64,000 nucleotides of DNA from a virus (lineage: Duplodnaviria > Caudoviricetes): the IMG/VR virus record IMGVR_UViG_3300031134_000001, positions 128,001 through 192,000 of that record. One strand, written 5' to 3'. The notes beneath the pieces are model-generated. The model had not been told where the DNA came from, made no database searches, and was given only the letters and a program-made list of their open reading frames with translations. Positions 1 to 64,000 of the stretch are shown piece by piece. The position numbers were made by a program, and so were the translations under genes. Every line of letters begins with the position of its first letter. Positions within the stretch are counted from its first letter, which is position 1.

Positions 1-1
1 C

Positions 2-214
2 GCGACCGAGCGTCAGTACACGATGGACGTCATGAAATCGCTGGCCAACTTCAACACCACGCTCACGCGCTGGATGACGGAGCTGACCATGCCAGTGACG
101 AAGAAGATCTACCAAAGCTGCCGTACGTCGCTCGTGCTGGTCGAGAAGTCGCTCGGCGACTACAAGGCCGGTGCTGCTGCGTCTGCAGTTGCTGGTGGCG
201 GTATCGCTTCGTAA
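2..214 (+). CDS. 3' end of a gene cut by the window edge; possibly a phiKZ-type internal head protein
   Basis: Frame is open from position 2 (ATERQYTMDV...). The C-terminus ...RWMTEL...LVEKSLGDYK resembles phiKZ gp93-97-family ends, and it sits before a gp98-101-like block (from memory). Confidence 0.5.
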   Translation, partial: ATERQYTMDVMKSLANFNTTLTRWMTELTMPVTKKIYQSCRTSLVLVEKSLGDYKAGAAASAVAGGGIAS

Positions 215-228
215 GCGAGTCCTCCTCG

Positions 229-268
229 AAAAAACCCTACTGTCCTGTTGGATGGTGGGGTTTTTTTT
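229..268 (+). terminator. Rho-independent terminator
   Basis: Stem ccctactgtcc/ggatggtgggg followed by a T8 run. Confidence 0.85.
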
Positions 269-320
269 ATGACGCCTATAAAAAGGTGGATGGTATGAGC
301 TTTACTTTAGGAAGCAAATT

Positions 321-1865
321 ATGCCAATGATTAAGTTACCCGTTCCAGAAACCACTGAGAGTGTTACCCGTCCTGTGATGTTGGACGTTGTACGTCAACT
401 CATGGTCTTGACCGGTATCTCCAAGAAAACCAACATCGTCTACTTTGGCGACATGGAACGTAGCAAACAGCTTAACTCTGCCATCGGTGAATCCGAGAAA
501 GACGATCCCAACACCTTTGCGGCCAATGACAAGATCACCATTGAAATCTCTGAGAACTATTACAGCGATCTCGTGGTCAACGACGCCGTCGAGCGCCCTG
601 AGAATCTGCTGGTGTTCCAAGACGCGCCGCTGTCGATCACGGTCAAGCCGATCTACAAGCAAATGGATGCCAACATCAGTTTCAAGTACCGCACCAAAAA
701 CGAGAACGAAGCCATTCAATGGCGCGACTACATCAAGTCACGCATCACGCAAAAGTCTGAACTGTATCTGCACAATGTCAGTTACGCGTTCGGCATTCCG
801 GAAGAATGCATCTTTATCCTCAAAGAACTGCACCGCCTGCGGGAGAACGTTGCGGGCTTTGACGAAGACTTTGACACGTACTTCGCCAAACACCGTACGC
901 CCAAGATGACGATGCTGACGAACTTAAACGGTACGGCCAAGATGTGGGCTGTGCCTGAAACGCAAACCCGCATCCAAGGTTGGTTCGATTGGGGCGAAGC
1001 GCCTGAGAAGGCCACGCGCGATGGTGATGGCGGTACGTACACCGTGTCGTTTAATTACATCTTCCGCTACGCTCGCCCGTCTGAAGTTTACATGATGTAC
1101 CCGATCGTTGTGCATAACCAAATGCTTGACAAGAAGTTCCGGGATGTGAAACTCGAAGACCATAACGACCTGGAAACAGTAGCGTCCATGAACTCACGCT
1201 TGTTCCGTTCGTTTGAGGGGGCGCTCTGGAGCGACAAACAAGTACAAGACTTTGGTTTTTCAGTGCCATCCTACGATGAGTTCTGGCCAGCCATGACGGC
1301 CCGCAATACCCGGCGGCTGTTAACCTTGCTGTTTACGCTCGACCAGATGAATCCGCGACTGTTCATGAATATCGGCACTGTCAAGAACCGGCAATTCCAT
1401 CCTGATATTTTGGCGTACATCCGCGCTGAGCGTGAGTACCTGGCCAAGCCCGCCATGAGTGCGATCAATATCGGTCTGTACAAGAACGAGTTTTTAATCG
1501 ACCATGATCCCGTGCCGTTTACGATCGACGCTGATTTGAATGTGGTAGGTAAGCTGTCGATTAACTGGCGTGTGCAGCATCACTTGCGCATCAGTCTGTT
1601 TACCGATTGGCAATCCTTGCGTGGCGGCGCCTTACAGCGCTTACAAGACCATGGCCGCGCCGCCATTCTCATGTTGCTGGCCATTGACCCAACACTCAAG
1701 CAACGTGGGTTCTTGCCTGTCTTAATCGACGATAACTTCGTCTCCAAGACCAGTTTGTTAATCGCCATCCAAAACATGCAACCAATGGAAACCCCAGTGT
1801 TCATGGGGCCTACTGGCATGATGTATACTGTCCAGACGGTGTTCGTCGAGACGGATCGTCAATAG
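321..1865 (+). CDS. phiKZ-like virion structural protein (514 aa)
   Basis: Long ORF with SD (aggaag). Size and order match the conserved jumbo-phage block that follows the internal head genes. Confidence 0.7.
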   Translation: MPMIKLPVPETTESVTRPVMLDVVRQLMVLTGISKKTNIVYFGDMERSKQLNSAIGESEKDDPNTFAANDKITIEISENYYSDLVVNDAVERPENLLVFQDAPLSITVKPIYKQMDANISFKYRTKNENEAIQWRDYIKSRITQKSELYLHNVSYAFGIPEECIFILKELHRLRENVAGFDEDFDTYFAKHRTPKMTMLTNLNGTAKMWAVPETQTRIQGWFDWGEAPEKATRDGDGGTYTVSFNYIFRYARPSEVYMMYPIVVHNQMLDKKFRDVKLEDHNDLETVASMNSRLFRSFEGALWSDKQVQDFGFSVPSYDEFWPAMTARNTRRLLTLLFTLDQMNPRLFMNIGTVKNRQFHPDILAYIRAEREYLAKPAMSAINIGLYKNEFLIDHDPVPFTIDADLNVVGKLSINWRVQHHLRISLFTDWQSLRGGALQRLQDHGRAAILMLLAIDPTLKQRGFLPVLIDDNFVSKTSLLIAIQNMQPMETPVFMGPTGMMYTVQTVFVETDRQ

Positions 1866-1887
1866 CCACCTTTAAGAAAGAATACGC

Positions 1888-3255
1888 ATGCCTGTTATCG
1901 AAGACGACGCCCCTGGCGCGTTACCATCCAAGACCCCATCCCCTGTTCAGATCGCAGCGCCTGAATACAAAGGCATTACGGTCGATACTCGCTACGAGCC
2001 AGCCCGCGCTTTACTGACACACATCGAGGGGATGGCGTGGACGGTGAATTACTACAGCCAAGTGCTGGGCAAAGACAATGCGTTGTCCAGCCAGAACGTG
2101 GATCGCTCGGCGGTGTTCCAAGGCTACAAGCGCATCATCGCGTTAGAGCTCAAAGTCACCACAGCGCTTAACACCACGCAAGACCAACAGACCAAGAACT
2201 TCTCGGTCACCGGTCAAGCCAACCTGATTCCGTGTGGCCTGATCCCCAACGAAGGCGACTGCTTTATCGCTGACGTAGGTGACGGCCGTGAAGCGGTGTT
2301 TGAAATCACCAGCAGTGAAAAGCGTTCGATCTACAAAGACGGCGCGTACGTGATCGACTACAAGCTCGTGGACTATAGCGAGCAAGATGCGCGTATCGCT
2401 GACTTGACCATCAAGACTGTGGAAGAGTTGCAGTTCGATCGCGCGAGTCTGGAAGCTGGTCAGAAAGGTCTGATCCATAGCACTGACTTTGCCATCACGC
2501 AAAAGCTGCGCGGTTACTACGCTGAAATGTCGGACTACTACTTCGGCCGATTCTTCAGCAACAAACGTGGGACGATGCTGCTGCCAGCGCAGAACGTGGA
2601 GATTTACGATCCGTTCTTAACTGACGCCGTGCTGCGCATGTTCCGGGATGAGCCGCACGAGAACATCCGCCGTATTCGCCAGCTGAACATCTACGAAGAC
2701 GACAACTACGATTCGCCCACAGTCTGGACAGCGCTGCGTAACAAACGCCGTAAGGACCTGATCGGTTGCACGCGTCGTGTGGCTCTGGTCGCTACCAAGC
2801 ACTTCTCGCCTAATCCAGTGCTAAACAGTGCACGGTATTCGGGTGTGCAGTACGTGGTGTATCCGGTCGATGCGGTCAAGTCGGAAGACTACCATCACCG
2901 TGATCTGAGTAAACCGCTGGCTGTGGAAAGCATCCAGCTCTCACCGACACGCTTGATCAGCCTGACTGATCTGATCCAGATCACAGAACTCAATGGTTTG
3001 CCGTCGTTTAGCGCGCAAGCGATTTTGCCATCGCACAAAGACACGTATGTCTTCTCGCCCGCGTTCTACAACCAAACCAACCCAGGACAGTCTGCGCTCG
3101 AACTGGCGTTTAACGCCTACCTGGATGACAAAGCGTACAACATGAAACTACTGCAAGAACTGTGCGTGAGCTACACCTCGTGGGCACCACTCGAACAGTT
3201 CTACCAAATGCCATTCTTGATGGCCATTGTGCGTAGTGCAATCGGGAGGCTGTAA
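1888..3255 (+). CDS. phiKZ-like virion structural protein (455 aa)
   Basis: Motifs VTYYSQV and PNEGDCFIAD are typical of phiKZ-like virion proteins. Operonic with neighbours. Confidence 0.7.
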   Translation: MPVIEDDAPGALPSKTPSPVQIAAPEYKGITVDTRYEPARALLTHIEGMAWTVNYYSQVLGKDNALSSQNVDRSAVFQGYKRIIALELKVTTALNTTQDQQTKNFSVTGQANLIPCGLIPNEGDCFIADVGDGREAVFEITSSEKRSIYKDGAYVIDYKLVDYSEQDARIADLTIKTVEELQFDRASLEAGQKGLIHSTDFAITQKLRGYYAEMSDYYFGRFFSNKRGTMLLPAQNVEIYDPFLTDAVLRMFRDEPHENIRRIRQLNIYEDDNYDSPTVWTALRNKRRKDLIGCTRRVALVATKHFSPNPVLNSARYSGVQYVVYPVDAVKSEDYHHRDLSKPLAVESIQLSPTRLISLTDLIQITELNGLPSFSAQAILPSHKDTYVFSPAFYNQTNPGQSALELAFNAYLDDKAYNMKLLQELCVSYTSWAPLEQFYQMPFLMAIVRSAIGRL

Positions 3256-3956
3256 TGGCGTGGATTCCTGTTCACCAGCGTAGTACTGGCTGGTACTTGT
3301 TTAACAAGCTGTTTCACGTGCGGATCAATCCGCGGCAAGTGCGTACTGCCGAAGACATCAAACTGTTCGGTACACCCACTACCGGCAACGAAGACTTCGA
3401 CCGGGAGATGGACAAAGCCGAGCACGTGGTGATGTGGCCGATCTCGCAGATGGAAGCGCACTTCTCTGGTGGCTACAACGTGAAACTCGTCAAGCGTGAT
3501 GAGTGTTCCGAGATCTACACCTTGATCAGCAACCACCTCTCGGCGATGCGTAACTTAACCGTAGAGTCGGAGAACTCGGCCAACAGTCCTGAGATGATGG
3601 ATGAACTCATTCGACTGGACCGGTTTGCTGAAGCGGTGTTTACCCATGCACGTTACGGTCTGCGCGACAACCTGCAACACGCGGGTTACGCACGGCGTGC
3701 AAAAGCCCGTGACCGCTTTGCTAGTCTGGCGGACTTGATCCACCGCGGCGAAGTCAGTCAAGCGACAGTTAACATGGTGCCGAGTAACTCTGTAGTGGGT
3801 CGTAACTACGGTACGGCAGAAGACTTGCCAGCACCCATTCCTGAAACCGGCCTAGTGCCATTAGATCCAATCGTGGAAGATCCGCGTTTACCCAAACGCG
3901 TAAGCTTGGCCCAAATGTTCGAAGAACGAAAGAACCTGGGTGCACGGTGGACGTAG
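3255..3956 (+). CDS. conserved jumbo-phage hypothetical protein (233 aa)
   Basis: TAATG stop/start coupling with the upstream gene. Confidence 0.7.
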   Translation: MAWIPVHQRSTGWYLFNKLFHVRINPRQVRTAEDIKLFGTPTTGNEDFDREMDKAEHVVMWPISQMEAHFSGGYNVKLVKRDECSEIYTLISNHLSAMRNLTVESENSANSPEMMDELIRLDRFAEAVFTHARYGLRDNLQHAGYARRAKARDRFASLADLIHRGEVSQATVNMVPSNSVVGRNYGTAEDLPAPIPETGLVPLDPIVEDPRLPKRVSLAQMFEERKNLGARWT

Positions 3957-3965
3957 TGAGGACGT

Positions 3966-5327
3966 ATGGATATTGAAAAAAGTTCGCTCTGGCGTGAAGT
4001 ACAAGGCGTCTTAAGTGGTGGTAGTAAACCCGTACACCAGACATGGAGTGTGCGGATCTTTGCTGGTGGCGATACGATCATCCCGTTTAAGATCGTGTCG
4101 GTCGATATTGACCGCGATTACTTGAACAACTACACCGACTTCATTTTGGTAGACGTGCGGGTGCCTCTAGGCACTTACGCGAAACGGTTGTATCCACATC
4201 TGGCCAACGTAGAGATCGAGTTAAAGCGGGTCAACATTGGCGAGACCAGTGACGCAGCGCAGTTAAACGATGCTGTGGAAGTCGAGCGCTATACGGCCAT
4301 CATGATCGACACGGGTAATCCGATCATCGAAAACGGTGTGGGTAACACCACCTCTGAAGAAGACTTAAACCGCATCGAGATTTTAACGGTGAAGTTCCAA
4401 CTCTTGAATAAAGTGTTGGAGCAAATCCGCGTCATCCCCGTCGGCGGTATCCGCCGCAACATGACGGGTGAAGATGTGGTCAAGTCTGTCTTGACGCAAG
4501 CTTCGCAACTGGCAGACGTTGATACCAGTCGCAAGATCAAAGGCGTGCGGATGGTGCCTGCCTCGAACCAGCAAAAGCGTAGTGCGGTGATTCTGCCGCA
4601 CAACCTGGAGATGGTGAATGTGCCGCACCACGTGCACTACCACTGTGGCGGTTTGTACAACTCGGGGTTGGGTTACTATCTGCAAGACGATTACTGGCAT
4701 GTGTTCCCAGCGTTTGACAATACCCGGTTCAATGAAGGTGGCACAACCTTAACCATCATTAACCTGCCTCCACGTCGCTTGCCGGGTGTTGAGCGTACCT
4801 ACCGTAAGGATGGTGACAACTTGGTGGTGTTGGCTACTGGCGACTCGAACTTCCGAGATGTGAGTAACACCATGCAGCTCAATGCCGGTAACGGTGTGCG
4901 CTTTGCTGACGCGACATCCTTGCTCGATAGTTTCGCTACGGTGGCTAACAACAAAGCCCAAGCAGCGCGGGGCCGTAGCAATACCGAGATCATCACGGAC
5001 AAACGCCCGAATGGCATTAACTACACACCGACGGCTGCGCGCAGCATCAATGCCAATCCCTACGTGGAGTATTCGGCGCTGGCAGCGCGTCAAGGTAGCG
5101 GTATTAATCTGGTGTGGGAAAATGCCGACCACACGCTCTTGTATCCTGGGATGCCTGTGCGGGTGATGTATCTGGACGGGGCGGAGATCAAAGAGTTGTA
5201 CGGCGTGCTGTTAGGCGCGCATCTGTACGCGAGTCTGCGTGATGTTGGCGTGACGTCTGAACGGTTCGTGAACAACTTAACGTTAAGCGTGTTCGTCAAA
5301 CCAATGAGCAAAATGGCAGCAACCTAG
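3966..5327 (+). CDS. putative baseplate hub-like virion protein (453 aa)
   Basis: SD gaggacgt. Motifs GxYxxGLGYY and LYPGMPVRV are characteristic of phiKZ-like hub proteins (recalled). Confidence 0.6.
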   Translation: MDIEKSSLWREVQGVLSGGSKPVHQTWSVRIFAGGDTIIPFKIVSVDIDRDYLNNYTDFILVDVRVPLGTYAKRLYPHLANVEIELKRVNIGETSDAAQLNDAVEVERYTAIMIDTGNPIIENGVGNTTSEEDLNRIEILTVKFQLLNKVLEQIRVIPVGGIRRNMTGEDVVKSVLTQASQLADVDTSRKIKGVRMVPASNQQKRSAVILPHNLEMVNVPHHVHYHCGGLYNSGLGYYLQDDYWHVFPAFDNTRFNEGGTTLTIINLPPRRLPGVERTYRKDGDNLVVLATGDSNFRDVSNTMQLNAGNGVRFADATSLLDSFATVANNKAQAARGRSNTEIITDKRPNGINYTPTAARSINANPYVEYSALAARQGSGINLVWENADHTLLYPGMPVRVMYLDGAEIKELYGVLLGAHLYASLRDVGVTSERFVNNLTLSVFVKPMSKMAAT

Positions 5328-5366
5328 AGAGGAGGCGGGGAATTGTTGTATTCCCTGCGCTTCTTT
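5328..5366 (+). terminator. hairpin/terminator
   Basis: gaggcggggaat/attccctgcgcttc stem followed by a T-rich tail. Confidence 0.5.
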
Positions 5367-5439
5367 GGTAGTTATTTATTTATCTTATGCCTTACAGCTT
5401 TGCGCTGTCTTAGTTTACCCAGCTTTTTAAGGAGCCGCG

Positions 5440-6015
5440 ATGGCGACTGACCTCACTAAAGCGCCGTTGGAAATCCTGGTTGATCTGATCAACGACACCA
5501 ATGGCTGCGCTCTAACCACATCGGACATCACGTTCGGCCCCCCTTCTGCTTTGTTAAACAGCGCTCGCAATACGAGCCTGCGTATCACAGCAACCCCTAG
5601 CAGCGTCTACAGCGGCTCACGTGACGTTACGTACGACCGCATTGACATGGCGACCATTCCGGGCCTGCGCAGCACTGGGTTCGATCTGGGCACTGCCAGG
5701 ACTATCCGCGATTTGATCCCCATGATCAACAACGCGTATTTGCTTAACCTGCAGCCGGAAGATTACTACGACGACATCTTACCGAACTTCGGCCAAGGTG
5801 CTGACGTCAGTTACCACTTTACGCTGCGCGCCAAACCAGCGTCCTACATTTACCGTAATTGGTTGGTGTTGTCGGGCAATGGCAATCGCTTGGTGATTGG
5901 TGATGTGATTACCCAGAATCTGTTGTCGGGTTTCATCTTGCCAGAAATGAGCCAAGAACTGGAAGGCACTGAAATCTTAAATGGTTTCTTCTTCCCAGCG
6001 ACCGACCCCGTGTAG
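5440..6015 (+). CDS. virion/baseplate-associated protein, paralogue 1 (191 aa)
   Basis: SD aaggag. Motif RNTSLRITA..SVYSGSRDVTYDRIDM is shared with 6121 and 12730. Confidence 0.75.
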   Translation: MATDLTKAPLEILVDLINDTNGCALTTSDITFGPPSALLNSARNTSLRITATPSSVYSGSRDVTYDRIDMATIPGLRSTGFDLGTARTIRDLIPMINNAYLLNLQPEDYYDDILPNFGQGADVSYHFTLRAKPASYIYRNWLVLSGNGNRLVIGDVITQNLLSGFILPEMSQELEGTEILNGFFFPATDPV

Positions 6016-6034
6016 TTCCCCTGTTGGCTACAAA

Positions 6035-6096
6035 GTAGCATCCCTATCTCTACTTACCTACACGGGCGAGTGGGGGTAGGGATGCTACTTTTTTTT
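6035..6096 (+). terminator. Rho-independent terminator with long stem
   Basis: gtagcatccctatctctactt/agtgggggtagggatgctac followed by T8. Confidence 0.85.
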
Positions 6097-6120
6097 GTTG
6101 CATTTTACAAGGAAGTCATT

Positions 6121-6609
6121 ATGTCCAGCACCGATCGTATTTTGCAGATGGTGACGGAGAAGAACCGTCCAACCTATCCGCTCACCACAGAGCGCGTTGC
6201 GCTAAGCGGTTTGTTGGTTGAAAATGCCAACGATCACAACACACGCTTGACCATGCGAGCTCGGGGCAACAACACGGGCTACACAGGACAAGTCGACCTT
6301 TTCTACACCCGCGTGAGCTTGACCGCACTGGGTGCGTTGTACATCGCTCGGGAAAAACCGTTCTCGTTGGCTGAACTACTGGCCGCTATTAACGTTAACA
6401 AGAACGCTCAGATTACCACGGAAGACATCACCAACGTTGATGTACCGCCAACCGAGACGGGCGTGCCACTGGCCTTTACGTTAAGTGCCCAAGACGAATC
6501 GATGGTCTGGTTAGGTAACACCCGTGTGAATATCTTAACCGGCATCCCCGCAGCTGCCCCCGATCTGTTTACCTTCTTGAACAAAGAAGCTTCGCATTTG
6601 TTCGGATAA
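6121..6609 (+). CDS. virion/baseplate-associated protein, paralogue 2 (162 aa)
   Basis: SD aagga before ATG 6121; the track's GTG 6070 lies inside the terminator. Motif HNTRLTMRA..GYTGQVDLFYTRVSL. Confidence 0.75.
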   Translation: MSSTDRILQMVTEKNRPTYPLTTERVALSGLLVENANDHNTRLTMRARGNNTGYTGQVDLFYTRVSLTALGALYIAREKPFSLAELLAAINVNKNAQITTEDITNVDVPPTETGVPLAFTLSAQDESMVWLGNTRVNILTGIPAAAPDLFTFLNKEASHLFG

Positions 6610-6634
6610 GCACTCTTATAAAACACAGGAAGGA

Positions 6635-9600
6635 ATGAACATGTCGGAATTTGACGACCTGATTGACAAATTTAAGACCAGCATGGTAATGTCTGGCACC
6701 TACGTCAATGGCGACGATGGTACGGATATTCAAACAGCTAGCGGTCCCGTACCGTCCCTGGCTAAGCAAGCCAAGCTCGGTCGACTGCGTATCGACGCGG
6801 TGTTGCCGGACTTAACGCGTGTGCTGGTGTTGGAAGGCGATCGTGACTACAACGCCAACCAACAAGGCTGGGGTCGTTTGCACTTGGGGCTGGATCGTGT
6901 CGACAATACACCCGATGCATCCAAGCCGCTCTCGACTGCCATGCAACGCGCAATCGAAGAACTCATCACGCAGATCAAGCTTAAAGAAAACAAGTCCGAT
7001 CGCGATGTGCCCAACGGTTACCCGAGCTACACGGCTAGCCGCTTAAAGCTCATCGGCACTGCCAACCAACCCGTGGGCTACATCAGCCATCAGAACACGG
7101 TGGAACGTTCGTGGACGCTGCCTGACAAGAGTGGTGAGCTCGCACTCAAGAGCGACTTGACCGGCACCAATAGCGGCACCAACACTGGTGACGAAACGCA
7201 GACCACGATCTTAACCAAGCTTGGCGCAACGAAAGTAACCGGCACCAACACTGGTGACTTCGATTCCGTCACCACGTACACGACTGTCTCGGGCCTGCCG
7301 AACGTGGGTGTGGACAAACGCATCTACATCGTCAAGTCCAACGCCACGATGTACTTCTGGAATGGTGCGGCCTACCAGTTACTCACGACCTTGATCACGG
7401 ATAGTGACTCGGTCCCAGAAGGCAACAACAAATACTTCACCCAACTGCGCGCCATCCAATCGGTGCTGAGCACCTACGCGGTGACGCCCGCCGGTGTGGT
7501 AGTTGCTAGCGACACGGTGGTTGGTGCGATTGCGAAACTGCAAGCCCAGATCAACACCGCGATCAATGACTACAACGCCAAGCTCGCAGAACGTGAAACC
7601 CTGGTCAACAAAGCCACAACCTTCGCTACCGTCAATCACACGCTCTACCCAACGGTGCAAGCGGTCAAGACGTACGCTGACGCGCTCGTAGCGGGCGTTA
7701 TCAAGGACTGTGGCAACTGGGACGCGTCGAGCAACGCATTCCCCGCCACGGGCGGCTCAGGCACCTCTGGTGCGATTCGTAAAGGTAACTTCTGGTACGT
7801 GAATGTGGCAGGCACCTTGGGTGGTGTGGCTGTCAATATCGGCGACTCGTTCCGCGCTCTGGTTGATAGTCCAGAACAAGTGGCTGCAAACTGGGCGGTC
7901 CTTGAATCGAATCTCGGGTATGTTCCCTACAACGCCACAAACCCGGCCAAGTACATCTCCGCCATTACTGGTGCGATGGTCACGGGGGCTCTGGGTTATA
8001 CGCCTTTAAAGACGGCGGACAAAGACGCGAGCAGCGGCGTTGTGGGTATGACTGGTTTTGCGGTAAACCTGAAGAACGCCGACGGTACGTTTGTATCCAA
8101 GCTGATCAACAACGCCACGGGTGTGCGTCAATGGACGATGCCTGATAAAGACGGCGTGGTGGCTTTGATGTCGGATCTGACTGGCTTGACCAGTGGTACC
8201 AACACAGGCGATGAAACCAAAGACACGTTGCTGTCCAAACTCGGCGCGACCCAAGTTACCGGTAGCAACACGGGTGACCAGACCATCACCTTAACGGGTG
8301 ACGTCACAGGCGGCGGTACGGCCGGTGTAGCCACGACCATCGCAGCAGGCGCCGTAACCTTGAACAAGTTCCAAACGGTCCCTACCGGCGTTCTGGTGGG
8401 TCGTAGCGATGGTGGGACGGGTACTGCGCAACTGCTTAACGCTGCCAGTGTCAAAGCACTGCTGGGTTTGAATGCAGTGGACAACACGAGCGACGCCAAC
8501 AAAGTCGTTAGCGCAGCGCAGCAAACGGCACTGAACGCCAAAGAGAACACGGTTAACAAAGCGGTTGACTTTAGCGTGACGGACAACGTGCGTTACCCAA
8601 CGACGCTGGCTGTGAAGACCTTCGTGGATGCGCGTATCGCTGGTGTGGTGTCGGACTGTGGCAACTGGGATGCCTCGACTGGCGCTTACCCAACTGTGGG
8701 TGGTACTGGCACAAACGGGGCGATCAAGAAAGGCAACCTGTTCTACATCTCGACGGCCGGTGCCATCGGCGGCGTGATGTTAACCAACGGCGATAGCATT
8801 CGCGCTCTGGTGGACAACCCAGGTCAAAGCAATCTGAACTGGGGCGCTCTGGAGACGAACATTGGTTACGTGCCATACAACGCTACCAACCCAGCAGGCT
8901 ACATCTCCGGCATCAATGGCGCCATGGTCGCTAGCGCTCTGGGTTACGCGCCCGAGAATCCGAGTGCTCGCAACGCAGCCAACGGTTACCCAACCTTGCA
9001 AAACTACGGTGTGGTGTTAAAGAACGGCGATGGCGGCGCAGCTTCGGCTATCCGCAGCTCAGCAACAGTCGCCCGTAGCTGGACCATGCCAGACAAAGAC
9101 GGCATCGTTGCACTCCTGTCCGACTTGAGCGGTTTGAACTCCGGTACGAATACGGGTGACGAAACCCAAGCCACCATTCTGAACAAGTTGGGCGCGACCA
9201 GGGTTACAGGTAGCAATACCGGCGACGAAACTGGCACAACCATTCGTGCTAAGTTAGGCGGTGGTGCGTTGTCTGGTTCGAACACCGGTGATGAAACCGC
9301 CGAGACCATTCTGGCGAAACTGCCGATGGTGCCTGTGAACAAAGCCGGTGACTCGTTAACCGGTGCGCTGAACTTCGCGCCTGGAGCGCAGATCGTTAGT
9401 GCGGCCTCGCTGAACCTATCTGCTGTTAATAGCAACGTCGTGGAAGTAACTGGCGTTACGCAAATCACCAGTATCACGTTGGCTGACGGCATGATGCGCT
9501 TTGTGCGCTTTGCAGGTCGTTTGACTTTGGTGCATGGCGCAAATCTGGTTCTGCCTACCAATGCCAGTGTCATTACCAATCCAGGCGACTGGGCTGTGCT

Positions 9601-10015
9601 AGTCGGTCGCCCTAACGGTGTGGTCCAGTGCGTAAACTACATGCGCGCTTCGGGCATGCCGGTGTTTGGTAACTCGCGCGAGAAGGTGCGCCAGATTCTG
9701 GCCAACACGACTTCGACTGTGATTGACTTGAACACTGGTGACGAAGCAACTGTCTTCAAAGTGACGATCGCATCGAACACCACCATCACGTTCATCAACG
9801 CACCATCTTCGCCAACAGGCGAAATCTTCAACTTCTCCTTGATCACTATCAACGACGCTACCGATGGCCGGGCCATGGCTTTTGGCAATACCATCGAATG
9901 GGCCTTCAAGCAACTGCCCGCACGCACCACAGGCGCTAACGCCAAAGACGTGTGGTCGTTCTACGTTGATGGTTCCACGTATGGCGGCGCCCTGTCGTCG
10001 CAAGATCAAGGCTAA
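6635..10015 (+). CDS. long tail fibre protein (1126 aa) with internal repeats
   Basis: GL..VDNT.DA.K motif twice, the WTxPDK...SGTNTGDET block three times, and the CGNWDAS...GYVPYNATNP domain twice. Confidence 0.85.
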   Translation: MNMSEFDDLIDKFKTSMVMSGTYVNGDDGTDIQTASGPVPSLAKQAKLGRLRIDAVLPDLTRVLVLEGDRDYNANQQGWGRLHLGLDRVDNTPDASKPLSTAMQRAIEELITQIKLKENKSDRDVPNGYPSYTASRLKLIGTANQPVGYISHQNTVERSWTLPDKSGELALKSDLTGTNSGTNTGDETQTTILTKLGATKVTGTNTGDFDSVTTYTTVSGLPNVGVDKRIYIVKSNATMYFWNGAAYQLLTTLITDSDSVPEGNNKYFTQLRAIQSVLSTYAVTPAGVVVASDTVVGAIAKLQAQINTAINDYNAKLAERETLVNKATTFATVNHTLYPTVQAVKTYADALVAGVIKDCGNWDASSNAFPATGGSGTSGAIRKGNFWYVNVAGTLGGVAVNIGDSFRALVDSPEQVAANWAVLESNLGYVPYNATNPAKYISAITGAMVTGALGYTPLKTADKDASSGVVGMTGFAVNLKNADGTFVSKLINNATGVRQWTMPDKDGVVALMSDLTGLTSGTNTGDETKDTLLSKLGATQVTGSNTGDQTITLTGDVTGGGTAGVATTIAAGAVTLNKFQTVPTGVLVGRSDGGTGTAQLLNAASVKALLGLNAVDNTSDANKVVSAAQQTALNAKENTVNKAVDFSVTDNVRYPTTLAVKTFVDARIAGVVSDCGNWDASTGAYPTVGGTGTNGAIKKGNLFYISTAGAIGGVMLTNGDSIRALVDNPGQSNLNWGALETNIGYVPYNATNPAGYISGINGAMVASALGYAPENPSARNAANGYPTLQNYGVVLKNGDGGAASAIRSSATVARSWTMPDKDGIVALLSDLSGLNSGTNTGDETQATILNKLGATRVTGSNTGDETGTTIRAKLGGGALSGSNTGDETAETILAKLPMVPVNKAGDSLTGALNFAPGAQIVSAASLNLSAVNSNVVEVTGVTQITSITLADGMMRFVRFAGRLTLVHGANLVLPTNASVITNPGDWAVLVGRPNGVVQCVNYMRASGMPVFGNSREKVRQILANTTSTVIDLNTGDEATVFKVTIASNTTITFINAPSSPTGEIFNFSLITINDATDGRAMAFGNTIEWAFKQLPARTTGANAKDVWSFYVDGSTYGGALSSQDQG

Positions 10016-10021
10016 TGTTTC

Positions 10022-10047
10022 GAGGCGGGCTCACGCTCGCCTCTTTT
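10022..10047 (+). terminator. Rho-independent terminator
   Basis: gaggcgggc-tcac-gctcgcctc followed by tttt. Confidence 0.75.
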
Positions 10048-10065
10048 ACTTAACAAAGGTCGCTT

Positions 10066-11181
10066 ATGAAGTTATCTGGACGACTACGTCAGCAAATGAC
10101 GAACCGCGCACGTGGTACGATCACGTTGAACGCGCCGAGTGTTGTGCAACTGCCTTACGGACGGGGCTTGATTAAAGTCGGCGGTCGGGGTGGTTCTGGT
10201 AACGCACCGACTGGCGGTAGTGTGGCGAACTACAACAGTCCGACCCCAGGCACAGTTGCTAACTACAATCCTCCGACTGGCGGCACGTACGCTGGAACCA
10301 ATCCCACGGTAGCGGGTAATATCGCTGGTTACAATCCCACCAACGGCGGTAACGTAGCAGGTTACAACCCTACGACGCCGGGCAATGTGTCTGGCTACAA
10401 TGCAGGTTCGCCCGGCAACGTTGCGAACTACAATGCTCCGTCAGGTGGTAATTTGGCGGGATACAATGCACCGACGCCAGGCACGGCATATACCAATCCA
10501 GACATCACAACGCCAGGCAACACCAATCAACCAACGTATTCGCCGGGATATACCAATCCACCGAGCGACCAAGAAACACATGTGCCAACTCGCAACGGAT
10601 GTCCTGCCGGCTGGACATATGGCGGGTTAAACGATGGTTATAATTCCGGCACACAGTACCATGTCTGTTTCTTATCGCAGCCTGGCAACACCAATCCCGG
10701 CACGTACACACCAGGTTATACCAACCCGTCGAACATCACGTGGGGTAATCCTGCGACAAATGCCCCAGTGCCTGGAAACGCGTATTACAATCCGGTCTCG
10801 CCGGGCAATGCGAACTACAATTCACCAGTGCCTGGAAATGCCAATTACTACAGCCCAACATCGGGTACGGCAAACTACAACCCCACGTCGGGTGGCAATG
10901 CGATTTACAATCCTTCCACGGGCGGTAACGCACGCTACAATCCCACGGTAGCAGGCACAGCCAACTACAACCCTCCAGCTCCCGGTAACGCGAACTACAA
11001 TTCGACCGTTCCCGGTAATGCGGGAACGCCTGCGGTTATTGGTGGTGTCGCGTTCCCAGGCGGTGCTGCGGGTTCTGTGGCGTCGTTCGTCTCGCCCGCT
11101 CCATCGAACATTTCGTACAACAAGAGTGGTGTGCCTATTAACGTGCCTCCGGGTGGTTATGTGGTCATTACCACGATTTAA
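10066..11181 (+). CDS. Gly/Asn/Pro repeat tail-associated protein (371 aa)
   Basis: Glycine-rich domain halves (GGRGGSG ... FPGGAAG ... GGYVVI) flank eight 11-mers, a Cys-Cys segment and eight 10-mers. Confidence 0.75.
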   Translation: MKLSGRLRQQMTNRARGTITLNAPSVVQLPYGRGLIKVGGRGGSGNAPTGGSVANYNSPTPGTVANYNPPTGGTYAGTNPTVAGNIAGYNPTNGGNVAGYNPTTPGNVSGYNAGSPGNVANYNAPSGGNLAGYNAPTPGTAYTNPDITTPGNTNQPTYSPGYTNPPSDQETHVPTRNGCPAGWTYGGLNDGYNSGTQYHVCFLSQPGNTNPGTYTPGYTNPSNITWGNPATNAPVPGNAYYNPVSPGNANYNSPVPGNANYYSPTSGTANYNPTSGGNAIYNPSTGGNARYNPTVAGTANYNPPAPGNANYNSTVPGNAGTPAVIGGVAFPGGAAGSVASFVSPAPSNISYNKSGVPINVPPGGYVVITTI

Positions 11182-11193
11182 AAAGGCTTTACC

Positions 11194-12126
11194 ATGCAAC
11201 TTGCAAAATGGTATCTCGTTTGCGATCGAGTGAATAAACGCGCGATCGATCTGATCGTGCTGCCAGACATCTGGGGACAAGCCACGGGTCTGCGTAACCA
11301 AAGCGATGAAGACTTGGAGTTCTTCTGGCAATGGTCCCCGCACACTGAAACCAACTTCTTAACCGTGGACCGCGCACTGGAACTCGATTACGACATCGAA
11401 TCGATTACCAACGTCCTTGACATGAATAAGCCAGCCGTCTTGGAATGGGTACGCTCCATGCGTGATCCAGTTCTGGCAGCCACCGACAGCATCATCGTGT
11501 CAGATCGCTGGAATAGCTTGGATGTGGTTGCGCAAAACGACGCTACGGTGTTTCGTAATGCACTGCGTGACTTAACTACGCAGCAAGATCTATTCCGCCT
11601 GAAGTGGCCTAGCATTCCGCCTGTGCTCAATTTCCTGCGCAAGATGGATGTCAGTGCGATCACACAGCCAAGTGAAGAATTCTTGGCGATGTTTAGTGAG
11701 CCGTATCCAGCGCTGTCGTTAGCGGCTCGCCGGAGCAACATGTGGTTGCGCATCAAAGCAGAGCGCGACCGCCGCATTAATGGTGGTATCAAGATCATGG
11801 TTGACGGTAAGGCGTACTGGTTCTGGACTGACGATCCGTCCTGCAAACAGTACGCGCTGCTTGACGGTCACACCACACGTAACAACATGGCGTTAACCCA
11901 GGTCATCAACAACTGGAAAACCATGTCTGGAGAATTCGTCCCAATGACCGTGGCTATTTTGCGCGAAGTCATCGGGGCGGGTATCAGCAACGAAGGCGCT
12001 ATCTTCGACGTTGCTGAAGACCACAATAAAGCGATGGCGGCATTGGAAGAACCTGAAAGTTACGACTTCAGTCAAGGCTGGCCAGCATCGTTCGAAGAGT
12101 ATCAAGCTGCGATGGGGTTAATGTAG
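11194..12126 (+). CDS. tail fibre assembly chaperone (Tail_APC-like + DUF4376-like domains)
   Basis: VRSMRDPVLAATD...FRNALRDL...KWP, then IKAERDRRINGG...WKTMSGEFVPMT. Follows the fibre genes. Confidence 0.75.
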   Translation: MQLAKWYLVCDRVNKRAIDLIVLPDIWGQATGLRNQSDEDLEFFWQWSPHTETNFLTVDRALELDYDIESITNVLDMNKPAVLEWVRSMRDPVLAATDSIIVSDRWNSLDVVAQNDATVFRNALRDLTTQQDLFRLKWPSIPPVLNFLRKMDVSAITQPSEEFLAMFSEPYPALSLAARRSNMWLRIKAERDRRINGGIKIMVDGKAYWFWTDDPSCKQYALLDGHTTRNNMALTQVINNWKTMSGEFVPMTVAILREVIGAGISNEGAIFDVAEDHNKAMAALEEPESYDFSQGWPASFEEYQAAMGLM

Positions 12127-12160
12127 CGCGATACAATTTACCTTTAGAAAGGATCAGTAA

Positions 12161-12622
12161 GTGCAAGTTTTCTTCTACAAAGGTACCCGGCCCGGTTTGG
12201 CAGGTATCTATAGCTGGGGTGTGCGTAAAGTGACGCAGTCGCCTTACTCGCATTGTGAAATTCTGTTTAGTGACGGCATGTCTGCATCGGCGTCGTTTAC
12301 CGATCATGGTGTGCGTTTCAAAAAGATCGACTATGAACCAGAACACTGGGACGTGATCGATCTGCCATCGGAACTGTTCGAAGCACGAGCACGTCAATGG
12401 TTCATCGAACACAACGGCGATCCGTACGATCTCCTGGGCAACGTGTACTTCCTGTTTAGCTTGATCGGCGGTGATAAAGACAAGTGGTTCTGCTCGGAAG
12501 CACTGGGCGCAGCCCTGGGTCTGCCAGAGCCATGGCGGTTCGATCCAGGCACGTTGTACGAAGCTGTGAAGTGGTTGTCCGAATCACTCAAAGCCCAACA
12601 AGCTTTGCAAGTGGCTGCATAG
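12161..12622 (+). CDS. permuted papain-like NlpC/P60 (YiiX/YebB-type) amidase
   Basis: His motif YSHCE precedes YD and the Cys motif KWFCSE. GTG start with SD aaagga. Confidence 0.7.
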   Translation: MQVFFYKGTRPGLAGIYSWGVRKVTQSPYSHCEILFSDGMSASASFTDHGVRFKKIDYEPEHWDVIDLPSELFEARARQWFIEHNGDPYDLLGNVYFLFSLIGGDKDKWFCSEALGAALGLPEPWRFDPGTLYEAVKWLSESLKAQQALQVAA

Positions 12623-12631
12623 ACGGCATAG

Positions 12632-12660
12632 ACGTGGAGGGTCACCCCCTCCACGTTTTA
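12632..12660 (+). terminator. Rho-independent terminator
   Basis: acgtggaggg-tcacc-ccctccacgt followed by ttt. Confidence 0.8.
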
Positions 12661-12729
12661 TGCTTTCAAATCGAAAAAGTCGTTGTTATCGTATGTCTAT
12701 CAGTAATTTTTAATTTTACGAGGGTCATC

Positions 12730-13257
12730 ATGGATGATGAAATCAACGTACTACGCGACCCGGAGGAAGAGCTTATTGAGTTGATCAATAAGGACAACAT
12801 CACTCCCAAAGGCAGTATCAACTTAACGCTTGACGACGTTGAGTTATCTGACCCGGTCTCTGTTTCGTATGGCGGACGGAACACGCGCGTGACGGTTAAG
12901 GCCAAGCCGTCGTCAAAGTACACCGGCACCAAGGACGTGTTTTACAACCGGCTCGCACTTAGCGACTTGGGTTACATTGGCATCATTTCAGACGAACCGA
13001 TCTCTGCCCAGATGATCCTTGAAATGATTACCAGCAAAAAAGGCATCTCGATGCTGGCCGACGATTTCGAGCCAATCATCATTCCTTACCTGGAAGCTGG
13101 TGAAGCGCTCAAGATCAATCTGATTGCCAAGCCCACGGCGATCAAGTGGTATGGCCAAACCCAAGCAGACTACGCATTCGGCATTCCAGCCGGTCTGGGA
13201 TTACTGCACGAACTGATCCACAATACGTTGCCTACCCAAGGCTACTTAACACAGTAG
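12730..13257 (+). CDS. virion/baseplate-associated protein, paralogue 3 (175 aa)
   Basis: ATG 12730 after gaggg. Motif RNTRVTVKAKPSSKYTGTKDVFYNRLAL. Confidence 0.75.
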   Translation: MDDEINVLRDPEEELIELINKDNITPKGSINLTLDDVELSDPVSVSYGGRNTRVTVKAKPSSKYTGTKDVFYNRLALSDLGYIGIISDEPISAQMILEMITSKKGISMLADDFEPIIIPYLEAGEALKINLIAKPTAIKWYGQTQADYAFGIPAGLGLLHELIHNTLPTQGYLTQ

Positions 13258-13266
13258 GAGATACAC

Positions 13267-13773
13267 ATGTCTTTCAATGATTCAGTCGTCCAAGGCATTG
13301 CCGACTTCGACTTACTGCACCGCATCATGCACGGTCCAGCCAACGAAACCGTGGGAACGTCGGGTGGTCAAGTTCCTACCATCGCTAACGTGATTGCCGG
13401 TTTGTTCAGCCGGGTCATGGCTTCGATGAGCGCTGTCAGCACGACGGCGCTGAACTTGGATATGGAAGGTAACAAATCCTTCACCGTCCCCCAAGGCAAA
13501 GCGTTCCAGCCAGGTAACTGCGTTGTCGCTTATGCCGGCAATGAAAAATTCATCGCTGGTATCGTGCTCAGCTATACCGGCACCATGCTGACAATCAAAC
13601 CTACGCTTGTGAACGGCGAAGGTTCGTCCAATAACTGGACCATCGGCTTTTCTGGCCCTGTGGGTCCACGCGGCGCGGCAGGCCTGCCTGGTAAAGACGG
13701 CAAGGATGCCACCAGCACCGGCACCGGCGGCTCGGTAGAAAAGCTGATCAGCAAACTGCCTTGGGAAGTCTGA
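13267..13773 (+). CDS. tail fibre-associated protein with short collagen-like repeat (168 aa)
   Basis: SD aggag. GPVGPRGAAGLPGKDGKD. The N-terminus resembles the start of the 6635 fibre (T..G.VP..A). Confidence 0.7.
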   Translation: MSFNDSVVQGIADFDLLHRIMHGPANETVGTSGGQVPTIANVIAGLFSRVMASMSAVSTTALNLDMEGNKSFTVPQGKAFQPGNCVVAYAGNEKFIAGIVLSYTGTMLTIKPTLVNGEGSSNNWTIGFSGPVGPRGAAGLPGKDGKDATSTGTGGSVEKLISKLPWEV

Positions 13774-13815
13774 CCACTTTCCTCATCACCAATTACAATT
13801 ACTGAGGTATTTTTC

Positions 13816-15570
13816 ATGGCAACCAATCGCGTTATTGTCAAGGAAAGCGACAACGGCGGCATCTTCCCTCTGCGTGGGGATATGGATGTGCTGGTCAATT
13901 TCCGACCGACTGAAAGCTTTGGCATTCGTTTTGTGACGTATACCGATGCTGACTTCGTCATCAACTTCCAGGTGTGCAAAATCCGCCTGCCTGACCAGAC
14001 GCTGGCTGACTCGATGAGTGTCGGCGGTAAAGCATCGCTCTTCGTCGAACTCAAGTTCAACGCCAAATACGACACGTGGGACATCGTCGGCCACAACCTG
14101 TTCGCAGCAACTGCCGGTTCTGGCGGTGGTGGCGGTAGCGGTGGTACTGTTGGCGGTGGTGGTGCACCAGACGTCACCACTGGTAATCGTCCAGAAGTGC
14201 TGCTGCTGCCTGACGCTAACGGTGTGTTGACACCAGACGGCAGCATCTCGAACCGTTTCCGTTTCCAGATGACACGCAACATCACGCTGGCCAATCCGGT
14301 GAACTTCTTCAACAACGAACACATCTACCTGACCGGCTACCAAGACGAAGGCGGTGGTAAGAAGATTTCGTTTGGTCGTGCACTGATGCTGCCAGGCCAG
14401 ATGCCGTTCGTACCACCGCTGAACCCGAATGCGGCTTTCTTGATGGAACTGCGTCCAACGCAACACATCAAGACCGGCGCACTGAACTGGGCACTCTGGG
14501 GCTATCCAGACAAAGCCATGGCCAACGGTCTGGGCTTGGTGACAGAGCTGACCATGTTCGGCGACAAGAAATACTACACCATGGCGCAAACGTTCGCAGA
14601 CGCCAAAGGTGGCGGCACAATCAAGATCCTGCGTAACGGCCTGTCGGCTGAAGTCACGGCAACGTTGGAATGCCAAGCAGGCAACACCTACACCGTGGCT
14701 GGTATGCCGATCATCACCAACTCCGAAGACAAGCGTCCGACGCTGGAACTGTTGGGTGTGGACTTTGGTAGTGGCGGTGCGAATCGTCCGGCCTGGGGTA
14801 AAGCGCTGCTGAACTTCGAAGGCTCGGGCAAAGTTTACGTACGTGACCTGATCATCCAAGGCACGCGCGCTGAAGACGGCTCCGGTCGTGGTATCTGCCC
14901 GAACGGCACTGTAGAGATCCACGTGAATAACGTGCGCCTCTACAACAACAACAACGGCATGATGTGGGGTCATATGGCCTCGACCATCTACGTTACCGAT
15001 TCTCAGTTCGACTTTAACGGTATCGGTACCGAAGGTCGTGAAGACGGTTACACGCACAACCTGTACGCTGGTCACAGCGATGGTGTGGTTGCTTTGCGCT
15101 GCTCGTTCACCCGCTCGCAAAAGGGTCACGACTTCAAGAGCCGCGCTGCCTACAGCGAACTCAAGCAATGCTTCCTGAGCGGCGCCAACGAAGGTCGTGA
15201 ACTGGAACTGCCAAACGGTGGTCGTCTGCTGGCTGAACACTGCGTCTTCGAGAAGGTCGGCGGTAAAGATGGTCAGAACGACTTGTGCGTGTTTGGTCAA
15301 GAAGGTATTGAGAAGGATCGTCCGCGTGAGTACATCATGCGCAACTGCCGCTTCATCAACCAACGCGGCGCTGGTACGACTTCGACCTTCGTGCACAACA
15401 TGGACGCGGAAGTTCCTTGCCGGATCATCGATCCTGAGTTCGTCGGCGACTGGACTCTGGCGCGCCCTGACAAAGGCTTGATCAACTGCATCGTGGAATA
15501 CACGGGCGGTCCGCTCGGCCCACAACTGCCAGTTGGTCACCCATTCGTCGAGATGACCCCACCGGTTTAA
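13816..15570 (+). CDS. tailspike-like protein with right-handed parallel beta-helix (584 aa)
   Basis: Beta-helix family motifs GYTHNLY, GHDFKSRA and ELELPNGG. N-terminal module shared with 15622 and 57756. Confidence 0.75.
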   Translation: MATNRVIVKESDNGGIFPLRGDMDVLVNFRPTESFGIRFVTYTDADFVINFQVCKIRLPDQTLADSMSVGGKASLFVELKFNAKYDTWDIVGHNLFAATAGSGGGGGSGGTVGGGGAPDVTTGNRPEVLLLPDANGVLTPDGSISNRFRFQMTRNITLANPVNFFNNEHIYLTGYQDEGGGKKISFGRALMLPGQMPFVPPLNPNAAFLMELRPTQHIKTGALNWALWGYPDKAMANGLGLVTELTMFGDKKYYTMAQTFADAKGGGTIKILRNGLSAEVTATLECQAGNTYTVAGMPIITNSEDKRPTLELLGVDFGSGGANRPAWGKALLNFEGSGKVYVRDLIIQGTRAEDGSGRGICPNGTVEIHVNNVRLYNNNNGMMWGHMASTIYVTDSQFDFNGIGTEGREDGYTHNLYAGHSDGVVALRCSFTRSQKGHDFKSRAAYSELKQCFLSGANEGRELELPNGGRLLAEHCVFEKVGGKDGQNDLCVFGQEGIEKDRPREYIMRNCRFINQRGAGTTSTFVHNMDAEVPCRIIDPEFVGDWTLARPDKGLINCIVEYTGGPLGPQLPVGHPFVEMTPPV

Positions 15571-15621
15571 TCCCAACATACACCGATGCCGGTTATCCGG
15601 CATCGCTTACGTGGAGTAATT

Positions 15622-17019
15622 ATGGCACTGAATAATCTGCAAATTACCACTGAACACAATCGTGCGCAGATCGATTTGCATGGCGACATGGACGTAACGT
15701 TGGGCGTGGGTTTGCCTGCATCGTTCAACGTCCTTTTCTTTACAACCACCAGTGAGAAGTTCGCGATCAAAACGATCGAAACCATCATCGGTCTGGATGG
15801 TAAAGCTACCCAGCTGTTGAACTTTGGCGGTTCGCCCGGCCTGTCCATCAAGCTGGCTTACAACGCCACTGATAAGAAGTGGATGGTGGTTGACAACAAC
15901 ATCATGCGTAGCAGCGGTGTGAGTGAACACCTGATCGGCGAATACGAGTGGGAAAAGGAAGCGCTCCCAACCATTCGTGTGGCGGCCATCCCAGGTAGCG
16001 TCACCGCCGCTGGCAACGTGACGATCACGGCAACGGTCTCATCGCCTTATACGGTGGACTATGTCGAGTTCTACCGTAACGATGTCAAGGTCGCTACTGA
16101 CCGCGCAGCGCCGTACTCGTTCGTTGATCCGGTCACGATCGCCAACAACGGTAGTATTTCGTATCACGCTAAGCTGTTCGATACGCGCAACAACATCATT
16201 TCCAGCGAACCCGTAACGGTGGTGGTTAATATCGCTCCGCCTGTGGTGGAACCTGAACCAACACCAGATTCGACGCCACCGTCGGTCAACATGTCGGTCG
16301 ATACAACCAGCTTCACAGCACCTGGCATCTTAACGTTGACGGCGCAAGCCAACGACGATGTGGGCGTAACCAAAGTTGAGTTCCTGCGCAATGGCGTGGT
16401 GTTCGCGGTCAAGACGGTTGCACCTTACAGCACCACGCAAGGCATCACCGATGCGGACAACGGCACGATTGTCTACGCCGCGCGCGCACACGACTCGCGT
16501 AACTCGACGACGACGCCTTCGGTAAATGTGAGTGTGCAGATTTCCAAGCCATCGGAAGTCACGCAGTTAACCGTCGACACAAGTATCACCAGTTCCACGG
16601 AAGGTTCTATCGCCATCGCTGACAGCGGTACGAGCGCAACCGGTAAACGACTGGCTGCGGCGCAGGCGATCATCGATCAGATGTCGCCATCGCACACGCT
16701 GAACATCTACCGTGATGGTTTGACCATCTTCAGCGCCAAGTTCGCCGGACCCATGACCATCTACAACGATGGCAAGGATATCGGCGTTGGACTGAACGAT
16801 GTGGTCTCGGGCGTAGCTACTCGCTCGGCGGACATCAACACCGGTAAGTGGGCGTTCCAGCTGGTGGGTGGTGCTTCGGGTCAGCGTTTGATTGCAGGTA
16901 CCGTGGGTCCAACCGGATCGGGCGCTGACATCATTCTGCAAGACTCGCCGTTCCAAGGCCAGCAGTTCGACGCTATCGTCATCTTCATCCTCGATCGTTC
17001 GATCGACGGTTTGTCTTAA
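15622..17019 (+). CDS. tail-associated protein with two bacterial Ig-like (Big) domains
   Basis: SD ggag at 15613. Two repeats of type V..VEF..N......APY......D......S..V. Confidence 0.75.
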   Translation: MALNNLQITTEHNRAQIDLHGDMDVTLGVGLPASFNVLFFTTTSEKFAIKTIETIIGLDGKATQLLNFGGSPGLSIKLAYNATDKKWMVVDNNIMRSSGVSEHLIGEYEWEKEALPTIRVAAIPGSVTAAGNVTITATVSSPYTVDYVEFYRNDVKVATDRAAPYSFVDPVTIANNGSISYHAKLFDTRNNIISSEPVTVVVNIAPPVVEPEPTPDSTPPSVNMSVDTTSFTAPGILTLTAQANDDVGVTKVEFLRNGVVFAVKTVAPYSTTQGITDADNGTIVYAARAHDSRNSTTTPSVNVSVQISKPSEVTQLTVDTSITSSTEGSIAIADSGTSATGKRLAAAQAIIDQMSPSHTLNIYRDGLTIFSAKFAGPMTIYNDGKDIGVGLNDVVSGVATRSADINTGKWAFQLVGGASGQRLIAGTVGPTGSGADIILQDSPFQGQQFDAIVIFILDRSIDGLS

Positions 17020-17034
17020 TTTTCGAGGTATTTC

Positions 17035-19650
17035 ATGCTTACATGTGATCGTGTGTTAGCCAATGCAGTGCGTAAGCTCGGCGATAAACAAAGCCAAATG
17101 AGCTACATCGCCAATGCATTGGGTCCTAACCGTGTGGTACGAGCGTGGCACGACGCCAGCGGTACTGCGAAGTACCCAGCATTAACCGGCACCGAAATCA
17201 TCAGCCTGCAAATGGATGGTAATTTGAGTCTGGCCGGCGGCTCCATCACGGGCTTGGGCTTTACCAACAAAGTCAACAAGTTCCTGCCGAACATCAACCT
17301 GGCTACTGGCCAGGCAGTCATGCGTATCGAAGGTAACGGCCACTATATCCAAGGTACACTGGGTCTGCTTGGCAACTTCGACTTCTCGCTGTCGGCCAAC
17401 CCAGATCCACTGCGCGGCCTGGCGTTCTCCAATGCATCGCGCATGAACGCGCCGGTGTTTGTGCCGTCGGGTACCGGCCCTAAAGCCCCCGATAAAGTGC
17501 GCACATCGCCGCACCGCATCAAACTGTACGACTGGAGCGATCCACGTTCGCCAGTGCTGGTCAAATCGATTCCCTTCGACAACCGTCAACCTGACTGGGT
17601 GTACGAAGATGCTGAGATGGCCCGCAGTACAGGTGACGCGGCTGTGTGGCAGACCGAGAATGCGTTCTGGGATAACTTCAGTCTGGGCGCTACGCTCGTG
17701 ATTGCGGACCCAAGCTGCACCGAAGTCGGCAACGTTCCGCTGTACCAGATCATGGTCGGCTGGAAGTACGAAGCGTCGTGGAGCACCTACCCACGCAGCA
17801 ACACGCAGATGCGCGAAACCGTGGTGATGAACCCACCACCGTACAAGATCGTGGTTGAAGACCAGAACGGCACTACGATGTACGTCTGGGAAATGCACGA
17901 TGGTTCGCCAATCAACGACTTCCGTCTGTATTCGGGTAACAGTCACCGTGGTGGTCGCTCCGCTACCGCAGCGCTGCAACCGCAGTTCAACACGATGATG
18001 ATGCTGTTCTGGCAGAACACCCGCCCGCGCCGCACCGACTTCATCGAGAAGCTGTACCCTGGTTCGCTGAACTTCCGCCAGACGATGTCCAAGAGCTACC
18101 TGAGTATGATCAGCGTTGAACCGCTGCTCACCGGTGGCTACGGCGGTAACTCGGCCAACGGCCTGGCACACATGTACTACTCGACCAAATGGCCGAACGT
18201 GTATGGTCCACAACCGATTACCGACCCGTACATCAGCGCTGGTGCCAACAACGTGTACAGTGCGCTGTACAACGCGTGGGCGCAGGGTTACGGCTACGAG
18301 CCCGGTGCATTTGGTAACCACAACTGGTATACCTCGCCAGGTGGTCCACGCGGTGACCGCTGCGTCATCCCAACGTTCCTGGCCATGTACCTGACGGACC
18401 CAAGTGGTTACCGTCTGCAAGGCAATGTGCCGCACCGTGAGCTGGTTGATGAATGGTTCAAGAACTCCTGGAACCACAGTAACCACCACCTGACGAACGC
18501 GGCCACTTTGGCCACGATCCCGCTCGATGAAGTCATTGGCGATGAATGGGTGCTGGACGCAGCGTACTACGGCGTCTACCCACGTGACAAATCGATCCTG
18601 ATGTGCGGCGACCAACGTGAAGGTACGTCCCAGCGTCACTACGACCTCGAAGGTAACATGTACATCTCGGGTTGGGCCCGCGATCCACTGCACGACTACC
18701 ACAGCCGTGGTTGGGCGTCGATGGCGTTTTGCAGCCCAGCGCATGGTATCGGTAGTAAGTTCGATACCTTGACCTCGATGATGTTGCACCAGAACCCGTA
18801 CAAAGATCCGACCGATTATTACATGGTGCGGACAATGGCATGGCACTGGATGCACCTCGTGATCGCATGGAAGAATGCTAGTCAGCATCCGACCCTGGGT
18901 ATCCCACGCATCAAGATCGAGAACCACTTCGCCAAGATGCTCGAAGCGTACTACAACACATTCTACAAGCGTGTGTTCATCGACATGGACCAAGACCCAA
19001 CCGCAGTCATCATGCGTAATCTGGGTATCAGCGTTGACTGGTCGAATGGTCGTTGGGGTGACAAAGGCGGTCGTCTGGGCTTCTACATGGCTCACGTGCT
19101 CCAGCTGATGAAACAGACCGGTATGTGGCACGCCATGATTCGTCGTGGTACAGTGTATGAGACCGTCCTGAAAAATCTCATCGAGAACATGGACCGGTAC
19201 TGCTTCGGCATGATCACCGACGGTCGCGGCGCTGCAACTGGCTACCAAGCTATCGGCGGCAACAACTACGACGTCTCCACCATCCCTAGCGACTGGGCTG
19301 ACTGGTACGAACGCAACAAGAACGAGCCTTGGGCTGGTGACTTCGTGCACCGCGCTGAATGGCTCAACGGTCAGAACCGCTATGGCCCAATCGAGTACAA
19401 CCCGAATGAAGACGTCGGTAACTCGAACATGGTGTCCTACGCCCGTATCCGCCGTGACTACTTCCCTGAGATCCCACATCCGAAGCTGCAAGCGGCTAAC
19501 GATGAGTTCGATCGCTACGAAGCCATTGTCGCAGCGAAGGTGGCAGCGGAACCGGTCGATCGTAACAAGTACGATCTCGACTACAAGTACCGTTGCCAAG
19601 GCTTGTCGCCGTTCAAGGGACCGAAACCAGGCAATCTCGTTTTAGCGTAA
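17035..19650 (+). CDS. large tail-associated protein of unknown function, possibly glycan-processing (871 aa)
   Basis: SD gaggt. Trp/Tyr/His-rich C-terminal region. Lies in the fibre/spike operon. Confidence 0.6.
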   Translation: MLTCDRVLANAVRKLGDKQSQMSYIANALGPNRVVRAWHDASGTAKYPALTGTEIISLQMDGNLSLAGGSITGLGFTNKVNKFLPNINLATGQAVMRIEGNGHYIQGTLGLLGNFDFSLSANPDPLRGLAFSNASRMNAPVFVPSGTGPKAPDKVRTSPHRIKLYDWSDPRSPVLVKSIPFDNRQPDWVYEDAEMARSTGDAAVWQTENAFWDNFSLGATLVIADPSCTEVGNVPLYQIMVGWKYEASWSTYPRSNTQMRETVVMNPPPYKIVVEDQNGTTMYVWEMHDGSPINDFRLYSGNSHRGGRSATAALQPQFNTMMMLFWQNTRPRRTDFIEKLYPGSLNFRQTMSKSYLSMISVEPLLTGGYGGNSANGLAHMYYSTKWPNVYGPQPITDPYISAGANNVYSALYNAWAQGYGYEPGAFGNHNWYTSPGGPRGDRCVIPTFLAMYLTDPSGYRLQGNVPHRELVDEWFKNSWNHSNHHLTNAATLATIPLDEVIGDEWVLDAAYYGVYPRDKSILMCGDQREGTSQRHYDLEGNMYISGWARDPLHDYHSRGWASMAFCSPAHGIGSKFDTLTSMMLHQNPYKDPTDYYMVRTMAWHWMHLVIAWKNASQHPTLGIPRIKIENHFAKMLEAYYNTFYKRVFIDMDQDPTAVIMRNLGISVDWSNGRWGDKGGRLGFYMAHVLQLMKQTGMWHAMIRRGTVYETVLKNLIENMDRYCFGMITDGRGAATGYQAIGGNNYDVSTIPSDWADWYERNKNEPWAGDFVHRAEWLNGQNRYGPIEYNPNEDVGNSNMVSYARIRRDYFPEIPHPKLQAANDEFDRYEAIVAAKVAAEPVDRNKYDLDYKYRCQGLSPFKGPKPGNLVLA

Positions 19651-19657
19651 CAACACT

Positions 19658-19687
19658 AGCAGGTGGGCTTCGGCTCGCCTGCTTTTT
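19658..19687 (+). terminator. Rho-independent terminator
   Basis: agcaggtgggc-ttcg-gctcgcctgct followed by tttt. Confidence 0.85.
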
Positions 19688-19711
19688 CTCTGTAATTAAA
19701 AAGAGGTCAAA

Positions 19712-22700
19712 ATGGCTGTTTACACTACCCCTATGGGTAATCAGGTTCGCTTAAAGCTCAAAGGCTCGATCGTCGAGAGCGGTAGTGAGCCGAACTGGAG
19801 CTATAGCGGCGCAGCTGCTGGTGTTCCAAACACACAGCGTACCGGTATTTTCCCAGGCATTATCCCTGCCAACCAAAATGGCTCGATCGCCATCAAGGTC
19901 ACAACGCCGGGTGAAATCTCCCTGGCACTGCACAAGAGCACCACGCAACCGGCTGACGGTACGGACTTCGACTTCCGTTCGACGATTCGTTCGTCGACGC
20001 AAACGTATCAGCCAGTCAAACCCGGTCAAGCTACCGACACCCCTGAACTGCCGAAGGTCGACGACATCATGCAGATGCGTCGCCAAGACACCACCATCGT
20101 CGCTGAACTCTCGCGTGATAATGGCGCCACGTGGATCACGTTGGTAACCTGGACCGGCGTGCCGTTCACCCAAGAACTGACCGGTATGCTGTTCCTGGGT
20201 GTGGGTACCGTCATCGGTGGCCTTTACAGCAAAGGTCTGCGTCTGGGCGCCGCCTTCGATACGTTCGAAGGTCTGGCTGCTGGTACGTCGCTCACCAACC
20301 GGCTGTGGAAGAGTGGTGACTTTAGCTGGCCAACCGATGCTCTGGTGCGTCTGAAAGCCAACGGCGCCGGTTACGTGACACGTGACCTGACGCTGAACGA
20401 CACTCGCACCGTGGCGCGCCTGACCATGCGTGAAGGCGACCTCGGTTTGGCAGTGGCATTCAAGCACACCAACACTGACGAAACCTTAACTCCGATCTTG
20501 CGTATCGGTTGCGATAGCTCAGGCGCTGCCGGTATGCAGGTCAAGCTCGTGGGTGGTCGAATGCTGGCCTTGGAGCAGGGTTATGGACTCGACGGCGGTA
20601 GCAATTCAGTACCTGCCGTCCTCATGCTCGACCAGGAATACCTGTTCGAAGCATCGCTCTCGGACGATGCCAGCGGCAAAGTGTACAACTTCCGCCTGAT
20701 GCGCGCTCCTGGCGGCGCCCGTACCAGTCTGGTAGCACAAGGTACGGTTACCGCAAAATACGTACACACCGGTGGTCGCATGGCGATCGAAGCTTCGACA
20801 CAGTCCAATGAAATGGACCCAATCCAGCGTGTGGAAGCACTCACGACGCCTGTGGCGATCATCGACCAAGGTGGTTCGGCTTTCCCAGTAGATGATGGCG
20901 TTGTCATTACCTCGCTCATCGGTAAAGGCGCCGACTGCCACTTCGCTGAAATCGCTGACTGGTGGAATTGGGTGCCTGAAAGTCTGGTGGCCCAAAGGCG
21001 TAGTCACGTCGGTCTGCTCGACAAGACTGCAGTGTTCGCTTATCCCACCCTGAACATGTCCGGCAAGACGACCAGCCCTGAGTTCAGCCTGTTGCTGCGC
21101 CCACGTCCAGGTCATGCTTGGTACGAGCACCCAGACTTCCTGACGGGTCCACTGCGCTACAACCCAGAGCGTGGTGTGGCAATCGAACTGAGCTACCAGT
21201 ACAACGATCTGCTTACAGTGGGTTGCGAAAACTTCGCGGTTGAGAGTTGCCAGATCAAGAGCAAAGACCAAGCATGGTCGGGTGGCTGCTTGGTGCGCGT
21301 TGCGGCGTATAACAGCCCACTGCGCATGAACTTTATCGACACCGGCGTTATCGCTGGCCGCTGGAGTGTTGGTGTCAAGACCATGGGTGATGGCCACTAC
21401 GGCAACATCGTTTGGATTCCAGGTTCGCCCGAATTCGCGGTGCACCACGACACCCAAGGCGGTTTCTGGGAAAACAACACGATCGTCGGCGCTTCGGATG
21501 GCGGAGCAGCTACCGATACCATCGCGCTTACCAGCTCACGCGGCACTCATCGTAACAACGCTTTCTTCGGCTTCGCAGAGAACTTCCGCTCTTACTACGG
21601 TACGGCAGTGGACTTCCTTAACTGCGCTACCGACAAAGCAGAAAACATGGCGTTTGCTGTGTCGACCGGTAAGAAAGAAAACAATCTGTATGGTCTGGCC
21701 GCAACTGACCAGTTCATGAACACCACCAAGCTCGGTTGCGACTTGCGCGTGAAGGAAGGTTCGGCATTCTACAACGCTGGCGCAACGCCAAGTTCGTGGA
21801 ACACCCGCTCCATCAACGGCGCTCGTGTCAAGCAAGGTGTGGTTGACATCGGTGCATGGGAAGCGCCGCGGCGTCTGCCAAGCAAAATCGTGATCAGCGG
21901 TAAAGCCACCAACACCACCGGTTACACCACCCCGATCCGCGTCACCCTCAACCAAGTGCTGGTCGGTGATGAAACACAAACCGTCAAGATGTCCGATGGC
22001 GCGCAAGGTGTGTTTACGCCAGCAACGTTCATCCTGTCGGCGGCTCAACCATTCCAAGACGTGGTGTACGCTTCGGCTGGTGATCTGGGCGCTCGCACGA
22101 TCACGGCCATGGACCACATGGGCACTTACGACATTGCTGACGGCACGTTCGCCATGCAAGTCATCGCGCCTTCGCCAGCGACCAAGCTCGTGGTGGAAAA
22201 CGTGGTAGCAGGTAAAGTGGGCGAAGCGGTAACGTTCACCCTCTCGACTGACAACCCACTGTTTAGCGATCACTCGATCGTCTACACGCTGTCCTCGGAC
22301 GGCCCTGGTGTGTTTGCGGAAAAGACCGGCACCCTGAACAAAGGTAACCTCAACGACGTCATCTCGTTCATGCCGCTCGATTCGGGTGACTACAACATCA
22401 CCATTTCGCCTAACGGCAATCTGGCGATGGCAACGATGGTGGTGAAAGTAACTGTAGCGGCGCTGCCTCCGACCTATGGTCCGGGCGAGAACCGTTACTA
22501 CGTGGGTCCGGGTCGTCAGTTCCTGACCATGGATGCATGTATTGCTTACATCAACAATCGCGATCTGGTGACGGACAAAGCCTCGATCTTCGTCCATGTG
22601 GCTGGCAACATTTCGGTCAAGGGCCAAATCTCGCTGACACAAGACTCGACATATTTCGTCACCATCTTGCCATCGGGTAGTAAAGGTTATCGCACCAAAG

Positions 22701-25651
22701 CTACCATGGGTAAATTCCATTACCCGGACGATGGTGCCGAGATGACGTTTGCGGGCGGTGACTTCAAAGTGCCACCAGGCACGGTCGTGAAAGAAATGCG
22801 TCTGAAGTTTAGTGACGGCTCGCGCCTGAACTTTACTGGCCTGCGCACGGGTTCGGTGATGAGTTACTTGCGAGACAATCGCATTTTCGTTGAGCGTCTG
22901 GGAACGGATTGGGTGATTGGTTGCGGCGAGTTCGCCTCCAGTTTGGAAATCTTCAACAACGTGTTTGTTGCTACCCGCCCTGGTGTAGTGGCTGGTCTGG
23001 GTGACGGCTACGGCGCGATCTACGGTAACACCTTTGTTGGTCTGGGTGCTGCTGTGGGTGACGTTACGTTGGCGTTTGGTTACTACGGTAATCCAGGCGG
23101 TCAACAAGTTATCCAGAACAACGTGTTCTTGGATTGCGGTGGCTGGCCAATGAACTTTGCCAACACGGCGCCAAACCGCTACAATCCGGACTTCTTCACC
23201 AACAACTACACCAACACACCGCTGTCGGGCGCAAAAGACTTGGTGCTGCCAATCGGTATGTTGGCACACACCACGAGTGCTCTGGTCGTGGACAAAGCGC
23301 TGGATCTGCGTCCTGCTGAAAACAGCATGCTGCTGGGTAAGGCAACGGCGATCGCGATTTCGAAGAACGATGGTGCGGGTAACAACCGCGGCTTCCAACC
23401 AGACATCGGCGCATTCCAGCGCACACCAGCTACTACACTGCCGATCGTGACAGCAACCAAGCAAGACCTCCAAGGTCAGATGTTGAAGTTGGGTGTGTCG
23501 TTGGTCAACACGGTCGACACGCTGAATGTCATCGTCGAAGCTGATGGTAGCGGCGGCGCAAGCCGTGGTCCGCTGCCAGTGACGTTTACCGCCACAGACG
23601 CTGCAATCGACATCAGCAGCTTGACGCCAGGTAAGTACAAGGCGCCAGTCTTCACAGCAGCTAACGCGGGTGGTTCGGGCAAGTCGACGGGCTTCCTGCC
23701 ATTTACCATCGACCCAATCGTGGTCAATGCAACACTGGCTGACTTTATCGGCGTGACCGATACGGTGCTCGCGCAAGGTCGTCCTAAGTTGCCGTTCCGT
23801 GGTACGACGAACGGTTCGGTGGTTGATCTGTTGCCACCGACTGTGAAGCTCTCCGCAAACCAGACCAACTTCATCGAACAAGGTTTCGTCGAACTGACGG
23901 CTGAAGTGGGCGATGACGTGGGTGTAACCAAGGTTGAGTTCTACAAGAACGATATCCTGGCCATGGTGCGTGAGGCTGCGCCTTGGACTTACTCGCTGTT
24001 GATGTCAGCTACCTCGACCAAAACATCGGTCTGGAAAGCCAAGGCGTTTGACCTGTCCGGCAAGTCCACTACCAGCGATGCGGTCAATGTGTATTCCAAC
24101 ATCCCATCGCCTGATCTGGTTGCGCCAACGGTGGTGAGCATTGTCGCCAACGACAAGCACAACCTGACGATCGAATTCTCGCGCGCTATGAACACGGCGC
24201 CTGACTACGACTTCGCAGGTTCCGGCAGTTACGCGCTGGGTGACCACATGGTGATGTCTTCGCGCTGGCTCGATGGTAGCAATACCAAACTGAGCATGGG
24301 TCTGGACGGTCACTGGACGATGGCTGCTGGTGAAGTGTTGTCGTTCTCGTACATCCAAAACAAGATCCGCGGCTGGCGTAGCGCTGATGGCGTGTTGGTC
24401 GGTTCGTTGCACGACATCCCGGTTACCAACAACATCCCAGTGGAACTGAAGGAGCCGCTGCACCATGCTGTTAGCAACATCGGCGCTAACCTGCCGATCG
24501 CGTCGACGCCATGGACTCGCGGTAGCGCGAGCTGGGAACCAAACACCAAGCTGGTCGGTAAAACCGGTGGTGGTGTGGTGCCAGGTGCAGGTAACCCAGT
24601 GATCGCTGGTATCGCCCGTAGCGGTGAGTTCTTCAACGATGGTTACTTCTACCAACGTGGTCTGGCGGTCTTCTTCAAGATGAACGCGGCAACTGATTCG
24701 GCGTACGGTCTCATCCTGCGTTCGGACAACAGTGAGACAGCGTTTGGTAAAGGTCTGCGCGTTTGGGTAACCAACGACGGCGTGGTGCATTTCAACCACG
24801 TACCTGAAAGCAGCATCACCCCAACGGTGTTGCCGGATATCCCAACGTCGGCGCTGGTAGCTGGTCAAGAGTACTGCCTGGAAATTCAGCAGTTTCTCAT
24901 CAGTGGCTTCTCGGTGTACGAGTACCGTCTGTCTGCAAGCGCTAACCGCGTACGTGGTGCGACGCTGGCGAGTGTGCGGTTCCATACCACGGAATCGAGC
25001 AACTCGCCGTACATGAAAGTCTACGCGGTCAATCCATCGGCCACGCCAGCGACCATCACGCACTTCGAAGGTCCAACTGGCTTCTTCGGCGCACCAGAAG
25101 TCTGGCCAGCCATGACTCTGCCAAACAAGGCACGTTTGTCGAAACTGTCAAACATTGTCGAGAGCGGCTCGGCGCCGGATTACGTCTACACCGGTAAAGG
25201 TGCGATGCTGGCCGACACCCCAGGTGGCGTGTTCGATCTGATGTTCAGTAATCGCGCATGGGCCTCCAACGGTATCCAAGCGACGCTGGGTGATCAGATC
25301 AACGACATCCATCTGGCAGTTTGCATGAGCAAGACGGCAAACGTCGTTGGTGAGTTGTTACCAGTGAAGAACACGCTGATGGCCATTCGTGCATCGGCGG
25401 TGGGTAAGAAGTACGAAGTGTTGGTCAACAACAAACTGCGTGCTGCCCAGAAACAGGTAACCATCGCTGCTGGTGACATGATCCGTATCCGCTGCGTAGC
25501 AACGGCGATCTTCGCTGAAGTCATGAAGAACGGCGTGTGGATCAAGCTCGGCTACATCCGTAGCGCTACCAATCCTGACGGCAGTAACTCGATGATGTAC
25601 AGTCAGTTGCTGCTGCCAGGTAACTCGACGGTCTCGGGTTTGAAATACTAA
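19712..25651 (+). CDS. giant multidomain adhesin/tailspike-like protein (1979 aa)
   Basis: Two beta-helix-like units ending DIGAWE and DIGAFQ, an Ig-like domain (DDVGVTKVEF), lectin-like domains and a repeated terminal domain. Confidence 0.75.
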   Translation: MAVYTTPMGNQVRLKLKGSIVESGSEPNWSYSGAAAGVPNTQRTGIFPGIIPANQNGSIAIKVTTPGEISLALHKSTTQPADGTDFDFRSTIRSSTQTYQPVKPGQATDTPELPKVDDIMQMRRQDTTIVAELSRDNGATWITLVTWTGVPFTQELTGMLFLGVGTVIGGLYSKGLRLGAAFDTFEGLAAGTSLTNRLWKSGDFSWPTDALVRLKANGAGYVTRDLTLNDTRTVARLTMREGDLGLAVAFKHTNTDETLTPILRIGCDSSGAAGMQVKLVGGRMLALEQGYGLDGGSNSVPAVLMLDQEYLFEASLSDDASGKVYNFRLMRAPGGARTSLVAQGTVTAKYVHTGGRMAIEASTQSNEMDPIQRVEALTTPVAIIDQGGSAFPVDDGVVITSLIGKGADCHFAEIADWWNWVPESLVAQRRSHVGLLDKTAVFAYPTLNMSGKTTSPEFSLLLRPRPGHAWYEHPDFLTGPLRYNPERGVAIELSYQYNDLLTVGCENFAVESCQIKSKDQAWSGGCLVRVAAYNSPLRMNFIDTGVIAGRWSVGVKTMGDGHYGNIVWIPGSPEFAVHHDTQGGFWENNTIVGASDGGAATDTIALTSSRGTHRNNAFFGFAENFRSYYGTAVDFLNCATDKAENMAFAVSTGKKENNLYGLAATDQFMNTTKLGCDLRVKEGSAFYNAGATPSSWNTRSINGARVKQGVVDIGAWEAPRRLPSKIVISGKATNTTGYTTPIRVTLNQVLVGDETQTVKMSDGAQGVFTPATFILSAAQPFQDVVYASAGDLGARTITAMDHMGTYDIADGTFAMQVIAPSPATKLVVENVVAGKVGEAVTFTLSTDNPLFSDHSIVYTLSSDGPGVFAEKTGTLNKGNLNDVISFMPLDSGDYNITISPNGNLAMATMVVKVTVAALPPTYGPGENRYYVGPGRQFLTMDACIAYINNRDLVTDKASIFVHVAGNISVKGQISLTQDSTYFVTILPSGSKGYRTKATMGKFHYPDDGAEMTFAGGDFKVPPGTVVKEMRLKFSDGSRLNFTGLRTGSVMSYLRDNRIFVERLGTDWVIGCGEFASSLEIFNNVFVATRPGVVAGLGDGYGAIYGNTFVGLGAAVGDVTLAFGYYGNPGGQQVIQNNVFLDCGGWPMNFANTAPNRYNPDFFTNNYTNTPLSGAKDLVLPIGMLAHTTSALVVDKALDLRPAENSMLLGKATAIAISKNDGAGNNRGFQPDIGAFQRTPATTLPIVTATKQDLQGQMLKLGVSLVNTVDTLNVIVEADGSGGASRGPLPVTFTATDAAIDISSLTPGKYKAPVFTAANAGGSGKSTGFLPFTIDPIVVNATLADFIGVTDTVLAQGRPKLPFRGTTNGSVVDLLPPTVKLSANQTNFIEQGFVELTAEVGDDVGVTKVEFYKNDILAMVREAAPWTYSLLMSATSTKTSVWKAKAFDLSGKSTTSDAVNVYSNIPSPDLVAPTVVSIVANDKHNLTIEFSRAMNTAPDYDFAGSGSYALGDHMVMSSRWLDGSNTKLSMGLDGHWTMAAGEVLSFSYIQNKIRGWRSADGVLVGSLHDIPVTNNIPVELKEPLHHAVSNIGANLPIASTPWTRGSASWEPNTKLVGKTGGGVVPGAGNPVIAGIARSGEFFNDGYFYQRGLAVFFKMNAATDSAYGLILRSDNSETAFGKGLRVWVTNDGVVHFNHVPESSITPTVLPDIPTSALVAGQEYCLEIQQFLISGFSVYEYRLSASANRVRGATLASVRFHTTESSNSPYMKVYAVNPSATPATITHFEGPTGFFGAPEVWPAMTLPNKARLSKLSNIVESGSAPDYVYTGKGAMLADTPGGVFDLMFSNRAWASNGIQATLGDQINDIHLAVCMSKTANVVGELLPVKNTLMAIRASAVGKKYEVLVNNKLRAAQKQVTIAAGDMIRIRCVATAIFAEVMKNGVWIKLGYIRSATNPDGSNSMMYSQLLLPGNSTVSGLKY

Positions 25652-25688
25652 TCGAGTAATCGGTTGTTAATCTTAGATTAACCATAGA

Positions 25689-25720
25689 CTCCCTCCCGGC
25701 CTTGCGGCTGGGAGGGGGCT
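25689..25720 (+). terminator. intergenic hairpin ending the tail operon
   Basis: ctccctcccggcc-ttgc-ggctgggagggg followed by cttatgccg. Confidence 0.65.
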
Positions 25721-25745
25721 TATGCCGTCATGTGGTACTAGAATA

Positions 25746-25762
25746 TTTCACGTCCATATTAC
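25746..25762 (+). promoter_or_regulatory. phiKZ-type early promoter candidate
   Basis: TTTCA-N6-TATTAC, with the same spacing as the site at 42960. TATTAC is the known phiKZ early promoter core. Confidence 0.6.
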
Positions 25763-25823
25763 ACAGGTAGATAGAACAACCAATGTTCTACGACATGTCT
25801 AAACTCTTCCTGAAAGGAACATC

Positions 25824-26927
25824 ATGCTCGACCGTACCGTTAGTAACCGCATTGCGATGCTGCGCCCACTTTTGATCATCGCCATGGTGTTCTCTCACAT
25901 GCAGAGTACATCGATCAACATGTCGGACATCGATCCTGGCTTTTTCAATCACGTCGGCGCATTCTTCATCCACGGCATTGCGCGTGGTACGGTGCCTACC
26001 ATGTCAATGATTGCTGGCTTCCTACTCTTTAGCATGAGCCTTGATTTACAGTTTACCAAGATGGTCAAGAAAAAGATGACTACACTGGTCATTCCTTTCA
26101 TCGCTTTCAATCTCGCCTACGTCGCCTATGTGGTCGTATGCGACATTGTGTTCAAAGAAAACCGTCTAGGCGACTTGGCTACTTTGGCAGCAAGCATCGG
26201 TTGGTTTGATGTCTTGTTTGGTTTTGGTCAATACCCAGTTAACGCACCGTTGTACTTTGTGCGTGACCTGATTGTCTTTAGCCTGATGGCCCCGCTTTTG
26301 GGCGGCATCATGCGTACTCTCCCAGTCTTGGGTCTGGCTGGCTTGATCGTGATCTTCGGTTTCAATCACGACGGCAATCTGGTGTTTCGTAGTTCCAGCC
26401 TCATCCTGTTCTATATCGGCGGGATGGCAGCAGTCTACAAATGGGACCTCCTGGCAATGGACAAGTATGCTAAACCATGCGCTGTGATTTTCCTGCTCTT
26501 GTGCCTGGCGTTGATGGCGTTTAAGATGGCCGACAACACGATCCTCGTGATGGCTGCGCCCTTCTTGATCTGGCCAGCAGCATCGCTCTTGAGCAAAACC
26601 CGTATCGAAGCCTGGGGTCTGAAACATGCTAAGTACAGCTTCTTCATCTTTGCGGCGCACATGCCGTTGATGGAACTGACCTGGCTGGCTGTGACGGGTC
26701 CACTCAAGTTTGTGCCATACATCGTTTACTGGGCTATCACCCCGTTTGCAGTGTCGGCATTCTTGATGGTCGTCTACAACGTGAGCATGCGTGTTGCGCC
26801 TACGGCGTTTAACATCATGGTCGGCGCACGTCCTGCGAAACCGAAGTATGCAGATCGTCGCAAAACCGCGCGTCCTGTCAACGCTCCTGTCTACTCGGCA
26901 GAAGAGCGCATGACACTCGCGCATTAA
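25824..26927 (+). CDS. membrane acyltransferase family 3 (ExoH/OafA-like)
   Basis: About 10 hydrophobic segments. Motifs RIAMLR..LI..MVFSH, VP..S.IAGFLLF and PLYFVRDL. Confidence 0.8.
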   Translation: MLDRTVSNRIAMLRPLLIIAMVFSHMQSTSINMSDIDPGFFNHVGAFFIHGIARGTVPTMSMIAGFLLFSMSLDLQFTKMVKKKMTTLVIPFIAFNLAYVAYVVVCDIVFKENRLGDLATLAASIGWFDVLFGFGQYPVNAPLYFVRDLIVFSLMAPLLGGIMRTLPVLGLAGLIVIFGFNHDGNLVFRSSSLILFYIGGMAAVYKWDLLAMDKYAKPCAVIFLLLCLALMAFKMADNTILVMAAPFLIWPAASLLSKTRIEAWGLKHAKYSFFIFAAHMPLMELTWLAVTGPLKFVPYIVYWAITPFAVSAFLMVVYNVSMRVAPTAFNIMVGARPAKPKYADRRKTARPVNAPVYSAEERMTLAH

Positions 26928-26966
26928 TTAATCCATCCTTATAACCAACAACATAAAGGAACTATC

Positions 26967-27569
26967 ATGAGCAGTATTACTTACAGTGTCAACAACGAAC
27001 TTTACGCCGCCCAACACTTGATTCTCGGATGGACGATCTGGGCTGACGGCGGGCGTCCATGTCCGGTGAGTCATTTGTATTCCCACTACGAACTTTACGG
27101 CATCAAGCAAATGCGTGATTTGTTTTCTGGACCGACTTATCCACAAGGCCTGCGTGATGCGTTCGATGCAGTAATCGCATTGGCCGAAGCCAAGGAGCGG
27201 CGAGCGGCGAGCGAACTGGCAGATCGCTACGAGGCGGCTGAAGCCTGTGCTGAAGCCATGGTCGACAAGCAGATTCGAGAACTGCGTGACCAACTCAAAA
27301 CTTGTCAAGAGCTTAACCAGCAGGCTCTGACGCAAATTGCGATCATGTGGGTTAGCGCTCGAATGGCAGAAACTACGTCCGTACCTGAGATTCAGCGCCT
27401 GATCCGTCTGAAGTCATTTATCATGGACCGGGTGTTTCAGTTTAGCTGGCGTGATTATGGATTGCATGGCAAGTTTCTTGCAAGCACAGATTGCCGTGTT
27501 TGTGTGAAAAAGCCAGCCACAGAAGAACTCGCGGAATTGATTCTTGGGATCATCCCGTTTGAGCGGTAA
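26967..27569 (+). CDS. hypothetical protein (200 aa)
   Basis: SD aaagga with an AAC-rich leader; coiled-coil centre. Confidence 0.7.
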   Translation: MSSITYSVNNELYAAQHLILGWTIWADGGRPCPVSHLYSHYELYGIKQMRDLFSGPTYPQGLRDAFDAVIALAEAKERRAASELADRYEAAEACAEAMVDKQIRELRDQLKTCQELNQQALTQIAIMWVSARMAETTSVPEIQRLIRLKSFIMDRVFQFSWRDYGLHGKFLASTDCRVCVKKPATEELAELILGIIPFER

Positions 27570-27572
27570 TAC

Positions 27573-27600
27573 AAGAGAGACCTTCGGGTCTCTTTTTTTT
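27573..27600 (+). terminator. Rho-independent terminator
   Basis: aagagagacc-ttcg-ggtctctttt followed by a T run. Confidence 0.9.
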
Positions 27601-27631
27601 TGTTTGTTTCTGTGAGAGTAAGTAAGGAGTG

Positions 27632-27656
27632 AGCTATTAGCTTAAAGCTAATAGCT
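27632..27656. repeat. perfect 12-bp inverted repeat with 1-nt spacer
   Basis: AGCTATTAGCTT-A-AAGCTAATAGCT. Confidence 0.8.
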
Positions 27657-27767
27657 AGGTATAGAGGTGAAAGTTGCCTAGGGGATGGAGGGTTGTGGAG
27701 GGGGTAGCAAGCGATTAACCACCTGCCTTGTGGGCAAGTAGGAGTTAATTTGGCTCAACTGTTAATG

Positions 27768-27797
27768 GTTCTAAATAGAAATAAACCTATATCACTT
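27768..27797 (+). promoter_or_regulatory. phage promoter candidate GTTCTAAA-N12-TATATCACTT
   Basis: The same bipartite motif and spacing occur at 52942. Confidence 0.55.
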
Positions 27798-27831
27798 CTG
27801 TGTATTCTTTAATGGAATGAAAGGAATCTAA

Positions 27832-28221
27832 ATGATGACAAAAACTAACGGTGGAGTATGGGTTCCTCCCAGCTCGTTGTTCAAACTACCTCCTGAATTA
27901 CGAGCTCGCGCAGAAGCCCTTCTTGCTAAGCCAATGGATGCGACGGCTTACGCAGAGTCAGAAGCTTTGGGTATCGATCTTCAGAATTTCTTTCATCCTC
28001 ATGTTCCATATCTCGGTCAGATGGAAAGCGATGATGGGTTGTTGATGGATCGCATCGTCGCTGCGCGTGACAAGTATGTGGCCGATGCAGATAATCAAAA
28101 GCTGTATTTCGAGAAGCTTCAAGCGGGTATGGCCATGGCTCTCGAAGCTGCCCATTTCTTGGGAGGTCATTTACAGATTTCCTATCAACCCAAGAAAAAC
28201 GTGGAACCCAAGGAGCCGTGA
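27832..28221 (+). CDS. hypothetical protein (129 aa)
   Basis: SD aaagga. Confidence 0.7.
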   Translation: MMTKTNGGVWVPPSSLFKLPPELRARAEALLAKPMDATAYAESEALGIDLQNFFHPHVPYLGQMESDDGLLMDRIVAARDKYVADADNQKLYFEKLQAGMAMALEAAHFLGGHLQISYQPKKNVEPKEP

Positions 28222-28222
28222 C

Positions 28223-28402
28223 GTGGCCACCATTGAAACTCAGAAGTATGCGGATCTTGATCGATTGAGGTCCCAACTCAATGGTACAGTAGCGGCCATT
28301 GATCACCGTGAAGTTGATCTGGAACTGCTGAACTCGGCAATCAAATTGTCAGAGAAACTTACCAGCCTGTTGCAAGGTATCAAAACCGAGATCACTCAAT
28401 GA
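28223..28402 (+). CDS. small coiled-coil hypothetical protein (59 aa)
   Basis: GTG start 7 nt after aggag; fills the operon gap. Confidence 0.55.
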   Translation: MATIETQKYADLDRLRSQLNGTVAAIDHREVDLELLNSAIKLSEKLTSLLQGIKTEITQ

Positions 28403-28414
28403 AGGAGCCGTAAC

Positions 28415-28957
28415 ATGGTCATGCTAAGAAAGCACATTGATCGCAATCTCCAGATGTTTAAAGACTATCTGGAAACGGGCGATCTCGCAGCAGTGGGACT
28501 AAAGCATGGCTTGCAGGAGCGTTCTGCCTACAGCACCGTCGGCACTGTGCGCATGCATATCCTGCGGATGCTCGATCGTTACCAGATGCCTTTGCCCAAG
28601 AACCGCAAGCGTGTCGACGTCAAGAATGAAAAGGCTTATTGGCTTGATATGCTGCAAACGTATCACGTCTACTTGACTGAGTACTACGAAGTCAATATGA
28701 GTAGTCTGGTGGGCAAGATCGGGATCAACGGGATGGCGGTTGAAAAGCTCAATCGTTTGGAGATCTACACGGTCAGCGATTTACTTGGTGCGATGCAAAC
28801 GGATAAGCCAGTCTTGGCTAAGACATTCAAGTATATCTATCCAAGCATCAAAGACATCGAAAAGCGTCTGCAGAAACTGGGTCTTGATCCGTATGGTGGT
28901 CGTGAACAAACCATCAAACAACCGGAACAAATACTCACAGCTACAGTTCCGCTTTAA
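28415..28957 (+). CDS. HTH + RNAP alpha-CTD-like domain protein (180 aa)
   Basis: SD aaggag. C-terminal LNRLEIYTVSDLL...SIKDIEKRLQKLGL matches the alpha-CTD pattern. Confidence 0.6.
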   Translation: MVMLRKHIDRNLQMFKDYLETGDLAAVGLKHGLQERSAYSTVGTVRMHILRMLDRYQMPLPKNRKRVDVKNEKAYWLDMLQTYHVYLTEYYEVNMSSLVGKIGINGMAVEKLNRLEIYTVSDLLGAMQTDKPVLAKTFKYIYPSIKDIEKRLQKLGLDPYGGREQTIKQPEQILTATVPL

Positions 28958-29018
28958 AAATACCGTAAACACATTCTTTATGGCGTAGTACCCCGATAAC
29001 CAATAACTAAATAACGTT

Positions 29019-29381
29019 ATGAAGAACCTTACACCTAGCGTCATTGTTCTGATACGTCAAGATGGGTCGAGAGCTTATTTGCCCGCCAGTGCTACTTGCC
29101 CCACAATTGAGGAAGTACCGGCCGAAGCACTTGGTCGTTTGGGTGAGTTGGAGATCATCCGCCAGTCGTATAAGCGTGTACATTTTCATGGGTTGACTGA
29201 CGACCGTGAAAAGTTGCCGTTCATTGTCAGTCGAGAAGTCTTCGATGCATTACCTGATGACGCTACCGACTTCGTTATGTGCGATGTCGAGACCGCTATC
29301 GTGAATGGTTTGGGCTTGCCTCATGTCATTCGTCGTTTCATTGCAAAACCCGCAGCACAAATCCCCTTTAAAGCAGTCTAA
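29019..29381 (+). CDS. hypothetical protein (120 aa)
   Basis: ORF in operon context. Confidence 0.6.
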   Translation: MKNLTPSVIVLIRQDGSRAYLPASATCPTIEEVPAEALGRLGELEIIRQSYKRVHFHGLTDDREKLPFIVSREVFDALPDDATDFVMCDVETAIVNGLGLPHVIRRFIAKPAAQIPFKAV

Positions 29382-29408
29382 CAATTAACAACATTCAAGG
29401 ATACTATC

Positions 29409-29837
29409 ATGTTCGGATTCGGTAACAAAGACAAAAAAGCAGACAACTCGGTCACCATCAAATTCTCGCTGATGGCCCCAGTGCTGTTCCACAAAGACTG
29501 CAACGGTCTTCCTGAGCACGGCAAGCTGTGCGCTGAACACGCGACCCTGAACGTCAGCAAGAGCGACGGCGTGCGCTTCCACTTCGAAGGCATCGAACCA
29601 CCGCAGATGACGGCTGAAGTTCTGGCCTACATCACCGACCAAGCTGAGCGCCAAGGTTACATCGTGCATTACCTGCACAGCTACGTGAACGTGCTGAACC
29701 AACTGCCAGCACCGGTTCTGCGTCCACGTTCGGCAACCCCGGCACCAGTGCTGCACGCCTCGCCCAACACTTCCGCACGCGGTCACAACCGCAGCCTGCG
29801 TAAGCCAGCTGAACCCACGCAAGCGGCAGCAGCGTAA
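29409..29837 (+). CDS. hypothetical protein with Pro-rich tail (142 aa)
   Basis: SD aagga; strongly biased codon usage. Confidence 0.7.
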   Translation: MFGFGNKDKKADNSVTIKFSLMAPVLFHKDCNGLPEHGKLCAEHATLNVSKSDGVRFHFEGIEPPQMTAEVLAYITDQAERQGYIVHYLHSYVNVLNQLPAPVLRPRSATPAPVLHASPNTSARGHNRSLRKPAEPTQAAAA

Positions 29838-29862
29838 TCGGCCGGAGAAGTAAGGTCATACT

Positions 29863-29897
29863 AGCCCTCCTCCACTCAACGAGTGGGGGAGTTGGCT
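29863..29897 (+). terminator. intergenic hairpin
   Basis: ctcctccactc-aac-gagtggggga followed by a T-rich tail. Confidence 0.6.
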
Positions 29898-29928
29898 TAC
29901 TCTATTTATTTTTTTGGATTGTTGAATT

Positions 29929-30147
29929 ATGACAACGAAAACCTATCTGGTTAAAAAGTGCAAAGAAGACGGATCAACACCCATGGGGGAATGCCCGGAA
30001 GTTGAAATCGAAGCGCCTACACTGCCGTGGCACAACGACTACCAAAGCTTGTTGGCCGAGTTTTACAAGCGTTACCCAGAATGGTTAATTGTCAGCTGGG
30101 GACACAAAGCAGAAATCTTGGCGCATCGCGCCGCTCACAATAACTAA
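29929..30147 (+). CDS. hypothetical protein (72 aa)
   Basis: ORF upstream of tmk. Confidence 0.55.
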   Translation: MTTKTYLVKKCKEDGSTPMGECPEVEIEAPTLPWHNDYQSLLAEFYKRYPEWLIVSWGHKAEILAHRAAHNN

Positions 30148-30159
30148 CACGAAGAAATC

Positions 30160-30795
30160 ATGTCCACGATCAAAGGTAAGTTCTTGACACTCGAAGGCGT
30201 TGACGCCAGTGGGAAGTCCACCAACATTCAACCGTTGGCGGAACATTTGCGCTCCCGCGGTTATAAGGTTCACGTGACGCGTGAGCCAGGTGGCAGTCCA
30301 GCTGCGGAAGCGATTCGCGGTGTCTTACTCAACAAGGATCTGGAAATGTCGGATGCGACTGAGCTTTTGCTCTTTCTCGCGGCGCGGCGTGACCACGTTG
30401 AGAAAGTCATCAAGCCCTATCTCGAAAAGGGTTACGTCGTGATCTCCGATCGCTTCAGTGATACGATGTACGCTTACCAAGGACATGCTCGTGGTCTGAG
30501 CGAAATGATGTTGTCGTTAGAGCAGACACTCGGCGGGGAGATCGAACCTGACTATACGCTGTTCTTCGATATCCCCTTCGAAGAAAGCTGCCGGCGCTTA
30601 GCAGCCCGTACTGAAAAGCAAGATCGCATGGACTTACAAGCCAGCGACTTCCGCCGTCGTTGTTTTGACGGTTACCAAATCCGCTTCAAAGAAAACCAAC
30701 ACCGCATGCACCGGATCGATGCTCTACCTAACTCCAAGGTCGTGAAAGAGAAAGTGCTCGCCTGGGCTAACACAGTGTTTGAAAACCTGAACTAA
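30160..30795 (+). CDS. tmk: thymidylate kinase
   Basis: P-loop LEGVDASGKST, TREPGG, SDRF. Confidence 0.95.
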   Translation: MSTIKGKFLTLEGVDASGKSTNIQPLAEHLRSRGYKVHVTREPGGSPAAEAIRGVLLNKDLEMSDATELLLFLAARRDHVEKVIKPYLEKGYVVISDRFSDTMYAYQGHARGLSEMMLSLEQTLGGEIEPDYTLFFDIPFEESCRRLAARTEKQDRMDLQASDFRRRCFDGYQIRFKENQHRMHRIDALPNSKVVKEKVLAWANTVFENLN

Positions 30796-30798
30796 GTC

Positions 30799-31044
30799 AT
30801 GGTCAAACACAAAGGGCTGAGCATTCGTGTCGGTACCAAGACATTCCATGATGTCGGTAAGATGAACCGCAGTGGCCTATGGACCGTACAAGACGCCATA
30901 GAACGCGAGCAGTCCAACGTCAGTCATGCATTGCAAGGCAACGTCTCAGCGGCAACAACCGTGCAGCTGCACAACAAAATGCGAAGTCTGGAAAAGCGTG
31001 CTGAACGTGTGCGTCAACTGATTCGTTGTTTACATAACCAATAA
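30799..31044 (+). CDS. hypothetical protein, paralogue of 31053
   Basis: G...F.DV.KM....L.TV..A..E motif. Confidence 0.6.
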   Translation: MVKHKGLSIRVGTKTFHDVGKMNRSGLWTVQDAIEREQSNVSHALQGNVSAATTVQLHNKMRSLEKRAERVRQLIRCLHNQ

Positions 31045-31052
31045 AGAAAAGT

Positions 31053-31364
31053 ATGCCAAATATCAAAGCAGGTGGCCGTGTCTTCCGTGATGTGCAAAAG
31101 ATGGACATGGAACAACTTCAAACGGTGCGCATTGCGCTCGTGAAAGAGATGCAGAAGCTGGTAGCGTCGGCGCAACGACAAAAGCTGGCGGAGAATCCTT
31201 CGCGCGCTGCCAGGGGCTTGATGTCACAGATGGATAGCACGATGCAGCAACTGGAGCACCGCCTCAAGATGGTTGATGGCTTTGCCAAACAAACCATCAA
31301 GAAAGCCATCCCGGAAGTGCCCAAGCATTACCTCGACAAACAGGAAGGTGCAGCCGATGAATAA
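31053..31364 (+). CDS. hypothetical protein, paralogue of 30799
   Basis: Same N-terminal motif followed by a coiled coil. Confidence 0.65.
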   Translation: MPNIKAGGRVFRDVQKMDMEQLQTVRIALVKEMQKLVASAQRQKLAENPSRAARGLMSQMDSTMQQLEHRLKMVDGFAKQTIKKAIPEVPKHYLDKQEGAADE

Positions 31365-31830
31365 GTCAGACACCGAACCGCTGCGTCCGATCACTGAAGT
31401 TATCGGACAGCCAAACAAGTATCATCCGTTTATCGACGTCGATGGTAACGGCTCGATCATCATCACGGCGCTCAAGCTTATTCCGCAAAACGAGAAGAGC
31501 TTGATCTTTACGAACATCTCGGGCATGTTCAACGACAAAGGTTTCGCTGAGCCGGATGACGCTAGCGTCATTACGTACGACTTCAATGAAGCGAAGATCT
31601 TCGTGGGTAACTTGGCTGGTTACGCTGATATGGCGATCAACGACATCGAACGTCTGTACCGGAACGAGATCGATTCGCTGGGCCTGCGTAATCTGCCTAA
31701 CCTCACGTACGATGATTTGTCAGATGAACCGATTGACTACAACGTCGCGGCGATTCAATGGCAGCGCAGTGACTTTGACAAGATCATCGCGTACATCACG
31801 TTGACGTACAAAAACAATGTCAGCCATTGA
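31357..31830 (+). CDS. hypothetical protein (157 aa)
   Basis: ATG overlaps the previous stop; SD ggaagg. Confidence 0.65.
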   Translation: MNKSDTEPLRPITEVIGQPNKYHPFIDVDGNGSIIITALKLIPQNEKSLIFTNISGMFNDKGFAEPDDASVITYDFNEAKIFVGNLAGYADMAINDIERLYRNEIDSLGLRNLPNLTYDDLSDEPIDYNVAAIQWQRSDFDKIIAYITLTYKNNVSH

Positions 31831-32440
31831 AAAGCGATACACCGGGAAAAAGCGCGAAGTGCAAGGTTGGTTTTCTACGCATACGGAATATCAGTGCGTT
31901 CTAACTGACCTTAGTACTAGCGCGACGCGCATTTTCTGGGAACGGGCCCATCGCGGCAATACGCTGCCATGGATCATAAGCACCTTTCGACGAAATAAAG
32001 GCGAACCTATCATGAGTCGTACCGATCCGCGACCTGGACCTACGGACCCTACAGCCGATCAACGCTGCCCAAAAAACCAATTCGTGCCACGCATGTCTGG
32101 ATGCAATGCTGATCCTCAAACCTGCGGCGTCCACTCTTCGCACGCTAAAGAAGTGCAACGTCGGCTCGCGGCTTTTAATGCTGAGCGTGCTGAGTTGGAA
32201 CGACGGGCCGAAATGCCGGCGCCAGTTGTCCAGCTTTATATCTGGCGTCCTTCCATACAAATCCTTAATCACACCATCGTCGTTGCTGCCACCAGTTTGA
32301 AAGAAGCTACTCAAGCTGCAAACGAAATGGTGGCGACAGCTGGTACCGGATTTGATGGTGGAAATTACTACGGATGGCCTGATCATTATCAGCATCCGAT
32401 CGTTGCCCAAGTCGGCACCGCCGTCGGTTTAGAGTTCTAA
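31817..32440 (+). CDS. hypothetical protein (start uncertain, 31817 or 32012)
   Basis: ORF in operon. Confidence 0.5.
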   Translation: MSAIEKRYTGKKREVQGWFSTHTEYQCVLTDLSTSATRIFWERAHRGNTLPWIISTFRRNKGEPIMSRTDPRPGPTDPTADQRCPKNQFVPRMSGCNADPQTCGVHSSHAKEVQRRLAAFNAERAELERRAEMPAPVVQLYIWRPSIQILNHTIVVAATSLKEATQAANEMVATAGTGFDGGNYYGWPDHYQHPIVAQVGTAVGLEF

Positions 32441-32458
32441 TAGAAAAAGAGGCTGACG

Positions 32459-32635
32459 ATGTCAATCTTTTATACGATAAAAACGATTTGGCACCACTCG
32501 ATTTTAAGGCCCCGCAGTTTATTTGATTGCGTTTGGCTTGCTACTTGTATCATTTTGGCTATAGTAGCTGTATTAGTCTGGAGTGTTGGGGCAATTGAAT
32601 ATTTACGCGCTCTAAACAGACTGCAATGGTATTGA
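32459..32635 (+). CDS. small membrane protein (58 aa), below the ORF-track cutoff
   Basis: SD aagagg. MSIFYTIKTIWHHSILRPRSLFDCVWLATCIILAIVAVLVWSVG... Confidence 0.55.
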   Translation: MSIFYTIKTIWHHSILRPRSLFDCVWLATCIILAIVAVLVWSVGAIEYLRALNRLQWY

Positions 32636-32698
32636 ACAAAGATGGATTATTCGCAAGGCGAAGTAATCACTCAGACTAACAATTAACAGGGATCAACC

Positions 32699-33769
32699 AT
32701 GACCACGAACGGCCCACAAATCATCGCTACCATGCTCGCCAACAAGAAGATCAGCCCGCAAGAAGCGCAGTATCTGGAAATGATGGGTACTGTCCACAAC
32801 AACGGCCAAGTCAAGACCGATCGCACAGGCACCGGCACGACATCCCAGTTCGGCAAGATGATGCGCTTCAATCTCCAGGAAGGCTTCCCACTCCTGTCGA
32901 CCAAGAAGATCCACCTGAAGTCGATCATCCATGAACTGATCTGGTTCCTCCAGGGTTCGACCAACATCGCCTACCTGAAAGAAAACGGCGTGTCCATCTG
33001 GGATGAATGGGCTGACGCCGACGGTGAACTCGGTCCGGTCTATGGCGCGCAGTGGCGCCGTTGGCAAGACACCAAGATCATGCATCCAGTCAATGACGCA
33101 GTCAAGATTGAACAGATGCAAAAGAACGGTTACGTTCACATGGGCGACACTACGTATCGCGGTGTAGCTGGTAAAATGGTTGTGTTGGTCAAGGAATACG
33201 ACCAGATTAGCGACGCCATGCACGCGATCAAGACCACCCCTGACTCGCGCCGCATCATCGTCTCGGGCTGGAACGTTGGCGATGTGCCAGGCATGAAGCT
33301 GCCGCCGTGCCACGCCCTGTACCAGTTCTACGTGTCGGACCTGACGCTGGAAGAACGGGTGAAATGGTTTAACAAAACCACTGGCAACTATATCAAGGGT
33401 CCTGCTTCGCACGAGATGTACGACAAAGAAGGCGTGCCGCGCAAGAAGCTGTCTTGCATGTTGTACCAGCGCTCGGCTGATATTTTCCTGGGTGTGCCGT
33501 TCAACATCGCGTCGTACGCAATCCTGACCCACATGTTCGCCCAACAAGCTGACATGGCGGTTGGTGAATTCATCTGGGTCGGCGGTGATTGCCACGTCTA
33601 CTCGAACCACACGGAACAGGTCGAGACGCAGTTGCTGCGCGAAGCACGCCCGCTGCCGCAACTCGTGATCAAGCGTAAGCCTGATTCGATCTTCGACTAC
33701 AAGTTCGAAGACTTCGAAGTCGTCGGCTACGATCCGCATCCGGGTATCAAAGCCCCAGTGGCGGTGTAA
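32699..33769 (+). CDS. thyA: thymidylate synthase
   Basis: [30 protein letters not shown]; two insertions relative to E. coli ThyA. Confidence 0.97.
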
Positions 33770-33770
33770 C

Positions 33771-34004
33771 ATGAGCTTATTCAAACGTTCCAGTGCATCC
33801 GCCGCTTCCCCAGCGATGGCGCTAGTTCTTGTTGCCGTACTTATCTGCATGGCAGTCAACACAACCGGCATCGGGAGTTACAACAAAGAACCGGGCGTGA
33901 TTGCCCGCGGTTGGTCCAAGTGGATGGCTGTGAAATTCGGCTATCAACTCCTGATCATTCTGGTGTTGTCCACCATCATCGCCACCACACTCTTCGGAAA
34001 GTAA
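33771..34004 (+). CDS. small membrane protein (2 TM)
   Basis: Two hydrophobic segments; directly follows thyA. Confidence 0.6.
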   Translation: MSLFKRSSASAASPAMALVLVAVLICMAVNTTGIGSYNKEPGVIARGWSKWMAVKFGYQLLIILVLSTIIATTLFGK

Positions 34005-34006
34005 CC

Positions 34007-34153
34007 ATGGAAGACTACGATGACGGATTCCTTTCCAACGGGATCGGATACGATGACGATGAGGAAACGACCTGGACGAGCATTATCGTCAAGATCATCC
34101 TCTTGGGATTGTTCGCGGTGTTTCTGATCTGCACGGAAGGTAAGCATGTCTAA
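34007..34153 (+). CDS. small membrane protein (48 aa)
   Basis: Acidic N-terminus followed by a TM helix. Confidence 0.5.
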   Translation: MEDYDDGFLSNGIGYDDDEETTWTSIIVKIILLGLFAVFLICTEGKHV

Positions 34154-34466
34154 AGAAGATGATTCCGTTGCTAAGTGGATACTGGCCATTCCTATTATCG
34201 TGGTAGTTATGGTGCTGTACTTGCTTGTCAGTGTTTATCGGATAAATCAAAAAGCGGCCGATGAACTACCTGCCAGGCAAGCCAGTTATCAGCAGTATCT
34301 ATTGACCCATCAATGTGTGGTCACCGGTTACGCTGGCAAACACGCCATGGAAATTTACCAGTGCGAACACGGCATGCTCCTGTCGCGTGATATCTGGACG
34401 CAAATTGAAGTCAAGGAGATAAGGGATGACCTTCGATTATTTTCAAAAGATGTCGCAAGACATTAA
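34146..34466 (+). CDS. membrane-anchored hypothetical protein (106 aa)
   Basis: N-terminal TM; two Cys in the soluble part. Confidence 0.6.
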   Translation: MSKEDDSVAKWILAIPIIVVVMVLYLLVSVYRINQKAADELPARQASYQQYLLTHQCVVTGYAGKHAMEIYQCEHGMLLSRDIWTQIEVKEIRDDLRLFSKDVARH

Positions 34467-34647
34467 CGCCCGCTTTCGCAAAATTACTCAGGAAACGTTT
34501 GCTGCCATTTCTGAAAGTTTTGATCGTCAGCGGGCGCAAGTAGCCACTAAAGGTCACAAAAAGAAAGTGTTCCACAAGAAGTCTCGACAAAAGGTAAAAC
34601 CTTCGTCGGTGCTGCAAAATCTTCTGAATAAAAATAACTCGCTATAA
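34426..34647 (+). CDS. small basic hypothetical protein
   Basis: SD aaggag; Lys-rich C-terminus. Confidence 0.5.
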   Translation: MTFDYFQKMSQDINARFRKITQETFAAISESFDRQRAQVATKGHKKKVFHKKSRQKVKPSSVLQNLLNKNNSL

Positions 34648-34667
34648 GTCAACAACAAAGGAAAGTA

Positions 34668-35678
34668 ATGCAACTCGATTTGAACGCAACACAAGGCAAG
34701 CGGGTCCATGCGTCGGACAAACGCATGATCAATGCTACCACCGACGTCAACCAACTCGTACCGTTCAAGTACAAGTGGGCGTGGGACATGTATCTGGCAG
34801 CCTGCGAGAACCAGTGGATGCCAACTGAACACGACATGCGTGCTGATGCCGGTCAGTGGCAGTCGAGTGTTGTCAGCCAAGCTGATCGCTGCGCTGTGTC
34901 GCGCGCGCTGTACGCGTCGGTGTTCCAGTACGGTCAAGGCATGGACAGCATCGTCCTGGGCATCTATCGTCACCTTACGGCGCCTGAAGCGCGTCAGTAC
35001 CTGCTGCGTCAAAGCTTCGAAGAAGGTCTGTCCTCGCATGCGTTCTCTCACATCGTAGAAGCGCTGGGTGACATCCCTGAAGATACGATCGACCGTTCGA
35101 TCCGTAAAGACTACCTCGCGCCTTACCTGGCCGTGCTGTCCGATCCGAAGTACAAGACCGGCACGGTCGATACTGACCAAGCGTTGCTGCGCGCCCTCGC
35201 GGTGTACACCGTGACCATGAAAGGGTTGTTCCCGCTCGTGGACATTATCCAAGTGCTGGAACTGGGTCAGCGTGGCAAGATGGCGTCCGTGGCAGCTATG
35301 CACCGTCTGGAACTTCGGGACTTGACGATGCATTGCAATTTCGGTGTCGAAGTCATCAACGCCATCAAGACCGAGAACCCGCATCTCTGGACGCCTGCGC
35401 TGCGCGCTGAGCTGACCAACCTCATCACTCAGGCCGTCGATATCGAAGCGGCGTACATCGGTCAGATCTCGCCAGCAGACGACGCCAAGTACGCGATGTT
35501 CCTGCGCATCGTGGCCAACCGCCGCGCTAACCAAATCGGTCTGGACAACATCTATCCGAATCCTGGCAAGAATCCTTTCCCGTGGATCGGTGAACTGCTG
35601 GGTCTGCGCAAAGATGACGCCGGCTTCGAGGTGCGCGCCATGGAAACCAAAACCACAGAAACCCTGAGCTGGGACTAA
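34668..35678 (+). CDS. nrdB: ribonucleotide reductase beta (R2)-like protein lacking metal and radical residues
   Basis: Collinear with betaproteobacterial NrdB (VNQLVPFKYKWAW, QWMP, MHCNFG, ENPHLW, NPFPW, LSWD), but the ligands are substituted (see findings). Confidence 0.9.
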   Translation: MQLDLNATQGKRVHASDKRMINATTDVNQLVPFKYKWAWDMYLAACENQWMPTEHDMRADAGQWQSSVVSQADRCAVSRALYASVFQYGQGMDSIVLGIYRHLTAPEARQYLLRQSFEEGLSSHAFSHIVEALGDIPEDTIDRSIRKDYLAPYLAVLSDPKYKTGTVDTDQALLRALAVYTVTMKGLFPLVDIIQVLELGQRGKMASVAAMHRLELRDLTMHCNFGVEVINAIKTENPHLWTPALRAELTNLITQAVDIEAAYIGQISPADDAKYAMFLRIVANRRANQIGLDNIYPNPGKNPFPWIGELLGLRKDDAGFEVRAMETKTTETLSWD

Positions 35679-35684
35679 TCATTA

Positions 35685-35713
35685 CCCCTAGTCTTTCGAG
35701 GCTAGGGTTTTTT
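35685..35713 (+). terminator. Rho-independent terminator
   Basis: ccctagtct-ttcg-aggctaggg followed by T6. Confidence 0.85.
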
Positions 35714-35742
35714 CTTACGTTTATATCACTAGGAGTATACCC

Positions 35743-36549
35743 ATGAAAATTTCGAACATCCCGATGATCGTCGCTCTGCTGGCCACTGCCCTGGCTGGCT
35801 GCGGTAATGACCACCCACCCGCACCACAAGCGCAATACCAGCAACCTGTCGTCATCCAGCAAGCCCCAGCCGTTCAGCAAGACAACTCCGGCACCAACAT
35901 GCTCGCCGGCGCCGCCCTGGGCGCAGCTGCTGCCATGGCACTGTCCGATCGCGATCGTCACTACGACAACCGGCCTCGCCATGTCGAGTACGAGAACAAG
36001 ACCACGATCGTCAACAACTACCACGGCCCTAAGCCTGGTGTCGCGGCACCGGTCGCCGCTGCTGCTGTTGCCGCCGCGACACCAGCACGTACGCCGGTTT
36101 CCGATCAACTGGTGAACATGGCCAAAACGACGCCGCCTGTTGTCAAGCCCAGTTATGCTGCGCCGGGCACTGCCAGTCCAGTCCCAGCGCCGTCCCAAGC
36201 CTTCCTGACCGGCAACAAGACTCTGACCGTATCGAATACGCCAGCGGTCAAGTCGTACGCACCAGCAGCCGCTCCGGCGTTGCCTGCACCCAAGCCCATG
36301 TTGGCGTTGCCTGCACCTACCCAGGTCAGCTTGACCAAACCGGCACCGACGGCAATGCAAGTTCCTAAGACTGCACAGAACGCCATCCCGCGTCCATCGA
36401 ACTACAACTACAAACCACTGCAAGCATCGTACACGCCGACCAAGTCGTATTCGTCCAGCTCCTCGTACAAACCGTCCAAGAGCTACAGTAGTTCGAGCAG
36501 CTCGCGCAGCTCCAGCAGTTCGCGTAGTTCGAGTAGTTCCCGTCGTTAA
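35743..36549 (+). CDS. lipoprotein with Pro/Ala-rich body and Ser/Arg-rich tail (268 aa)
   Basis: SD aggag; lipobox LAGC; C-terminus SSSSSRSSSSSRSSSSSRR. Confidence 0.8.
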   Translation: MKISNIPMIVALLATALAGCGNDHPPAPQAQYQQPVVIQQAPAVQQDNSGTNMLAGAALGAAAAMALSDRDRHYDNRPRHVEYENKTTIVNNYHGPKPGVAAPVAAAAVAAATPARTPVSDQLVNMAKTTPPVVKPSYAAPGTASPVPAPSQAFLTGNKTLTVSNTPAVKSYAPAAAPALPAPKPMLALPAPTQVSLTKPAPTAMQVPKTAQNAIPRPSNYNYKPLQASYTPTKSYSSSSSYKPSKSYSSSSSSRSSSSSRSSSSSRR

Positions 36550-36552
36550 ACC

Positions 36553-36591
36553 ATAACCACTCCCAGCCATTGATTTGGCGGGAGTGGTTAT
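36553..36591 (+). terminator. intergenic hairpin
   Basis: ataaccactccc...gggagtggttat. Confidence 0.6.
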
Positions 36592-36606
36592 TAAAGGAGT
36601 GTTGTT

Positions 36607-36876
36607 ATGTCGCTTATGTATTACTCGTCCGGTTTCTCCAGTTTGTTCCATAGCTATCGTGACAGGTTCACTCAGTATTACGATCGCCCCTTTTACGCTG
36701 AGCTTAATGGTGGCAGTAATCTGCAAGAGATATATCGCCACCGGTTGGTAGTGAAAAATCAACGGGCTGCAGCACAATCCAAACGGCACAAGTCGCGCCA
36801 CATCCATGTGCCGGTGGACAAAGACGTCCCGCAGAAGATTCTGAACTTCATTAACCGCGCATGCGTATTGGAATAG
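36607..36876 (+). CDS. hypothetical protein (89 aa)
   Basis: SD aaggag. Confidence 0.6.
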   Translation: MSLMYYSSGFSSLFHSYRDRFTQYYDRPFYAELNGGSNLQEIYRHRLVVKNQRAAAQSKRHKSRHIHVPVDKDVPQKILNFINRACVLE

Positions 36877-36880
36877 ATTA

Positions 36881-36897
36881 ATTCAAATATACATTAC
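36881..36897 (+). promoter_or_regulatory. early promoter variant
   Basis: ATTCA-N6-CATTAC, followed by tgt as at 42971. Confidence 0.4.
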
Positions 36898-36925
36898 TGT
36901 AGTGTCATAACCAACAACAAAAGAG

Positions 36926-37639
36926 GTGAGCATGAGATGTTATATGAAATTGCGGGACCGTATTGATTTGGCTCAGCGAATCATGCGCGGTCAGCGTTTG
37001 GTAAACGTTGTCAATGAAACGGGTTACAGCACGGAAATGGTAAAACGTTTTGTCAGCGAAATCATCTTTCAAACGCATTGGATCGGTGTACACGCCGGCT
37101 TTAAGGTGGACATGCGCGATGTGACATCGGTTGAGCTGCGAAGAAACAAAAAGCACTACCAGCCAATCGTCAATTACTTTGAACAGCAGTGTATTGCTTT
37201 TCAAAAGAAGCCAACCCCTGACTATCCGTTTCTTTACCTGGACTTACCTAAAAGAGCTCAAGCCCCCATCTTGGCATTCATGAGCAAGCGGTTAGGTCCG
37301 CAGGTGTTACCAACCATCCAGCAAGTTGTGGATGTCTTCAAAGAAAACAGCGTGTATTACGATATGCCCAAAATGGGTGAATTGTCCATGCTCAAGTTGT
37401 TTGAGGCAATCCGGGAAAACAACTTGGAATTCATGTGGGGAGACAGGCACCTACCTCAAGTCGAGAAGTACATCGCCAGCGCAAAAATAAAACTGCGTCA
37501 CTATAACCAACAACAGAAAGCTTTACATGCTAAAAAGAATCAAGTGGTCTTTCCAACAAGCCTTCGTCGCAACCTTCGTGTGGAGCTTCACGATGCTGAT
37601 GTTTGTGGTGATCGTAGCCGGTCAACGCAGCATCCCTGA
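36926..37639 (+). CDS. HTH + RNAP alpha-CTD-like domain protein (start may be 36932)
   Basis: N-terminal HTH-like RIMRGQRLVNVVNETGYSTEMVKR; LDLPKRAQ...TIQQVV...MPKMGELSMLKL. Confidence 0.55.
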   Translation: MSMRCYMKLRDRIDLAQRIMRGQRLVNVVNETGYSTEMVKRFVSEIIFQTHWIGVHAGFKVDMRDVTSVELRRNKKHYQPIVNYFEQQCIAFQKKPTPDYPFLYLDLPKRAQAPILAFMSKRLGPQVLPTIQQVVDVFKENSVYYDMPKMGELSMLKLFEAIRENNLEFMWGDRHLPQVEKYIASAKIKLRHYNQQQKALHAKKNQVVFPTSLRRNLRVELHDADVCGDRSRSTQHP

Positions 37640-38033
37640 CGTCTGGGCACTTCTGCCCGCGGTAGCAGTCTTCCCGCCCCTGGTATATCGCTGGTGTCAG
37701 TTTTACTTCATCTACGGTGTATCCGACTTCCAGACAGAAAAGCACGGTATCTCGATCGGGCATCGCAACTCGTTTGTATCGTCCAGCCGCAAACATCTCA
37801 TCCCCTCACCATGGGAGCGCGTGTCGCTGTATCCGTGGGAGGTTGTGGAGTTTGATAACGGTATGCTCATTCTTTACGAGCGCGGAACGACGATGGAAGC
37901 GTGTGAGGAGTTCTTGTCTGAATGCTTGGGCTACCGCAAATTCTGGCCGCTCATCGATAGCGGTAAACGCTACACCGGGTTCAAGGTCTACGACTACCGA
38001 CTCGGTTTTTTAAAGTTGGTTAAAATTCATTGA
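37527..38033 (+). CDS. membrane protein (2 TM, 168 aa)
   Basis: Two N-terminal TM segments; overlaps the upstream gene by 113 nt. Confidence 0.6.
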   Translation: MLKRIKWSFQQAFVATFVWSFTMLMFVVIVAGQRSIPDVWALLPAVAVFPPLVYRWCQFYFIYGVSDFQTEKHGISIGHRNSFVSSSRKHLIPSPWERVSLYPWEVVEFDNGMLILYERGTTMEACEEFLSECLGYRKFWPLIDSGKRYTGFKVYDYRLGFLKLVKIH

Positions 38034-38095
38034 CCAACGGTATTAATAGGGGAGTCCTTAGAGACTCTCCATTTAACTAACAACAAGGAAACAAC

Positions 38096-38701
38096 ATGAA
38101 CCAACAAAACAGCGCAACTTCGATGGAAATGTCGTTCAGTAACTTCGACTTCAACATGAACCACATGAAGTTCATTGCCGGTCTGTTCACCAACATTCAT
38201 TCGGCCAAAGTGGCCAAGCTGGCCGAAGACATCCGCCTGTGGGGGCTGGCACGTTCGGCCAACAGCAAAAGCAGCGTCGCGTATCAAGTCCGCATTCACA
38301 GCAGCCGCGACATGGTCGTAAGTGGCAGTGAGTTCATCAGTCTGACCACCGACGAAGTGTTGTCCGATGTTGACAATATCCTGAGCGTCGGTCTGTCCTC
38401 GTACCGGCCAGATGACTGGGAAACGTTCCGGGCGGTGGTTAACCCAGAAGGTGCTCTGGAACTATACGACCGCGCCCTTCGCCTGCTTAAACCGCAGCTG
38501 GGTGAAGTCAACCTGGCAGCCTATGTCGCGCTGCGTCACCTGATCGCAACTGCCGCTCGCTTTTCTCAAGTGGCGCAGATTCAAGATGAATCGATCTCGT
38601 TCGAGTATCAAGACGGAAAAATGGTCCACATCTTCAAGGTGGTCATTCCGCACGTAGCGCCGCGCGCCATGGCCAATCTGGCAAACGAAGCAACGGCATA
38701 A
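38096..38701 (+). CDS. hypothetical protein (201 aa)
   Basis: SD aagga with AAC leader. Confidence 0.7.
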   Translation: MNQQNSATSMEMSFSNFDFNMNHMKFIAGLFTNIHSAKVAKLAEDIRLWGLARSANSKSSVAYQVRIHSSRDMVVSGSEFISLTTDEVLSDVDNILSVGLSSYRPDDWETFRAVVNPEGALELYDRALRLLKPQLGEVNLAAYVALRHLIATAARFSQVAQIQDESISFEYQDGKMVHIFKVVIPHVAPRAMANLANEATA

Positions 38702-38708
38702 CCGCCCC

Positions 38709-38733
38709 CTCCCCTGCCTGCGGGTGGGGGATT
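38709..38733 (+). terminator. intergenic hairpin
   Basis: tcccctgcc-tgc-gggtggggga followed by ttt. Confidence 0.5.
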
Positions 38734-38912
38734 TGTGATATCAAAAAAATGACTACTTACGATATTGGCTACCAAGCATATAGCCAACGCCACCCACTTG
38801 ACTCCACCAAGCCCAATGTGTTTGATCCCTCCCAGCCGCAAGAATGGCAAAACGGATGGATACAAGCCCAACACGATGAAGTCGATCTGTTAACAACCGG
38901 TTAAGGTTTATT

Positions 38913-39491
38913 ATGGCTATTGATACTCTGTACGCAGCGATGTTGGCTGAACAATGCGCTGCGCGCCACCGTACGCCCAAAGCAACGGTTACGCATCCGA
39001 AAGGTGTGATCGTGCCTGGTAGCACCTTGCTCACCGAGAACATCCGCGACCCAGACTACGTGCCGTACTGCGGCCCGTGCGATCCGATGCAACGTATGCG
39101 TCGTAACGAGACGGGGTTTTACTGCCCAACTTGTTTGAATAAAACAAACTGGGACTTATCGAAATTCAACGGTAACGCCGACGTTCAGTTCGATCCTGAA
39201 TATGCGGACATGGAATGGGTGGCTACGCATCAAGCTAAAGTGCAAGCTTTGAAAGACCATGAAGCAAAGCATAAAAAACCGTTTTCAGAAAACCAAGATC
39301 CGGCAACGAAGTTCCAGATCGACTGGTCGGAAGATGCGGGCAAGAAGAACACCCACTTCCATCCGTGTAATAAATGCGGTAAATCTTTTTTTGGTAAAAA
39401 GAGCCGCAAGTACTGCGTCGTGTGCAACGAACAAAACGAAGAGCGTTTGAAACAACAGAAAATGCGCAACGATCCCATGCCGTGGAAATAA
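38913..39491 (+). CDS. double zinc-ribbon protein (192 aa)
   Basis: CGPC...CPTC and CNKC...CVVC. Confidence 0.7.
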   Translation: MAIDTLYAAMLAEQCAARHRTPKATVTHPKGVIVPGSTLLTENIRDPDYVPYCGPCDPMQRMRRNETGFYCPTCLNKTNWDLSKFNGNADVQFDPEYADMEWVATHQAKVQALKDHEAKHKKPFSENQDPATKFQIDWSEDAGKKNTHFHPCNKCGKSFFGKKSRKYCVVCNEQNEERLKQQKMRNDPMPWK

Positions 39492-39507
39492 CTTAAAAGG
39501 AACCGAT

Positions 39508-40410
39508 ATGGCAGCCTACCAGATTCACACGATCCAGATGGCCAACCATCGCAAGTTGAAAGATGGGATGCATCTTCTGGACACGACTGCCAAATCGGGC
39601 GTTCCTGCGTTCGCTCCTGTCTTTTCAAATGTGATGGCTTATAAGGACGGTACGCTGTCTGAAGAAGAATACACCCGTCGCTATTTGGAGAAAATGGCGG
39701 CATCCCAAGTTACTTCCCCGAGTATCTGGGAAGAGCTGTTAGTGCATAAGCAAGTGGCTGTGGCATGTTACTGCACACCAGGCAAGTTCTGCCACCGGCA
39801 TTTGTTTGTGCCGATCATGAAAGAGTATCTGGAAGAACGCGGTCACACGGTTGAACTCATGGGGGAGTTAGGTGGCAAGCAGTATTGCAACCACATCCCA
39901 GAAGCGATCGTATCGATTCCGTTTGAGCGTAAGATCATTCCGTTTTACACACGCGACCATGTGCTGTCGAACCACGCCCCTATCGGCTTTACTGTCAAGG
40001 ACATCCATTTCAAGCATGGTGAGATGTTCCTGATGTACTGCAAGGCTGTGTTGATGGGCGACACGGAAACAGCCAACAAGATCCTGGTCACTGATAACCC
40101 ACAAGCGTGCAAGATGTTAGGCAAGCGCGTTAAGCCGTGGGATGAGCAAAAGTGGTTACTTAAGCGGCGCGGTATCAGTAACCGTTTGTGTTACGAGAAA
40201 GCGGTGCAAAACCCAGAGGTGGATGAATATCTCCTCGGCACCAATAACGATATTTTGGTGGAGGCCAGTCCCTCCGACCGCATCTGGGGTGTGGGTATTG
40301 CTGAGAACGATCCCCGTATCTTTGACGTTAACGAATGGCTGGGACTAAACCTATTGGGTGAGTCCTGGATGTGGGCTCGACGTAAGCGACAAGAAGATGT
40401 TATCTTTTGA
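39508..40410 (+). CDS. DUF488-like + NADAR (YbiA) fusion protein
   Basis: N-terminal CYC..GKFCHRH. C-terminal LSN.......F...E...MY.KA, K.LGK.VK..D...W and LVEASPSDRIWGVG. Confidence 0.85.
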   Translation: MAAYQIHTIQMANHRKLKDGMHLLDTTAKSGVPAFAPVFSNVMAYKDGTLSEEEYTRRYLEKMAASQVTSPSIWEELLVHKQVAVACYCTPGKFCHRHLFVPIMKEYLEERGHTVELMGELGGKQYCNHIPEAIVSIPFERKIIPFYTRDHVLSNHAPIGFTVKDIHFKHGEMFLMYCKAVLMGDTETANKILVTDNPQACKMLGKRVKPWDEQKWLLKRRGISNRLCYEKAVQNPEVDEYLLGTNNDILVEASPSDRIWGVGIAENDPRIFDVNEWLGLNLLGESWMWARRKRQEDVIF

Positions 40411-40419
40411 AAGTATTTC

Positions 40420-41076
40420 ATGAATCAATCAGCGTTTAAGTTTCACTTCTTCGGGGCGCTTGATGACAACAATCCCTTTTCCAAAAAGAACCGTGCAGAA
40501 TCTTTGCGCGGTGCGATTGCGTTATTACTGATCCCTTTTTTTGTTTACTTTTTCGGCGTTGCCATCGAGACTGAATTTAGTGCGTCGACATTATTTTTCT
40601 CGTGGCTGGTAGGTGTCGAGACCGCCTTGTTAGAAGTTGTTTACCAATCAGCGATGGTCGGTTGGTACGCACGGCGACGTGAGCGTGCGGGTTATAACAC
40701 AATCGATCGCTCCCCTGGTTATTTCGCCAAACACCTCACACTGTTTGATCGCTTTCATAAGCAGCTCATGTGTGACCATATTGACGACGACGATGAGCGC
40801 ATCGTCGCCTCAGCTAACCTGGACGATAACGACGGTGTGTGGTATGTGTTATGCCCAGGCAGGCACCATCACGTCATTTGGTTTATGGCCCAACACGGTA
40901 TGAATAAACGTATCGTCGACCAAGGTTTCCTGACCAACAAATACCGCTATTTGGATCGTGAAGCTGCCCGAGCGATGGCGATGCGTAATGGGCAGTGTCC
41001 TAATCCTGACCATAGCGTTGATTTGTTCTCAGAAGACCTCTGGTCAATACCTCCCTATCTCGCACAGAAAGAATAA
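40420..41076 (+). CDS. membrane protein with a conserved phage C-terminal domain
   Basis: Two TM segments; RHHH...QGFLTN..RY..RE.A...A..NGQ...LFSEDLW. Confidence 0.65.
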   Translation: MNQSAFKFHFFGALDDNNPFSKKNRAESLRGAIALLLIPFFVYFFGVAIETEFSASTLFFSWLVGVETALLEVVYQSAMVGWYARRRERAGYNTIDRSPGYFAKHLTLFDRFHKQLMCDHIDDDDERIVASANLDDNDGVWYVLCPGRHHHVIWFMAQHGMNKRIVDQGFLTNKYRYLDREAARAMAMRNGQCPNPDHSVDLFSEDLWSIPPYLAQKE

Positions 41077-41078
41077 TC

Positions 41079-41666
41079 ATGCAACGCAAACCGCGCTTCG
41101 GATTTAACACGCATGGCAACGTGATCGCTCTGCCACAAAACCAATCCGGTCGTAACGTCACGATCATCGCTGCCATGGCCCGTAACAACGGGATCGGCAT
41201 CGCTAACCGAATGCCATGGCATGTGCCAGAAGACATGGCGCAATTCAAACGCTTGACCATGGGTGAACCAGTCATCATGGGTCGCAAGACGTTTGAGTCA
41301 TTGCCTTTAAATTCTCGCACAGGCGAACGGGTGTTGACAGGTCGACAGATGTTGGTGGTAACGCGCGATCCACATTTTAAAGCCAGTGAAGTTATGGCGG
41401 TAAGATCGCTTGAAGACGCACTTACCGCTTGTGGCGATCGTCAGATCTTCATCATCGGCGGTGGTCAGATCTACAAAGAAGCGATGGACAAAGATCTGGT
41501 GGACGACATGATCTTGACCCGCTTCAACAAGGTCGCGTCATGCGACACGTTCTTCCCAGAGCCGTGTCCTTCTCGATATACGCCTGTTGTATTTAGTTCG
41601 CACCAGTCTGGCAAATTGGCTTTTAAATACGAATACTGGTGTCACATCAAACCAGAGAAAGAATAA
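41079..41666 (+). CDS. folA: dihydrofolate reductase
   Basis: IAAMARNNGIG...MPWHVPEDMAQFKRLT, VIMGRKTFESLP, IIGGGQIY, CDTFFP. Confidence 0.95.
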   Translation: MQRKPRFGFNTHGNVIALPQNQSGRNVTIIAAMARNNGIGIANRMPWHVPEDMAQFKRLTMGEPVIMGRKTFESLPLNSRTGERVLTGRQMLVVTRDPHFKASEVMAVRSLEDALTACGDRQIFIIGGGQIYKEAMDKDLVDDMILTRFNKVASCDTFFPEPCPSRYTPVVFSSHQSGKLAFKYEYWCHIKPEKE

Positions 41667-41671
41667 ACTAC

Positions 41672-42157
41672 ATGGCCATCAAGAGTTCCAAAGTTCCACC
41701 GCGATCTACTTCGCGTAAGTTCGGTAAGATCGAAGAGAATCAAGGCGTGATTGCGTGCGATCGCGTAGTGCCCTTGCCGTTTGACTTGGCCACCGTTTAC
41801 ACCGCTGCGCAGAACTTTCGTATCGATCTGGCAAAGGGTTACCATACACGACCCTCTGACTGGGTACTGGTGCAAGCCAGTTACATGCAAGAAGCATTGG
41901 AAGTCTTGCAAGAGCAAGGTTGCGGTTTGTATCCCGGTGAGAACAATGAACCATGGATTACTGTGCGTGTGGTGGGTAACGTACCCATGCCTTCGCCACG
42001 TGCGATGTCGTTGTCGTTGATCTTTACGTTCCTGTTCGTTCGTAACGATGTGAGTTTGCTTACGTCAAAGTACTTCCCGCACCCAGCCAAGATCAATACG
42101 GCTGAAGCGATCAAAGATTTGCAGACCGAAATCAACAGCGTTTTCGTTTATCACTGA
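41672..42157 (+). CDS. hypothetical protein (161 aa)
   Basis: ATG 6 nt after the folA stop. Confidence 0.6.
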   Translation: MAIKSSKVPPRSTSRKFGKIEENQGVIACDRVVPLPFDLATVYTAAQNFRIDLAKGYHTRPSDWVLVQASYMQEALEVLQEQGCGLYPGENNEPWITVRVVGNVPMPSPRAMSLSLIFTFLFVRNDVSLLTSKYFPHPAKINTAEAIKDLQTEINSVFVYH

Positions 42158-42196
42158 CATACTCCCCCGCCACCCTTACAGGTGGCGGGAGGTATG
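42158..42196 (+). terminator. intergenic hairpin
   Basis: catactccc..gccacc/ggtggcgggaggtatg. Confidence 0.55.
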
Positions 42197-42249
42197 AACT
42201 ATTTTTTATTGGCAACATTGAAAATATAACGAAATTGTTAGGAGGTATC

Positions 42250-42444
42250 ATGCCCCATAAAGAACCCGTAGCGCCATTTGTCGCGACGTTAGAATTGCGC
42301 ATCGCAGTTCCTGAAGGGACACACATGCCCGACCAACAAAAGTTGCAGCAGCTGTGGGTGGCTGTAACGGCGGAAGGAGTAATCTTAAAGGAGTGGCGCG
42401 ACGTGCCACGCGTTTTAGTCCAAAAGGGAAAAGAACATGAGTGA
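42250..42444 (+). CDS. hypothetical protein (64 aa)
   Basis: SD ggagg. Confidence 0.55.
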   Translation: MPHKEPVAPFVATLELRIAVPEGTHMPDQQKLQQLWVAVTAEGVILKEWRDVPRVLVQKGKEHE

Positions 42445-42940
42445 AAAGTTGCAGAACAATCCGGAACATAACACGCCAGCAATCCGCGTTACTGTGGAGT
42501 CCCGCGCTCGCGGCACTGGCAGTAGTCGTCTGGCGCACGTCATTGCATTTCTGATCGCCAAGATCGGCTATAGCGATGTTCAGCTTGTTTCCAGCAAGAG
42601 TGAATTCTTGCCGAACGAGCGCCCGGACGCTGACGAAGAAATCGCTGCCATGAGCAAGCAGCCAATTCAAATTGTCGAGATGGTGGTTTTCGACGGCGGA
42701 CATCACGCGCCGCGTCAAGTGTATTCGCACCAAGTCGGCCCTATCAGCCCACTGATGCAAGAAACTGATCTTCGCATCCGTACGCTGTTCGAGGCCATCA
42801 AGCACGGCGATGAAGACCATCAAGCCTGGTTGCGCGCCGCCATCGCCGCACACTTCGCGGGTGAACCAAAACCAGAGTACGTGGCGGGTAAATCGAGCAA
42901 AGATAAACCTGCTGCGGACGTGGAACATCATCCCGTCTAA
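42437..42940 (+). CDS. hypothetical protein (167 aa)
   Basis: Overlapping start; C-terminal HGDEDHQAWL motif. Confidence 0.65.
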   Translation: MSEKLQNNPEHNTPAIRVTVESRARGTGSSRLAHVIAFLIAKIGYSDVQLVSSKSEFLPNERPDADEEIAAMSKQPIQIVEMVVFDGGHHAPRQVYSHQVGPISPLMQETDLRIRTLFEAIKHGDEDHQAWLRAAIAAHFAGEPKPEYVAGKSSKDKPAADVEHHPV

Positions 42941-42959
42941 ATCGTGTGGTAATAGAGAT

Positions 42960-42976
42960 TTTAACGCACATATTAC
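42960..42976 (+). promoter_or_regulatory. phiKZ-type early promoter candidate
   Basis: TTTAA-N6-TATTAC. Confidence 0.65.
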
Positions 42977-43005
42977 TGTTAAGATCTAGGTAACGGAACT
43001 TAGAG

Positions 43006-43030
43006 GCCAGTCCTTCGGGGCTGGCTTTCT
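43006..43030 (+). terminator. UUCG hairpin followed by TATGCCG
   Basis: gccagtcc-ttcg-gggctggc followed by tttct. Confidence 0.6.
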
Positions 43031-43137
43031 ATGCCGTCGTTTGGAAACGTAGGAAAAGTTATTCACCTCGCTCATGCTTTGGATGCAGTACGTCCGTATC
43101 CGGCTATTCTTTTGTGTCACTTTAAAAGGGAAGTACA

Positions 43138-44697
43138 ATGAACTCCAATAACCAACAACAAGAACCAACCAAATACGTTTTCTCCATCGATGAGGACGGC
43201 GACATCAGCCCGCATGCAGTAAAGGCAGGCACCGCAGTGCCTGAAATCCCAGCCGGCGTTTATACGTTGGTGTATATCGAACCAATGCCTGGTCGCGGCC
43301 CGCAGCTCTATCTGCGCCCAGAAAAGAACTTCCAGATTCCAGAGCGCCTCTACGGCGACGTCAAGCTGAACGTCGATCGCTATCTGCGTTCGTACGAGAT
43401 GAACGACAAGAATCTGGGTGCGCTGTTCATCGGCGAACAAGGTTCGGGTAAAACCATGCAGCTCAAAGCACTGGCGGTGAAAGCTGTCGAGCTGAGCTAC
43501 CCTGTGATCCTGATCAACGAGGTGATTCCAGGTTCGCTCCTGAACTGGTTCCTCTCGACCATTGTTCAGCCTACGCTCGTGTGTTTCGACGAATTCGAGA
43601 AATCGTACGACACCCCCGATAAGCAACGCCCGATCCTGCAGCTGCTCGACGGCACCAACACGGGTAGCAAAAAGATGTACTGCTTCTCGGCCAACGAGCT
43701 CAAGAAGATCAGCCCGCACATGGTCAATCGCCCAAGCCGTATTCGCTATGTGCGCACGTTCCGTCGCCTGGAAATCTCCACGGTGGTGGACTACGTGCAA
43801 ACCAACCTCAAGAACTGTACGGAAGACCACGTCCGTGCGTTCATCCATCTGGCTCTGGCTGACGGTCTGGACGAAGATCGCAAGAACATGTCGAACGGCA
43901 TGAACTTCGACATGATGGCCGAATACGTGCGCGAGATGAACCAATTCCCTGGTTCGCTCAACGAGGTGCTTCACGTGATGGGGTTGAAAGGCAGCGATAC
44001 GTGGGCCCGCTTCGAAGTGAACGGCTTTGTCGACGGCGAGCGGGTGCATCATGCCATGGCGCACGGCACGCACAGCGGCGCCTACGCGGGTAGCGATGAA
44101 TGGTTGATCAACTTCAGTATCCATGTAGAAAAACTGCGTGAGAAAGCTACCGAAGATGAAGTCGACCGCTGGAAATGGGACTACGACAAAGTCGAGCTCA
44201 CCCAGCGCGATTTCAAGAGCTTTGGCGATTCGCATGATTCGCTGATCTTTGAGAAAGATGGCGTGGAATACCACCTGCGCTATATCGACTTCGAGAAATC
44301 GAACAAGCTGAAAATCAAAGTGGAGGAAACCAATTCGGGAAAGCGGCCCGCGCAGCAGCCAAAGACGGCGGCTCTGCGCGTGGAATCGGCCGCGGATTCA
44401 GTTTCCCCATGTCCCTCCCCCTTGACCACAGCTTCGTCTTCCCACTCAGCCTCTCCTTCGGAAGAATGTACCGTGAAGCCTTCGGAGACTACAAGCCAGA
44501 CGACTACGCCGATGGCGGAAATCCAAAAAACATCCGAGAATCCGACGCAAAAGGAATCGAGCAGTCAACCTCCGGAGGAAAAGAACTCGACACCGACACC
44601 AACGAGAAACTCTCTGAAGACGGTGATGATGACGACGATGACGACGAAAGAAAGCCCGAAGGATGCCTCGACTGGTCATGACCCAGATCAGTCGTAA
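43138..44697 (+). CDS. AAA+ ATPase paralogue 1 (frame-0 product, 519 aa)
   Basis: Walker A GEQGSGKT, Walker B CFDEFEK, sensor SAN, NRPSRIRY. Confidence 0.85.
   Translation: MNSNNQQQEPTKYVFSIDEDGDISPHAVKAGTAVPEIPAGVYTLVYIEPMPGRGPQLYLRPEKNFQIPERLYGDVKLNVDRYLRSYEMNDKNLGALFIGEQGSGKTMQLKALAVKAVELSYPVILINEVIPGSLLNWFLSTIVQPTLVCFDEFEKSYDTPDKQRPILQLLDGTNTGSKKMYCFSANELKKISPHMVNRPSRIRYVRTFRRLEISTVVDYVQTNLKNCTEDHVRAFIHLALADGLDEDRKNMSNGMNFDMMAEYVREMNQFPGSLNEVLHVMGLKGSDTWARFEVNGFVDGERVHHAMAHGTHSGAYAGSDEWLINFSIHVEKLREKATEDEVDRWKWDYDKVELTQRDFKSFGDSHDSLIFEKDGVEYHLRYIDFEKSNKLKIKVEETNSGKRPAQQPKTAALRVESAADSVSPCPSPLTTASSSHSASPSEECTVKPSETTSQTTTPMAEIQKTSENPTQKESSSQPPEEKNSTPTPTRNSLKTVMMTTMTTKESPKDASTGHDPDQS
44322..44380 (+). 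promoter_or_regulatory. predicted programmed -1 ribosomal frameshift cassette
   Basis: GGAGG (44322-26), in-phase G GGA AAG (44337-43), 5-nt spacer, hairpin 44349-44380. Confidence 0.65.
44340..44681 (+). CDS. alternative (-1 frame) acidic C-terminal tail of the AAA ATPase
   Basis: Open for 113 codons from the slippery site: KAARAAAKDGG...EDGDDDDDDDERKPEGCLDWS. Confidence 0.55.
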   Translation, partial: KAARAAAKDGGSARGIGRGFSFPMSLPLDHSFVFPLSLSFGRMYREAFGDYKPDDYADGGNPKNIRESDAKGIEQSTSGGKELDTDTNEKLSEDGDDDDDDDERKPEGCLDWS

Positions 44698-44790
44698 TCG
44701 GCACTACTTGTAATACCATCTAAGCCCGCGCTACCAGAGGCGGGTCGTAATCTGTACTACCCATAACCAACAACTATTAAGGATAAGACC

Positions 44791-46227
44791 ATGAACATTC
44801 AAAAACAACAACGCGAAGAAGTCAAGTACGCTTTCGATATCGCAGACGACGGCGTGGTTCGTCCAATGCGTCGAGTGCGTTCGAACATGGTGGCTGAATT
44901 GCCACCGCGGGTATACCGCTTGGTTGTCGATCAGACTGGTCCGCATCTGGTGCCAGAAAACGACTTCAACATGCCGGCACGGGTGTACGGTACATCGAAC
45001 ACCTACGCGCAACGCTTTATCCGCGCATACGAGCTGGGTACCAAAAACCTCGGCGCGTTGCTGATCGGTTTGCCTGGTTCGGGTAAGACCTTGACGCTCA
45101 AGCACGTGGCCATGCTCGCGGTGCAAGCGATGATGCCGGCGATCATCGTCAACACGGCGATCTCCGGTCAGATCCTAACGCAATTCCTCTCGACCATCAC
45201 CCAGCAATGCGTGGTCTGCATGGATGAATTCGACAAGAAATACGGCGGCAAAGATTCGGACGGCGATTCGATCCCGCTGGAGATGCAAGACTCGATCCTG
45301 GAACTGCTCGATGGCGCGACCGTCGGCGAAAAGAAGATGTTCATTCTGACCGCCAACGACGACGGCAAGATCTCGCCTCTGCTCAAGGACCGTCCTAGCC
45401 GGATTCGCTACACGATCAAGTACGCGCAAATCGACCAGGACACCGTCATCGATTATGTCAGCTCCAACCTCAAGAACTGCACGGAGGATCATATCCGCGC
45501 TTTCCTGATGGTGGCCAACGCCGACCGCATGAGTCGCACCGGCATGAACTTCGATTCGATGGTCGAACTCGTGAACGAAATGAACTACTTCGAATGCTCG
45601 CTCGACGAAGCGCTCGAACTCATGCTGCGTAACGGCAAGGAATCCTTCACGTCATTTAATGTCAAGGTGTTCCGTGAAGGCGTGTGGATCGATACTTCAG
45701 CCGGCTTCGGTAGTCATAACGGCGTGTACATGACGAATGGTGACTACGTCCTCACCTTCCAAATGGTGGTGCCGTCGACGCAGGAGGATGTACCCGCCCA
45801 GCGTTACGAGGTGAGACTCACGGCTGATCATTTCGTCGGCTTCGCTGAAAGCCGTTCGGCCTTCGAGTTCAAACTCAATGAGTTCACGTTCATGCTCGAC
45901 ATGGTTGATCAAGCAACAGCCAGTCGAAATAGTACGGCTGCAAAGAACGCTTATGAACAGCGGCCTGACGTGATCGCATACAAAGAGCAGAAGCAAAAGG
46001 AGAAGGAGAAAGAAGCTGCTGAAAAGAACGCGGCAGAAAACGACGATGAAGATGATGGTCTGAAAATCCGTCGTCCGCGGATGTTCGGCATGGATCTGGA
46101 GGCCATGGGCATGGGTCGTCACCATTTGACTAGCCTTATCCGCGATTACGGGACCGAGGTGTCTTCCGATCTGTTGCCGCCGGCGATGAATTTCGGCGCG
46201 CCCGACCCTGACGACAAAGCATCATAA
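44791..46227 (+). CDS. AAA+ ATPase paralogue 2 (478 aa)
   Basis: GLPGSGKT, CMDEFDK, TAN, DRPSRIRY; collinear with 43138. Confidence 0.85.
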   Translation: MNIQKQQREEVKYAFDIADDGVVRPMRRVRSNMVAELPPRVYRLVVDQTGPHLVPENDFNMPARVYGTSNTYAQRFIRAYELGTKNLGALLIGLPGSGKTLTLKHVAMLAVQAMMPAIIVNTAISGQILTQFLSTITQQCVVCMDEFDKKYGGKDSDGDSIPLEMQDSILELLDGATVGEKKMFILTANDDGKISPLLKDRPSRIRYTIKYAQIDQDTVIDYVSSNLKNCTEDHIRAFLMVANADRMSRTGMNFDSMVELVNEMNYFECSLDEALELMLRNGKESFTSFNVKVFREGVWIDTSAGFGSHNGVYMTNGDYVLTFQMVVPSTQEDVPAQRYEVRLTADHFVGFAESRSAFEFKLNEFTFMLDMVDQATASRNSTAAKNAYEQRPDVIAYKEQKQKEKEKEAAEKNAAENDDEDDGLKIRRPRMFGMDLEAMGMGRHHLTSLIRDYGTEVSSDLLPPAMNFGAPDPDDKAS

Positions 46228-46297
46228 CACCACCTAGACCCGCGCTAATATAGGCGGGTCTGGTCGTTACTTCATAACTAACAACAAAGGTACTATC

Positions 46298-47185
46298 ATG
46301 AAAGCTAAAGAAGTGTACTGCGGGATGATTCAGTTCTTCACCCGTACTTTCGATAAACTCGATTTCAGCGTACGTCGTCAAACGACCGTGCGTCCACTAC
46401 ACGATCCTGAGGTCAAGGCCGTGGGCAATGCCGAGCTGGAAGACATGGCGACTGCTTTGCTCAACGCAGCGCACGCGTCCGGCCAAACCATCACGATCGA
46501 AAGCAAAAGCGTGGCCCCATACGGCATGGGTGGTTATGCGCCTCAAGTGAAGATTCATCCGAACTACGCCAGCGTGCGCGCCGCGATGGATGCGTTACAA
46601 GCGCGCCGGGACGGCACCGCCAAGCCACCAGCCCAATTGAAGTACGATCCAGAGCATCTGCCACAACCGCTCAAGGCACGCTTGATCCCATGGCCAGACG
46701 CTGACGAAGAACTGCAAGACGCCTTAAGTCGCGACCCACGTCATCTGCCACACCACGTGTTGGTGCGTCTGGTGAAAGAATACGACCGCCGCCTGATGCA
46801 GATGTGGGACAAGGTCGGCTTCGAACGCCAACACAATCTGGTATCGGATTTCCAAAACTCCGTTCCGGCTAAGCTGCGCGAAAAAGACAGCCCGTCAGCA
46901 GATCCGACCAGTAAACCAATCACGGTGTCGTACAGTACCAGCGTTGGTGATCTGTCAAAGATGTTATCGCTCACATCTCAGCAGCTCATCCAGAGAATGA
47001 TCTCGCTGAAAATGCGCCAGTGCACAATCAGCAATCGGCTGTCTTTTGATGAAATCAAGAAGATAGCGCTTTCTTTCGGGTATATCTCTCGCCTCGAAAC
47101 CGAATACGCAATGGAACTGGTGCGCACTTCAGACGCAGTAAACGGAGGCACCGCAGCGAAGGAAGACCATGCATCCGGAACTTAA
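46298..47185 (+). CDS. hypothetical protein with an IF2 N-terminal-like domain near the C-terminus
   Basis: SVGDLSKMLSLTSQQLIQRMISLKMRQCTISNRLSFDEIKKIALSFGY. Confidence 0.65.
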   Translation: MKAKEVYCGMIQFFTRTFDKLDFSVRRQTTVRPLHDPEVKAVGNAELEDMATALLNAAHASGQTITIESKSVAPYGMGGYAPQVKIHPNYASVRAAMDALQARRDGTAKPPAQLKYDPEHLPQPLKARLIPWPDADEELQDALSRDPRHLPHHVLVRLVKEYDRRLMQMWDKVGFERQHNLVSDFQNSVPAKLREKDSPSADPTSKPITVSYSTSVGDLSKMLSLTSQQLIQRMISLKMRQCTISNRLSFDEIKKIALSFGYISRLETEYAMELVRTSDAVNGGTAAKEDHASGT

Positions 47186-47477
47186 ATTCTTCCTGACGCT
47201 GGGCTTTCTGATCGCCTATGCCGTAGGCTTCTTCTGCTACGAGCTCTGGCTGTTCAACCTCGTGACGTGGTGGTGGACAGAACTGATGCGCTATCGCGAG
47301 ATCTTCACCATGTTCCAAGCGCTCGTTAACTTCGGCTGGGTGGCTGGTACTACAATCATGATGGTGCCGCTATTTGCCTGGGCGCCGGTGTGGTTGTTTA
47401 AAGAGCTGATGGAGATCTACCGCCAGTACCACTTCGATAAACCTTACGAAGCCAAACCGTACGTCTCTTACCGATAA
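47169..47477 (+). CDS. membrane protein (102 aa)
   Basis: SD aagga; hydrophobic. Confidence 0.65.
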   Translation: MHPELKFFLTLGFLIAYAVGFFCYELWLFNLVTWWWTELMRYREIFTMFQALVNFGWVAGTTIMMVPLFAWAPVWLFKELMEIYRQYHFDKPYEAKPYVSYR

Positions 47478-47557
47478 ATTTTATGCATCGCTAAGTCATT
47501 GGAGACTCAAAACATCGAGTCTCTTTTCTTTATCTTTTTATCAACGAGGTTAATGAG

Positions 47558-47767
47558 ATGTACTTTCGCATTCAACAAAGCTTGATGTTAAGTGGTTACC
47601 TCGGACTGCTGTTCTCGGTCTTTGGTCCATGGCCGATCGTTACCCCACACTGGGTGCGGGAAGCTTCAGCACTCTTCTTTGGCATCATCATGATTTCTGG
47701 CGTGATCATGGCCGTCATTACCGAGCATCGCTACGAGCGTGCTCAACGAAAAGCCTCCCGCCGATAG
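47558..47767 (+). CDS. membrane protein (69 aa, 2 TM)
   Basis: SD gaggt. Confidence 0.6.
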   Translation: MYFRIQQSLMLSGYLGLLFSVFGPWPIVTPHWVREASALFFGIIMISGVIMAVITEHRYERAQRKASRR

Positions 47768-47779
47768 CGGGGGGTTTTT
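47751..47779 (+). terminator. Rho-independent terminator
   Basis: gcctcccgc-cgata-gcgggggg followed by T5. Confidence 0.7.
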
Positions 47780-47892
47780 ATACCTCTTCTTTTTTTTTGG
47801 TTGAATGGGGCTTTCGTTACCGTTTGATATGAGTCAACCAACTCATCCAAACATTATCATTCAGATTAAAAAGTATTACGAAGAGGAAAGTT

Positions 47893-48057
47893 ATGTGCAG
47901 ATTTTTAATTATGTCACTAATCGCTGTGTTGGTGATATTAGGTGTTGTGTTTTTTGTTGTCACTGCGTTAGCAACTGTTGTCGGTGTCCTGGCATGGATC
48001 GTCGGTTATGTGGCTTGGTCGTACGCTGCTGACGTTTCTCTACGTTTGAAAGACTGA
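47893..48057 (+). CDS. small membrane protein (54 aa), below the ORF-track cutoff
   Basis: SD gagga. MCRFLIMSLIAVLVILGVVFFVVTALATVVGVLAWIVGYVAW... Confidence 0.55.
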   Translation: MCRFLIMSLIAVLVILGVVFFVVTALATVVGVLAWIVGYVAWSYAADVSLRLKD

Positions 48058-48058
48058 C

Positions 48059-48679
48059 ATGGGACATCTTGTTAAAGTGGACGGCATTGAACTCAATGCC
48101 ACAGTACGCGCTCAATCGTTGGAGTGCGACGAATGCAATGATCAGTACAACGGCGGGAACGGCGAAGACAAAGCTGGCCCTATCAAGCCGAATGGCTACC
48201 GTAGTATCACACCTACCGATCTAATCTGGGACGCGAAGCGCTTAGGGTGGACGGGGCTGGAGAAGTACGAGACGCCCCCGCAAGGTAAAGCGCCGCCAGA
48301 CTTGTGTCCTGTGTGTTCTGCCATGAAACGAGCACCATACTGGCCAACACTGGTGCATGAACCGATAGGCTCCCTGATCATCGCTTATCAGCCTACCGGT
48401 CCCCTGGTGCAGCGCCACGTTCTGGTGGCTCCTCTGGAGCGTCGCAAGATCGGTGTGGGTGTGCATAATTGGCCTGGCCGTAGTCGGGTCATTCAAGCGC
48501 CTGCAATTATCGATGTCAAGATCGTTGCGCAAGAAATGGGACCACTGGAGATTGACTTTCTCAACATCGTCCGCTGGCCTGGTCACAAAACACAACCGCC
48601 CTTCAAAGCAAAGTCTCCCACCATCCGCCTGTGGTCCTGGGGTGATGGCAAAGTGTACGCCAAAGAAGTTTCTCATTAA
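48059..48679 (+). CDS. hypothetical zinc-binding protein (206 aa)
   Basis: CDEC ... CPVC. Confidence 0.65.
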   Translation: MGHLVKVDGIELNATVRAQSLECDECNDQYNGGNGEDKAGPIKPNGYRSITPTDLIWDAKRLGWTGLEKYETPPQGKAPPDLCPVCSAMKRAPYWPTLVHEPIGSLIIAYQPTGPLVQRHVLVAPLERRKIGVGVHNWPGRSRVIQAPAIIDVKIVAQEMGPLEIDFLNIVRWPGHKTQPPFKAKSPTIRLWSWGDGKVYAKEVSH

Positions 48680-48702
48680 CGCACCATAACCAAATAAGAA
48701 CC

Positions 48703-49677
48703 ATGTCCAAAGAGAAATTCCCTACCAGCACCGAACACCCAAATGTTTGCCTGTGGCATGCGAACTGCATGGACGGTCAGATTGCCGCAGCATTGATGTA
48801 TCGTTTCTTTCGCGGTAAGATCGAATGCGTACCAGTGCGCTACAACGAACCACCACCGCTTGAACTAATGCGCGGTAAGCACGTCTATCTGGTGGACTTC
48901 ACGTACCCAGTGGATGTGCTGTTACCTCATCTCGATTCGATGGCATCGCTTAACATCCTCGACCATCATCAAGACGCCATGGCGGACTGGCAGCGTCTTT
49001 GGGCAACTGCCGATAGCCCATCCGAGGTAAATCTGGAAAAGTTGTACGTCAAGTTTGACATTACTAAGTCAGGCGCGATGCTGGTGTGGGATTTCACCTT
49101 TGGCGTGGGCGGCGATCATCCTTTGGCGCTTACCGTACCAAAACTTGTGCGTTATGCACAAGCGTACGATCTGTGGACCAAAGAACTCCACATGACCGAC
49201 GAAGTGCAAAGCGCGCTGCGTTACAACTACCCGCCACATTTGGCCAAGCTCGATGAGCTGGCTAGCTTCCTGCTTCTGGCCAACGAAGCGGACATCGAAG
49301 AACTGAAAGACACCGGCAAGATTATTCTGGATCAAGAGCGCGTTCTGGCTGAGTCATTGATTCGCCGCTCGCTTCGATTCGAGACGTTCTTGGGTTACGA
49401 GAACGTCGCTGTGTGTCAGATGCCGGCTGAACTGGTTAACCAGGCAGGTGAGATGATTTACACTCGCCATCCTGAAGTACCGTTTGTGGTGCTGTTCGAG
49501 GACAACTACAAATACCAAAGCCGCAAGTACTCGTTCCGCAGCCATCGCGATCTGGGGATGAACGTATCCAAAGTCGCCGCGATGTTGGGCGGTAAAGGTC
49601 ACAAGAATTCGGCAGGCGCCACGGTTAACCTCGCGCTTGTCTTCGAAGCTGAAGCAATGTTCGACATCGTCGAATAA
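48703..49677 (+). CDS. DHH-family phosphoesterase
   Basis: HANCMDG, LVDF, ILDHH and a DHHA1-like GGKGHKNSAG. Confidence 0.8.
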   Translation: MSKEKFPTSTEHPNVCLWHANCMDGQIAAALMYRFFRGKIECVPVRYNEPPPLELMRGKHVYLVDFTYPVDVLLPHLDSMASLNILDHHQDAMADWQRLWATADSPSEVNLEKLYVKFDITKSGAMLVWDFTFGVGGDHPLALTVPKLVRYAQAYDLWTKELHMTDEVQSALRYNYPPHLAKLDELASFLLLANEADIEELKDTGKIILDQERVLAESLIRRSLRFETFLGYENVAVCQMPAELVNQAGEMIYTRHPEVPFVVLFEDNYKYQSRKYSFRSHRDLGMNVSKVAAMLGGKGHKNSAGATVNLALVFEAEAMFDIVE

Positions 49678-49703
49678 CGACAAAGATAAAAAAGGAAAAC
49701 AGC

Positions 49704-51083
49704 ATGAGCCTGCACCATATCACCCAAGAAACCAAACGCTTGCCACAGTTTATCTTGGCGATCGACGCCGAGTATTACTACAACCTGGCCCCCAACTTCG
49801 TCAACAGCATCAACGAGTTCCCGGCGGACTCGTTTTGCCGTAACGCGCAAAGCTATCTGGCGATTCGTGAACGCGAGTACTTGGATGAGTCGACTTCGTT
49901 CACCCAACGCGATCTGGTCGGCGGTTGGACCATGAATGCCAAGGGCGAAAAGAAGAAGGGCGATCCTCGCTACAAACAACTGCTGCCGTACCTGGTCGCC
50001 CGTCAACTGCAGGAAGACGGCACGTACCTGTACTTCCCGTACCGCCGCACCAAGAAGGTCGGCGAGTCGCGCCTGGCTGGTAATGGCTCGCTCGGCTACG
50101 GCGGGCACATCGATCTGGAAGACATCGTCTCGACCAAGTCGATCATCGACCTGGGTGCTACCATTCTGAAGTCGGCTGAGCGTGAAGCAGTCGAAGAGTT
50201 CACCTTGCGCCACACCTTCTTTGGTGAACAAAAAGTCACTCTGGGCATGTACCGCGACAACATCTCGTTCGGCAACCTGTTCATCGTCGACAACAGCAAC
50301 GAAGTCGGCGAACTGCACCTGGGTATCATCATGTACTTCGACGTTCCGCTGGGCTGGACCCTCGAAGCGTCGGAAGACGAACTGGCGAAGCTGCCGCCGA
50401 TGACTGCCCAGCAGATGCTGACGGACCCATCGTTCAACGGCGAGAACTGGACCATGCTCTACCTTAACCACATCGCCGGCGGCGCCGACGTCGAGATGGA
50501 CGACTCCGGCTGCGAAGTCGAACAACTGAGCGACCTGTGCGAAGACGACATCCCAGGTAGCGAAGGCAATGGCGAAGGTGGCGATGTGGCACCGCTCTTC
50601 AATTATACCAGCACCGAAATCAAAGAACTGCCGATCTATATTGTCCCTCGTATCAATCCGTCCGAGTTCACTCATCTGGACCAGTACACCGCAATGACTG
50701 AACGTCCTCAATCGATTGAACAAAATTCGACCCTGTCGATCGACCACGGCGGCGAGAAAGTCGGCGAAGCCGATGCTCAGTTCGTGCGAGATGAAATCGC
50801 CAAGCGTGACAACCGTATTCCACAGACCGAGAAAGAAGCTCTCAATTTCGGCCGTGGCGGCGCTTACGCTCCTGAAGGAACACCTGAAGCTCTGGCTAAA
50901 CTGCAAAACGCATCGGCGACCTCGGCCAACAGTCACAAGACTGACGCCGCCACGGCGCCGCGCTATATCAGCGAAAACTTCAAGGCCACCATTAACGGTG
51001 TGGATATTCCGCTGGAAGTAACTGAGCAAGAAGAAGAACACTTCAAGTTCATGGCCGCGTCCGTCGGAGCGCCTCGTGTCTAA
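49704..51083 (+). CDS. Nudix-like hydrolase with an acidic C-terminal extension
   Basis: YKQLLPY, YRR...GESRL....SLGYGGHID, REAVEE, EVG.LHLG. Confidence 0.65.
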   Translation: MSLHHITQETKRLPQFILAIDAEYYYNLAPNFVNSINEFPADSFCRNAQSYLAIREREYLDESTSFTQRDLVGGWTMNAKGEKKKGDPRYKQLLPYLVARQLQEDGTYLYFPYRRTKKVGESRLAGNGSLGYGGHIDLEDIVSTKSIIDLGATILKSAEREAVEEFTLRHTFFGEQKVTLGMYRDNISFGNLFIVDNSNEVGELHLGIIMYFDVPLGWTLEASEDELAKLPPMTAQQMLTDPSFNGENWTMLYLNHIAGGADVEMDDSGCEVEQLSDLCEDDIPGSEGNGEGGDVAPLFNYTSTEIKELPIYIVPRINPSEFTHLDQYTAMTERPQSIEQNSTLSIDHGGEKVGEADAQFVRDEIAKRDNRIPQTEKEALNFGRGGAYAPEGTPEALAKLQNASATSANSHKTDAATAPRYISENFKATINGVDIPLEVTEQEEEHFKFMAASVGAPRV

Positions 51084-51136
51084 CCGGGCTGAAACGGCCC
51101 CAGGACCACAATCGTCGCCGGAACCTACCGACTATC

Positions 51137-51406
51137 ATGTCGGGGAGATTCGGCGGCGTGTGGACGCGCCTGTCAAGCCGACTGTGGAGAAACCACGTGA
51201 ACAAACCCCGTAAACGACGGGTCGTCAAGAAAGTTAAACAAGACGGCCCGTTCTCCAATAAACTGTTAACCTTGGCCCGCAACACTGTCGCTAAGGTTAA
51301 AGCTGGCACCATGACACGTGACGCCGCTCAGAAGCTGTTAACTGAAAGCGGCATGCCGGTACTTAAGATCGAAGGGTGGGTTGATCCTCATGCTCCTCAT
51401 GCGTGA
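51137..51406 (+). CDS. basic hypothetical protein
   Basis: ORF in operon. Confidence 0.5.
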   Translation: MSGRFGGVWTRLSSRLWRNHVNKPRKRRVVKKVKQDGPFSNKLLTLARNTVAKVKAGTMTRDAAQKLLTESGMPVLKIEGWVDPHAPHA

Positions 51407-51710
51407 AGCGCTTATCGAAAAAGCTGCAGCAGTAACCGCCGAAGTTTTCTACGACTTGCATCAAGGGCGTGGGGATACTTCGCTGGTCGAAGTCGACGGC
51501 GAGAAGGTAATTCGTCCTTATCTGCCGCTCATGGTCGATCCAATCGGGGAGGGTCTGGAGTTTCGCAATACGGAAATCACGGACCCGCAGAGCAAGAAGT
51601 CTTTCAATCTCACACCGACCGAGAAGAAATACCTCGACGAACGTGTGGATAAACTTCTGGCCAAGAAGGTGCGCGAAGCAATCACCTCAATGAAGAAGCA
51701 AGATGGCTGA
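51399..51710 (+). CDS. hypothetical protein (start 51390 or 51399)
   Basis: Overlaps the previous stop. Confidence 0.6.
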   Translation: MREALIEKAAAVTAEVFYDLHQGRGDTSLVEVDGEKVIRPYLPLMVDPIGEGLEFRNTEITDPQSKKSFNLTPTEKKYLDERVDKLLAKKVREAITSMKKQDG

Positions 51711-51918
51711 TACTTCCGAAGCGCTCTTTCAAGAAGCCAAAAACTTGATTGAGCGCGCTCACGTGATCGGCGTGGTGATTAACTTATCCATGCCATCGGC
51801 CAAGCAAAAGCAAACCTTCGGCACGACTGACGCTGTCGTCGTTGCTCCTGACACCCACGGGTCGGGGAAGACGTTGTTCTACCCGACCCCTAGCCGAACC
51901 GGACAGAAATTCTTATGA
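51703..51918 (+). CDS. hypothetical protein (71 aa)
   Basis: Coupled start/stop. Confidence 0.55.
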   Translation: MADTSEALFQEAKNLIERAHVIGVVINLSMPSAKQKQTFGTTDAVVVAPDTHGSGKTLFYPTPSRTGQKFL

Positions 51919-52274
51919 AAACCATCGAAGTATCTACCACCAACGATACGCTGCGCTTGGCGTATTACGCAGAGCGTTTGCAATCGCTTGTGCAAAGCGC
52001 TCGCTCCGAAGGCATCGAGCTGTCGATCCCTAGCTACGAGCCGCAAGAAGCTTTGGCTAAAGTGCGTAAATCGCAGCACTACGCCAAACACGACGTTGTG
52101 CTCGCCCTGCCAGCCGTCTTCAATCACGAGTTCCTGGGGCAGCCCAGCTACGTGACGGCGAGTGCCATTCTCGATGGCCGCCCGATGAGCGATCAAGAAA
52201 GCAGCCGTATCGTTCAATCGACGCGTGCGTCGTCGGACGCTTACAGCGAGCCAGACCAGCCAACCAAAACATAA
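51915..52274 (+). CDS. hypothetical protein (119 aa)
   Basis: ATGA coupling. Confidence 0.6.
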   Translation: MKTIEVSTTNDTLRLAYYAERLQSLVQSARSEGIELSIPSYEPQEALAKVRKSQHYAKHDVVLALPAVFNHEFLGQPSYVTASAILDGRPMSDQESSRIVQSTRASSDAYSEPDQPTKT

Positions 52275-52295
52275 CCCACCCCAGAAAACAACAAA

Positions 52296-52880
52296 ATGGA
52301 ATACGACAAACCTCACGGCGCTACTGCGCTGATTCCGGTGCTGCGTCCTGAAAGCGCACAACACTTCGTCGACCCTAGCGACGTCGAGCCACAAGCCATC
52401 AACGACAACCTGAGTACGTCAGCGCTGCGCGTTGGTGTTCGCCTCGATCTTCTGGGTATCAGCAATACCAACGAATCGTTTGGCGCGGACGGCATCGATC
52501 CAGCCATCACCCTGGCCAAGATCTACTACCGCACCAAAAGCGGCGCCGTCCACGAAGTCGATGTGAGCGACATGCCATACAACGCCTTCGTGCCTGCGTA
52601 CCAAGGGAACTACCGCGATGTGACGGTGAACATGTCGCTGGAAGTAAGCATGCTGGGCGAACCTACCACATGGCTCGGTAAGCTGGGCAAGAAGATCGCC
52701 ATGTGGATCGACGGCGACCCTAAGGTGATGTTGCGTTTTACCGGCAACGCCAACCTGCCAATGGGTACGATCCAAGTCGACGCCGTCTCGGACCATCCGG
52801 ACGTAACGCCAATCGGTTATACGGTGTCGGCTTACCGCATCAACATGAGTCGTGTTGGTCGCAGCTGCCCTGCCATGTAA
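52296..52880 (+). CDS. stand-alone protein resembling an internal segment of the phiKZ-like major capsid protein
   Basis: LDLLGIS, D.IDPAITL..IYY, QGNYR, GNANL, GY...AYR.N..R. Confidence 0.55.
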   Translation: MEYDKPHGATALIPVLRPESAQHFVDPSDVEPQAINDNLSTSALRVGVRLDLLGISNTNESFGADGIDPAITLAKIYYRTKSGAVHEVDVSDMPYNAFVPAYQGNYRDVTVNMSLEVSMLGEPTTWLGKLGKKIAMWIDGDPKVMLRFTGNANLPMGTIQVDAVSDHPDVTPIGYTVSAYRINMSRVGRSCPAM

Positions 52881-52901
52881 GACAAAAGAGAAACACAAAA
52901 A

Positions 52902-52934
52902 TACCTAGACCTCCTATCATGGGAGGTCTAGGTA
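52902..52934 (+). terminator. intergenic hairpin
   Basis: tacctagacctcct-atcat-gggaggtctaggta. Confidence 0.65.
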
Positions 52935-52941
52935 GTATGTC

Positions 52942-52971
52942 GTTCTAAAGAAATGAAAGGCTATATCACTT
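52942..52971 (+). promoter_or_regulatory. phage promoter candidate GTTCTAAA-N12-TATATCACTT
   Basis: Matches 27768 in sequence and spacing. Confidence 0.55.
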
Positions 52972-53013
52972 AGCTGAAGTTGTTCCCCTAATAACTAACA
53001 AGGAAAAGCAGTA

Positions 53014-54102
53014 ATGAAAAACATCACGCTCGAATACCTGTTCAACATGCTGGCCAGTCGCACTGGCGGCATCCGTTGGGATGACACTGTTGAAATCTCA
53101 CGGTTGGAAGAAGGTAAGTCGTCGAACAGTCTGTCCGCTGAATGTTATTCCAAAGATTCGGAAGAAACCATTGCTAAAGTTTTGCAGTATTTGCATAGCC
53201 GGCACTACATCACAAAACAAGACAACATGCAAGCCCTTCGTAGCATCAAGGGTTTTCGAATGCTGCCCGAAGAAAAATGCATCAACACATACGTCTCGGT
53301 TAGTACAGGTTCAATGTACGATAATGAGGTTAACATTCATATCACGGGTGACCCGCAAGAATGTGATATCGTGATGGTGTGGTTCAAAGAAAACTTCAAG
53401 CAACTCGGTTCAACCGTCCGAACTGCGATCGGACTTAATCGCAATGGCGGTATCGACTACGACAGCGCTTTCATGCATCCTGATAAAGTGCGTCTGTCGC
53501 GCCAAAGCTTCTACCCATGGTTGTCGGTGCCTATCGAAGAATACGCCAAGGCGTATATGGCTGCCGAAGAATCGGTTCTGGTGATGTTCGGACCGCCGGG
53601 CACACTCAAGAGTACGTTCCTGCGCACGTTGATCGCCTACAGCGGCACTGACGCTGTCCTCGCATTCAACGAAGGTGTGATCCAATCACCAGAGCTGTTG
53701 CGTTCGTACTTCAACTTGAATCGTACCAACATCTTGGCGTACGAAGACATCGACCGCCATCTCGGCCATCGTTCGGACGATAACCCAATGATGTCGTCGT
53801 TACTTAACGCTGCCGACGGGGTAGTGCAGCGCATCGGTAAGAAGTTGATCTTCGTGACCAATCTCCCCAACGTTGATCGCATCGATGAAGCGCTGCTCCG
53901 CCAAGGTCGTTGCTACGACATTCTCGACTTCCGTCTTCTGACGCGGGACGAAGCTGCTGCCATTCGTGTCGACATGAAGTTGCCCCCCATGGACTTTAGC
54001 AGTAAAGAGAAGTGGTCGGGCGCGGAAGCGTTGTCCACTCACGATGTTCATCGCCAGCGCGTGAACCGCTTCGGTAACAAGCTCGGCTTTACCAACAGCT
54101 AA
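53014..54102 (+). CDS. AAA+ ATPase 3 with an atypical Walker A
   Basis: GPPGTLKS, AYEDID, FVTN, DEALLRQGR. Confidence 0.8.
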   Translation: MKNITLEYLFNMLASRTGGIRWDDTVEISRLEEGKSSNSLSAECYSKDSEETIAKVLQYLHSRHYITKQDNMQALRSIKGFRMLPEEKCINTYVSVSTGSMYDNEVNIHITGDPQECDIVMVWFKENFKQLGSTVRTAIGLNRNGGIDYDSAFMHPDKVRLSRQSFYPWLSVPIEEYAKAYMAAEESVLVMFGPPGTLKSTFLRTLIAYSGTDAVLAFNEGVIQSPELLRSYFNLNRTNILAYEDIDRHLGHRSDDNPMMSSLLNAADGVVQRIGKKLIFVTNLPNVDRIDEALLRQGRCYDILDFRLLTRDEAAAIRVDMKLPPMDFSSKEKWSGAEALSTHDVHRQRVNRFGNKLGFTNS

Positions 54103-54115
54103 CAAGGATTCTATC

Positions 54116-54541
54116 ATGAGTGTAGTGCAGGTTAAAACGATGTGGGAGCTGGACGATTCAGTAGGATATCCAGCCTACCAAGGCGTGATCGATATTTTGC
54201 AAAACCATCCAGAGATCCAGGCTGACACTGCGGTCTCCGGTTCCTGGCACCGCGTCAAGCAGATTGAATTTAACGACACTGGCGTTAGCATTTCTTACAG
54301 CAACCCAAATGCCAGGGCGCCACTCGACCTCTGTCTTAAAATCCATCTTGGGCATGTGAGCAAGCCGTTGAAAAACAACAAGGAGCTCAACGACGCTGTT
54401 CGTCAAAAGCTGATCGACATCCTGGCTAACGGCGGCACCATTCGCAAATACCGCAACACCATCGTCGGGGCTGACGTCATCACGATCGAACGCTTCAATC
54501 CCACGAGCGATCGCGCTACGCTGTACTTCGAAAACAAATAA
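54116..54541 (+). CDS. hypothetical protein (141 aa)
   Basis: SD aagga. Confidence 0.65.
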   Translation: MSVVQVKTMWELDDSVGYPAYQGVIDILQNHPEIQADTAVSGSWHRVKQIEFNDTGVSISYSNPNARAPLDLCLKIHLGHVSKPLKNNKELNDAVRQKLIDILANGGTIRKYRNTIVGADVITIERFNPTSDRATLYFENK

Positions 54542-54602
54542 CCAAGTCTGTAATTCCATTAACCGTTTTACCCTCTAATTAACAACTAAAAGGAAATACA
54601 TC

Positions 54603-56288
54603 ATGTTTAACCAACGTTTCGGCTTTACCCGTCCAGGCACCCAGAACATCGCAACTACCTGGGTCAGATCTTTCAACAGTCTCATCGCAGGTCACTCAGA
54701 CCTGCCGGATGTGTTGGTGTTCGCCCACGACCACAACACTAAACCGGATGGCTCGCCGTTGACGTCGAACCCAACCGCACGACCTTTCATTCAAACCGTG
54801 GGTGTGGCTGTTGGCGCCAACGGCGAGTGGGGTTTGGCGATCTTTGCACCACACGGCATGCTGGAATCCGCGCCGCAGAGCGAACGCGTTGACTACATGA
54901 ACAGCAGCCCGTCAGTGATGTCAGCCATTTACAAGCTGGCGGCCGAACGTAATGTCGAAGCGACAGCGATCCACTTTAACAGTGTGCTTGTCGACACGGT
55001 CGGTCTCGATCCAAACGACCCTGAGGTAGTGCGTCGGCTGCTGTCGGCGCTGCTCAACCGCGCAGAGAGCAGTCTGGGTCGTGTTCTGGCTGAACGGGAA
55101 AAGGAAGCATTGCCAGGCATGATCGACTTCAATGAAGCTCGTGGTCGCGTTGTGCTCGAACAGAACGTAAGTTACGAAAATCCAGTGCTGCGTGATCTCC
55201 TCGGCAAGATCGTCCGTAACGACTACGTCTTTACCTTGACTGTCAAAGAACCACCACGCCGTGACAGCGTGGTCGAGCCGGTGATAACGACGTTACTCAA
55301 GGTCAGCGGCTACGTTGACTTTAAGCGTGCGCCAACCGAATCGAATCCAGGCCAGCCATGGAACATCCAACCTCTGCGCTACTTGCCAGAATTCATCATT
55401 ACCGATATCGACAACGGGAGCGGTGAAATGACGGCGATGCATGAACAGCAAGCCACCATGTTCGCTATTGCCATGGTGGCGCAATACATGCGTGCGGGTC
55501 GGTGGACGGAGCGCCACATGGCGCACCTGAAAACCCACAACGAGAAAGACTTGACGTTGTTGTTCGATACTCAGCAGCGCGAAGTATTCATCCGTGAAAA
55601 ACACCAGAACGGTTACGCCGCCATGGCAGACCTGGCCAGCAAAATCCTGTCTCCTGGCTTCCTGCTGTCGATTGATATCCCGCAAAATCCAACCGGCAAC
55701 ATGGAACTCAGGACACTTTTCGAAGTTGTGGTGCGCCACTCGACGTCGATCGTATCGATGTTCAATGATGTCGCAGCTAGCCTGGGTCGGGACGACTACT
55801 ACGGTCGTTATGCTAATCCTAACGACCTTGGTAACGCCTACTTGCCCTCGGTGATGGTGCCGATGGGTTCCATGGTTGTTGTCGAGAAAGCTGGTAAGTT
55901 CGAGTGTGATGTTCGTCAGATGGACACGCTGCGCGCTTTGCATGTTTGCGAAGAAGCAGTTAGTGCGGGCAGTAACCGCGTGAACATCCAGAAGATGGCA
56001 TCGAATTATCTGGACCTGTTCTATCTGCAACATACGTCCAACGCTCATCGTGGTCAGTCTGGTCCATCGACGTTCGGTCGCGGCGGCCACATGGCTTACG
56101 AGCACGCAGCCTTTCTGAAGCATGTGAGCATGACGCCGGAATACTACAATGTGGCGCATCGCACAACGTTCAATGGCCAGTTTGTCAACCTCGTGGTGAA
56201 CTTGTTGGGTTCCAGCGGTTTGGACATCCGAACAGACGACCAGACGAAGGCTTTGCTGACGGCTGACCATCAGGCGATCGTGCTGTAA
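54603..56288 (+). CDS. chimallin (ChmA, nuclear shell protein)-like protein, truncated at the C-terminus
   Basis: Ordered motifs match remembered ChmA: RLL..LLN, D..G..VR.D, V.G.VD..R.P, IITD, F.I, RW, SID, MG, D.R..D.L.AL, A.R.TFN..F, GL.I..D. Confidence 0.7.
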   Translation: MFNQRFGFTRPGTQNIATTWVRSFNSLIAGHSDLPDVLVFAHDHNTKPDGSPLTSNPTARPFIQTVGVAVGANGEWGLAIFAPHGMLESAPQSERVDYMNSSPSVMSAIYKLAAERNVEATAIHFNSVLVDTVGLDPNDPEVVRRLLSALLNRAESSLGRVLAEREKEALPGMIDFNEARGRVVLEQNVSYENPVLRDLLGKIVRNDYVFTLTVKEPPRRDSVVEPVITTLLKVSGYVDFKRAPTESNPGQPWNIQPLRYLPEFIITDIDNGSGEMTAMHEQQATMFAIAMVAQYMRAGRWTERHMAHLKTHNEKDLTLLFDTQQREVFIREKHQNGYAAMADLASKILSPGFLLSIDIPQNPTGNMELRTLFEVVVRHSTSIVSMFNDVAASLGRDDYYGRYANPNDLGNAYLPSVMVPMGSMVVVEKAGKFECDVRQMDTLRALHVCEEAVSAGSNRVNIQKMASNYLDLFYLQHTSNAHRGQSGPSTFGRGGHMAYEHAAFLKHVSMTPEYYNVAHRTTFNGQFVNLVVNLLGSSGLDIRTDDQTKALLTADHQAIVL

Positions 56289-56291
56289 TAC

Positions 56292-56330
56292 AAGAGAGCT
56301 AGGGGGTAACACCCCTAGCTCTCTTTTTTT
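56292..56330 (+). terminator. Rho-independent terminator
   Basis: aagagagctagggg/cccctagctctctt followed by a T run. Confidence 0.9.
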
Positions 56331-56387
56331 GTTTGTTGAGATGCTATGTTAGCCTAGTAGGCTGTGTATTCTCAACCAAGGACCATC

Positions 56388-56924
56388 ATGACCGCTGCCA
56401 GTATCCCGCTTTCGTTAAACAACATCTCGCAAGAGAAAATGCTGCACCTGAAAAAGCATCCTCGCTTGCTCGAAGCGTTGGATCAGTGGGTGCTATTCGC
56501 TGATCGCCGGTTGATCCCGGAAATGCGGGAACTCGGCCAGATCGTCAACAAACTCTACGACTTCCCAAAAGAACTCCGGCTGTATCGTGGCTTTCGTTTG
56601 GGGAGTTTCCAGGACAATCTAGGCGTTGATGGAAATTCCCATATCGGCCAAATCTCGACGTACCAGACCGATGAGTGCTCACTCTCGTTTAGTACCAACG
56701 AACAAATCGCCCAAGCGTTTGGTAACGTGGTTGTCTCGACCACCATCCAAACACAAAGGTCGGAGTTCTTATACATCACCGACGAACTGGTTGTACTGAT
56801 TCACGAAGCGCGTAACTTAAAGCAATTCATGAATCAGTGCGAAGTCATTCTCTTACCGCCAATGACCATCACGCTTAAAGTGCAACAATTTGAAAAGGGC
56901 TTTACAGCGTCGATGCGTTGGTAA
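56388..56924 (+). CDS. putative ADP-ribosyltransferase (R-S-E class)
   Basis: LYRG, SFST and QCEVILLP in the canonical order. ATG 56388 has SD aagga. Confidence 0.7.
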   Translation: MTAASIPLSLNNISQEKMLHLKKHPRLLEALDQWVLFADRRLIPEMRELGQIVNKLYDFPKELRLYRGFRLGSFQDNLGVDGNSHIGQISTYQTDECSLSFSTNEQIAQAFGNVVVSTTIQTQRSEFLYITDELVVLIHEARNLKQFMNQCEVILLPPMTITLKVQQFEKGFTASMRW

Positions 56925-56933
56925 AGGAACATT

Positions 56934-57170
56934 ATGAACACAACACCCGCTTCTGAATTCGATATTAAAACTGATCGAATGATGAAACCTAAAAAGATTC
57001 TGGACATGCTCGCTGCCGTTGGTGTGTCGGTTTCTCGCGCAACGTTCGAGCGCTGGATCAAGACCAAGTATTTCCCAGCACCTTCGCTGCATGTGGGACG
57101 CACCCGCCGCTGGACCGAGGCTTCTGTCAGAGCTTGGCTTGAACAATGCGTCAAGGACGCGAAAGGATAA
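56934..57170 (+). CDS. AlpA/excisionase-like winged-helix protein
   Basis: VSRATFERWIK...FPAP...GRTRRW....VRAWL. Confidence 0.75.
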   Translation: MNTTPASEFDIKTDRMMKPKKILDMLAAVGVSVSRATFERWIKTKYFPAPSLHVGRTRRWTEASVRAWLEQCVKDAKG

Positions 57171-57174
57171 CAAC

Positions 57175-57594
57175 ATGTACGGCGTAAGAATCAACTACAA
57201 CGACGACAAGCCCGACGCTGTCCAATACCTCAACTACGATGCCCATCAAGCGTGGGATACCGGACATTATCTATCGCCCGGTTTACTTGAGCCAGATGTT
57301 TACGGTTCGCCAGAAGTTGCCCAATTCGTTATTAAGTCGTTGATCACATTCCTTCTTGACGGGATGACCGACGTAGTGCGTAACGAGGAAACTGAGTTTA
57401 CGCACCGGCGTGATGACTGGTTGTCCGTATTAATCGACATCCAGCAACGGCATTCGACGGATGAAATTAGCCCAGCCGGTTATATCCATCGCGCCGACCG
57501 CCTACCGTTCTACCAGAAGATGACATTTGACGTGGTGGTCTACGCTGCGACAACGTACGAATCGCATTGCATGCCTAGTCTTGTTTCCCCTTAG
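57175..57594 (+). CDS. hypothetical protein (139 aa)
   Basis: SD aaagga. Confidence 0.6.
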   Translation: MYGVRINYNDDKPDAVQYLNYDAHQAWDTGHYLSPGLLEPDVYGSPEVAQFVIKSLITFLLDGMTDVVRNEETEFTHRRDDWLSVLIDIQQRHSTDEISPAGYIHRADRLPFYQKMTFDVVVYAATTYESHCMPSLVSP

Positions 57595-57692
57595 CAACAA
57601 GTTAACACGGTAGGCCGATAGTATGGCAGTGGGATAAACTCAGAAGAAGAAGCACTATACTGCGCAAGCTTTTAACACGCGGCATATACCTC

Positions 57693-57717
57693 CTCCCTAC
57701 GCTAAAAGCGTAGGGAG
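57693..57717 (+). terminator. intergenic hairpin
   Basis: ctccctacgct-aaa-agcgtagggag. Confidence 0.6.
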
Positions 57718-57755
57718 AGAGTGTGTATTATTTATTTTTTTTTTAAGGAGTTTAT

Positions 57756-58697
57756 GTGACAACTGTTCTTAACATCACGAAAGACGATGACCGGCTTAGC
57801 CATGCATTACTGGGCAATATGCGCGTGGCATTTGACGCAGCTTTGCCTGAAGGTTTTATCGTCAGCTTTTATACCGACACCGCCGAGACGTTTAGCGTTA
57901 GTAGTAACTTCGCTCGGTTCCAAAACGTGTCGGGCTTTCTGTCTAGCCAGATCGTTGTGGGCGGCACACCTGGTCGACTCTTCCAGTTCGTCTACAAATT
58001 AGACCGCAAAGTCTTTATCCTCAACGTCAGTGAAGGTGGCGGTCCTACCAGTGAAGGTCCTAAAGGCGAAGGCACAGTAGGCGGGGCTACCGACGTGAAC
58101 TTAACGACCATCGGTCGCACTAACCACAATGACTTGGTGGCAGTGAAAGATGCCACGACCGCAGTGGGTACAAAGATCCCGAATGTGGGTAAGAAAGCCG
58201 CTAGCGGTTCTTTACCAGTAGTACTGGCCACAGACACAACCCTGCCGCTGCCTATCGGCGCAGCGACCGAAGATACACTGGCCGCGCTGAAGTTAGAGCA
58301 TCACGATGATCTGGTAGCGTTGCTAGCCGCGCTGAACCTTACGCATGCGGACCTGGCTCACTTAACAGAGGTCCAGCAAGCGGGGGTGCAGGCACTGCTG
58401 AACAAATCCGTTACGTTGCCCACCGGCGCAGCCGAGACCAACCGTAGCGGTACCGTGGCTGCGGCTAACACTGCGCAAACCATTATGGCTGCAAACCCAG
58501 CACGTAAGTATTTCGAACTCCAGAATCTGGATGCCAGCGTAACGCTGTGGTTCCGTAAAGACGGCGGCGCAGCTGTAGCCGGCGCACCAGGCACGCTATC
58601 GCTCGCACCGGGCGCTTTCTATAGCGGTCAAGCCGTGGGCGCTGTCAGTATCATCAGCTCGTTGGTCAACCATCCCTTCACCGCAGTAGAAGCTTAA
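57756..58697 (+). CDS. tail/fibre-associated protein with the shared N-terminal module (313 aa)
   Basis: GTG start with SD aaggag. N-terminus homologous to 13816 and 15622; LPLP.GAATE motif; C-terminal beta-sandwich-like region. Confidence 0.7.
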   Translation: MTTVLNITKDDDRLSHALLGNMRVAFDAALPEGFIVSFYTDTAETFSVSSNFARFQNVSGFLSSQIVVGGTPGRLFQFVYKLDRKVFILNVSEGGGPTSEGPKGEGTVGGATDVNLTTIGRTNHNDLVAVKDATTAVGTKIPNVGKKAASGSLPVVLATDTTLPLPIGAATEDTLAALKLEHHDDLVALLAALNLTHADLAHLTEVQQAGVQALLNKSVTLPTGAAETNRSGTVAAANTAQTIMAANPARKYFELQNLDASVTLWFRKDGGAAVAGAPGTLSLAPGAFYSGQAVGAVSIISSLVNHPFTAVEA

Positions 58698-58709
58698 TCG
58701 AGGACAATT

Positions 58710-59588
58710 ATGGGCAGCATGACAAATTCGCCAAGGTCGGGCATTCAACTTCGTACCTGGGCAGAACGACCTAACAATCCCAAGATCGGCGATCGGTTCC
58801 AGGTTAACGATGCAGGTAAACGCATCATGGAATGGAACGGCACGCTGTGGGTGCCTGCTAACGGTCAACCATGGCGTCAAGCAGCAATGCCCGTCGGAGC
58901 TTGTTCCGCAGGATCGTTTACCAACACCACGGGCTCATTTACACTCATTACGCCGTTTCATTACGTCTATAGCGTAGAAGCCACGGGCGGCATCTATCTG
59001 TATTTCCCAGCTGGCGTTATTGCCCCTGGTTCACCTGCTGGCGTGTATTACTGCATTATGAGTAGCACTACAGAAGGCGTCGTGTACAACAACTTGTATA
59101 CGGGTGATGAGGCAGTAAAACCAACCGTATTAGTGCCGATGACTTCGTTTGTTGCCAATTGGACGCAAACCGGCAATGAGATTACTTTGCGCACTACGCC
59201 GATCTATGGAAAGATGTTGGGCCCTCATGGGCGTATCAAGATTTCCAAAGCGTGGACAATGAACACAACCAGTGCCAACAAATTCCAATACATGCGTTTA
59301 GGTAACGCGTTGATGTCGCAAGTGGGTTATGGTAGCCAAGCCGCTGGACGTGCTGAATACCTTATCCAAAACACCGGCACACCCCAAAACCAATTCGTGT
59401 TTAACGTAACTAATGGCATCTCGGTTGGTCCTTCGCAAGTTAACAGTGTCGCGGCATTCACCAACGCTAATACCGAAGTGGACTTACTGCTTACTTCTTC
59501 AGTGGTGTTGAGCTGGAATGCGTCGCTAGGCAAAGTCAATGATTGGATAGTCGATCATGGACAAACCGTGGAGATTTATCAGGGATGA
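58710..59588 (+). CDS. probable fibre/virion protein (292 aa)
   Basis: SD gagga. Beta-rich; short W-rich N-terminal motif MEWNGTLWVP. Confidence 0.6.
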   Translation: MGSMTNSPRSGIQLRTWAERPNNPKIGDRFQVNDAGKRIMEWNGTLWVPANGQPWRQAAMPVGACSAGSFTNTTGSFTLITPFHYVYSVEATGGIYLYFPAGVIAPGSPAGVYYCIMSSTTEGVVYNNLYTGDEAVKPTVLVPMTSFVANWTQTGNEITLRTTPIYGKMLGPHGRIKISKAWTMNTTSANKFQYMRLGNALMSQVGYGSQAAGRAEYLIQNTGTPQNQFVFNVTNGISVGPSQVNSVAAFTNANTEVDLLLTSSVVLSWNASLGKVNDWIVDHGQTVEIYQG

Positions 59589-59995
59589 TTCACGAATTCA
59601 CTGTTGATCAACAGGATTTGGTTGACGCTATAACAGAGCCTAAACACGTCTGGTACGACCTCGGACGCATTGTGGTGTTTACCGGCTCGGATATGCCCAT
59701 TGTTGTGAATCCTTCTTTGGCGATTGACGAAGAGCGTGAGCGTCGCCTGAATGCTGGTCTTCTATGGAACGGTGTGCGTTGGTATACGGACGCAAGCTTT
59801 CGCACTGAACTGACCTCGATGGTATTGTCGTTTAGTGCCGGCATCTTACCGCCAAATGGCACAGTCAATGTGCGCACCATGGATAAGACCGTGGTAAAGC
59901 TCGGTGAGAACGAATTGAAAATACTGGCCGGGAATGTGCTGGGCTATGTTCAAAGTGTGTATACGTGGTCCTGGGAAGAGAAAGACAAGCTGTAA
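59585..59995 (+). CDS. DUF4376-like fibre chaperone (136 aa)
   Basis: IDEERERRLNAG..WNG...TD...RT.D...V.L; ATGA coupling. Confidence 0.65.
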   Translation: MIHEFTVDQQDLVDAITEPKHVWYDLGRIVVFTGSDMPIVVNPSLAIDEERERRLNAGLLWNGVRWYTDASFRTELTSMVLSFSAGILPPNGTVNVRTMDKTVVKLGENELKILAGNVLGYVQSVYTWSWEEKDKL

Positions 59996-60044
59996 GCACG
60001 ACACCACATTCACGCAGTATCCACTAAATAGTTAGGAAAGCACC

Positions 60045-62042
60045 ATGAGCCACAATGTTACAAGAAACGCCCTGGGTAACGTAACGAGTATTCTTGGCCC
60101 CGACGGTAAACTGTTACGGTTTGCCAACAGTACGCCCACCGACCAAGTGATGGCTGACCAAGCCGTCAAAGACACTGGCGGCTTTCCGCTGTTTGACATC
60201 GGCGAGACACTGAGCTACAAGGGACTCTTCCCGCTGCGCAAGGTCGATAACGGCGCGTCGTCGCGGTATGTGTTGGGCGCAGCCACAATTCCAGCTGTTC
60301 CCAACTCACCGAACATGACCAACCCAGAAAGCTACGGTTGGCAGACGCTGGGTAAGCTCACCATTCCTGGTGGCGCCCTGGTCGGTAAAGGGACGGCAGT
60401 GTGTAGCTTCATTCTGGAATGCTTAGCGCAGTTCGGCACCAACGCTCACTACATCTTTGCGGATATCGAAGTGGCGGGTGACGGCGCGGTGGGTAACTTC
60501 TTTACCCGTCCAGTTGCTAGTGCAACGCGCCTCGATACGTCGTTCACGTTAACCGGCAAAGATTCTTCGACTCTTACCCTGTCAGGCGGCGGCTGGTACT
60601 CCTACACCGGCGGCTTCTCGAAGCGTTGCAACCTGATGAAAGACATCACGATCGTCTTCAAGTTCGCAGCAGCGAGCAACATGGGTCGCGCAGTGTCGTT
60701 TGTCTCAGGTAAGGGCGACCTTAAAGACACAGTCGCTTCGCCACAAGCAGGCGTTGCTTACCGTGATCCAATCCAACAGCCGTTTAAAGCCAGCGCGTTC
60801 TGGAACGTTCCGCTGGGTGATGGCGCGATCTTCCAACAAGCGACCGATCCAGAAACCGCATGTATTCTGACAGGTAACCCAGGCGGTGTGGCCAACGGCG
60901 CGTTTGCCTGGATCAGCGGTAAAGATGGCGGCGGTAATAACTTCATCCAGCTCAAGTCGGATGACCCCATCAGTAACTTCGCTTACGGTTCGCGCGCTTA
61001 CGGTGGTCCATGGCCATTTGCGCACACGGACACAGGCGGCGCCTCCGGTACGTTCCGTATGCGGGCGCCAGCGCAGGAATTCATCACAGCGCAGTCCAGT
61101 GACCGGGTCATCACCCTCATCACGCCAGACAAGCGCTACATGCTGGAATCGGGCGAGTACAGCTACAACGCCACCACCAACACGCACCGGCTCGGTTACT
61201 GCACGATCTGGGATTTGTACGGCACGGGTCTGTCGAACAACATCACCACCAACCAACCACTCATGAGTGAAGGTTACCGCGCCAGTGGTCACCCGCTGTG
61301 TGGCGGTATTATCCGTGTCTCGGACATGGAAAAGGGCAGCATCGATCACGTGATTGCCATGCAGCTCTCCCAGTGGCAACAACGCGCTGGTGTGTTCTCG
61401 GTGGTAAGTGCTGTCGTGGGTGGTACGGCTGTTTCTGTCAAACCACTGGACGCGCAGCAAAAGACCCAGAGCTACGCTTCGCTGCTCAAGGCCGGTAAAG
61501 TGATCGGTTACGCTGGTGCTAACTATACGCTGGCTACTGATGCCACGTACGATGCAACCAACAACACCACCAACTTCACCGTCACCACAGCAATTACCGG
61601 CAGTTCGGGAACGCTGTACTTGGGTGGTGCTAACAAGAACAACCAGCAAGCCAATCAGTTAGTCTGGCCTGCCACGTACGTCGACAACTATAGCCTGGAC
61701 CATGGCCAGTGGGGTTGCTATCGTGGTCTGGTGCCATTAGGCGCGATGTTTGGCATTCCACCTAACGTGGACGTCACGACGCTGGGCTTGACGCCTGAAG
61801 GCTTGATGTTGGCCCGTGCTTTCCAAAAGTACGGCGGTGTGAATAACGACACCACCAACAACACGTTCTCGATCTGCTTCCTGGAAACAGGCATGAGCGC
61901 TACCCAGAAAGACAATCTGAACAAGGACCGTATCTTACTGCGTAACCAACTGCGCATGATCACGAACATCAGTGCAGCCAATCCGGGCGGGCCAGGTAAT
62001 CGCCTGATCACACCGCCGCAAGATCTGTACCCGTTCTATTGA
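60045..62042 (+). CDS. tailspike/fibre-like protein with a bacterial secreted-type C-terminal domain (665 aa)
   Basis: PF..SAFWN.PL, RASG.PL.GG.IR..D...G.I.H, P.G....IPP..D...LGLT..G...ARA.QKYG. Confidence 0.6.
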   Translation: MSHNVTRNALGNVTSILGPDGKLLRFANSTPTDQVMADQAVKDTGGFPLFDIGETLSYKGLFPLRKVDNGASSRYVLGAATIPAVPNSPNMTNPESYGWQTLGKLTIPGGALVGKGTAVCSFILECLAQFGTNAHYIFADIEVAGDGAVGNFFTRPVASATRLDTSFTLTGKDSSTLTLSGGGWYSYTGGFSKRCNLMKDITIVFKFAAASNMGRAVSFVSGKGDLKDTVASPQAGVAYRDPIQQPFKASAFWNVPLGDGAIFQQATDPETACILTGNPGGVANGAFAWISGKDGGGNNFIQLKSDDPISNFAYGSRAYGGPWPFAHTDTGGASGTFRMRAPAQEFITAQSSDRVITLITPDKRYMLESGEYSYNATTNTHRLGYCTIWDLYGTGLSNNITTNQPLMSEGYRASGHPLCGGIIRVSDMEKGSIDHVIAMQLSQWQQRAGVFSVVSAVVGGTAVSVKPLDAQQKTQSYASLLKAGKVIGYAGANYTLATDATYDATNNTTNFTVTTAITGSSGTLYLGGANKNNQQANQLVWPATYVDNYSLDHGQWGCYRGLVPLGAMFGIPPNVDVTTLGLTPEGLMLARAFQKYGGVNNDTTNNTFSICFLETGMSATQKDNLNKDRILLRNQLRMITNISAANPGGPGNRLITPPQDLYPFY

Positions 62043-62099
62043 TTACAAAAAGCTAATGTTGATCTCCAGTAATAATTTACAGGGGATTAGGATAGTGTG

Positions 62100-62720
62100 C
62101 GAGAAAAGATGTTTTTCGGCGATAAGCCATGGTTAGATCCTTCGATGGATCGCACTGGACTAATGAAAGCGCTTTGAAAACTGTCTGCTCTGGGAGATCT
62201 TTGATAATTTAGATAAATCTGTTGGTAGGTGTGATAGAACCACACGAGACAACCAACTAGGAGGAGCAGTAACCTTCTGAAAAACCTTCAATGGTTAGTC
62301 GGCCTGCACTTAGCGACGATCGCTATTTGCCTGCATAGGTCGGTTAACAAGTTGTGCTCTTTACATCGGACGTATGGGCCGATGAAGATGGGTTAGTAGG
62401 CTCGCCTGCACTTCGGTGTGGCCGCCCAACGCCCTAGAGCACCGATATTCGTGATGCGTCCCTCAGGGCAGGTGTTATACTCCGGCCACCGACGCGTATT
62501 GGTACCTTTGAATAGCAATGTGCAACAGCCGAATCGGAACGTTTGCATGTTGCCCAGGTCCCACGAATGCTCGTGCACAGCCGGAAGGTGATTGGGTTGA
62601 TCTTCCCCCAGCCCAGTCATGCTTTTGGATGTGTACCGCCAATTCACATCAAATCGATCAAGTGTTGTGTTATGTATCCTGGAGTATTCAGTCAAACGTT
62701 GCTCCAGGCATGCATGTAGT
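62100..62720 (+). ncRNA. putative structured non-coding region
   Basis: No credible + strand ORF. Multiple stems, e.g. 62294-305/62337-348, 62221-226/62252-257 and 62678-684/62702-708. Confidence 0.4.
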
Positions 62721-62729
62721 ACAAGTTTC

Positions 62730-62815
62730 GGGCGGATAGGCAAGCGGTCAAAGCCAGCTGACTGTAAATCAGCCCCCTCTGTGGTTCGTAGGTTCAAATC
62801 CTTCTCCGCCCACCA
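62730..62815 (+). tRNA. tRNA-Tyr (GUA)
   Basis: GGGCGGA/TCCGCCC acceptor, anticodon GTA at 62764-66, long variable arm, encoded CCA. Confidence 0.95.
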
Positions 62816-62820
62816 AGTTA

Positions 62821-62934
62821 GGAAACGCATGAGCGACCTCTAGAAGGGGCGCAGTGAATCAAACCCTGAGAAGGGTAGCCGAGCGGAAAGTAACATCTAG
62901 GCGATGGTAAGGTGAAATCTGCTCATGTGTTTCC
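62821..62934 (+). ncRNA. 114-nt multi-hairpin RNA closed by a 14-bp stem
   Basis: ggaaacgcatgagc/gctcatgtgtttcc; internal accct-gaga-agggt GNRA hairpin. Confidence 0.55.
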
Positions 62935-62953
62935 CTCTGTTTCAAGTTTCACC

Positions 62954-63083
62954 GGGTATGTAGCTCAGTTGGTAGAGCAAGGCTCTTCGTGGGAATGCGC
63001 ACCCCCACACCGGCTTAATAGCCGGCGCCGAAAGGCAGCGACCAAAGCCTAGGTCCTGGGTTCGAGTCCCGGCATATCCACCA
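62954..63083 (+). ncRNA. tRNA-like RNA with Ala identity and a 61-nt structured anticodon loop
   Basis: Canonical acceptor, D and T arms and CCA; G3.U70 and A73; stem AGGCT/AGCCT encloses three hairpins. Confidence 0.8.
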
Positions 63084-63265
63084 AACACAGTAGTAAGAAA
63101 GAGCACAAACCCAACTTACGGCTTCACCACATTCGATGTGGATCTCTCGTAACATCCTCCCGTGCCGAGTCGGCTCTTGAAGTCGGCGGGATATGAGGTG
63201 CCCGACGCGTTCGGAGTGTTGGAACTCCCCTTGCCTGAAAAGGCGTTTAGTAGCAAAGTTTCAAT

Positions 63266-63414
63266 GGCTAAGATGGTGAAGTGGAAGACACAGCTATTCA
63301 CTCCTAGGTTCAGTGAGTAGTATTTGAAAGACAACTCTGTGCGATTTAGGGGAAACCTTATTGGTCAAACTGCTTGTCTAGTAGAACGGGGGTTCGATTC
63401 CTCCTCTTCAGCCT
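63266..63414 (+). ncRNA. degenerate tRNA-like RNA with large internal insert
   Basis: GGCTAAGA/TCTT(C)AGCC, D-like GGTGAAGTGGAAGACAC, T arm GGGGG-TTCGATT-CCTCC; no CCA. Confidence 0.45.
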
Positions 63415-63435
63415 ACTGTTTCAATGTAGTTAGCA

Positions 63436-63556
63436 GGGCATGTAGCTCAGTGGTAGAGCACCGTCTAGTGTGGTTCAACTCCACACCGTTCCACACCTGG
63501 GGCGGCACTGGTTAAATTGACGGAGGTCTTGGGTTCAATTCCTGACATGTCCACCA
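63436..63556 (+). ncRNA. tRNA-like RNA with Ala identity and a 53-nt structured anticodon loop
   Basis: GGGCATG/CATGTCC (G3.U70), A73, CCA; stem CCGTC/GACGG encloses two hairpins. Confidence 0.8.
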
Positions 63557-63590
63557 GAATTCATCGTAGTACAAACAACAGGAGAAGATC

Positions 63591-63746
63591 ATGAAACGCA
63601 TGAGTAAGCCATACCCAGAATCGTCGACCCGTCAAGCTGAACGCGGCCTGCGTCAAGGTCTGCACAGCATCCAAGTCCCGGTCGCTGGCAAGCACAACAC
63701 GATCCTCCAGACCAAACCATCGAGCGCACGCGTCTCGATGAACTAA
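63591..63746 (+). CDS. small basic protein (51 aa) inside the tRNA cluster
   Basis: SD aggag with AAC leader. MKRMSKPYPESSTRQAERGLRQG... Confidence 0.55.
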   Translation: MKRMSKPYPESSTRQAERGLRQGLHSIQVPVAGKHNTILQTKPSSARVSMN

Positions 63747-63751
63747 ACGCG

Positions 63752-63844
63752 GGAAGCGTGGCCGAGCCGGTTTAAGGCACTGGTTTGCTAAACCAGCGTA
63801 GGGAGCAATCCCTACCGTGAGTTCGAATCTCACCGCTTCCGCCA
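63752..63844 (+). tRNA. tRNA-Ser (GCU)
   Basis: GGAAGCG/CGCTTCC, anticodon GCT at 63787-89, long variable arm, G73, CCA. Confidence 0.95.
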
Positions 63845-63866
63845 ATTCACATTTTCAAAGGTTGTC

Positions 63867-64000
63867 ATGTTCACTTTCCTCTATTGGCTCTGCGTCATGG
63901 TTGTGGTTGCCTACTTCGTCATCCAATGGCCGAAGTCGGTGAACAAGATCAAATGCATCGCTGGTTTCATCGCAGCGTTCCTGCCGCTCGTGAACTTCGT
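63867..64000 (+). CDS. membrane protein, truncated by the window edge
   Basis: SD aaagg. MFTFLYWLCVMVVVAYFVIQW... Confidence 0.5.
   Translation, partial: MFTFLYWLCVMVVVAYFVIQWPKSVNKIKCIAGFIAAFLPLVNF

What the first reader, a model, noticed from the sequence alone, without database searches (positions are those of the whole stretch)
34668..35678. A selectively deactivated RNR beta subunit: probable decoy of host NrdB
Seen, using E. coli R2 numbering aligned via remembered betaproteobacterial NrdB: D84 to Y88, H118 to S122, E204 to K185, E238 to L219, radical Y122 to F126 and PCET Y356 to T327. Only E115 (E119), H241 (H222), W48 (W50) and D237 (D218) remain. Yet the N-terminal VNQLVPFKYKWAW and the C-terminal R1-binding tail (FE.R..E.....LSWD) are kept. 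Established: class Ia-Id need the carboxylate/His ligands, class Ic keeps them, and metal-free class Ie uses a different pattern and keeps the Y122 equivalent. Inference: a pseudo-enzyme that heterodimerises with host R2 or occupies R1 to shut down or re-tune host dNTP supply. Alternatively, a new metal-free chemistry using Y88.
Basis: partly seen in the sequence, partly recalled or inferred. Interest (0 to 1): 0.85.

Follow-up and report, generated by a model that had tools for sequence, protein, structure and literature searches.

The report
Radical-dead RNR small subunit in phage
A giant phage that has no ribonucleotide reductase of its own keeps, under strong selection, a copy of the enzyme's small subunit that has lost its metal site, its radical and its radical-relay residues but not the tail that grips the large subunit, so it most likely acts by binding the host's enzyme, not by catalysis.

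Summary
The ORF at 34668-35678 (+, 336 aa) is a clear R2/NrdB homologue with a confident R2 fold. It keeps 2 of 6 metal ligands (E119, H222). The radical Tyr is Phe and the C-terminal relay Tyr is Thr. Three alignment methods agree.

It is not decay. About 11 related protein clusters, all from phage-like or jumbo-phage contigs, form one clade. All but one basal member have Glu-to-Lys at residue 185. All lack the relay Tyr and keep a tail anchor (E-x-K-x3-T-L-x-W-D/E). dN/dS is 0.06 and 0.12 for close pairs, as in intact NrdBs (0.05-0.11).

The window lies in a complete 271-kb phiKZ-like phage with no R1, NrdD, ATP-cone or NrdI. Related phages carry an intact NrdB at the same position after Tmk and ThyA, with no R1 detected in those 82-86% complete records. 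So this is a deactivated descendant of an orphan phage NrdB.

Best reading: a metal-free, non-catalytic subunit that docks on host class Ia RNR. Whether it inhibits or supports that enzyme is open. New chemistry through Y88 is rejected, because Y88 is not conserved.

The scan noted sister proteins before on other DNA (e1-3418233, e1-5336335, e1-5336337). I found no description in the searched literature.

The parts
34668..35678 (+). Gene for the 336-aa R2/NrdB-like pseudo-subunit (called R2* below).
   Evidence: PF00268 at 159 bits. NF005550 at 337 bits, cut-off 309. AF2 pLDDT 86.6 and pTM 0.85. TM 0.84 to C. trachomatis NrdB 4m1i.
34701..34829 (+). Residues 12-54: the N-terminal arm and first helix. 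This is the best-conserved part and includes W50 (E. coli W48).
   Evidence: 24 of the 62 positions conserved alike in R2* and intact NrdBs lie here. Many of them are invariant in alignments A1 and A3.
34929..34931 (+). Y88, at the first metal ligand position (E. coli D84).
   Evidence: Reads Y, Y, N, G, S, V, V, D in eight clade members and D in all intact relatives. It is not conserved, so it is not a new catalytic residue.
35022..35051 (+). Former ExxH...Y motif. E119 is kept. S122 replaces the His ligand and F126 replaces the radical Tyr. H124 is kept. H128 is a clade-specific replacement of Tyr.
35205..35222 (+). Y180 and K185. K185 replaces the third carboxylate ligand (E. coli E204). 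It is Lys in 9 of 10 non-redundant clade members. Y180 replaces a canonical Phe.
   Evidence: That K185 pairs with E119 in the empty metal site is my inference; no coordinates were available to check it.
35319..35333 (+). D218 is kept (E. coli D237), L219 replaces the fourth carboxylate ligand (E238), and H222 is kept (H241).
35601..35675 (+). C-terminal tail, residues 312-336, predicted disordered. The relay segment is relaxed: 318-324, plus T327 in place of Y356. The terminal anchor is conserved: E326, K328, T332, L333, W335 and a terminal acid.
   Evidence: pLDDT is below 50 for 314-336. Per-site conservation is, and tail sequences are.
30160..30795 (+). Thymidylate kinase, part of the same co-directional nucleotide-metabolism block.
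   Evidence: PF02223 at 1.4e-44. It is syntenic in L015, L017, L018, L022 and L027.
32699..33769 (+). Thymidylate synthase, about 900 bp upstream of R2*.
   Evidence: PF00303 at 1.1e-111. The order ThyA, small genes, R2* or intact NrdB is shared by L002, L015, L017, L018, L022 and L027; L003 and L005 hold a ThyA match at the far upstream edge of the locus.
34146..34466 (+). Small hydrophobic ORF between ThyA and R2*, conserved in position in relatives.
   Evidence: tblastn matches just upstream of R2* in L004, L017, L022 and L027. Function unknown.

Best explanation
R2* is a metal-free, radical-free, non-catalytic descendant of a phage-borne orphan NrdB of the betaproteobacterial class Ia type.

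Shown:
- It keeps the R2 fold and the extreme C-terminal anchor motif.
- It has lost four of six metal ligands, the radical Tyr and the tail relay Tyr. Across the clade the conserved NFFETRV relay segment, which holds the residue I take to be the E. coli E350 equivalent, has also decayed.
- It is under purifying selection as strong as that on intact NrdBs.
- The complete phage genome has no large subunit.

Inferred:
- Lys185, and Arg at the His118 position in the least-derived members, takes the place of the metal ions and neutralises the remaining carboxylate E119. The four-helix bundle would then fold without a cofactor.
- The protein works by binding, not catalysis. Its conserved disordered tail docks in the beta-tail site of the host's NrdA. 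Its R2 dimer surface pairs with itself or with host NrdB.
- As a dead beta with a working tail, its simplest biochemical effect is non-productive occupancy of host alpha. That would be a dominant-negative tuning of host class Ia RNR.

The sign of the effect in the cell is not settled; see the first rival.
For: - Homology and fold.
- Ligand, radical and relay losses: three alignment methods agree.
- Clade: 12 rows form one side of a branch with SH-aLRT 99. There are about 11 clusters at 90% identity, all from phage-like or 226-323 kb phage contigs.
- Shared derived states: K185, K328, G312, H128 and Y180.
- Selection: dN/dS is 0.056 (dS 0.32) for the query against L027 and 0.116 for L017 against L018. 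Intact pairs give 0.05-0.11.
- Tail: E326, K328, L333 and W335 are 90-100% conserved in a segment with pLDDT below 50. Positions 318-324 and 327, invariant in intact NrdBs, are free to vary.
- Orphan status: no PF02867, PF13597, PF03477 or PF07972 in the complete 271-kb genome, and only one PF00268 match. There is also no R1 in the four other R2*-type genomes tested, two of them complete.
- Descent: an intact NrdB sits in the same Tmk-ThyA block in related phiKZ-like phages, and no R1 was detected in those 82-86% complete records.
- Precedent: viral orphan R2 works with host R1, and a dead R2 with an intact R1-binding C-terminus is dominant-negative (vaccinia F4 Y300F, PMC2900304).
Against: - No binding was shown. 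The tail-NrdA complex prediction gave no verdict, and the host and its NrdA are unknown.
- The phage has no RNR of its own, yet it carries ThyA, Tmk and (in the 96% relative L027) DHFR. It therefore needs deoxynucleotide flux, and plain inhibition of the only available RNR looks costly.
- The tail carries clade-specific changes (Gln to Lys328, Gly to Thr or Ser). These could mean a changed partner, not NrdA.
- The Lys185-Glu119 pairing could not be checked, because no coordinates were available.
Confidence: 0.5

Rival explanations
1. Supportive beta-prime subunit, like yeast Rnr4. R2* forms a heterodimer with host NrdB, or otherwise joins the host alpha2-beta2 complex. It would stabilise, multiply or re-target host RNR activity for the phage, for example within a phage dNTP-synthesis complex. 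It would not block the enzyme.
For: - The phage lacks any RNR and must rely on the host's.
- The gene sits in the Tmk-ThyA nucleotide block.
- The ancestor was an intact orphan NrdB that must have worked with host alpha, so continued cooperation is the smaller evolutionary step.
- The N-terminal arm and first helix are near-identical to those of intact NrdBs.
- Established knowledge, not re-checked here: yeast Rnr4 lacks iron ligands yet is required in the active Rnr2-Rnr4 heterodimer, and class Ia RNR uses one beta protomer at a time.
Against: - There is no evidence of heterodimer formation.
- R2 dimers are stable, so exchange with pre-made host beta2 is doubtful.
- Why an already working phage NrdB should give up its cofactor is unexplained.
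- The long branches of the clade are unexpected for a partner of a very conserved host protein, although loss of catalytic constraint may account for them.
Confidence: 0.27
2. Repurposed scaffold with a partner outside RNR. The R2 fold and tail are kept, but they now bind another phage or host protein. Alternatively, a small ligand binds in the remodelled former metal pocket (E119, Y180, K185, H222).
For: - Clade-specific conserved replacements lie in the core and tail: H128, Y180, K185, G312 and K328.
- Divergence between sub-lineages is fast (R2* 43% identity against 72% for a core protein in the same genome pair) while short-term selection is strong.
- Many other ligand-poor R2 homologues in phage-like contigs have lost the tail altogether.
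Against: - The terminal L-x-W-D/E anchor is the same as in intact NrdBs of this family.
- No conserved neighbouring gene stands out as a partner, apart from small ORFs of unknown function.
Confidence: 0.15
3. Still an enzyme. It would be a new metal-free or mononuclear radical generator, as class Ie turned out to be, using Y88 or another residue.
For: Class Ie R2 proteins with three substituted ligands were once suspect and are active (PMC11846895). W50, D218, E119 and H222 remain.
Against: - No redox-capable residue is conserved in the core: position 88 and position 126 both vary across the clade.
- The tail relay Tyr is absent in every member, and the relay segment has decayed.
- There is no NrdI and no R1 in the genome.
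- Class Ie keeps the Asp, both His, the Tyr and the operon partners. None of that holds here.
Confidence: 0.04
4. A gene on its way out: a recently inactivated nrdB drifting neutrally.
For: Clade branches are 3-10 times longer than those of intact NrdBs.
Against: - dN/dS is 0.056 and 0.116.
- The frame is open in every member.
- Lys185 is conserved in 9 of 10 non-redundant members, and the tail anchor is conserved.
- The gene is kept across phages whose core protein has diverged to 48% identity.
Confidence: 0.02

Closest known systems
Betaproteobacterial-type class Ia NrdB (NCBIfam NF005550 / PRK07209; structural relatives C. trachomatis R2c 1syy/4m1i and 6y2n)
   Same: - 47-49% identity to cellular members.
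- Same fold, TM 0.84.
- Same N-terminal arm, and the same terminal L-x-W-D/E tail.
- It scores above the NF005550 equivalog cut-off, 337 against 309 bits.
   Different: - It lacks 4 of 6 ligands, the radical Tyr and the relay Tyr.
- It has a five-residue deletion near residue 270 (alignment A1).
- It has no partner NrdA in its genome.
Yeast Rnr4 (beta-prime of the Rnr2-Rnr4 heterodimer)
   Same: An R2 paralogue that has lost iron ligands, cannot make a radical, keeps the fold and a C-terminal tail, and is kept by selection for a non-catalytic role in RNR. This rests on established knowledge and was not re-checked here.
   Different: Rnr4's partner Rnr2 is encoded by the same genome. Here the only possible partners are host proteins. 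Which ligands are lost also differs. Heterodimer formation was not tested.
Poxvirus orphan R2 (vaccinia F4) and its Y300F mutant
   Same: A virus-encoded R2 that acts through host R1 by its C-terminal peptide. The engineered radical-relay mutant with an intact tail is dominant-negative (PMC2900304). R2* carries the natural counterpart of that mutation, Y356 to Thr.
   Different: F4 is catalytically active in nature, and the dead form is a laboratory construct. R2* has also lost the metal site.
Class Ie metal-free NrdF (QSK and VPK variants)
   Same: An R2 with substituted metal ligands and a Lys placed in the former metal site.
   Different: Class Ie keeps the Asp, both His and the Tyr (made into DOPA), needs NrdI, sits in nrdFIE or nrdHIEF operons, and derives from class Ib. 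R2* meets none of these.
Betaherpesvirus R1 homologues (M45/UL45)
   Same: A viral RNR subunit homologue that is catalytically inactive and kept for another role. The vaccinia paper mentions betaherpesviruses only as a contrasting case of uneven conservation of viral RNR genes (PMC2900304); the inactivity and the other role are general knowledge.
   Different: A different subunit (large, not small), a eukaryotic virus, and a function unrelated to nucleotides.

Membership tests
Class I RNR small subunit (R2/NrdB, PF00268; NF005550) | Sequence and fold homology to R2 | tested here: met
   PF00268 at 159 bits. NF005550 at 337 bits, cut-off 309. AF2 model TM 0.84 to 4m1i.
Class I RNR small subunit (R2/NrdB, PF00268; NF005550) | Six metal ligands (Asp/Glu, ExxH, Glu, ExxH) | tested here: not met
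   Only E119 and H222 remain. The other four positions are Y88, S122, K185 and L219.
Class I RNR small subunit (R2/NrdB, PF00268; NF005550) | Radical-bearing Tyr, or in class Ic Phe together with a full Mn/Fe site | tested here: not met
   F126 is present but the ligand set is incomplete. The position varies in the clade: F, Q, H or Y.
Class I RNR small subunit (R2/NrdB, PF00268; NF005550) | Radical-transfer residues (W48, D237, the C-terminal Tyr356 and the segment before it) | tested here: not met
   W50 and D218 are kept. Tyr356 is T327 here and T, S, N, A, K or R in the clade. The NFFETRV segment is relaxed.
Class I RNR small subunit (R2/NrdB, PF00268; NF005550) | C-terminal peptide that binds the large subunit | tested here: inconclusive
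   The anchor motif is conserved in sequence. Binding itself was not shown, and the complex prediction gave no verdict.
Class I RNR small subunit (R2/NrdB, PF00268; NF005550) | Cognate large subunit in the same genome | tested here: not met
   No PF02867 and no ATP-cone in the complete 271-kb genome. This is not strictly defining, since intact orphan NrdBs exist in complete relatives.
Class Ic R2c (Chlamydia type) | Phe at the radical position, Glu as first ligand, and all six ligands for Mn/Fe | tested here: not met
   Phe is present, but the first ligand is Tyr and three further ligands are lost. The nearest intact relatives carry Tyr and Asp, which is class Ia.
Class Ie metal-free R2e | Asp, both His and the Tyr (DOPA) kept; three Glu replaced by Q/V, S/P and K; NrdI and R1 partners | tested here: not met
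   The definition is from PMC11846895. Here the Asp, one His and the Tyr are lost and one Glu is kept. There is no NrdI or R1.
R2-like ligand-binding oxidase (R2lox) | Full Mn/Fe ligand set and a match to the R2lox models | tested here: not met
   The ligands are lost. The query has no NF0062xx match at 1e-5.
Non-catalytic beta-prime subunit (yeast Rnr4 type; a functional class, not a sequence family) | Ligand-deficient R2 kept by selection | tested here: met
Non-catalytic beta-prime subunit (yeast Rnr4 type; a functional class, not a sequence family) | Heterodimer with an active beta, needed for activity | not testable with these tools

The most novel reading that the evidence does not exclude
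A lineage of phiKZ-like jumbo phages has turned its own orphan NrdB into a cofactor-free protein that takes hold of the host's class Ia RNR through the enzyme's own subunit interfaces. It would be either the first natural protein inhibitor of bacterial class Ia RNR or the first viral or bacterial beta-prime subunit. It would be one of several independent ligand-poor R2 families in phages: dozens of 50%-identity representatives were seen.
Probability: 0.45. Interest if true: 0.8.

Novelty: new variant of a known kind. Interest (0 to 1): 0.62.

Why it matters
RNR sets the supply of DNA precursors. Phage-driven changes in dNTP levels are now known to be sensed by defence systems such as DRT2 and DRT4 (bioRxiv 10.64898/2026.10.27.754916).

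A phage protein that engages host RNR without catalysing anything would be a new kind of host take-over factor. It would also be a ready-made probe or inhibitor of bacterial class Ia RNR. It offers a natural experiment in how an R2 fold is stabilised without metals.

There is a practical point too. The protein passes NCBI's equivalog cut-off and is named 'ribonucleoside-diphosphate reductase beta chain' by JGI. Metabolic readings of such phage genomes therefore credit them with an RNR activity they cannot have.

Tried and rejected
- Complex prediction. I tested the R2* tail (residues 290-336) against the NrdA of Usitatibacter palustris (L029, residues 250-958). The score was 0.01 against a mark of 0.34, which is 'no answer'. 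It is no evidence either way. The host is unknown, and the folding was done without alignments.
- Cultured phage carriers. tblastn of R2* and of the more distant L026-type protein against 50,697 phage records found only intact NrdBs at 38% identity or less. No isolate with a clade member is available.
- RNA evidence. No run on record as RNA holds the stretch. The DNA holders are phyllosphere (possible source), straw, wastewater, dairy and food-production metagenomes. I did not lay reads.
- Host assignment. The nearest isolated relatives of a core protein are Burkholderia and Ralstonia jumbo phages, at only 34-36% identity. That is too far to name a host.
- Literature. Four searches looked for a ligand-less or inactive phage NrdB or related precedents; none found such a description. 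The library is incomplete.
- Rejected readings. Class Ic (its relatives are Tyr/Asp class Ia), class Ie, R2lox, neutral decay, and Y88 chemistry. Reasons are in the membership test and the rival explanations.
- The antisense ORF 34554-35534 (-) is a by-product of composition. The sense frame carries all the homology.

Full report
THE OBSERVATION

The ORF at 34668-35678 on the + strand encodes 336 residues. It matches Pfam PF00268, the RNR small chain, at 159 bits over nearly the whole model. Among solved structures it is closest to 6y2n (7e-77) and to the Chlamydia trachomatis R2c entries 1syy, 4d8f and 2ani (about 5e-70).

I mapped the functional residues in three ways: the phmmer alignments to the solved structures, MAFFT alignments with intact relatives and hmmalign.
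- Y88 for the first ligand.
- E119 kept.
- S122 for the first His.
- F126 for the radical Tyr.
- K185 for the third carboxylate.
- D218 kept.
- L219 for the fourth carboxylate.
- H222 kept.
- W50 kept.
- T327 for the C-terminal relay Tyr.

Only the first ligand shifts between alignments (Y88 or Q90), and neither is an acid.

IT IS A FAMILY, NOT AN ACCIDENT

The closest database protein, P0001, is 96% identical and comes from a 184-kb contig. P0002, P0003 and P0012 follow at 48-53%. After them come thousands of intact betaproteobacterial NrdBs at 47-49%.

The first four share the query's defects. A scan of viral contigs added L017 and L018 (272 and 226 kb) and L022 (322 kb). Profile searches added P0122, P0123, P0125 and P0272. 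That makes about 11 clusters at 90% identity.

In a maximum-likelihood tree the 12 degenerate rows are one side of a branch with SH-aLRT 99. Their branches are three to ten times longer than those of intact NrdBs. Long-branch attraction cannot be fully excluded. But the group also shares derived characters:
- Lys at position 185 in all but the basal P0125.
- Lys328 in place of Gln.
- Gly312 in place of Asp.
- His128 in place of Tyr.
- Tyr180 in place of Phe.
- Loss of the relay Tyr in every member.
- A five-residue deletion near residue 270 in all aligned members except the L022 type (the L017/L018 type has a shorter, two-residue gap).

The least-derived members, L022 and P0122, keep the Asp or Gly, both remaining Glu, one His and the Tyr. 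They already have Arg at the His118 position, Lys at Glu204 and Ala at Tyr356. This suggests that positively charged side chains replaced the metals first, and the orphaned carboxylates were lost later. That order is my inference.

SELECTION

- By Nei-Gojobori, the query against its 96% relative (L027) gives dS 0.32, dN 0.018 and dN/dS 0.056. L017 against L018 gives 0.116.
- Intact phage NrdB pairs give 0.05-0.11. At short range the dead protein is as constrained as the live ones.
- Between sub-lineages it has diverged much more. It is 43% identical between the window's phage and G001, where a core protein is 72% identical.

WHAT IS KEPT AND WHAT IS LET GO

A site-by-site comparison of 10 non-redundant clade members with 24 intact relatives gives a selective pattern.

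Let go:
- Three of the four lost ligand positions (88, 122, 219) and the radical position (126); the fourth, 185, is fixed as Lys.
- Several second-shell positions.
- In the tail, the segment that reads NFFETRV in every intact member. It contains the Glu I take to be the counterpart of E. coli E350.
- The relay Tyr.

Kept:
- The N-terminal arm and first helix. These hold 24 of the 62 positions conserved alike in both groups.
- E119, H124 and D218.
- The very end of the tail: E326, K328, T332, L333, W335 and a terminal acid.

AlphaFold2 on a 48-row alignment gives a confident R2 fold (pLDDT 86.6, pTM 0.85), with residues 314-336 disordered. The model superposes on C. trachomatis NrdB at TM 0.84. 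Near-invariant residues in a disordered tail imply a binding partner. In class I RNRs that tail is the large-subunit-binding peptide. This is established knowledge, reviewed and tested for a viral R2 in PMC2900304.

GENOMIC SETTING

The window is bases 128001-192000 of a 271,026-bp virus record with direct terminal repeats, rated complete. That record holds:
- One PF00268 match, which is this gene.
- No RNR large subunit (PF02867).
- No class III enzyme (PF13597).
- No ATP-cone (PF03477).
- No NrdI (PF07972).

A conserved structural or core protein (phrog_3289) places the phage among phiKZ-like jumbo phages. The nearest isolates are Burkholderia and Ralstonia phages at 34-36% identity.

None of the four other genomes with degenerate R2 (G001-G004, two of them complete) has a large subunit. 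Among relatives with intact NrdB:
- Two have NrdA a few kilobases away (G007, G008).
- Two complete genomes have none (G005, G009).
- Two partial genomes have none detected (G006, G010).

R2* lies in a co-directional block of thymidylate kinase, thymidylate synthase, small ORFs, R2*, and further on a NADAR-domain gene. In the 96% relative a DHFR follows as well. The same order is found around R2* in L002, L003, L017, L018 and L022. It is also found around the intact NrdB of L015 and L005, whose phages share the core protein at 36% identity. So R2* is the positional descendant of an intact phage NrdB that apparently lacked a phage NrdA (no R1 was detected in those 82-86% complete records) and would then have worked with the host's large subunit.

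MECHANISM

Shown:
- The protein cannot assemble a dinuclear site, has no conserved radical-bearing or relay residue, and is not decaying.
- It keeps the fold and the tail anchor.
- The phage offers it no RNR partner.

Inferred:
- Lys185 pairs with Glu119 in the emptied site.
- The tail binds host NrdA.
- The dimer surface pairs with itself or with host NrdB.

A dead R2 with a working tail competes with active R2 for R1. That is the behaviour of the vaccinia F4 Y300F protein, whose dominant-negative effect needs its R1-binding peptide. It is my leading reading of what R2* does biochemically.

There is a real objection. The phage depends on host RNR, and its ancestors supplied an active subunit. 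A supportive role like that of yeast Rnr4 in the Rnr2-Rnr4 heterodimer is therefore nearly as likely. I put:
- About 0.5 on 'non-catalytic binder of host RNR, acting by non-productive occupancy or tuning'.
- 0.27 on the supportive beta-prime version.
- 0.15 on a partner outside RNR.
- 0.04 on residual or new chemistry.
- 0.02 on decay.

COMPARISON WITH THE KNOWN

By homology it belongs to the NF005550-type NrdB family and scores above that model's equivalog cut-off. It fails the family's functional definition on ligands, radical and relay.
- It is not class Ic, because its intact relatives have Tyr and Asp.
- It is not class Ie. As defined in PMC11846895, class Ie keeps the Asp, both His and the Tyr and needs NrdI.
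- It is not R2lox.
- It works most like yeast Rnr4 or an engineered dead viral R2.

I found no description of a ligand-less phage NrdB in four literature searches. Dwivedi et al. note only that two phages have nrdB alone and that the function of incomplete sets is unknown (PMC3653736).

Within this scan, sister proteins were already flagged on other DNA. These are e1-3418233, the Arg/Lys type matching the L022 type here, which has a follow-up reaching a similar verdict, and e1-5336335 and e1-5336337, matching the L017/L018 type. This report adds:
- The clade and its tree.
- The selection figures.
- The synteny with intact orphan NrdBs.
- The absence of R1 across genomes.
- The relaxed-relay, kept-anchor pattern of the tail.

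WIDER PICTURE

A profile of the clade, searched against 1.84 billion representatives, gave 3,386 hits. Among the best 150, 99 align at all six ligand positions. Only 33 of those are canonical. At least 41 proteins under 560 residues keep three ligands or fewer. About ten long proteins in that list probably contain inteins and are misaligned.

The three I looked up (P0125, P0204, P0139) lie on short contigs, two of which (P0125, P0204) consist of small unknown ORFs as in phages; the third is too short to judge. Ligand-poor R2 homologues therefore seem to be diverse in phages. Many of them lack the tail, so they need not share one function.

VERDICT

The pseudo-enzyme reading is supported. The decoy reading is plausible but untested. 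The new-chemistry alternative is rejected. It is a new variant of a known kind, with interest 0.62.

Noticed in passing
N-termini of P0005-P0008, P0273, P0276, P0290; L017:7959, L018:7959, L022:7953; window 34668-34700: NrdBs of this family, whether cellular, intact phage or most dead ones, begin with a short acidic-aromatic motif (M-x-L-S/N/D-F/W-D/E-D/E-E). A variable low-complexity linker follows before the R2 core. The query and P0001 have lost both the motif and the linker. The function is unknown to me.
   Followed up: no
L012 (249-kb record) and L023 (312-kb record), both with terminal repeats: These complete jumbo-phage genomes carry an intact NrdB with all ligands, the radical Tyr and the relay Tyr, but no RNR large subunit. 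They are orphan active small subunits that presumably use host NrdA.
   Followed up: partly
P0139, P0147, P0193, P0204, P0210, P0215, P0221, P0230, P0234, P0242, P0246, P0268, P0269; L026:7731-9077; L031:3836-5182: These are further groups of R2 homologues with none to two ligands left. Many have 100-350 extra N-terminal residues, Trp, Met or Cys at the radical position, and no alignable C-terminal tail. Those checked lie in phage-like contigs. They may be independent pseudo-R2 families.
   Followed up: partly
window 34668-35678; P0001, P0270, P0121, P0272: The dead proteins pass the NCBIfam equivalog cut-off for NF005550, and JGI labels them 'ribonucleoside-diphosphate reductase beta chain'. 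Automatic annotation therefore over-calls RNR activity in these phages.
   Followed up: yes
window 32699-33769; L017:5494-6558; L018:6108-7151: The window's thymidylate synthase is 356 aa against a 266-position model, so it has about 68 inserted residues. The syntenic gene in L017 and L018 is only 27% identical. It might be a different pyrimidine-modifying enzyme.
   Followed up: no
window 39508-40410: This is a fusion of a DUF488-N3a domain with a NADAR domain. It is conserved at 55-97% identity in L017, L018, L027 and L003, downstream of R2*.
   Followed up: no
L029:5608-5925: A 105-aa ORF with no Pfam match lies between nrdA and nrdB of Usitatibacter palustris.
   Followed up: no
P0004 (491 aa): This intact-type NrdB has an internal duplication of about 100 residues (alignment A1). 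It is possibly an assembly artefact.
   Followed up: no
window 35743-36549: The gene after R2* encodes a 268-aa protein with a lipoprotein-like N-terminus, a Pro/Ala-rich middle and a Ser-rich tail. It has no Pfam match. Partial matches follow R2* in L002, L017, L018 and L027.
   Followed up: no

Follow-up and report, generated by a model that had tools for sequence, protein, structure and literature searches.

A putative dnaX-type programmed −1 ribosomal frameshift site at the core–tail junction of a phage AAA ATPase

The window analysed here, the whole stretch of 64,000 nucleotides from the genome of an uncultured tailed jumbo phage (positions 128,001 to 192,000 of IMG/VR record IMGVR_UViG_3300031134_000001), contains an ATPase gene, P0001, in which a slippery heptamer lies between a Shine-Dalgarno-like element and a hairpin, with both the zero frame and the −1 frame open beyond it. 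The question raised by this locus is whether ribosomes change frame there and so make two enzymes from one gene, or whether the arrangement has another origin. A preliminary description, made from the letters of the window alone, had interpreted it as a complete −1 frameshift cassette giving two tails of equal length, and the positions and lengths it gave for the Shine-Dalgarno element, heptamer, hairpin, stops and products agree with the sequence to the base (Table 1). According to our analysis, P0001 very probably carries a dnaX-type site of programmed −1 ribosomal frameshifting. As the conserved slippery sequence is situated at the junction between core and tail, two P0001 products, i.e. 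two differently tailed versions of the enzyme, are most likely made.

Table 1. Positions in the window of the ATPase gene, its putative recoding elements, the alternative tails and the paralogue.
Feature	Position	Strand	Description
AAA-type ATPase ORF P0001 (zero frame)	43138..44697	+	519 aa; frame-0 stop 44695-97
Internal Shine-Dalgarno-like GGAGG	44322..44326	+	10 nt 5′ of heptamer; spacer AAACCAATTC
Slippery heptamer G GGA AAG	44337..44343	+	codons 400-402, tcG GGA AAG = Ser-Gly-Lys
−1 frame tail	44343..44681	+	112 aa after K402; stop TGA 44679-81
Full downstream stem-loop	44344..44392	+	outer helix CGGCC (44344-48) / GGCCG (44388-92) lengthens core hairpin
Core hairpin	44349..44380	+	CGCGCAG-C-AGCC / GGCT-CTGCGCG, 11 bp, one bulged C, 9-nt loop
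GRGFSF in −1 frame	44388..44405	+	one copy of GR[GS]-x(0-4)-aromatic; motif defined post hoc
Frame-0 C-terminal end GHDPDQS	44674..44694	+	resembles paralogue end GAPDPDDKAS and P0003, P0006 ends
Tandem paralogue P0002	44791..46227	+	478 aa, 42% identical to P0001

In regard to the gene itself, P0001 is a predicted classical AAA ATPase by its Walker A/B P-loop module, which scores above the PF00004 gathering threshold (22.2 bits against a cut-off of 21.2; 43.4 bits for the paralogue P0002). PF00004 was the only family above threshold in the Pfam search of P0001, NCBIfam gave sub-threshold matches only, and no relative was found among PDB sequences, while PHROGs placed the protein in phrog_2376 (E 1.6e-59). 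In this protein a beta domain at the N-terminus precedes an AAA module (Walker A sequence GEQGSGKT), after which come a C-terminal beta domain and a helix at residues 385-400. The nearest folds are those of Bcs1 and the proteasomal ATPases, with the best 17 Foldseek matches all belonging to Bcs1 and proteasomal Rpt proteins and an RFC subunit first appearing at rank 49. Membership of P0001 in the DnaX/clamp-loader group was thus ruled out by Pfam, NCBIfam, the PDB sequence search and Foldseek; the paralogue has a weak match to phrog_168, a clamp loader (E 6.6e-5). Identity with a lambda-like tail assembly chaperone G/GT was likewise rejected for a 519-aa AAA ATPase whose neighbours are the paralogue, DHFR and unknown genes. 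The cellular role of P0001 was not settled by Pfam, PHROGs, NCBIfam, the PDB sequence search or Foldseek.

The slippery site is located at the precise end of the predicted fold, at the residue 401 boundary (AF2), from which the chain is predicted to be disordered, with pLDDT below 50. Residues 1-402, and with them the entire folded part, are common to both potential products. The heptamer, which begins at a third codon position and is in phase, is the only in-phase heptamer of the form X XXY YYZ in the gene, and the paralogue, which has a single-frame tail, is without an in-phase slippery heptamer. The predicted duplex of GGAGG with the anti-Shine-Dalgarno sequence has an energy of −9.3 kcal/mol (background fraction 0.005). 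The core hairpin starts after a 5-nt spacer and was recovered by RNAfold together with its CGGCC/GGCCG extension, the 57-nt folding window reaching −26.5 kcal/mol. The constrained hairpin, at −21.1 kcal/mol, is in the top 0.7% of the position-matched background (fraction 0.007); counting against it, its z-score is only −0.96 relative to shuffles of its own GC-rich stretch. The cassette in the window is not a chance occurrence.

In the proposed mechanism, GGAGG would act as the 5′ stimulator and the stem-loop as the 3′ stimulator. Positioned 10 nt upstream, GGAGG would pair with 16S rRNA at its anti-Shine-Dalgarno sequence and hold the ribosome on tcG GGA AAG, and the GC-rich stem-loop 5 nt downstream would resist unwinding and thus provide a second hold. 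In some of the ribosomes, tRNA-Gly and tRNA-Lys could then slip back by one base and re-pair on GGG AAA, translation proceeding in the −1 frame. G_GGA_AAG has been reported to be highly shift-prone in E. coli (PMC5009743). A point on the other side is that the shiftiness of AAG depends on the tRNA-Lys set of the host, and the phage encodes no tRNA-Lys.

Translation in the zero frame gives a 519-aa protein with a 117-aa Ser/Thr/Pro-rich tail ending in GHDPDQS, while the shifted product would have 402 + 112 = 514 aa, its aromatic-rich tail starting with AARAAAKDGGSARGIGRGFSF, carrying the GRGFSF motif and an acidic run, and finishing with DGDDDDDDDERKPEGCLDWS, with LDWS at its end. The −1 tail would be accessible by frameshifting only, since there is no start codon in the −1 frame before 44409. 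A −1 frame open for at least 114 codons occurs at 1.1% of positions in the long ORFs of this genome, and the coding score of the window tail is +0.28 to +0.33 in the −1 frame versus −0.06 to −0.28 in frame 0 of the same stretch. The frame-0 tail also looks functional, judging by its extreme C-terminus: the frame-0 C-terminal ends of the two paralogues co-vary from phage to phage. A further likeness that had been suggested, between the −1 tail and the ENDDEDDG...RMFG end of the paralogue, did not hold (BLASTP E = 2.8, not significant), and what is left is at most a short motif-level resemblance. Equal length of the two tails is a property of this phage and does not extend to the relatives, where frame-0 tails have 5-153 aa and −1 tails 14-61 aa. 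The junction peptides given at the outset agree with the translations, in which frame 0 reads NSGK-RPAQQ and the −1 frame NSGK-AARAAA. Trypsin cleaves at K402; the predicted Glu-C junction peptides are TNSGKAARAAAKD versus TNSGKRPAQQPKTAALRVE, and the −1 tail additionally carries the tryptic peptide GFSFPMSLPLDHSFVFPLSLSFGR, which is specific to that frame. None of the RNA runs searched contains the phage sequence; the samples in which the phage occurs are from the phyllosphere and from straw.

Conservation in relatives, proposed in the preliminary description as a check, could be followed in a clade consisting of P0001 and ten relatives from independent metagenome assemblies, with 46-59% protein identity. 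Scans of viral and metagenome contigs gave three loci, and most relatives were retrieved individually. The in-phase G GGA AAG is identical in nine of the ten relatives, and hence in 10 of the 11 clade genes, although their synonymous sites are saturated. GGA is the rarest Gly codon in the clade genes, making up 7.6% of Gly codons overall and about 5% outside the site, and one third of all GGA codons in these genes fall in the heptamer column. At the remaining invariant columns (14 Gly and 6 Lys) synonymous sites vary freely. Where x-Gly-Lys is encoded, G|GGA|AAG would be expected with a probability of about 0.015 per sequence. P0009 and P0010 are 86% identical and are thus not independent of each other. 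In more distant members Gly-Lys is retained (GGC AAG, GGT AAA or C GGA AAG), and a stop closes the −1 frame immediately. No further members of the heptamer clade were found in a library of 50%-identity representatives, which held three distant Gly-Lys members without the heptamer. A nucleotide search of GenBank phages gave no match, and tblastn against the same phages found only relatives with less than 35% identity, which terminate just after the core and have neither tail nor heptamer.

A Shine-Dalgarno-like element accompanies the heptamer in all ten genes that have it, 8-16 nt upstream and at exactly 10 nt in five of them, and the anti-Shine-Dalgarno duplex energies of all ten are in the best 0-8% of background. 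Part of their frequency could be due to GAG/GAA codons, as the elements sit within a helix rich in Glu. P0005, the sole clade member without the heptamer, reads gcA GGT AAG with a −1 stop at the next codon and has no Shine-Dalgarno-like element (−0.5 kcal/mol). It is a natural control in which, as far as can be read from the sequence, heptamer, Shine-Dalgarno-like element and open −1 frame have been lost together. The downstream hairpin is strong (top 3% of background) in five of the ten heptamer genes, namely those of the window, P0004, P0009, P0010 and P0012; in the other five the structure is ordinary, and the clade tails do not align. Heptamer and Shine-Dalgarno-like element recur in all ten genes; the hairpin is not universal.

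Several features of the relatives suggest that the −1 frame is used. It is open for at least 39 codons in 8/10 heptamer genes, for which the background probability is 0.26, and its coding score in the clade tails ranges from −0.44 to +0.78, compared with about −1.2 for the −1 frame of the gene bodies. Aromatic residues constitute 9-21% of the −1 tails and 0-7% of the frame-0 tails. A GR[GS]-aromatic motif, defined after seeing the data, is present in five of ten −1 tails and in none of 11 frame-0 tails; it is absent from 4,318 aa of −1 translations of gene bodies. Of 19 other family members, 5 have it in the frame-0 tail. The decisive relative is P0012. There, frame 0 stops 5 codons past the site, and a 37-codon −1 extension follows in otherwise non-coding DNA, with a coding score of +0.78 and a resemblance to the P0010 −1 tail (z = 3.8); the extension is conserved though frame 0 is closed. 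The −1 tails are poorly conserved overall; that of P0006 has 16 codons, and P0007, whose gene body shares about 70% identity with those of P0009 and P0010, has a −1 tail that does not resemble theirs. Comparison of the P0009 and P0010 tails (about 67% identity in frame 0 and 59% in the −1 frame) does not separate the frames. The C-terminal Trp of several −1 tails was considered as independent evidence and dismissed: TGG TAA in P0007, P0009 and P0010 results when a Gly-Asn conserved in frame 0 (GGT AAT) is read in the −1 frame, and hence counts as a single shared feature. Altogether, the −1 tails of the clade look translated, and the programmed −1 frameshift put forward at the outset gains strong support from the heptamer, the Shine-Dalgarno-like element, the coding-like −1 ORFs, P0012 and the joint loss in P0005.

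Alternatively, GGAGG-N10-GGGAAAG could be a signal for translational pausing or attenuation where core and tail meet, serving co-translational folding or assembly, with the open −1 frame being incidental. Internal Shine-Dalgarno-like sequences and downstream hairpins can slow ribosomes, although this is debated, and such a role would agree with a site placed exactly where the predicted fold ends and with several −1 tails being short or unconserved. Yet a pause needs no slippery heptamer, whereas the rare GGA and the G in the third position before it are fixed in 10/11 members; it would also leave the length of the −1 ORFs above background and their coding-like scores, the conservation of the P0012 extension past the frame-0 stop, and the coincidence of heptamer loss with an immediate −1 stop in P0005 without a reason. 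We consider this explanation unlikely. It has also to be weighed whether the −1 frame could be a separate small overlapping gene, initiated internally from GGAGG without any frameshifting, as a good Shine-Dalgarno-like element upstream of an open, coding-like frame might indicate. From the preceding −1 stop up to 44409, which is 83 nt past the element, there is no ATG, GTG or TTG in this frame, the ATG at 44409 lacks a Shine-Dalgarno sequence of its own, and the relatives share no conserved start codon between the element and the heptamer, whose conservation an overlapping gene would leave unexplained. Such an origin is very improbable.

A 1-nt indel at the heptamer, either a sequencing or assembly error or a recent frameshift mutation that split a single-frame tail, would likewise leave both frames open, with the −1 frame outscoring frame 0 in the window tail; the cassette would then be coincidental. 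However, the same arrangement recurs in ten assemblies that are independent of one another and differ in sample and assembler, the frame-0 end is conserved and varies together with that of the paralogue, and Illumina sequencing is not prone to errors in runs of three G or three A. Three related strains, 90-97% identical, cover the site without an indel, while their tails differ by indels of 12, 3 and 3 nt; an extra base that would fuse the −1 tail in frame, named at the outset as an observation that would speak against frameshifting, was looked for in these strains and in the relatives and is absent. The probability of such an error or mutation is close to nil. Transcriptional slippage was dismissed, each run comprising only three bases.

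If ribosomes do shift in P0001, the frameshift probably keeps subunits that differ in their C-terminal docking peptides at a constant ratio within one ATPase assembly. It is also conceivable, and we propose it only tentatively, that the frameshift parts two docking motifs that other members carry on one tail, with the RNA signals fixing the stoichiometry of two kinds of subunit in one ring similar to Bcs1 or the proteasomal ATPases, possibly a hetero-ring with the paralogue. The two motifs concerned are the GRG-aromatic one and the extreme C-terminal GTNG (DPD in this phage), which co-evolves with that of the paralogue. Separation of motifs by frameshifting would, if true, be a new way to build an asymmetric AAA machine. 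No published description of a frameshift in this ATPase was found in our literature search. To our knowledge, few instances of −1 frameshifting in bacteria and phages are well supported beyond tail chaperones, insertion sequences and dnaX, and the present one stands out by its unusually clean comparative support. With one fixed heptamer, Shine-Dalgarno spacing of 8-16 nt and varying hairpin strength, the clade offers a natural series for research on recoding. Furthermore, annotation of jumbo phages misses the probable second product of this ATPase, and the two tails, being candidate partner-binding peptides, provide a handle on phrog_2376, an uncharacterised but widespread family of phage ATPases.

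Among known systems, the tau/gamma site of E. coli dnaX is organized most similarly, with A AAA AAG, a Shine-Dalgarno-like element 10 nt upstream and a stem-loop about 6 nt downstream. P0001 has the same three-part layout, with equal spacing of the Shine-Dalgarno element (10 nt), similar spacing of the hairpin (5 nt) and the same A-site codon AAG, read by tRNA-Lys. In both cases a P-loop AAA-type ATPase gene is concerned, the protein is oligomeric (presumed for P0001), and the shift comes after the ATPase core, altering only the C-terminal part. The P-site codon, on the other hand, is GGA instead of AAA, P0001 is not a DnaX/clamp-loader homologue, and the hairpin is not conserved throughout its clade. 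While dnaX gives tau and a short gamma, the window has two long tails of 117 and 112 aa, neither of them truncated. P0012, with its frame-0 stop right after the site and a longer product that would arise by shifting, mirrors the ‘reversed’ dnaX arrangement (PMC5009743).

The G/GT pair of phage lambda, equivalents of which occur in most tailed phages, has the same heptamer, G GGA AAG, likewise in a phage gene, from which two proteins sharing their N-terminal part are also made at a fixed ratio. That pair lies between the tail tube and the tape measure, whereas P0001 is a non-structural ATPase beside its paralogue and DHFR. The lambda site shifts at about 4% and needs no known Shine-Dalgarno or hairpin stimulators, both of which are present in the window. 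Magnesium chelatase subunits also belong to the AAA+ ATPase superfamily. Their −1 frameshift was found by conservation and confirmed with reporters, its efficiency reaching 63% (Antonov et al. 2013; PMC3711429). It differs in being located in a cellular gene, with another slippery site and a protein unrelated to the phage family, and in fusing two domains that form a single ORF in other species. Finally, OrfA-OrfAB of IS3/IS911 combines a heptamer (A AAA AAG), a Shine-Dalgarno-like element and a downstream structure on bacterial ribosomes, but there the fusion adds a catalytic domain to the transposase, whereas P0001 would swap only a disordered tail. The mechanism proposed for P0001 is dnaX-like; what is new is the gene family concerned and the outcome of two alternative tails.

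The source record, a 271,026-bp IMG/VR virus with direct terminal repeats whose bases 128001-192000 make up the window, is an uncultured jumbo phage, and metagenomes holding its sequence come from phyllosphere, straw, dairy and wastewater. The gene in question encodes an AAA-type ATPase (P0001) that matches the PHROGs family phrog_2376 'ATPase' (E 1.6e-59) and narrowly exceeds the Pfam AAA threshold; a PDB sequence search returned no relatives of it and an NCBIfam search nothing informative. All cassette elements, stops and product lengths listed in the preliminary description were found again (see the table), and its reading of them as a -1 frameshift is supported by the comparison with relatives. 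Apart from the heptamer, the ATPase gene has no in-phase X XXY YYZ sequence, and there is none in the gene of the tandem paralogue (P0002). A whole-genome scan for in-phase NNNAAAG detected no second site at which a credible gene has both an SD-like element and a long -1 ORF; the ORFs carrying the CCCAAAG and TTTAAAG sites outside the window are most likely spurious frames over real genes. Elsewhere in the window, a free-standing ORF matches the central part of the profile for phrog_3231, a major head protein family (E 4e-19; positions 224-402 of 746), and another ORF matches no PHROG at E <= 0.001. A gene with Peptidase_S8 and DUF4214 domains lies a little upstream of the frameshifting ATPase in two related phages (L009:700-2412, L010:1-1266); it does not adjoin the ATPase gene of the window. 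A functional connection between such a peptidase and a classical AAA ATPase is conceivable.

Features of the frameshift region and other sites (window positions unless prefixed G000:C1, which denotes whole-record coordinates)
Feature	Position	Strand	Remark
ATPase ORF (P0001)	43138-44697	+	519 aa
SD-like GGAGG	44322-26	+	10 nt before heptamer
Slippery heptamer, tcG GGA AAG	44337-43	+	in phase
Hairpin	44349-80	+	11 bp, one bulged C; 5-nt spacer after heptamer
GAT/GAC run	44612-44647		poly-Asp in -1 frame, Met/Thr repeats in frame 0
ATPase frame-0 end, GHDPDQS*	44674-44694
-1 stop	44679-81	+	product 402 + 112 = 514 aa
Frame-0 stop	44695-97	+	product 519 aa
Paralogue ORF (P0002)	44791-46227		3' of P0001; 42% identity to it
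Paralogue frame-0 end, GAPDPDDKAS*	46195-46224
ORF similar to phrog_3231	52296-52880		194 aa
ORF without PHROG match	54603-56288		561 aa
Phage tRNA gene cluster	62730-63844		Tyr, Ser, Gln, Asn, His, Thr, Leu (n=7); extends beyond window to G000:C1:194837
In-phase CCCAAAG, outside window	G000:C1:193534	+	ORF of at least 100 aa; -1 frame open 140 codons
In-phase TTTAAAG, outside window	G000:C1:31315	-	ORF of at least 100 aa; -1 frame open 797 codons

Conservation, a check named in the preliminary description, was followed in ten relatives obtained by protein search (46-59% identity), each from a different metagenome sample and assembler, with the DNA of all ten at hand. Gly401-Lys402 is invariant in the protein alignment while the neighbouring 20 residues vary, and at this column nine of the ten relatives carry the identical G GGA AAG, in phase. 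GGA is the least used Gly codon of these genes (30/396, ten of them at the heptamer column alone), synonymous codons vary freely at 14 further invariant Gly and 6 further invariant Lys columns, and the chance of G GGA AAG per sequence, given x-Gly-Lys, is about 0.015. Such retention is not drift, even with shared ancestry allowed for (relatives P0009 and P0010 are 86% identical). The exception, P0005, reads gcA GGT AAG, with a -1 stop in the codon directly after. Gly-Lys is also retained where core and tail meet in three more remote family members, written there as atG GGC AAG, C GGT AAA or C GGA AAG, with immediate closure of the -1 frame; the dipeptide therefore predates the slippery site, and the rare GGA choice is a property of the clade with an open -1 frame.

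Several explanations of the two open frames other than programmed shifting can be weighed. Sequencing error is excluded by ten independent assemblies, and no indel interrupts the site in three related strains (90-97% identical) whose contigs span it. Tail indels in these strains (12, 3 and 3 nt) preserve both frames, and no substitution falls within 44320-44384 among the best-supported 40 of 90 differences. At the GAT/GAC run, numerous metagenome contigs unrelated to the phage pile up to high depth, a low-complexity artefact that calls for caution on coverage there. As for open frames arising by chance, the -1 ORF past the site spans 114, 45, 60, 16, 46, 63, 40, 41, 29 and 39 codons in the ten heptamer-bearing genes; at least 39 codons are reached in eight, with a background probability of 0.26, giving a binomial probability of about 5e-4 with the relatedness of the genes disregarded, and a run of at least 114 codons in this genome has a probability of 0.011. 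Independent expression of the -1 frame from the SD-like element is not feasible in the window, since there is no start codon in that frame before 44409.

Translation of the -1 frame as a tail is also indicated by coding scores, conservation and composition. A leave-one-out log-odds of codon usage puts gene bodies at about +0.9 (frame 0) and about -1.2 (-1 frame); the -1 frame of the tails scores from -0.44 to +0.78 and that of the window's tail +0.33 (frame 0, -0.28), a dual-coding pattern. In the relative P0012, frame 0 ends five codons past the heptamer (GKTTGVR*), and the -1 frame continues for 37 codons with a score of +0.78, through DNA called intergenic by gene callers. This -1 tail is similar to that of P0010 (z = 3.8), although the proteins are only 61% identical; its conservation beyond the frame-0 stop is accounted for by translation in the -1 frame, and nothing else explains it. 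Similar -1 tails are also shared by P0004 and P0008 (z = 6.2) and by P0001 and P0011 (z = 3.6). Aromatic residues make up 9-21% of -1 tails versus 0-7% of frame-0 tails, which are Ser/Thr/Pro-rich. Half of the ten -1 tails contain a motif defined post hoc, GR[GS]-x(1-4)-[FYW] (the window's copy is GRGFSF; the others are GRGIRDYF, GRSIRDF, GRGASIPY and GRGLPYF), which is found in none of 11 frame-0 tails and nowhere in 4,318 aa of gene-body -1 translations. Relaxed to x(0-4), it is also found in frame-0 tails of 5/19 members of the family that lie outside this clade (GRGY, GRGMPY, GRGAAYGF, GRGNW, GRSY), with two matches in the 6,851 aa of their bodies.

The proposed cassette of SD, heptamer and hairpin holds for its first two elements in all ten heptamer-bearing genes, and for a strong hairpin in only five. 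GGAGG, AGGAG, GGAG or AGGA lies 8-16 nt 5' of every heptamer (exactly 10 nt in five genes), with anti-SD duplex energies of -5.7 to -11.8 kcal/mol, which rank within the best 0-8% when every position of these genes is scored (best 3% in nine); the heptamer-less P0005 reaches -0.5. These elements sit in a Glu-rich helix, whose GAG/GAA codons could account for part of the signal. Hairpins beginning 3-8 nt 3' of the heptamer rank in the top 3% of matched background in the window, P0004, P0009, P0010 and P0012 and are ordinary in the remaining five genes, so the hairpin appears to be a lineage-specific addition and no defining part of the cassette. Between P0009 and P0010, about 55 nt 3' of the heptamer are almost identical (L010:3667-3725, L011:2908-2966) and the 27 nt 5' of it differ at many positions; the 3' stretch contains interleaved GGGG...CCCCC and CGCC...GGCG segments, an arrangement compatible with an H-type pseudoknot.

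In an AlphaFold2 model based on an 11-sequence alignment (mean pLDDT 66.9), the fold extends through helix 385-400, and pLDDT stays under 50 from residue 401 on. The heptamer is thus placed exactly at the core-tail junction, and the shift would swap only a predicted disordered tail. Structure comparison of the model places the AAA module nearest to ATPases of the classical clade (Bcs1, proteasomal Rpt/PAN/Mpa, FtsH, Vps4), with query-normalised TM-scores of about 0.3 because the module alone aligns. C-terminal peptides dock many classical AAA proteins on partners, as established for proteasomal ATPases, and by analogy the tails of this ATPase could act likewise. From phage to phage, the last 5-8 residues of the frame-0 ATPase change together with those of the neighbouring paralogue, with DPD-type ends in the window's phage and GTNG/GTDS-type ends in others (ATPase and paralogue, respectively: SYGTNG* and TGTNG* in L010, QSYGT* and KTGTDS* in L002, RSGTNG* and NGTYDS* in L012). 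In our view the frame-0 tail is probably functional too; given this co-variation, both frameshift products appear to be under selection. It also suggests that the two proteins may bind one shared, co-evolving partner via their C-termini.

On these sequence comparisons, the site is very probably a selected, functional -1 frameshift. A tandem slip would re-pair the P-site from GGA to GGG and the A-site from AAG to AAA; pairing of the SD-like element with the anti-SD, at a spacing like that in dnaX, and the helix downstream would promote it. Both tRNAs that would slip, tRNA-Lys and tRNA-Gly, are absent among the seven phage tRNAs; without a phage tRNA-Lys, the tRNA-Lys set of the host matters for shifting.

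The -1 slip mechanism itself is already established. In lambda, the identical heptamer shifts at a few percent without stimulators. Stimulators of the dnaX type are generally known to lift shifting to tens of percent (PMC5009743). In its architecture the cassette resembles dnaX and IS911, and its heptamer is the one found in lambda G/GT; the window's ATPase belongs to none of these protein families. Magnesium chelatase subunits are AAA+ ATPases. Frameshifting in magnesium chelatase genes has been published (PMC3711429). The preliminary description knew of no account of recoding in a phage accessory ATPase with neither product truncated, and our literature search found frameshifting described neither for this phage ATPase family nor for ATPases of jumbo phages. 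Compared with the known systems, the gene family is new, as is the exchange of a long tail for a different long one and, possibly, the division of two tail motifs between the frames.

Follow-up and report, generated by a model that had tools for sequence, protein, structure and literature searches.

A second, short chimallin in an uncultured nucleus-forming jumbo phage, a possible accessory subunit of the phage nuclear shell

The gene P0001, which is described here, is carried by an uncultured nucleus-forming jumbo phage with a genome of ~271 kb. It lies in a window of 64,000 nucleotides (the whole stretch of DNA that was analyzed, positions 128,001 to 192,000 of IMG/VR record IMGVR_UViG_3300031134_000001), in a terminator-bounded position within a block of small genes without assigned function (Table 1). 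The ATG of P0001 is the first start within an open frame of 569 codons and is preceded by a ribosome-binding site of the same kind as that in front of the canonical chimallin gene of this phage. Directly 3' of the gene, an intrinsic terminator ends the transcription unit; the predicted RNA fold has a dG of -28 kcal/mol and a z score of -7.8, and none of 200 shuffled sequences was as stable. The C-terminus of P0001 is the true end of the gene, a stop codon followed by the terminator.

The open reading frame immediately upstream had no match in Pfam or PHROGs. A relationship between this frame and the 133-aa 'Acb2_Tad1_hairpin' reading frame of locus L004 was considered and rejected: the two share no similarity, and the Pfam match was not reproduced. 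The AAA ATPase encoded further upstream is a homologue of PHIKZ208 and of FLC9 gp106. Genes for this ATPase adjoin the short chimallin on its upstream side in three other loci (L004, L009 and L010) and lie within two small reading frames of it in the window and in L018; the short-chimallin locus of the closest relative has none. In FLC9 and phiKZ the ATPase is present, with no chimallin-like reading frame nearby. The partial paralogue of the PhiKZ-type major capsid protein is encoded in addition to a full-length capsid protein elsewhere in the genome, and the 194-aa paralogue also occurs near the short chimallin in L004, L007, L009 and L010. No defense or anti-defense families were found among the neighbors of P0001.

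Table 1. Coordinates of the features discussed (positions in the window unless marked as genome positions)
Feature	Position	Strand	Details
Partial PhiKZ-type major capsid protein paralogue, 194 aa	52296..52880	+	PF25620 E 5e-20, profile positions 144-315 of 635
AAA ATPase, 362 aa	53014..54102	+	PF00004 E 8e-10; phrog_14322 E 8e-59; tblastn
141-aa ORF directly upstream of P0001	54116..54541	+	99% identical in closest relative
Ribosome-binding site of P0001	54588..54596	+	AAAAGGAAA, Shine-Dalgarno-like, 6 nt before ATG
P0001, short chimallin paralogue gene	54603..56288	+	561 aa, stop codon included
Residues 1-10, probable NTS-like N-terminal peptide	54603..54632	+	no N-tail ahead
Residues 11-546, complete chimallin core (modeled)	54633..56240	+	VIA-align on 201phi2-1
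Residues 547-561, 15-residue C-terminal stub	56241..56285	+	alignment; family ends
Intrinsic terminator after P0001	56292..56332	+	14-bp G+C-rich stem, 6-nt loop, T-run
Canonical resident ChmA, 673 aa	genome 86573-88594		PF25677 77 bits; phrog_4795 E 3e-45; phiPA3 PhuN E 9e-8

P0001 is a true paralogue of chimallin (ChmA/PhuN), the protein of the phage nuclear shell, with a homology that is far above chance yet visible solely at the level of profiles or folds. As a single sequence, it had no match in Pfam (at E up to 1) or PHROGs, and it reached only E 0.76 against the chimallins in the PDB; when the whole genome was scanned with PF25677 and phrog_4795, the canonical gene alone was matched. 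P0002, which is 86% identical to P0001, carries a precomputed PF25677.3 match in its source database, and phrog_4795 ('nuclear shell protein') was matched by all nine of the distant relatives. The family profile of P0001 recovered the solved chimallins of Goslar (E 3.6e-24), phiPA3 (1.9e-15) and 201phi2-1 (1.3e-13), and hhalign aligned the P0001 family with the family of the resident canonical ChmA at a probability of 98.9% (E 1e-17, 501 columns, P0001 residues 3-556 on ChmA residues 61-631); the sequence identity to that family is 13-16%. Both kinds of protein carry the G-x-P-[VI]-R-x-D motif, a conserved Trp, D-x-R-x-x-D-x-L and a C-terminal helix preceding a G-L-x-I strand; the shared residues are distributed over the core, and the acidic net charge that is typical of shell protomers is kept. 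The first-pass annotation had called P0001 a chimallin homologue on the strength of four matches to the 201phi2-1 protein. All four occupy matching columns in the alignment of the family profile with PDB 7sqq_A, and the profile, hhalign and Foldseek results bear out the call.

The AlphaFold (AF2) model of P0001 has a pLDDT of 73.8 and a pTM of 0.81, and because its input alignment included canonical chimallins, the fold and the sequence homology are not entirely separate lines of evidence; AlphaFold run on the single sequence gave a pLDDT of 36, and the ESM Atlas model has a pTM of 0.21. In Foldseek, the nine best matches of the model are all chimallins (E 1e-18 to 2e-21, TM 0.60-0.67), and the best match outside this family has an E value of 0.02. 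Superposition on the solved chimallins with VIA-align yields Z scores of 25-26.5 over ~460 residues; on the 201phi2-1 protein, model residues 11-546 cover residues 61-581 (Z 25, rmsd 4.2 A, 459 aligned). Compared with the domain limits described for 201phi2-1 chimallin (Laughlin et al. 2022, PMC9365700), P0001 is predicted to consist of an N-terminal alpha+beta domain (about residues 11-180) and a GNAT-like C-terminal domain (about 181-546), so that, as modeled, the complete two-domain core of the chimallin protomer is retained.

The first-pass annotation had also placed this homologue off the core locus of DNA polymerase, ChmA and nvRNAP genes, and had suggested a search of the full genome for a canonical chmA. 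The search found a 673-aa ChmA, and the placement holds. The resident canonical gene lies 96 kb upstream of P0001, outside the window, and is followed by an nvRNAP-beta'-like gene; the residues of its C-terminal tail are invariant across 16 relatives. It is this copy, and not P0001, that occupies the position between the DNA polymerase block and nvRNAP beta', which is also the position of canonical chmA in RAY, Goslar, SA002, RSF1, Eowyn and related metagenomic contigs. P0001 is thus a second chimallin beside a fully tailed ChmA, and it has the chimallin fold, so that neither of the two findings that would have spoken against the early assessment (absence of the ChmA fold, or of any other ChmA in the genome) was obtained. 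The chimallin of Erwinia phage RAY lies at nearly the same coordinates as P0001 (~182 kb of 271 kb); this is a coincidence, as the RAY protein, gp222, is canonical and nvRNAP-adjacent.

The two ends of the protein set P0001 apart from canonical chimallins. Beyond the core, P0001 has a tail of 15 residues, compared to 50 residues (linker, CTS1, linker and CTS2) in 201phi2-1 and about 45-60 in the canonical relatives compared. With a stub of this length, CTS1 and CTS2, the arms that reach neighboring tetramers, are absent, as had been claimed from the sequence at first sight. That original description of the truncation nevertheless needs to be refined in two respects. First-pass reading had addressed the C-terminus, and the N-tail is missing too, with an NTS-like peptide probably kept in front of the core; moreover, the truncation is real but ancient, common to the whole short family rather than specific to P0001. 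The N-terminal peptide holds the motif F-x-F-T-R-P-G, which extends to residue 12 and is similar to the F-T-R-S-G of the 201phi2-1 NTS, with NTS regions seen in 201phi2-1, phiPA3 and the resident ChmA as the comparison. Residues 1-17 are identical between P0001 and P0002, and variability in the protein peaks in the 60 residues that follow. This short peptide has the length, the position and an aromatic-x-basic-x-Gly motif similar to those of the chimallin NTS, of which it is a candidate homologue; in the model, residues 1-10 and the C-terminal stub both have a pLDDT below 50.

The short chimallins form an old, monophyletic and fast-evolving family that is so far confined to uncultured jumbo phages. 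At least 11 cluster representatives of 510-569 aa were identified, and 11 of 11 stop at the same point, 10-20 residues past the core; in the tree, they make up one bipartition with a support of 100/100. The short and canonical forms occur together in a JGI contig of 269,010 bp (short P0004, canonical P0017) and in IMG/VR record G001. A third genome of roughly 270 kb seems to hold both forms as well: short P0006 comes from an ENA contig of 273,893 bp and canonical P0028 from a record with a longest contig of equal size, and it is on this equality that the co-occurrence rests. A tblastn search of 50,697 phage records with P0001 gave no match, and nothing was found when viral and metagenome contigs were searched with P0001 or viral contigs with P0007; the short form did not appear in any cultured phage searched. 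The sole addition from a family-profile search of 5.8 billion proteins, P0013, was rejected because the tree assigns it to the canonical AgentSmith-like chimallins. No second or paralogous chimallin was found in the literature searched, a scope that most subscription journals fall outside.

P0001 is under purifying selection, with a dN/dS of 0.26, and its dN is the highest among the neighboring genes. In genome pairs with 48-60% identity between their canonical ChmAs, the short copies share 26-28%, and the terminal branches of the tree are 1.2-1.9 substitutions per site for short compared to 0.05-0.4 for canonical members; the short copy diverges two to three times as fast as the resident ChmA. 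The purifying selection, the intact frame in 11 divergent representatives that share a common end point, the proper ribosome-binding site and terminator, and the conserved locus, dispose of the reading of P0001 as a decaying truncated duplicate of chmA. In favor of decay, or of P0001 being the only chimallin of the phage, one could cite its length, which is below that of canonical ChmA, and its failure to match Pfam and PHROGs in direct searches. The intact frames, the dN/dS of 0.26 and the resident ChmA exclude both possibilities, to which we assign practically no probability.

What P0001 does is a matter of graded likelihood. Canonical chimallin, an abundant early protein, assembles into a square lattice around the replicating phage DNA. 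Deletion of the NTS or the CTS ends the self-assembly of chimallin in vitro, and truncated protomers partly enter the wild-type shell in vivo without breaking it; the same study predicted undiscovered minor components of the shell and called for their identification (Laughlin et al. 2022, PMC9365700). By analogy with these constructs, P0001 may be an accessory shell subunit that co-assembles with canonical ChmA, an interpretation that we favor tentatively, at a little short of an even chance. Because deletion of the CTS abolishes assembly in vitro, P0001 would be unable to build or propagate a lattice by itself. The retained NTS-like peptide would serve the contact within the tetramer, and P0001 would be held in the lattice solely by the CTS arms received from its canonical neighbors, to which it would return none. 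The result would be local sites with fewer ties between tetramers, which might act as looser corner pores, as flexible or openable patches, or as points of docking or insertion. The first-pass annotation had suggested a lattice edge, pore or cap, or a poison of co-infecting phages, and none of these specific roles gained support from the analysis. A complex prediction pairing the P0001 core with ChmA residues 612-673 from the resident copy, run without controls, scored 0.00 and counts neither way.

The fast evolution of P0001 counts against a lattice subunit, which would have to stay matched to a slowly evolving partner, and fits an arms-race or neofunctionalised protein better. Among the alternatives, we regard as unlikely, but the least so, that P0001 is a soluble regulator or chaperone of assembly that caps the tails (CTS or NTS) of ChmA freshly synthesized in the cytoplasm and so controls the site and timing of shell nucleation and growth, with the AAA ATPase possibly recycling the complexes. 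The architecture, with the core kept and the arms lost, fits such a role; the binding of CTS1 to the C-terminal domain of ChmA resembles that of the antitoxin AtaR to the toxin AtaT (Laughlin et al. 2022, PMC9365700), which would make the core a natural peptide receptor; and the ATPase gene is a recurrent neighbor of the short chimallin. However, the closest relative keeps its short chimallin without an AAA gene at this spot, the gene is also common among chimalliviruses without a short copy (for example as PHIKZ208 and FLC9 gp106), and capping of tails alone needs no NTS-like peptide. Somewhat less probable is a role in conflict, as a decoy that sequesters a chimallin-recognizing factor, be it an immune sensor of the host or a rival factor, or as a dominant-negative poison of the nucleus of co-infecting phages, the latter having been among the early suggestions. 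Such a role is consistent with the rapid divergence and the highest dN in the neighborhood, with the nearby gene for a shortened paralogue of the major capsid protein, the phage's other big self-assembling protein, and with the placement of P0001 in a block of small genes, where it is bounded by its own terminator. Yet the dN/dS denotes overall purifying selection in a test that is crude and carries no sign of positive selection, the neighbors include no detected defense or anti-defense family, and we know of no host sensor of chimallin. The poison variant is further weakened because over-expressed truncated protomers left the 201phi2-1 shell intact (Laughlin et al. 2022, PMC9365700).

Slightly less probable again is neofunctionalisation unrelated to the shell, whereby P0001 would be a GNAT-based enzyme, a nucleic-acid binder, or a component of the virion or of early infection. 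The low identity to the resident ChmA family is compatible with such a shift, and the C-terminal domain is still similar to the GNAT tRNA-acetylating toxins: KacT and AtaT match the model from residue 183-184 onward in VIA-align, with Z scores of 5-6. This similarity to the fold of AtaT, KacT and TacT is inherited from ChmA, for which it has already been reported (Laughlin et al. 2022, PMC9365700), rather than specific to P0001, which in addition has an N-terminal domain that the toxins lack. The acetyl-CoA motif Q/R-x-x-G-x-G/A is not conserved in the family: no alignment column carries it in at least three of the 11 short members. Furthermore, both domains and the NTS-like peptide keep their original arrangement, together with the acidic charge, and the residues in common with canonical ChmA are spread over the core.

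Returning to the accessory-subunit interpretation, among the closest counterparts of P0001 are the engineered truncations of the 201phi2-1 protein (delta-N-tail, delta-CTS2 and delta-CTS1+2; PMC9365700), of which P0001 approximates delta-N-tail combined with delta-CTS1+2. Those constructs were made in the laboratory by deletion within the major shell protein, whereas P0001 is a separate and strongly diverged gene that selection has long maintained next to an intact ChmA. Compared to the canonical chimallins (201phi2-1 gp105, 7SQQ-7SQS and 8IGG; Goslar, 7SQT-7SQV; phiPA3 PhuN, 8FNE), P0001 has the same core, hallmarks and acidic charge but no N-tail, CTS1 or CTS2, is 60-150 residues shorter, lies away from the DNA polymerase and nvRNAP genes as a second copy, and evolves faster. 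ChmB, ChmC/Imp6 and PicA/Imp1, which are minor or associated proteins of the phage nucleus (review PMC13282480), represent the same type of role as that proposed here, namely low-abundance modifiers of an otherwise uniform ChmA lattice in docking, transport or growth; to our knowledge, none of them has a chimallin fold.

A more far-reaching proposal, which we consider fairly unlikely, is that some uncultured chimalliviruses, as a clade, build a shell of two components, in which P0001-type subunits among canonical protomers would create defined weak or openable sites. Proteins might be imported or capsids docked at these sites, which would then act as gates, or new subunits might be inserted there, and the trimmed capsid-protein paralogue might have an analogous role in the capsid lattice. 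If this proposal is true, P0001 would be the first accessory protein of the shell to have evolved from chimallin.

In the usual picture, one protein forms the lattice of the phage nucleus and unrelated minor factors decorate it, and its growth, its opening for capsid docking and the passage of proteins are open questions. The present results show that chimallin has duplicated and diversified. As a natural counterpart of the delta-CTS constructs, P0001 is a ready-made probe of lattice design that could show what a non-propagating protomer does in the shell, and co-assembly with its partner could be attempted in vitro. When phages are called nucleus-forming from chimallin hits, the match may be an accessory copy.

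P0001, the short chimallin, is the second chimallin of this genome. A search of the whole genome for canonical chmA (PF25677 Chimallin_Phikzvirus, phrog_4795) yielded one strong match, outside the window (77 bits to PF25677, E 3e-45 to phrog_4795). The corresponding 673-aa ORF, P0003, matches phiPA3 PhuN (E 9e-8) and has a complete tail, with final residues invariant among 16 relatives. The gene that follows has a zinc-ribbon start, typical of the nvRNAP beta' subunit; an RNA polymerase subunit gene adjoins canonical chmA in RAY, Goslar, SA002, RSF1 and Eowyn, and a DNA polymerase gene lies upstream of it in RAY and Goslar. The short chimallin is located outside the core locus, as the first-pass annotation had claimed; it lies 96 kb downstream of canonical chmA, and the presence of P0003 in the same genome excludes P0001 as the sole ChmA.

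The ORF of the short chimallin is genuine. Its frame (569 aa) opens merely 8 codons 5' of the ATG, so that P0001 has no hidden N-terminal extension, and the start is preceded by a ribosome-binding site, AAAAGGAAA, of the same kind as that before canonical chmA. At most 4 nt after the stop codon, there is a 14-bp G+C-rich hairpin with a T-run (dG -28 kcal/mol, z -7.8); its position directly after the stop implies that the short C-terminus is the true gene end and rules out a frameshift as its cause. Antisense ORFs run across both chimallin genes and look like unsupported by-products of codon composition; longest-ORF calling, applied naively, took the antisense ORF instead of canonical chmA.

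As a single sequence, P0001 gave zero matches in Pfam and PHROGs, no tblastn match among 50,697 phage records and, at best, E 0.76 against the chimallins in the PDB. When 1.84 billion cluster representatives were searched exhaustively with HMMER, ten relatives of 510-569 aa emerged, and all nine distant ones match phrog_4795, 'nuclear shell protein' (E 4e-22 to 1e-3). The profile of these 11 sequences detects the chimallins of known structure from Goslar (E 3.6e-24), phiPA3 (1.9e-15) and 201phi2-1 (1.3e-13), its positions 17-537 aligning with residues 68-586 of the 201phi2-1 chain; the four segment pairs by which the first-pass annotation had recognized a chimallin all fall in the same aligned columns. 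With hhalign, the short family aligns to the resident canonical ChmA and its relatives (16 members) over 501 columns (probability 98.9%, E 1e-17; P0001 3-556 on P0003 61-631). The AlphaFold2 model of P0001, built from a 28-row alignment (pLDDT 73.8, pTM 0.81), has the ChmA fold: the nine best Foldseek matches in the PDB are chimallins (E 1e-18 to 2e-21, TM 0.60-0.67), the next match has E 0.02, and VIA-align superposes 454-467 residues on chimallins at 4.2-4.5 A rmsd (Z 25-26.5). Because the input alignment held canonical chimallins, this match is corroboration rather than independent proof. Some short-family members carry precomputed PF25677 tags, evidently from newer Pfam releases; automatic annotation would label such proteins 'chimallin' and overlook their status as tail-less second copies.

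In the 201phi2-1 chimallin, the N-tail (1-47), NTS (48-61) and N-terminal domain (62-228) precede a GNAT-like C-terminal domain (229-581) and a tail made of a linker (582-589), CTS1 (590-611), another linker (612-621) and CTS2 (622-631); the NTS joins protomers inside one tetramer, and CTS1 and CTS2 extend into two further protomers, joining tetramers (Laughlin et al. 2022, PMC9365700). The absence of the C-terminal assembly segments from P0001 is borne out, only a stub being left after a complete core. All 11 members of the short family end 10-20 residues past the core, whereas all canonical chimallins retrieved have about 45-60 more residues there and end in aromatic or basic ones; a small R-P motif in the stub of most short members is lost in P0001 and in its closest relative, P0002. 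The original description can be refined in that the N-tail is also gone and P0001 has probably kept an NTS-like peptide. The N-terminal motif of P0001 resembles those of the NTS in 201phi2-1 (Q-F-T-R-S-G), phiPA3 (I-F-Q-R-S-G) and the resident ChmA (L-F-S-R-G-R), and similar hydrophobic-Phe-x-basic-Gly/Ser peptides directly precede the first helix in other short-family members. This peptide may function as an NTS; its model pLDDT is below 50, as expected of a segment that becomes ordered only on a partner. GNAT toxins superpose on the model from residue ~183 on, and P0001 is acidic (pI 6.0, net charge -9), as are canonical shell protomers.

Positions of the two chimallin genes, their counterparts and neighbouring features
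Feature	Sequence	Position	Strand	Remark
Paralogous ATPase genes	window	43138-44697	+	519 aa
	window	44791-46227	+	478 aa
Mini-MCP	window	52296-52880	+	194 aa
	L004	7762-8376
	L007	8797-9381
	L009	5084-6545
	L010	6470-7306
Hairpin	window	52902-52934		perfect, 13 bp
AAA ATPase	window	53014-54102	+	PHIKZ208/FLC9 gp106 homologue; near short chimallin also in L004, L009, L010, L018
Site missing AAA ATPase	L007	9381-9514
Short chimallin	window	54603-56288	+	561 aa
NTS-position peptide	P0001	1-10		F-G-F-T-R-P-G, running into next residues
Complete core	P0001	11-546		superposes on 201phi2-1 61-581 (VIA-align)
C-terminal stub	P0001	547-561		15 residues
Antisense ORF, short chimallin	window	55293-56312	-	339 aa
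Antisense ORF, canonical chmA	L002	892-2973	-	693 aa
Canonical chmA	genome	86.6-88.6 kb
Full MCP	genome	241014-242897
Canonical P0017	Ga0466962_0000001	64.9-66.9 kb
Short P0004	Ga0466962_0000001	159.4-161.0 kb
Third phrog_4795 match	G001:C1 (L015)	210927-211079		95-aa frame, profile positions 456-510

The short chimallin belongs to a small but conserved family of 11 clusters at 50% identity and is no isolated case; in the P0008-P0012 branch, the contigs read, those of P0008 and P0010, are short. Canonical and short copies are both present on the JGI contig Ga0466962_0000001 (269,010 bp), at the same spacing as here and with the order DNA polymerase, phiKZ_IP, 364-aa gene, ChmA, 457-aa gene at the canonical locus, and in a related 226-kb IMG/VR record, G001, where phrog_4795 matches very weakly at a third place (E 0.004), probably as noise. 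Short P0006 lies on an ENA contig of 273,893 bp, and we infer that it co-occurs with canonical P0028, whose longest contig is listed at that same length. The local order is conserved as well: a partial paralogue of the major capsid protein (mini-MCP), small ORFs, an AAA ATPase and the short chimallin. The short-type gene is absent from the cultured phages of the collection, in which P0004 matches only the canonical 'nuclear shell protein', one per record. The PHIKZ208-like ATPase is widespread among chimalliviruses without the short copy, and a profile search around the FLC9 and phiKZ ATPase genes revealed no chimallin-like ORF. A second or paralogous chimallin is described nowhere in the literature searched, which included the core-genome paper on Chimalliviridae, a 2026 review and a metagenomic survey from 2025 of phages that encode chimallin; most subscription journals were outside its scope, and this silence is absence of evidence.

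A maximum-likelihood tree built from 30 sequences separates the 11 short proteins from all 19 canonical ones by a single bipartition (100/100 support), the canonical set including proteins from phages of Pseudomonas, Erwinia, Escherichia, Klebsiella, Salmonella, Ralstonia, Burkholderia and Bacillus; the tree is unrooted and leaves the attachment point of the short clade on the canonical subtree unplaced. The duplication may be older than the sampled Chimalliviridae, or it may have arisen in the short clade, which then accelerated. Terminal branches of the short proteins span 1.2-1.9 substitutions per site, except for the near-identical P0001 and P0002, compared to 0.05-0.4 in the resident canonical clade, and the same genome pairs share 26-28% identity in the short copies vs 48-60% in the canonical ones. 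Between P0001 and P0002 (86% identical), dN/dS is 0.26, and dN is the highest among six neighbouring genes; selection on the short chimallin is thus purifying yet comparatively relaxed. The substitutions cluster in residues 18-80 and 401-440, and residues 1-17 are identical.

Chimallin lacking the NTS or the CTS does not self-assemble in vitro; in infected cells, truncated protomers partly enter the wild-type shell, which stays unbroken even under their high expression (Laughlin et al. 2022, PMC9365700). P0001 has, as a natural protein, the architecture of a chimallin with N-tail and CTS1+2 deleted, and should therefore fail to propagate a lattice alone but be capable of sitting in or on the lattice of the resident ChmA. 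Our preferred reading, held tentatively and, its shown part included, at a little short of even confidence, is that P0001 may be an accessory shell subunit. CTS arms reaching in from other protomers, together with an NTS-type contact of P0001 itself, would keep it in the lattice, and inter-tetramer ties would be fewer wherever it sits.

The strongest competing reading, in which a soluble P0001 binds ChmA tails and so regulates how ChmA assembles, appears unlikely. The fast evolution of the short chimallin is consistent with a conflict role, as a decoy or in interference between phages, which we consider quite improbable; its poison version is at odds with the failure of the published truncated protomers to disrupt shells. 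Also improbable is a new function unrelated to the shell, given that the chimallin architecture is preserved and the acetyl-CoA motif is absent. The pseudogene reading is excluded.

Among the neighbouring genes, the mini-MCP matches only positions 144-315 of 635 in the PhiKZ major-capsid-protein model (E 5e-20), and a full MCP is encoded elsewhere in the genome. Related contigs keep the mini-MCP gene 1-3 kb ahead of the short chimallin, so that each of the two large self-assembling proteins has a trimmed paralogue at the locus; in cultured phages, the mini-MCP matches only one place per record, the annotated major capsid gene where the record is annotated. The AAA ATPase is missing at this spot in the P0002 locus, between flanking genes that are 89-99% identical, which marks a recent gene-sized indel. 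The hairpin between the mini-MCP and AAA ATPase genes scored as a minus-strand terminator among genes all on the plus strand, and may bound a unit of the AAA ATPase, a 141-aa ORF and the short chimallin.

The 271,026-bp IMG/VR record, from which the window takes bases 128001-192000, has direct terminal repeats and a completeness rating of 100%. With its canonical chimallin, nvRNAP-beta'-like gene, PhiKZ-type major capsid protein and PHIKZ208-like AAA ATPase, it is an uncultured, divergent, Chimalliviridae-like, nucleus-forming jumbo phage; the closest cultured chimallin, that of Burkholderia phage FLC9, is just 25% identical. PhuZ appears to be missing, because a scan of the complete 271-kb genome gave no tubulin (PF00091) match; Erwinia phage Asesino likewise lacks PhuZ. 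G+C is ~0.49-0.57 across the window, with no local anomaly at the short-chimallin site. The two adjacent paralogous ATPase genes each match phrog_2376 (E ~1e-58), and related contigs have a single nSTAND/AAA-like gene in their place.
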